A DNA stretch of 13,997 bases from Gemmatimonadota bacterium (GCA_039589315.1 JBDHHQ010000103.1:1-13997), one strand, 5' to 3'. Positions 1 through 13,997 are shown, counted from the stretch's first letter. The notes: generated from the sequence alone by a model not told the origin. Numbers and translations are program-made.

Positions 1-548
1 CCGAGGAACAGCGCCAGGACGCCGATGAGCCCGATGGCGATCTCGGCCGCCACCTCGGCGAAATCCAGTGCGGCGGCCGCGATGGCGTTCATCTTGACGA
101 ACCGCACCGGCTCGAACACCACGGTGGCTTCGACGGTCGCCGCGCCTGCGCCCGGTGCCGGCTGTGGAGGTGCAGCGAAGTCCACGAGTGTCCCCTGGAG
201 CTCTCCGTCGTTCGACCGGGACACCGCCTGGATGGTCGCCAACGGCGTGGGGAGCGCGGCCCCGGCCTCGAACCGGAGCTGCATCCCTTCCCTGGTCTGC
301 AGCAGGGTTCCACCGTATCGCTCGGCTGGCCTCTCGTCCGTGTCGTAGAACGCCTGGTATTCCCCCGGATCGATCCTGATCTCTACGGAGGTGCTGCGGT
401 CGCCGGCGGCGTAGCCGGCGGGAAAGGTGAGCTCTACGGGGAGGGGCCGGTCGTTCCGGTATCGATCGCTGGCGAGATCACCGATGTCGTAGACAGCGGC
501 GAACACGAAGCTCGAGATGATCAATGCGGCCCAGATGTAGTTGAGCAT
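1..548 (-). CDS. spmA: Spore maturation protein A-like / nucleoside recognition (Gate) domain membrane protein, 5' part, running off the left edge
   Basis: Hand translation from the ATG at 548 is open to position 1: MLNYIWAALIISSFVFAAVYDIGDLASDRYRND...FEPVRFVKMNAIAAAALDFAEVAAEIAIGLIGVLALFL. The MLNYIW start and the A-x-EIAIGLIGVLAL-x-L segment match the SpmA-family pattern. A purine-rich GGCAGG lies just upstream. Confidence 0.8.
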   Translation of the reverse strand, partial: MLNYIWAALIISSFVFAAVYDIGDLASDRYRNDRPLPVELTFPAGYAAGDRSTSVEIRIDPGEYQAFYDTDERPAERYGGTLLQTREGMQLRFEAGAALPTPLATIQAVSRSNDGELQGTLVDFAAPPQPAPGAGAATVEATVVFEPVRFVKMNAIAAAALDFAEVAAEIAIGLIGVLALFL

Positions 549-594
549 CGCCTGCCGGAGGTCGGGTGCCGAAGGGTGGATCGGTGCGTCTCAA

Positions 595-620
595 GTATCT
601 CCGTGGCCCGGCCGCCGCAA
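595..620 (-). promoter_or_regulatory. Possible sigma70-type promoter for the spmA-like gene
   Basis: Minus strand reads TTGCGG-cggccgggccacgga-GATACTTG about 45-70 nt upstream of the ATG. Both the match and the spacing are imperfect. Confidence 0.2.
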
Positions 621-833
621 GGCGACCCTGCCCCCCGGGGTCACGCGACGCGGCCAGGGGTCCGAACGCCACGCCCGGGGGACGTCCATGCCCATTGGAG
701 CGACAAAGTTTTCCCTGGCAGGGTGAACCTGTCGAGCCGGCGCTACACGAACCATGAAGGGGCTTCGCGACCAGACGATCGCAAGCAAAGTGTTGTCAGA
801 ACACCGGTTATCAGTCGACTGGGGCGCCAGCCA

Positions 834-896
834 CACGGCGAATCGCCGTGATCGAGGGCTGAGTGGGCACGGCGCTTGCCGCGATCGAGGGCAGTG
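834..896. repeat. Two imperfect direct repeats (34-bp period), each an internal palindrome followed by GATCGAGGGC; a third, inverted GATCGAGGGC lies at 1019-1028
   Basis: 834-865 CACGGCGAATCGCCGTGATCGAGGGCTGAGTG versus 868-896 CACGGCGCTTGCCGCGATCGAGGGCAGTG. 834-850 is a perfect 8-1-8 palindrome (CACGGCGA-A-TCGCCGTG). GCCCTCGATC lies at 1019-1028. Confidence 0.7.
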
Positions 897-1250
897 ACGC
901 ACACGACCCTGCCCTTCCAGGTCGAGCGTCACGACGAGGGCACGACCTCGCCGGCTGCCGTCGTTCTTGAACCGGGGAGCGGTGGATCGCTCCGACAGCG
1001 GCACGCCGGCGGCACAGGGCCCTCGATCTGAGGAGTGAGGATCGGGGGCGGTCTCGGGGAGAACTGGCTAGGCCTCGAGTCGCTTCAGCATTCACGAGCC
1101 AGCTTGGGCCGCTTCCGACCCCTCCTCTGTCCACAAGCCCCAACCGCCGCTATCCACGACCCTCCTCACGGCGTAGACAGACCTCCGCCGTCGGGTCGCA
1201 CACCGGTCTGAGCGCCACCGCGATTGCGCGCGCGAGCACCCGCGACCCTC

Positions 1251-4200
1251 CTACTGCAGCCGCTCGAGAATGGCCGCCAGGGCGGCCTTCTGGTTTCGCA
1301 GAGCCTCGAGCTCTCCAGCCTCCGCACCGTCGATGGCCTTGAGCAGGAATCCGAGCTGATCGCGCACCGATGCGTGCTCGCGCGCGGAGCCTTCCTTCTC
1401 GACGAGCTGCTCCCAGATCCGGCCCAACCGCTCGACGTTCTCGTTCAGCTTCCCTTCATAGAGGAACCGGAGCGTCTCCGCCTCGGGCTCGTAGACCCGG
1501 TCCCAGAAGTCGTGTGCGTCGCGCGCACGGAGAGCGGCCAGCTCTTCCCCGCGCCGAAGCGCCTCTTCGAAGTCCGCCTTCGACAGGTAGCGCAGCTGCG
1601 TCTCCTCCGGCTGCTCATCCCACGGCCCCCCCAGGACCAGCACCCCCGTGAGGGCGTTCAGCAGCGCGTACGGCTTCCGGCTGCTGAGCTCGTGCGCGTT
1701 GGTGTAGGCTCCGACCATGGTGCGCAGGGCGGCCTCGCAGACCCCCCGCGCCTTGGCTACTCCTGCCCACCGCTTCGCGACGCTGCCGAGGAGGGCATAC
1801 CGCTCGTTGGTGGGCCCGATCTCGATGAGCCTCTCGAGCTCCCTCACGGACTTGTCGATGAGCCCGAGAGCTCTTTCTCGCTCCGCTTCGGAGGCTGGAT
1901 GGTCGGGGTCGCCGTGGAGGAACCTCTCCGCCGCTGCCCGAGCCCGGATGTTCGCCAACTGCTCGAGGTCCTTCATGCGCAGCGCGCCGCTGTCCCGGTC
2001 CCGCGCCTTCTCGTACCAGTCCACCGCTTCGTCTCTTCGGCCCAGCTCGGCGGCGGCTCGGGCCAGCGCAGCTAACACCCGGCCATCCTCCATCCATGAC
2101 GGCCGAAGCCTCACGATGTTCTCGCGGATCTCGTCGAACCGCTGGTTCAGCTCGAGTCTCCGCTCCTCCTGTCTGAGCCGGACTTTGGCGCCGCTCGCCA
2201 GGTTGTCCAGGGCAGACACGACCTGATCCTGGTCCAGGAATCGGGTTCGCGGAGCCGGCCCCTTCTTCCCGCGGAGGACGAGCCGGAAGCCCGGATCGCC
2301 GTAGCACTGGTACGCACCCCAGGTGTTGACCTTCGTAAACCGCTCGTAGATGTGCTGCCGGGCCACGCGCACCGATTCTCCAAACGTTCTCCCGTCCAGC
2401 ATGGCCTCGTAGAAGCGCTCGGCGAAGGCCGTGGCGGCCCGATCGTCCACCGCCCACCCGGCCGCGATCACCGCCCTCACCCCGTTTTGGATGAACTGGG
2501 AGGCCATATTGGACGCCAGCTGAGGCCGGTCCTTCAGGTATTCGGTGTCCCGCGCCTGCCTCCCGAGGTGGCAGCAATTCAGGAAGACCAGGTCCGGGAC
2601 CGCGGGCATCTGCAGGACCTCGTCGGGCCGGAGCAGGACGGTCCGGTACCGGGGCGACCCGTCCTCCTTCTCGCCGGTCTTGGTCTTTCCGATCACGACC
2701 CCCACCCTGGGAGGATCGCCTTTCCGGTAGTCGCCGTGCGCGGCGATGTGGAGCACGCGGTACCGGTTCTTCAGGAGCGCCTTCAGGATCGACGCCGGAC
2801 CGATCTCGGAGTTGTCGTGGCGGATCTGCTGCGTGACGTCCCAGCCGCCCGATGCGTCCAACCCCTTCCGTCCCAGCACCCTGACCACGGCCCTCGCCTC
2901 GGCTTGGGCACCCTTGAGCTCGGACCAGTGGCTCGGGGGATCTCCGATGACGAATACGGTGTCACTGTGCGCCGACTCCAGCGTCTGAGGCACATCCACC
3001 CGGAGGTTGCGGATCAGCCCCGCGCCCACGCACAGCGGATGACCCGAGCCACGGAACCGATCGATCATCAACTCCCAGGGGAACTGGGCTGCCCCGTCAT
3101 CCAGGACCAGGATCGTGTCACGGCGCTCGGGCGCCAGCGTCTTCAGCTCGTTCGAGAAGAGCAACTCGAAGAGCGCTCCAGGAGCCTCCAGGTCGACGGC
3201 TTTCCGTTCCCGGACCTCGTCCAGGAGCTGGTCGACCAGGGCCCGCTGCACGTGCAAGCTGGAATCCTCGACCCGGGCGCGGCCGGTGGGAGAAGAGAAC
3301 CGCAGCTCGTTCTTCACCATCTCGATCCGCAGGCGATCCCACCACCCCGGCGCGGACCCGTAGGACGCGCGCCGCTGTCCGCTGTCATGGTGCTGGAGCG
3401 GCTCGACCTTTATGAGAGGCCCGTTGTCCGAGACGAACTCGGTCTCACCGTAGACCCGCTCCAGGGCGTCCATGGCCTGGAGCGCCTGGTCCCGGTACAG
3501 CTCGATCAGCTCCACGTGACCGATCCAGGGTGCCGCATCGCCCCGACCGGCCTGCAGCTCGGCATTGGCCTGGATCACCGCCCTGAGGATAGCGCGCACG
3601 GACGCCTCCACGGAGACGCCACCCTCCCCGCTCCCCAGGAGCAGGAAGGAGAGCTCCAGGCCTTCTGTCTCGCCGAGCTTCCAGGCAGCCTCGGCATACC
3701 GGAGGATTCCTCTCTTGACCGTCGTGGTCAGGGCGCGAGGACTCAGCTGCCCAACCTCACCGAGCCCCACGACCACGGCTCCCGGGTGTCCGGAGTCCTC
3801 CGCTCCGGGATGCCCGGAGCTGTCGGCTCCGAGGAGCACCTCATTGGTGCCGATTGGGCCCGGATAGAGCTTGAGCTGGTGGAGCCGCGACAACCTTCCG
3901 TGGACCAGGTAATCCAGCGCCTCTTCGCCGTGGAGGATACCGTCACCATCGTAGTGCCCCACGACCACCGGGCTGTCGGCCGTCGCCAGGTCTGCGTGGA
4001 ACACGTTGACCCGGACCCGGCGAAGGGGACGTCCTTCCTCCACCGGAGTGTACCCCCACGCCGCCTCGGTCAGGAACGCTTTGCCGGGCGCTGGTGGGAT
4101 CGAGTCATCGGGCAGGTCGGCGGCTTCCTCGTCGTTGGCAGACACCGGCGGGTCCTTGGGGAGCGCCTGTGTATCGCCGTCCTCCAGGAGCTCGGCCAGG

Positions 4201-5294
4201 GCGTCGAACGCTGGTGTGTGATCGCATAGCCGACCGTGCTCCGCGTCCGCGTACCAGCGCTCCACGCCGTCGGGTGCTCCTCCATCCCACAACACCCGGC
4301 CATCCCCTCGGTTGGAGCCTTTGAAGGACGGGGCACCGGCACCTGTCGAGATGTGGGCCGGAGTCGCCGCCGCCCGTCCGGCCACGTAGAGGATCCGCTC
4401 CGGGTGGGGGATGGGCTGATCGAGTGCGATCCTGAAGGTCCGGGCGCCTTCGAGGAGCTGCCGGTCCGGGGCCCGGGGGAGCGCGTCGTCACGGTGGGCA
4501 TCGAGCACCTGCCAGGTATCCGCATCGAACAGGTCGAGCTCCCCACCCGGCAGTGTTTCCAGGATTCCGGGGAAGCCCCGGAAGGTCTCGACGATCGGCC
4601 GGTCCTGCCCCTCGAAGTCGAGGCTCGCCAGCCCCCGGGTCAGCGAGTCGCGGCCCAGCAGCATCCGGACGGTGGAAACGGCCCCGCTGTTCGGCGTGCC
4701 CACCATGACGAGCCGACATCCGTCGCGCGAGGCGAGCTCCTCCCACACGTCGGGCGCCTCGAGGATCATTCCTCGCGCGACCAGGCCGCCCGTAGAGTGG
4801 GCCAAGACGCGGATGGGGCCCTCGGTCTCGGCCAGCTTCTTCTCGATTTCCGCTGCCAGGGCCCGGCCTGCCACGCGGTGTGACCGCCGCCAATCATAGG
4901 TGAACGGCACGATGTCGTAGGTCGACTCGAGGTGACGGTAGAGCTTGGTGTACCCGGTCCAGATCGTGCCACCGAGCTCGACCTGCGGGCCCGCCGGCAG
5001 CCGACCGCGGACCTCGGCCTCGAGGCGGTCCTGCGCGCGAGAAGCTCCGTCGCGCTCTGCTCCCTCGCTCGTCGGGCCGGCCGCGGAGCCGTCTCCCTCG
5101 ACTGTCGAAGCCTCCTGCCCCGGGTCGATCCAGGCCAGCTTGTCGAGCCCACTTCTGGCCAGCGCGTGGACGTCGAACCAGACCCCGGTCCCGTCGGCCG
5201 ACAAGGCGATGCGCATCGTGCCCGGGATGAAGAAGAGTACGGGCTTCCCCGAGCCCTTCCGCTTCGTTGTGGCGTCCTTGCTCGAATCGGACAT
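1251..5294 (-). CDS. CHAT domain protein: alpha/beta-hydrolase (lipase/LCAT/PGAP1-like) + M17 aminopeptidase N-terminal-like domain + CHAT caspase-like cysteine protease + C-terminal TPR-like region
   Basis: 1347-aa ORF. Hydrolase motifs: FFIPG, FTYDWRRS, LAHSTGGLVAR (Ser167), LVMVGTPNSG, GDGRV (Asp331), EHGRL (His353). CHAT motifs: QFPWELM, VLHIAAHGDY (His853), LVFLNCCHLG (Cys908), GVRAVIAAGWAVDDRAATAFAERFY, TWGAYQCYGDP. The C-terminus has helical TPR-like repeats. Confidence 0.92.
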   Translation of the reverse strand: MSDSSKDATTKRKGSGKPVLFFIPGTMRIALSADGTGVWFDVHALARSGLDKLAWIDPGQEASTVEGDGSAAGPTSEGAERDGASRAQDRLEAEVRGRLPAGPQVELGGTIWTGYTKLYRHLESTYDIVPFTYDWRRSHRVAGRALAAEIEKKLAETEGPIRVLAHSTGGLVARGMILEAPDVWEELASRDGCRLVMVGTPNSGAVSTVRMLLGRDSLTRGLASLDFEGQDRPIVETFRGFPGILETLPGGELDLFDADTWQVLDAHRDDALPRAPDRQLLEGARTFRIALDQPIPHPERILYVAGRAAATPAHISTGAGAPSFKGSNRGDGRVLWDGGAPDGVERWYADAEHGRLCDHTPAFDALAELLEDGDTQALPKDPPVSANDEEAADLPDDSIPPAPGKAFLTEAAWGYTPVEEGRPLRRVRVNVFHADLATADSPVVVGHYDGDGILHGEEALDYLVHGRLSRLHQLKLYPGPIGTNEVLLGADSSGHPGAEDSGHPGAVVVGLGEVGQLSPRALTTTVKRGILRYAEAAWKLGETEGLELSFLLLGSGEGGVSVEASVRAILRAVIQANAELQAGRGDAAPWIGHVELIELYRDQALQAMDALERVYGETEFVSDNGPLIKVEPLQHHDSGQRRASYGSAPGWWDRLRIEMVKNELRFSSPTGRARVEDSSLHVQRALVDQLLDEVRERKAVDLEAPGALFELLFSNELKTLAPERRDTILVLDDGAAQFPWELMIDRFRGSGHPLCVGAGLIRNLRVDVPQTLESAHSDTVFVIGDPPSHWSELKGAQAEARAVVRVLGRKGLDASGGWDVTQQIRHDNSEIGPASILKALLKNRYRVLHIAAHGDYRKGDPPRVGVVIGKTKTGEKEDGSPRYRTVLLRPDEVLQMPAVPDLVFLNCCHLGRQARDTEYLKDRPQLASNMASQFIQNGVRAVIAAGWAVDDRAATAFAERFYEAMLDGRTFGESVRVARQHIYERFTKVNTWGAYQCYGDPGFRLVLRGKKGPAPRTRFLDQDQVVSALDNLASGAKVRLRQEERRLELNQRFDEIRENIVRLRPSWMEDGRVLAALARAAAELGRRDEAVDWYEKARDRDSGALRMKDLEQLANIRARAAAERFLHGDPDHPASEAERERALGLIDKSVRELERLIEIGPTNERYALLGSVAKRWAGVAKARGVCEAALRTMVGAYTNAHELSSRKPYALLNALTGVLVLGGPWDEQPEETQLRYLSKADFEEALRRGEELAALRARDAHDFWDRVYEPEAETLRFLYEGKLNENVERLGRIWEQLVEKEGSAREHASVRDQLGFLLKAIDGAEAGELEALRNQKAALAAILERLQ
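3778..3830 (-). repeat. In-frame 24-bp tandem duplication inside the CHAT gene (GADSSGHP / GAEDSGHP / GA)
   Basis: 3778-3801 gctcccgggtgtccggagtcctcc and 3802-3825 gctccgggatgcccggagctgtcg; SGHPGA occurs twice at an 8-aa period. Confidence 0.75.
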
Positions 5295-5772
5295 GGTGAG
5301 GTCTCGTTGCGTGAGGTCGATCAGGGGCGGCTCGGGCGACCCGGCTGACGGCGGCGGGCCGCCAGAGCGTCGATCCGTGTGGGCGAGCCCCTCCTCTATC
5401 CCCCGGCTGGCGGAACCGGAACCCGCAGGACGTGGGGCGTCGTGGGCTTCTCCTCAGGCGGCCTGATCCTCCTCAACGTACGCGGCTGGTCGCAGTCGGC
5501 CAATCTTCTTCCTCATCAGCTCTGGCTCGCCGACCCGGCCCCTTCCGCGGCCTACACGGAGGAGGTCAGATCCATGTTGGCTCGGTCACGACAGTTCCGT
5601 CCTCCTGGAATCTGCCGTCGGTGGCGCGGTGGAACGCGTAGCGACGACGAAGCCGATAGACATCAGGACCAACGCGCTGAGTTCGGCTCGTGCGCAGGCT
5701 CGCACGCCCGCGCATGCGGCAGCCGCGACCACGATACAGACTCGCTTCTCGCGCGCCGCTCCGCTCCGATCA

Positions 5773-7308
5773 TCATCTGTCTCCTACGGAATAGCGAGCA
5801 CGCAAGCGATCCAACCCCCAATGGAACGTATACAGGTATCTGGAGCGCCATCGTTGATGCGATCGATCACCGAGGAGGCGTGGCACGATGCGCCGCAGGC
5901 CACGGCGCCTCCGGAGCCAGCTCTCTGCCTTGCCCAAGTTCCCTTTCACGTAGTAGGGGACCTGGCCGATCTGCGCTTCCACCAGGCGGGACCGGAGAGC
6001 AGGATCGACGCTTTCGTGATAGAACGACAGGAAGTCTGCCTCCCAGCGGGGTGAGAGGGTCACCACCTCCGCAATGTCCGCCGAACCGCCCATCTTCGTC
6101 TGGCCGAAGAGGGGCCGAGGGACGCCTGCCTCCTCCAGCAGCCGTCGCGGGATCGGGCGATCGTAGCTCCCGCCGATCCGCCAGGGCACCATCTCGGGGC
6201 TGCGGGAGATGCGGTTCAGCACCGGAGCATAGACGCCTAGTGTGTACGGTACCGGGAAGTGGTAGTAACCGAGGCGCAGCCGCACTTCGGTGGAGTTGGC
6301 CCCTGCCATGCTCATCGAGATGGGATCCTCGAACCAGGGCTGCGAAGCAAGCGGATCGAGGTCCCAGAACTGCTCGCCGTGTCTCCCGCTCATCCAGAGC
6401 TTTCCCTCCAGCTGGGAGCCCATGATGGGGGTCTGGACCTCCGTCGAGAAGAACGGATTGGTGAAGAACTCGGCAGGGCCCGGCTCTTCGATCCCCCTGA
6501 CGTCCTGCCGTTCGTAGGCCGTGACCTCCAGATCGAGGTACCTGGCGAGCTCTGTGCCATCGTCAGGCATGTACTGGGTGGTGGGGCCGGTCCGGTCGCC
6601 ACTCTTGAGAAACGTCACCGCATGCTCGCAGCCGGCGCGTGTGGCGAGGACCGACACCGCGGCGGAATCGTACCCGCGGGAGATGGAGGACAGAGCCTCG
6701 AATCGACGGCTCCTGCCGTGGTCCGACGCGTTCGTCATGACGCGTCCGACCGTGCGCTGCATGAAGTCCACGTAGCCCTGATAGTCGGTCGGTGCTCCCC
6801 CGAAGCTCTTGTGGACCAAGGCGATCGTCAGATCGAGACCGATCAGGAAGTTGACACAATCGAATAGCTCGACCGAGTTGCCGGAGGCGGTGGGCAGCGT
6901 CTTGCCACGGACGCTCAGGCCGGTTCGATAGTGACCCAGCAGATCGAAGAAGTAGTTGGGATGGCCGAGGTCCAGCTCCTCACCGGCCTCCACGAGCGCG
7001 AACACCAACGAGTTGGAGACGTGCAGCTCGTTCCCGACTCGGATGGCGAACAGCCGCTCCAGGTTGTGGGTCGCGGCACAGAACAGGACCCCGTGGGGCG
7101 AGATCATCCCGCCCGATCCGGTAAGGGTCACAGCCCGGTCGAATCCCCGCTCCTCGAACGGCCCGTCCCATGCGCCATCGACGAAGAAATCGGCCCCGGT
7201 CTCGAGCCAGGGCCCGTGTAGCACCCGCACCTGCTCGCTGCCCTTCGTGAGCTTCGCGCACCAGGCCAGCCGAGGCAGCTCGTCGAGGCGTCTGAAATCG
7301 AAATGCAT
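5773..7308 (-). CDS. Asparagine synthetase-like (adenine nucleotide alpha-hydrolase / PP-loop) ATP-dependent ligase of unknown substrate, 511 aa
   Basis: The likely start is the ATG at 7308 (MHFDFRRLDELPRLAWCA), because the longer ORF to 7731 overlaps tctB and its extension is low-complexity. AsnB-like motifs occur in the expected order: LERLFAIRVGNELHVSNSL (Ntn-like), ISRGYDS (PP-loop, residues 210-215), AVTF, DDGTELARYL, LWMSGRHGEQFW, FPVPY, DRPIPRRLLEEAGVPRPLFGQTKMG (Lys405). Confidence 0.7.
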   Translation of the reverse strand: MHFDFRRLDELPRLAWCAKLTKGSEQVRVLHGPWLETGADFFVDGAWDGPFEERGFDRAVTLTGSGGMISPHGVLFCAATHNLERLFAIRVGNELHVSNSLVFALVEAGEELDLGHPNYFFDLLGHYRTGLSVRGKTLPTASGNSVELFDCVNFLIGLDLTIALVHKSFGGAPTDYQGYVDFMQRTVGRVMTNASDHGRSRRFEALSSISRGYDSAAVSVLATRAGCEHAVTFLKSGDRTGPTTQYMPDDGTELARYLDLEVTAYERQDVRGIEEPGPAEFFTNPFFSTEVQTPIMGSQLEGKLWMSGRHGEQFWDLDPLASQPWFEDPISMSMAGANSTEVRLRLGYYHFPVPYTLGVYAPVLNRISRSPEMVPWRIGGSYDRPIPRRLLEEAGVPRPLFGQTKMGGSADIAEVVTLSPRWEADFLSFYHESVDPALRSRLVEAQIGQVPYYVKGNLGKAESWLRRRRGLRRIVPRLLGDRSHQRWRSRYLYTFHWGLDRLRARYSVGDR

Positions 7309-7331
7309 ACGAATACGGTGGGGATCGACCC

Positions 7332-7835
7332 CTACCCCACCAGCGCGGGAGGGAAGGGCACGTTCAGGAGGACGCCGAAGACCAGGTAGAAGAAACCGGC
7401 AGTCAGCATGGTGATGACGAGCGTCTTGCTCCACGCTACGTGGGCCTCGACGCGAAGGTACGGCGCCAGGTACAGGGGCACGGCCGCCAGGAATCCCACG
7501 GTGTACACGAGTGCCAGAAGCAGCGCGCCCCACAGCGTCAGGCGAAGCTCCCGTGAGCGCCGCGGCCTCCTCCGATCGCCGGACACGTGGAGCCGAAGGC
7601 GAAGCTCGACGCGCTCCGCGGTGCCCCGGAGCGTGTCTCCGTGCAGGGCGCGGAAGGCCCTGTCCGGAAGCGCGGTCCCCTCCAGAACGAGCTCCAGGAT
7701 CAAGAGCGCCAGCGTCGGCAAGATCACCCACAGAGGGGCGAGCCGGCTGCCGGGCGCCAGGTAGAGGGTCTGGACGAGAAGGACCACACCCACCCCGGTC
7801 AGGATGGCCGTGAAGAGCATCCCCCGGGCTCTCAT
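7332..7835 (-). CDS. tctB: Tripartite tricarboxylate transporter small membrane subunit TctB, 167 aa
   Basis: The ATG at 7835 overlaps the tctA stop (ATGA). Several hydrophobic helices are present, with GFLAAVPLYL and the C-terminal YLVFGVLLNVPFP typical of TctB. Confidence 0.85.
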   Translation of the reverse strand: MRARGMLFTAILTGVGVVLLVQTLYLAPGSRLAPLWVILPTLALLILELVLEGTALPDRAFRALHGDTLRGTAERVELRLRLHVSGDRRRPRRSRELRLTLWGALLLALVYTVGFLAAVPLYLAPYLRVEAHVAWSKTLVITMLTAGFFYLVFGVLLNVPFPPALVG

Positions 7836-9334
7836 GAGGACACCCCTCGTCGTCGCTGGAGCGCTCGATTGATCACCGGCCACGCCATCGTCGCGGCCAA
7901 CAATGCGAAGAGCGCCAGGGATATGGGGCGATCCAGCAAGCTCAGCCGATCGAGCTCGTGGAGCCGCAGCGTAAGGTGGAGGTTGGTCTCGAACAGCGCG
8001 GCGAGGACCAGGGCGATCACGAAGGAGACCCGGGGCCAACCGTGGACCTTCATGGCGTATCCCAACACGCCGAACCCCACCGCGAGCAGCAGGTCTCCCA
8101 TGCTCCCCCGATACGCCAGCGCAGCGAGCACGACCAGCAGCGTGATGATCGGGACGATGATCTGAGCCGGCACCAGCGTGAGACGCGAAAAGTGTCCCGC
8201 GGTGGCGAGCCCGAGGACGGACGTGAGCCAGTTCGAGAAGAAGAGCGACCAGATCAGCACGAAGACGAGGGTGAGCTGATCCTGGAGGAGCTCGGGACCC
8301 GGCACGATGCCGTGGAGCGTCAGGGCGGCGAGCAGAAGAACCGTGCCCTCGCTACCAGGGATCCCGAATGCCAGCACCGGGAGCAGGGAGCCGCCATCCT
8401 TGGCGTCGTTCGCGGCTTCCGGCGCCAGGACACCTCGGATGTCCCCCTCGCCGAACTTGCCGTCCTTCGCACCGTGGGCCGCCTGCCCGTACGCGACGAA
8501 GCTCGCTACGGTACCGCCAATACCCGGGACCATGCCGATCATGGTTCCCAGGACGGAGCTGCGCGCGAACAGACCCGGGTTCTTCAGGACGGCCAGCACT
8601 CCGGCCCGAGTGCTCCCTGCCGCCGCGTCCACGTCGCTCTGGCTCGAGATTCGCTCCCGGCGCGACACGTACAATTCCATCATCTCCGCCAGGCCGAAGA
8701 GGCCGAGGAACACCGGGATGACCGACACCCCGTCGACCAGATACTCGGAGCCGAGCGCGTAGCGTAGCTCGGCGGTTCGAGGGTCCATCCCCACGAAGCC
8801 GACCATGAGCCCCAGACCCGCAGCGATGAGCCCCTTGAGCACGGCGCGTCGGCTTACCAGAGCGATGGTCGCGAGTCCCCAGATCGCCAGCAGGAGGAAC
8901 TCCAGGGGTCCGAACAACAGCAGCACACGCCGAATCACCGGAATGAACGCCACCAGGAGGATGATGCCGACGGTCGACCCCAGCGCGGATGCCGTCGCCG
9001 AGCAAGCGATGGCGGTCCTGGCCTCCCCCTGCTGCGCCAAGGGATAGCCGTCCAGCATCGTCGCGGCATTGGGGGCAGTGCCGGGGATGTTGAAGAGGAT
9101 CGAGGTTACCGACCCCATGAAGGTGCCCCCTCCGACCAGCGCTCCGAACAGCAATACCGTGGGGAGCGGGTCCCAGGAGAACGTCCAGGGAACGGCCAGG
9201 GCCATCAGCGTGACCCCGCCGATCCCCGGAAGGAAGGAGAACACCATGGCCAGCAGCGTACCAGCCACCGGGTAGAGGATGTTCGGCCAGGCCAAGAGGA
9301 TCTGGAGACCCTCCAACGCCGACGCCAGAATCAC
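7832..9334 (-). CDS. tctA: Tripartite tricarboxylate transporter permease TctA, 500 aa
   Basis: TctA signatures LPGIG, GSVTSILFNIPGTAPNAATMLDGYPLAQQG, GMVPGIGGTVASFVAY, GVLAPEAANDAKDGGSLLPVLAFGIPGS, HGIVPGP. GTG start with GGAG upstream. Confidence 0.96.
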   Translation of the reverse strand: MILASALEGLQILLAWPNILYPVAGTLLAMVFSFLPGIGGVTLMALAVPWTFSWDPLPTVLLFGALVGGGTFMGSVTSILFNIPGTAPNAATMLDGYPLAQQGEARTAIACSATASALGSTVGIILLVAFIPVIRRVLLLFGPLEFLLLAIWGLATIALVSRRAVLKGLIAAGLGLMVGFVGMDPRTAELRYALGSEYLVDGVSVIPVFLGLFGLAEMMELYVSRRERISSQSDVDAAAGSTRAGVLAVLKNPGLFARSSVLGTMIGMVPGIGGTVASFVAYGQAAHGAKDGKFGEGDIRGVLAPEAANDAKDGGSLLPVLAFGIPGSEGTVLLLAALTLHGIVPGPELLQDQLTLVFVLIWSLFFSNWLTSVLGLATAGHFSRLTLVPAQIIVPIITLLVVLAALAYRGSMGDLLLAVGFGVLGYAMKVHGWPRVSFVIALVLAALFETNLHLTLRLHELDRLSLLDRPISLALFALLAATMAWPVINRALQRRRGVSS

Positions 9335-9374
9335 GTCGGTCTCCGGCGAATCGCGGGCTCAGCACAGGGAGCCG

Positions 9375-10520
9375 TCAACGTCCCGCCGACCCTGTTCGGG
9401 CCTCTGTGAGGTACTCGCGAAACACCGCGCCCAGGGCTTGCAGCTCCGGCCCGGCGGCCTCGAGCTCGGCGGCGACCACCGATGCCTCGGCAAAGGCCAT
9501 CTTGCGGCGCGCCCCCGCGGCACGGGCGATGAACGCGCTGTCGTGCATCACCTGCGCGAAGCGATCCCTCAAGCAGCTCGTCAGCAGAGGGTCCAACCCG
9601 GGTGGAGCGACGACCATCCGCCCGGCCTGAAACATCCGGGCCAGAGCCGCGGCCCGTGCCACCATGGGCTCCGGGTCTTCACCCAGCTCCTTGGCCCGCT
9701 TGGCCGCGAGTCCGTTCTCCCCCACCACGACCGGAACGTCTCGCAGAGCGGGGAGAGGTTGTGCCGAGTACCGGGAGATCTGGGCTATCGGCCGAAGCCC
9801 ACCGGGCTCGATCCGGTCAAGCATCGAATCGAAGGTGTAGCCGGCCAGGTCGAATTCGCCCCTCATCAAACCGAGCGAGGACTCACGGGTGCCTGGGTAG
9901 CCGGCCACGTACGTGGCATCGAGGTCCAAGAGGTCCGAGGCGATGACGTACCAGATCCAGGCCGTGGACCCGACCCCGACGATGCCGAAGACCAACGGGC
10001 CGTCTGCCGTGCCTACTCTCAACTCCTCCAACGTCCGATTCGGAGAGTCCCAGGCCGTGAACAGGACCGGGGAAGGGACAGAGAGCCGGCCGATGGCCGT
10101 AAAATCTCGGGTGGGGTGGATGTTCGAATCGTGACCCAACAGGGCCTGGGTGAGCAACGCAGACCCGTTCACGATCCCCAGCGTCCGGCCGTCGGGGTCG
10201 GCGTCCCGAATCGTGCGAGCGCCGACTCGACCCGCGGCCCCGAGGCGGTGCTCGATCACGATCTCGGCGCCGATGGCTTCTTCGTAGAAGGGTTCGAGCA
10301 AACGGGATTGGACGTCGTACCCGCCCCCGGGCGTATAGGGCACGATCCAGCGTACCGTACGACCGTCCAGGCCGGGGCACGCGGCGTTCGCAGTAGACGA
10401 AGCGGCGGCGGCATCACCTCCGCCCGGATCGCACGCCGCCACGACACCGACGGCCAACGCTAGGCCGGGCCTCGCGAGGCGGACGGTCCTGCCGAGCTTT
10501 GCCACGAATCCATCGATCAC
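9375..10520 (-). CDS. tctC: Tripartite tricarboxylate transporter substrate-binding protein (Bug/TctC family), probable lipoprotein, 381 aa
   Basis: Bug motif VRWIVPYTPGGGYD followed by HRLGAAGRVG...DPDGRTLG, plus GYPGTRESSLGLMRGEFD and VVAPPGL. The signal peptide ends in VAAC (Cys30). GGAGG lies 7 nt before the GTG. Confidence 0.93.
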   Translation of the reverse strand: MIDGFVAKLGRTVRLARPGLALAVGVVAACDPGGGDAAAASSTANAACPGLDGRTVRWIVPYTPGGGYDVQSRLLEPFYEEAIGAEIVIEHRLGAAGRVGARTIRDADPDGRTLGIVNGSALLTQALLGHDSNIHPTRDFTAIGRLSVPSPVLFTAWDSPNRTLEELRVGTADGPLVFGIVGVGSTAWIWYVIASDLLDLDATYVAGYPGTRESSLGLMRGEFDLAGYTFDSMLDRIEPGGLRPIAQISRYSAQPLPALRDVPVVVGENGLAAKRAKELGEDPEPMVARAAALARMFQAGRMVVAPPGLDPLLTSCLRDRFAQVMHDSAFIARAAGARRKMAFAEASVVAAELEAAGPELQALGAVFREYLTEARTGSAGR

Positions 10521-10583
10521 TGCACAACCTCCCGGTTGGGCGCTTCACGGCTTCCTGGCCAGGGGTGTCGCCAGGGAGGGCAA

Positions 10584-10685
10584 GACCCGTGCCGGAGCCC
10601 CACTACCACCTCCGTGTGGTCAAACCGGCTCCGGGCGTCCGGGACGGGTCGACACACTCCCACCATCGGGAGCTCGCGCGCGAGC
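10584..10685 (-). promoter_or_regulatory. Extended imperfect stem-loop plus adjacent palindromes between the NUDIX gene and tctC
   Basis: GACCCGT (10584-10590) / ACGGGTC (10644-10650), CCGGAGCC (10592-10599) / GGCTCCGG (10627-10634) and ACCAC (10605-10609) / GTGGT (10616-10620) are nested. CTCCC-6-GGGAG lies at 10657-10672, and a perfect 14-bp palindrome GCTCGCGCGCGAGC at 10672-10685. The function is not established. Confidence 0.35.
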
Positions 10686-10710
10686 GCCGGCGCGCTCCGG
10701 GGGGCAAGCC

Positions 10711-11169
10711 CTACCCGAGCTTCTCGACCAGCTCCACCAGCAGAGGTAGCTGCGCGGGGTTGATCCGGCGACCCGCGTCGTCCAGCGTGAACCACGCCGC
10801 GCGGTCCACCTCCGGGAACTCCCTCATGCGTCCCGACCGGGGCGGCCACTCCATCGTGAACGTGTTGCTGCTCAGCTGCCGGGGGTCCACATCGCCCTCG
10901 ACCCCCCAGGCGATCACCGTCTTGCCGCTCCGTTGACGGACCGGCGCCAACGCGATGAAGTCGCCCACGGGGCGCATCCCGACCTCCTCCTCGAACTCCC
11001 GGCAAGCGGCGTCGAGGGCGTCTTCTCCCTCTCCGTACTCGCCCTTGGGGACCGACCAGGCCCCATCATCCTTCTTCGCCCAGAACGGACCCCCAGGGTG
11101 CACCAGCAGAAACTCCAAGCCATGCGGGCTCCGGCGATAGAGAACGATGCCCGCGCTTTGCCGACTCAC
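10711..11169 (-). CDS. NUDIX hydrolase (predicted NTP pyrophosphohydrolase, HPGGPFW subfamily), 152 aa
   Basis: SAGIVLYR, LLVHPGGPFWAKKDDGAWSVPKGE, Nudix box GEYGEGEDALDAACREFEEEVG, SNTFTMEWPPRSG and FPEVDRAAWF. The GTG at 11169 has GAGGAG 6 nt upstream and is preferred over the ATG at 11211. Confidence 0.93.
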   Translation of the reverse strand: MSRQSAGIVLYRRSPHGLEFLLVHPGGPFWAKKDDGAWSVPKGEYGEGEDALDAACREFEEEVGMRPVGDFIALAPVRQRSGKTVIAWGVEGDVDPRQLSSNTFTMEWPPRSGRMREFPEVDRAAWFTLDDAGRRINPAQLPLLVELVEKLG

Positions 11170-11318
11170 ACCCGTCTCCTCAACGGGGTGCGTGGCTGGT
11201 CGCCGCCGCATGACCCCCGATGGACAGGAGGCAGGCCACCGACGTATCTGATGTCAGGAGAGCTCATATGTGGACATCCCTCGACGGGTTTCTACCTGGA
11301 CACTGAAGGAGCATCCGC

Positions 11319-13997
11319 GTGCCTACGCTTCGGAATGCCATCCCAACGCTGACCGTCCTTCTCGCCGTCCTGGTCACGGCGGCCATACAGGAGCCGGTCA
11401 CGGCGCAGGTACCGGCGCAGGGGCGCCCGGCGGCGGTCTCCGTCCCGGACCTGACGACCCCCGCCAAGCAGTTCGGCCACGACATCGGCGCCGACTACAC
11501 CCTGCCCAACTACCGGCAATTGACCGAGTACTGGCAAGTACTGGCTGCGGAGTCGGACCGGATGGAGCTGGTCGAGATCGGGCGTACGGCCGAGGGACGG
11601 AGCCAACTCATGGCCGTCGTGACGTCACCGGAAAACCACGCACGGCTCGACCGATACAAGGGGATCGCCGAGAGGCTCGCGCGAGCCGAGGGCGTCACCG
11701 AGGCCGAGGCGCGAGACCTGGCCCATGAGGGGAGGGCCGTGGTGTGGATCGACGGAGGACTCCATGCCACGGAAGTCCTGGGCGCCCAGCAACTCATGGA
11801 GACGCTGTGGCAAATGGTCAGCGGCACGGACGACGAGACGCTGCGCATCCTGAACGACGTGATCATCCTCTTCGTGCACGCAAACCCGGACGGCCACGAC
11901 CTGGTGGCGGACTGGTACATGCGAAACCCGGAGCCCACCGAGCGCTCCACCAACGGCGTCCCTCGGCTCTACCAGAAGTACATCGGGCACGACAACAACC
12001 GGGACTTCTACGCGTCGACCCAGGCCGAGACCGAGAACATGAACCGCGTCCTGTACCGGGAGTGGTATCCCCAGATCACGTACAATCACCACCAGACCGG
12101 TCCGCCAGGGGCGGTCATGTTCGCTCCGCCATTCCGGGATCCGTTCAACTACGTCTACGACCCCCTCGTGGTCACCGGCATCGATCTGGTAGGCTCGGCG
12201 ATGCACAACCGCTTTGCCGTGGAGGGCAAGGGCGGCGTGGTGCGACGCCGCGGCGCCAACTACTCCACGTGGTGGAACGGTGGTCTCCGCACCACGGTGT
12301 ACTTCCACAACATGATCGGGCTCCTGACGGAGACGATCGGGAACCCCACGCCCATCGAGATTCCCACCGTCACGACCCGGATCCTCCCCAACGGAGACAT
12401 GCCCAATCCCATCCAGCCACAGGCGTGGCACTTCCGGCAGTCCATCGACTACTCGGTGACCGCCAACCGGGCCGTGTTGGACGTGGCCTCGCGCTACCGG
12501 GAGACCTTCCTGTTCAACATCTGGCGAGCCGGGATGAACTCCATCGAGCGTGGCAGCCGGGACCATTGGACGGTCTACCCGAAGAGCGTGGATGCGCTGA
12601 AGGAGGCACTGGGGACCGACGAGAGCAGCGACTTCGCGAGCCTGCCCGGCGGGCTCGGAGGGATGCCGGGACCCATCGAGGACTACGAGCTCCTGCACAA
12701 GCCCGAGCTGAGGGATCCCCGGGGCTACATACTATCGGCCGACCAGCCCGACTTTCCCACGGCCGGCAAGCTCGTCAACGCCCTCCTGGAGACCGGAATC
12801 ACCGTGCGCCGGGCGACGGCACCTTTCACGGTAGAGGGCAGGTCGTACCCTGTGGGGTCATACGTGGTGAAGACGGCCCAGGCGTTCCGGCCCCATGTCC
12901 TGGACATGTTCGAGCCACAGGATCACCCGAATGATTTCGCCTATCCGGGCAGCCCGCCGACGCCGCCCTACGACAATGCCGGCTGGACCCTGGCCTACCA
13001 GATGGGGGTGCAGTTCGACCGCGTGCTCGACGGATTCGACGGTCCCTTCGAGGTGATCGAAGACTGGAACGTATCGCCCCCTCCTGGAGCGGTGGCGTCG
13101 GCCGACGGGGCGGAGGGCTTCCTCTTCAGCCACGCGGTGAATGACGCCTTCAAGGTGATCAATCGCCTCGAGAGCTCGGGAGAGGAGGCCTACTGGCTGT
13201 TGGAACCGCATACGAGCGGTGGCACTCGATGGGACGCCGGGACGTTGTACGTGGCCTCGAGGCGAGGCACCGCGTCGCGGCTCGAGGCGCTGGCCACCGA
13301 AACCGGTGTGCACTTCGTGGGGGTGCCCAGCAAGCCCGACGTCGAGGCGCTTCGCCTACGTCCCACCCGTATCGCGCTCTGGGACACGTACGGCGGGTCG
13401 ATGCCATCGGGATGGATCCGGTGGATTCTGGAGCAGTGGGAGTACGCCGACGTGGAGGTCGTATTCCCGCCGCAGCTCGACGAAGGCGACCTGAACGATG
13501 ACTACGACGTCATCATCCTGCCCGACGGTGCCGTGGGCACAGGCGGCGGGTTCGCCCGTTTCTTCGCGAGCATGCCGCAGGAGATGATCGAGCGCCTCAT
13601 GAGGCAGTTCGGCTTCGGGCCGCCAGACCCCGAAACGGTGCCGGAGGAGTGGCGCGTCCGCATGGGGAGCGTGAGCGACTCCATCACCGTCCCCATCCTG
13701 CGGGAGTTCCTGGAGGACGGCGGTACCATCGTAACGATCGGGCACTCCACCCAGTTGGCGGACAAGCTGGGGCTCCCGGTGGGGAACGCTCTGATCCCCG
13801 AGGGCGGCGAGGAGCCGGTGGGTCGGGAAGAGTATTACGTCCCCGGGTCGATCCTCGAGGTGGCCGTGGACCGGACCCATCCGGTGGCACACGGCATCGG
13901 TGACCGGGTGGACGTGATGTTCGACAACAGCCCCGTGATGTCCGTGGGCCAGAACAGCGGGCTCGACCGGATCGCCTGGTTCGACAAGGCTGATCCG
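11319..13997 (+). CDS. Secreted M14 family zinc carboxypeptidase with a C-terminal class I glutamine-amidotransferase-like domain, running off the right edge (>893 aa)
   Basis: The GTG at 11319 has AAGGAG 7 nt upstream. The signal peptide reads MPTLRNAIPTLTVLLAVLVTAA...VTAQ. M14 motifs: IGRTAEGR, WIDGGLHATE (HxxE), NPDG, GHDNNRDF, YNHHQ. Later segments read RIALWDTYGGSMPSGWIRWILEQW, YDVIILPDG and LREFLEDGGTIVTIG. The same frame ends ...FDNSPVMSVGQNSGLDRIAWFDKADP at 13997. Confidence 0.93.
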   Translation, partial: MPTLRNAIPTLTVLLAVLVTAAIQEPVTAQVPAQGRPAAVSVPDLTTPAKQFGHDIGADYTLPNYRQLTEYWQVLAAESDRMELVEIGRTAEGRSQLMAVVTSPENHARLDRYKGIAERLARAEGVTEAEARDLAHEGRAVVWIDGGLHATEVLGAQQLMETLWQMVSGTDDETLRILNDVIILFVHANPDGHDLVADWYMRNPEPTERSTNGVPRLYQKYIGHDNNRDFYASTQAETENMNRVLYREWYPQITYNHHQTGPPGAVMFAPPFRDPFNYVYDPLVVTGIDLVGSAMHNRFAVEGKGGVVRRRGANYSTWWNGGLRTTVYFHNMIGLLTETIGNPTPIEIPTVTTRILPNGDMPNPIQPQAWHFRQSIDYSVTANRAVLDVASRYRETFLFNIWRAGMNSIERGSRDHWTVYPKSVDALKEALGTDESSDFASLPGGLGGMPGPIEDYELLHKPELRDPRGYILSADQPDFPTAGKLVNALLETGITVRRATAPFTVEGRSYPVGSYVVKTAQAFRPHVLDMFEPQDHPNDFAYPGSPPTPPYDNAGWTLAYQMGVQFDRVLDGFDGPFEVIEDWNVSPPPGAVASADGAEGFLFSHAVNDAFKVINRLESSGEEAYWLLEPHTSGGTRWDAGTLYVASRRGTASRLEALATETGVHFVGVPSKPDVEALRLRPTRIALWDTYGGSMPSGWIRWILEQWEYADVEVVFPPQLDEGDLNDDYDVIILPDGAVGTGGGFARFFASMPQEMIERLMRQFGFGPPDPETVPEEWRVRMGSVSDSITVPILREFLEDGGTIVTIGHSTQLADKLGLPVGNALIPEGGEEPVGREEYYVPGSILEVAVDRTHPVAHGIGDRVDVMFDNSPVMSVGQNSGLDRIAWFDKADP

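Follow-up and report, generated by a model that had tools for sequence, protein, structure and literature searches.

A short hydrolase-macro-CHAT-TPR-S protein of a Gemmatimonadota bacterium lacks the linker arginine conserved in its protein family

The DNA analysed here (the window, 13,997 nt from a Gemmatimonadota bacterium) carries on its minus strand a gene with coding-type GC content by codon position (0.72/0.47/0.85). The features of this gene are as follows.

1251..5294, minus strand: open reading frame of 1347 aa (LCAT-type hydrolase, macro/M17-N-like domain, CHAT, TPR-S), a short form of the DUF7379-LCAT-macro-CHAT-TPR-S family
4161..5246, minus strand: LPLA2/LCAT-fold alpha/beta hydrolase, aa 17–378 (Z 26.5, rmsd 3.0, 301 residues against 4x97; profile E 8.5e-8 against 4x90)
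5208..5225, minus strand: altered oxyanion-side loop PGTMRI, aa 24–29, PGIMGS in the family (homologues with G 115/119, with S/T 117/119)
4995..5132, minus strand: lineage-specific disordered insertion of ∼45 aa, aa 55–100 (mostly gaps in homologues; pLDDT <50 at aa 56–83; dN/dS 0.59)
4794..4796, minus strand: Ser167 (AHSTG), predicted nucleophile (114/119 homologues), aligned with the nucleophile motif of LPLA2
4302..4304, minus strand: Asp331, predicted triad acid (119/119 homologues)
4236..4238, minus strand: His353, predicted triad base (118/119 homologues)
4017..4160, minus strand: hydrolase-macro linker, aa 379–426, without the conserved family Arg expected near aa 384–390 (nt 4125–4145)
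3429..4016, minus strand: macro/M17-N-fold domain, aa 427–622 (Z 16.3 both for macroH2A, 1zr3, and for the aminopeptidase 7y1s)
3618..3644, minus strand: Gly-rich loop LLLGSGEGG of this domain
2277..3374, minus strand: CHAT protease region, aa 641–1006 (Pfam CHAT, PF12770, at 707–1000, E 6.5e-29, over the cut-off; structure matches)
2736..2738, minus strand: His853 (AHG) of the CHAT dyad (119/119 homologues)
2571..2573, minus strand: Cys908 (LNCC) of the CHAT dyad (119/119 homologues)
2442..2444, minus strand: Asp951, candidate S1 residue, 43 residues past Cys908 (119/119 homologues)
1254..2237, minus strand: TPR-S/ASK1-type helical tail, aa 1020–1347 (Pfam TPR-S at 1088–1216, E 2.7e-10, over the cut-off; Z 20.3, rmsd 3.8, 264 aligned residues against ASK1, 5ulm)

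The frame, Ser167, Asp331, His353, His853, Cys908 and every motif quoted in the initial annotation lie where it had placed them, and the catalytic residues are conserved in 114–119 of the 119 homologues. The four domains it proposed were likewise recovered, the predicted models matching LPLA2, macro/M17-N, separase/Csx29 and the central region of ASK1. No NCBIfam match was obtained for the protein and no Rfam match within the window; scans of both gene flanks revealed neither a promoter-like site nor a terminator on the strand of the gene, and no RNA sequencing run was listed as containing it. The neighbouring genes encode TctABC, a NUDIX protein, an M14 peptidase and a nucleoside-recognition-type protein, together with one ORF without assignment. 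The window holds no defence-type neighbour, adjacent TIR gene, cas gene or adjacent partner gene of the ORF, in agreement with the initial remark that no separate substrate gene is visible nearby; Cas7-11 with Csx30, or a gasdermin gene, are also absent among the window neighbours. The locus is not a defence island.

The hydrolase displays an LPLA2/LCAT-type fold with a Ser-Asp-His triad and also matches the phospholipases Tle4 (Z 23.3) and PlaB (Z 18.3), with shared YDWR, HSxG and GxP motifs; Pfam LCAT was detected at aa 128–213 slightly under the cut-off (E 2.8e-4). Unlike LPLA2 and LCAT, this predicted lipase is cytoplasmic and fused to a protease, and the PGxxG loop next to the oxyanion hole (PGDLGN in LPLA2) is replaced. 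The loop had been taken as a possible sign of a dead hydrolase. Its divergence is real, and the congeneric genome carries PGAMRV, which together with the dN/dS values rules out a sequence error or a pseudogene as its origin. Four DNA sequencing runs contain ∼90%-alike pieces spread over the gene, for which the list of differences does not extend to the loop codons. The hydrolase is nevertheless not decaying (dN/dS 0.12 in the short copy, 0.10 in the long paralog described below). Judged from the sequence, the lipase domain of the window copy is likely to be a tethered, altered or regulatory module. A metagenome scan with the hydrolase only gave 69 matches, none of them confirmed.

The middle region had been likened to the non-catalytic N-terminal domain of M17 aminopeptidases. 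This holds for the fold, although the macro fold is matched equally well (rmsd 2.8, 168 aligned residues to 1zr3). The pocket motifs of ADP-ribose-binding macro domains are GD, NAAN and a Gly-rich GTGxG loop. At the first of these positions the family carries G[DN] and the window copy AD, an invariant GH[YF]xxD stands in place of NAAN, and the Gly-rich loop aligns with 2dx6 (E 0.099); H447, D451, E457 and Y477 are invariant. Pfam macro families were matched by none of 66 members, whereas PF02789 (M17 N-terminal) was matched by 37, the window protein giving no match at E 0.1. By sequence, then, the domain is nearer to M17-N than to any macro family. The catalytic C-terminal M17 domain has no match in the protein, CHAT standing there instead. 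The macro-like domain alone occurs in 1743 clusters at 50% identity.

The best structural match of the CHAT model is separase (Z 20.7, rmsd 4.1, 291 aligned residues); Csx29 is matched with Z 19.9, in keeping with a caspase-hemoglobinase fold. In separase D2151 binds the P1 Arg, and Csx29, which is of other specificity, carries K670 there (accessible part of PMC9729208). The invariant Asp of the family suggestively sits at this site, the equivalence being one of spacing and not of residue superposition; searching the PDB with a profile of the CHAT part returned no residue alignment with separase. SAVED-CHAT has an Asp at the place aligned to 951 as well. This Asp is a general feature of the CHAT family and hence no proof of Arg specificity. 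No SAVED domain was detected, the PADLOC match spanning only aa 842–982, that is, the CHAT part. The predicted model reached a pTM of 0.83 for aa 420–1347 compared with 0.62 when the hydrolase was included, showing, at the level of prediction, that macro, CHAT and TPR-S probably form one compact unit against which the hydrolase is loosely placed. The highest 19-residue hydropathy across the protein is 1.16 (a hydropathy scan, not SignalP) and thus gives no sign of a membrane helix or a signal peptide, as expected for the cytoplasmic protein initially proposed.

Homologues form an uncharacterised family annotated as 'CHAT domain-containing protein', as had been anticipated, with the Pfam architecture DUF7379 (PF24096), LCAT (PF02450), CHAT and TPR-S (PF20308); identity is 31–38% over most of the length among the best 120 of 585 matches. 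The usual form has ∼1800 aa and includes a pro-region as well as DUF7379, a second hydrolase; the fetched loci contain 57 complete six-part proteins. The window copy shares the macro-CHAT-TPR core, but differs from the usual member in lacking the pro-region, the DUF7379 hydrolase, the linker Arg and the G and S of the loop, and in possessing the insertion, which contains an SRA word (R86) common to the congener. Hydrolase-free forms were found at three loci (L019, L039 and L058) and account for 17 of 140 additional proteins, some of which may be fragments. The initial annotation had missed the usual pro-region and second hydrolase, the macro-fold likeness and a full-length paralog in the same genome. 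No paper naming DUF7379 was found in the literature collection searched, and the accessible part of PMC8195603 does not describe this architecture; the 29 putative Thoeris types tabulated in 10.64898/2025.12.03.692087 could bear on its novelty.

Right behind the lipase, the family linker contains R[GAS] in 94 of 117 proteins and any Arg in 107, and a second set gave 85 and 99 of 101, respectively; as background, 12% of all 7-residue windows hold the word, and 10% of those elsewhere in the linker. Three further Arg residues are conserved in the pro-region, in 105, 101 and 106 of the 108 long forms; the third occurs as RG in 98. The linker Arg could be structural. The post-lipase Arg word with the pro-region Arg, the invariant Asp and the conflict-type neighbours described below are the family features that are new here, and together they support putative Arg-directed effector release at the level of the family. 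Neither short copy, in the window or in the congener, has any Arg in its acidic Pro-rich linker.

Short and long forms are present together in both genomes of the genus; since the short form is on record from these two genomes only, the co-occurrence may be due to chance. The long paralog in the genome of the window copy retains the Arg words. A recent origin of the short copy by duplication of this paralog was ruled out, the two not being sisters in the macro-CHAT tree (93 sequences; 7 of 100 were omitted as incomplete), and no remnant of the pro-region or DUF7379 was found upstream of the short copy. Purifying selection acts on the window copy, with dN/dS of 0.06 for CHAT, 0.07 for TPR and 0.12 for both the macro domain and the hydrolase. 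The linker gave 0.25 (interval 0.10–0.51) compared with 0.05 (0–0.18) in the long paralog, the intervals overlapping.

Eighty loci of the family, several of them close kin, were inspected. A C14 caspase adjoins the family gene in 19, and in 16 it lies directly upstream on the same strand. Other neighbours include clostripain (3 loci), TPR-S proteins (6), MACPF (1), TIR within two genes (9) and patatin. A caspase, clostripain, TIR, TPR-S or MACPF gene occurs within two genes in 32 loci, while 48 have none of the conflict-type neighbours found; in control genomes C14 was present in 1 of 14 and TIR_2 in 4 of 14. The source genome contains five TIR_2 matches elsewhere. PADLOC run on 58 chosen neighbours gave mostly domain-level matches and no named system that recurs. 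A search of the atlas with the N-terminal part of a TPR-S neighbour returned only sub-0.9 leads to MAP3K_TRAF_bd.

The reading that we tentatively prefer is that the window gene encodes a four-domain cytoplasmic chain, a sensor-gated Arg-directed protease from a bacterial conflict or regulated-death family, which acts in trans with its lipase kept attached. The macro, CHAT and TPR-S domains would constitute a compact unit, occurring also without hydrolases. The TPR-S tail, the macro-fold pocket or both may hold the protease inactive in the absence of a signal, which could plausibly be an ADP-ribose-type molecule made by TIR-like enzymes. Active CHAT would then cleave after Arg in small-residue words of the type [SA]R|[GA]. 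The 1800-aa form has such words within its pro-region and just past the LCAT-type lipase, and cutting there would free two hydrolases; cleavage could also open the adjacent caspase and lead to membrane damage and cell death. With the predicted linker site lost, the window protein would act on other proteins, the full-length paralog with its Arg words being the obvious candidate substrate. The regulated protease-plus-lipase module proposed initially is upheld for the family by the linker Arg and by the caspase, TIR and TPR-S neighbours. The window locus is syntenic with housekeeping genes in two species.

The initial idea that the chain frees its own membrane-damaging lipase is weakened by the missing Arg in the very linker it pointed to, by the replaced loop residues and by a locus that is not a defence island. 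A version in which an active lipase is released by cutting elsewhere, at R86, at a non-Arg site or within the basic LRR stretch that precedes the macro domain, is rather unlikely. Its triad is intact, the hydrolase is loosely placed in the model and under purifying selection, and the SRA word is shared with the congener. In LPLA2 a residue adjoining the oxyanion hole tolerates change, according to the accessible text of PMC6027918, and promiscuous cleavage after Arg is possible for related caspase-like proteases (10.1101/2024.10.24.620036, as far as accessible). However, the family Arg is missing from both short copies, a cut at R86 would split the hydrolase instead of freeing it, near-invariant loop residues are changed (G to R, S to I or V), and a 6-residue match within a 61%-identical stretch is what chance predicts.

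We regard it as unlikely that the protein has no part in defence and serves regulated lipid remodelling, development or lysis/export, the protease then being an ordinary switch in signalling. In two species the window locus keeps a stable synteny with genes for transport and the cell wall, peptidoglycan hydrolases adjoin the family gene in 12 of the 80 loci, no named defence system recurs, and none of 19 pattern matches among viral contigs was confirmed as a relative. Against this stand the patchy range of the family (3 of 61 related genomes), its TIR, TPR-S, patatin, caspase and MACPF neighbours, and the inclusion of defence or defence-regulating proteins among the nearest solved CHAT domains.

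Clostripain and orthocaspases are Arg-directed. MaOC1 self-activates at Arg219 (PMC7475262, accessible part). Among the caspases next to family genes, 19 of 20 have R[GASD] seven residues past the Cys. A partner protease of this kind might cut the Arg words, with CHAT as downstream executioner and the short copy having escaped control. The frequent upstream caspases, and the occasional clostripain, would fit, but the linker word is retained in 36 of 38 loci without an adjacent C14 or C11 protease (one of the misses is the window protein), among them that of the long paralog of the source genome, and this 95%-complete genome yielded no stand-alone C14, which makes this reading very doubtful. 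A decaying paralog without function is highly improbable: two N-terminal modules and the Arg are lost, the insertion is long, the loop is altered and the form is confined to one genus, yet the frame is open in two species at ∼82% nucleotide identity, all catalytic residues are kept, and dN/dS of 0.06–0.12 across four domains largely refutes it.

Several known systems resemble the window protein and its family. Csx29 (TPR-CHAT, Craspase), DdvA and the gasdermin-adjacent CHAT proteins share the TPR-gated CHAT fold, the His-Cys dyad and a cleavage-activated effector. In the present protein, however, the TPR lies at the C-terminus and is of the ASK1 type, Asp and not Lys occupies the S1 position, and a fused lipase takes the place of candidate effector. 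Separase (C50) is Arg-directed with an S1 Asp, but is eukaryotic, regulated by securin and devoid of lipase and macro domains. A macro domain is described as sensing His-ADPR in type II Thoeris, and in type IV a TIR signal is described as activating an Arg-specific caspase-like protease. The TIR genes found near some family loci recall these systems, from which the window protein differs in having no membrane helix (type II), CHAT instead of C14 (type IV) and no adjacent TIR. PCaspase, the substrate of SAVED-CHAT, is reportedly cut at R153. SAVED-CHAT of type III-B CRISPR (8tl0) is a ligand sensor fused to CHAT that cleaves this nearby-encoded caspase (10.1101/2023.06.23.546230, accessible part), much as a caspase is often encoded directly upstream of the family gene; the family protein lacks SAVED and has macro-fold and TPR-S domains and same-chain hydrolases. 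In Runella, the CHAT protease cleaves gasdermin after Leu247 (10.1101/2021.06.07.447441, accessible part).

A bolder and quite improbable extension is that the family represents a so far undescribed immune cassette in a single chain, in which the macro pocket reads an ADP-ribose-type alarm from TIR-like enzymes, the protease cuts its own chain at Arg-Gly, and two phospholipases are freed and a caspase opened, the window gene being a split-off initiator that triggers its paralog. If so, one protein family would hold an initiator-executioner pair. In the CHAT systems characterised so far the substrate is a separate protein (Csx30, PCaspase or gasdermin), whereas the family chain combines candidate effectors with predicted cut sites and with two candidate sensors; lipase self-release by a separase-like protease is thus directly testable with point mutants. 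Such self-release would let LCAT-type lipases join the proteolytically released death effectors, would give DUF7379 a role and would possibly add a macro-gated protease to ADP-ribose signalling. As a natural variant without the cut site, the window copy offers a useful contrast, though it is not the best member for the release model. Compact operons of a caspase and a family gene are present in the cultured strains Azotobacter chroococcum, Thauera sp. 2A1 and Denitromonas halophila.

The window protein is encoded by a gene that stands alone, with no defence neighbour, in a conserved gene order. TctABC, NUDIX and M14-peptidase genes lie on one flank, and nucleoside-recognition, Mur-ligase and LD-carboxypeptidase genes on the other. 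The features discussed here are as follows:

1-548: membrane gene of the nucleoside-recognition/spore-maturation type, at the left edge of the window
1251-5294, minus strand: window protein gene, encoding 1347 aa
5773-7365, minus strand: ORF of ~530 aa, conserved in the other genome of the genus (the congener)
7332-13997: TctB, TctA, TctC, NUDIX hydrolase and M14 peptidase, to the contig end
C10:74755-80196, elsewhere in the same genome: full-length (long) paralog

Above the Pfam cut-offs the window protein matched CHAT (E 6.5e-29) and TPR-S (E 2.7e-10); matches of its hydrolase part to LCAT and DUF7379 were both weak, an NCBIfam search gave no match, and PADLOC weakly matched SAVED_CHAT to the protease part only. 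The residues and motifs quoted in the initial annotation were each found in place, and its reading that there is no signal peptide agrees with hydropathy, which revealed no hydrophobic stretch long enough for one or for a membrane helix. The ORF at 5773-7365, for which Pfam, NCBIfam and PADLOC gave no match, contains an SRGYDS word that we take to resemble asparagine-synthetase-like ATP loops.

A whole-protein search yielded 585 relatives out of 7992 scored candidates, and 119 of them were aligned. An N-terminal extension of at least 420 aa is present in 108 of the 119; in it a pro-region of ~130-160 aa is joined by DUF7379, an additional alpha/beta hydrolase whose HSRGG, Asp and His are invariant. 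Conservation of the catalytic residues was borne out: S167 is kept in 114 of the 119 sequences, H353 in 118, and D331, H853 and C908 in all. At least 598 family stretches were confirmed among the 599 candidates listed in GTDB genomes, and the 80 loci fetched came from Proteobacteria, Bacteroidota, Nitrospirota, Acidobacteriota, Desulfobacterota, Planctomycetota and others. The six-part architecture is complete in 57 proteins of these loci, including the long paralog; three loci (L019, L039 and L058) encode macro-CHAT-TPR alone and one (L049) lacks the LCAT domain. The macro-like domain by itself matched 1743 clusters at 50% identity. Literature searches, with most subscription journals outside their reach, found no paper describing the DUF7379-LCAT-macro-CHAT-TPR-S architecture.

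The proposed four-domain anatomy is supported by two AlphaFold2 models (aa 420-1347, pLDDT 87, pTM 0.83; aa 12-1010, pLDDT 81.5, pTM 0.62), in which every domain found a structural match. The hydrolase resembles lysosomal phospholipase A2 (Z 26.5, rmsd 3.0, 301 residues aligned), as well as LCAT and Tle4, the protease resembles separase (Z 20.7) and Csx29 (Z 19.9), and the tail the central regulatory region of ASK1 (Z 20.3). The middle domain scored equally (Z 16.3) against macroH2A (rmsd 2.8) and the leucyl aminopeptidase N-terminal domain; the Peptidase_M17_N profile recognised it in 37 of 66 members and macro families in none, and its Gly-rich loop was aligned by profile, weakly (E 0.099), to the Thermus macro-fold protein 2dx6. 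Its polar residues H447, D451, E457 and Y477 are invariant (119/119 and 65/65 sequences), suggesting a pocket or a fixed interface. That pTM is greater in the model lacking the hydrolase suggests a core made of macro, CHAT and TPR, with the hydrolase tethered to it.

Predicted cut sites recur across the family. An R[GAS] word lies 6-12 residues past the conserved LCAT end in 94 of 117 relatives, and any Arg in 107 (leaving out the window protein, its congener copy and one fragment), against a background of 12% for all 7-residue windows and 10% farther along the same linker. In a second set of 140 proteins the anchor was locatable in 101, of which 85 have R[GAS] (8-residue window) and 99 an Arg. 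Three Arg are conserved in the pro-region (105, 101 and 106 of 108), the third as RG in 98. On the protease side, Asp951 is invariant, 43 residues past Cys908 (39-55 across the family). According to PMC9729208, separase recognises the P1 Arg through D2151, replaced by K670 in Csx29 (catalytic Cys 627). SAVED-CHAT has Asp at the position aligned to Asp951. Asp951 is compatible with a putative Arg specificity but, such an Asp being widespread in CHAT domains, falls short of proving it.

The anatomy, conservation and neighbours of the family, from which we infer gating, specificity, cleavage and killing, best support a model in which a gated, Arg-directed protease liberates the hydrolases at the N-terminus of its own chain: activated CHAT would cut at the Arg sites, and may additionally start a cascade through a neighbouring caspase. 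The initial annotation had proposed that the protease releases a lipase from its own chain; this fits the family and is doubtful for the window protein, whose linker site has no Arg. It also lacks the pro-region and DUF7379 (no remnant was found upstream of the gene), carries a 45-aa disordered insertion and has the loop PGTMRI, in which Arg and Ile replace two near-invariant small residues (G kept in 115 and S/T in 117 of 119). In LPLA2 the position beside the oxyanion hole accepts substitution, according to PMC6027918. All four departures recur in the 86% identical congener copy, which rules out sequence error. We tentatively favour action in trans, with the lipase-like domain kept tethered. 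That the window protein releases its own lipase is unlikely: its hydrolase is maintained (dN/dS 0.12), but the family linker Arg is missing from both copies.

Neighbourhoods were surveyed with Pfam for 123 flanking genes in the 80 loci and for 62 second neighbours chosen out of 114. In counts that include close kin and are uncorrected for phylogeny, a C14 caspase flanks the family gene in 19 of 80 loci (16 directly upstream on the same strand); other direct neighbours are clostripain (3), TPR-S proteins (6), TIR (4) and MACPF (1), and TIR occurs in 5 additional loci among the second neighbours. A clan-CD protease, TPR-S, TIR or MACPF gene lies at most two genes away in 32 of 80 loci; among 14 control genomes, C14 was present in 1 and TIR_2 in 4. 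The anticipated association with defence islands is thus seen in part, as conflict-type domains and not as classic islands, since PADLOC, with mostly domain-level matches, found no recurring named system among 58 chosen neighbours. That absence would suit a non-defence role of the window protein, which we nevertheless regard as unlikely. The protein shares the logic of SAVED-CHAT, Csx29 and type IV Thoeris but falls outside each of them as defined.

In 19 of 20 neighbouring caspases R[GASD] stands seven residues past the catalytic Cys; the cut in PCaspase is reportedly at R153. By analogy, this R[GASD] word may be a self-activation site, as in MaOC1 (PMC7475262), or a CHAT target, as the caspase is in the SAVED-CHAT/PCaspase cascade (10.1101/2023.06.23.546230). 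It is improbable that such partner proteases cut the Arg words: caspases and clostripains do adjoin the family gene, but where no C14/C11 protease is adjacent, 36 of 38 loci still keep the linker word (the search pattern located the linker in just 48 of 82), which favours the CHAT domain itself as the cutter.

Several loci have further neighbours. In 12 of 80, the gene right beside the family gene encodes a peptidoglycan hydrolase or binding domain of the M15, PG_binding_1 or muramidase kind (L003, L010, L018, L021, L023, L026, L030, L037, L047, L053, L059 and L061), possibly representing a lysis step; in L023, moreover, the second gene upstream encodes a tail sheath. On a single strand, L039:1601-8332 encodes, in this order, a MACPF-like protein, the hydrolase-free macro-CHAT-TPR protein, an unknown 232-aa protein and a Tle1-like phospholipase; effectors might here be separate genes, including a protease-opened pore former. 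Proteins of 1436-1623 aa encoded downstream at L005:12833-17140, L011:12675-17153 and L058:13784-18652 end in a C14 caspase preceded by >1100 residues without a Pfam match. A clostripain-family gene upstream and a TIR-patatin fusion downstream occur at L035:4912-14620, and a TPR-S-patatin fusion downstream at L040:12833-15469. At L050:1135-15211 a caspase gene precedes two tandem full-length family genes; the host, Azotobacter chroococcum DSM 2286, is a cultured strain suitable for testing.

Both genomes of the genus also hold a full-length paralog with intact Arg words. The short form is nested among long forms (support 0.96; FastTree, midpoint root), and the tree rules it out as sister of the long paralog of its own genome. 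Between the two species, dN/dS of the window gene is 0.12 for the hydrolase, 0.12 for macro, 0.06 for CHAT, 0.07 for TPR and 0.25 for the linker (long paralog: LCAT 0.10, linker 0.05); the gene, hydrolase included, is thus maintained, and its decay is highly improbable. Matches at E 1e-30 were found in only 3 of 61 related genomes: its own, the congener and G060, the last with a partial LCAT-CHAT protein. This 1110-aa LCAT-like and CHAT protein (L090:5595-8924), which matches only aa 106-384 of the window protein, has a TRG word just ahead of its hydrolase. In both species the long paralog is followed by a ~310-aa gene (L089:14246-15172, L088:10358-11305) with a weak Vps62 match (E 7.6e-6), a candidate partner.
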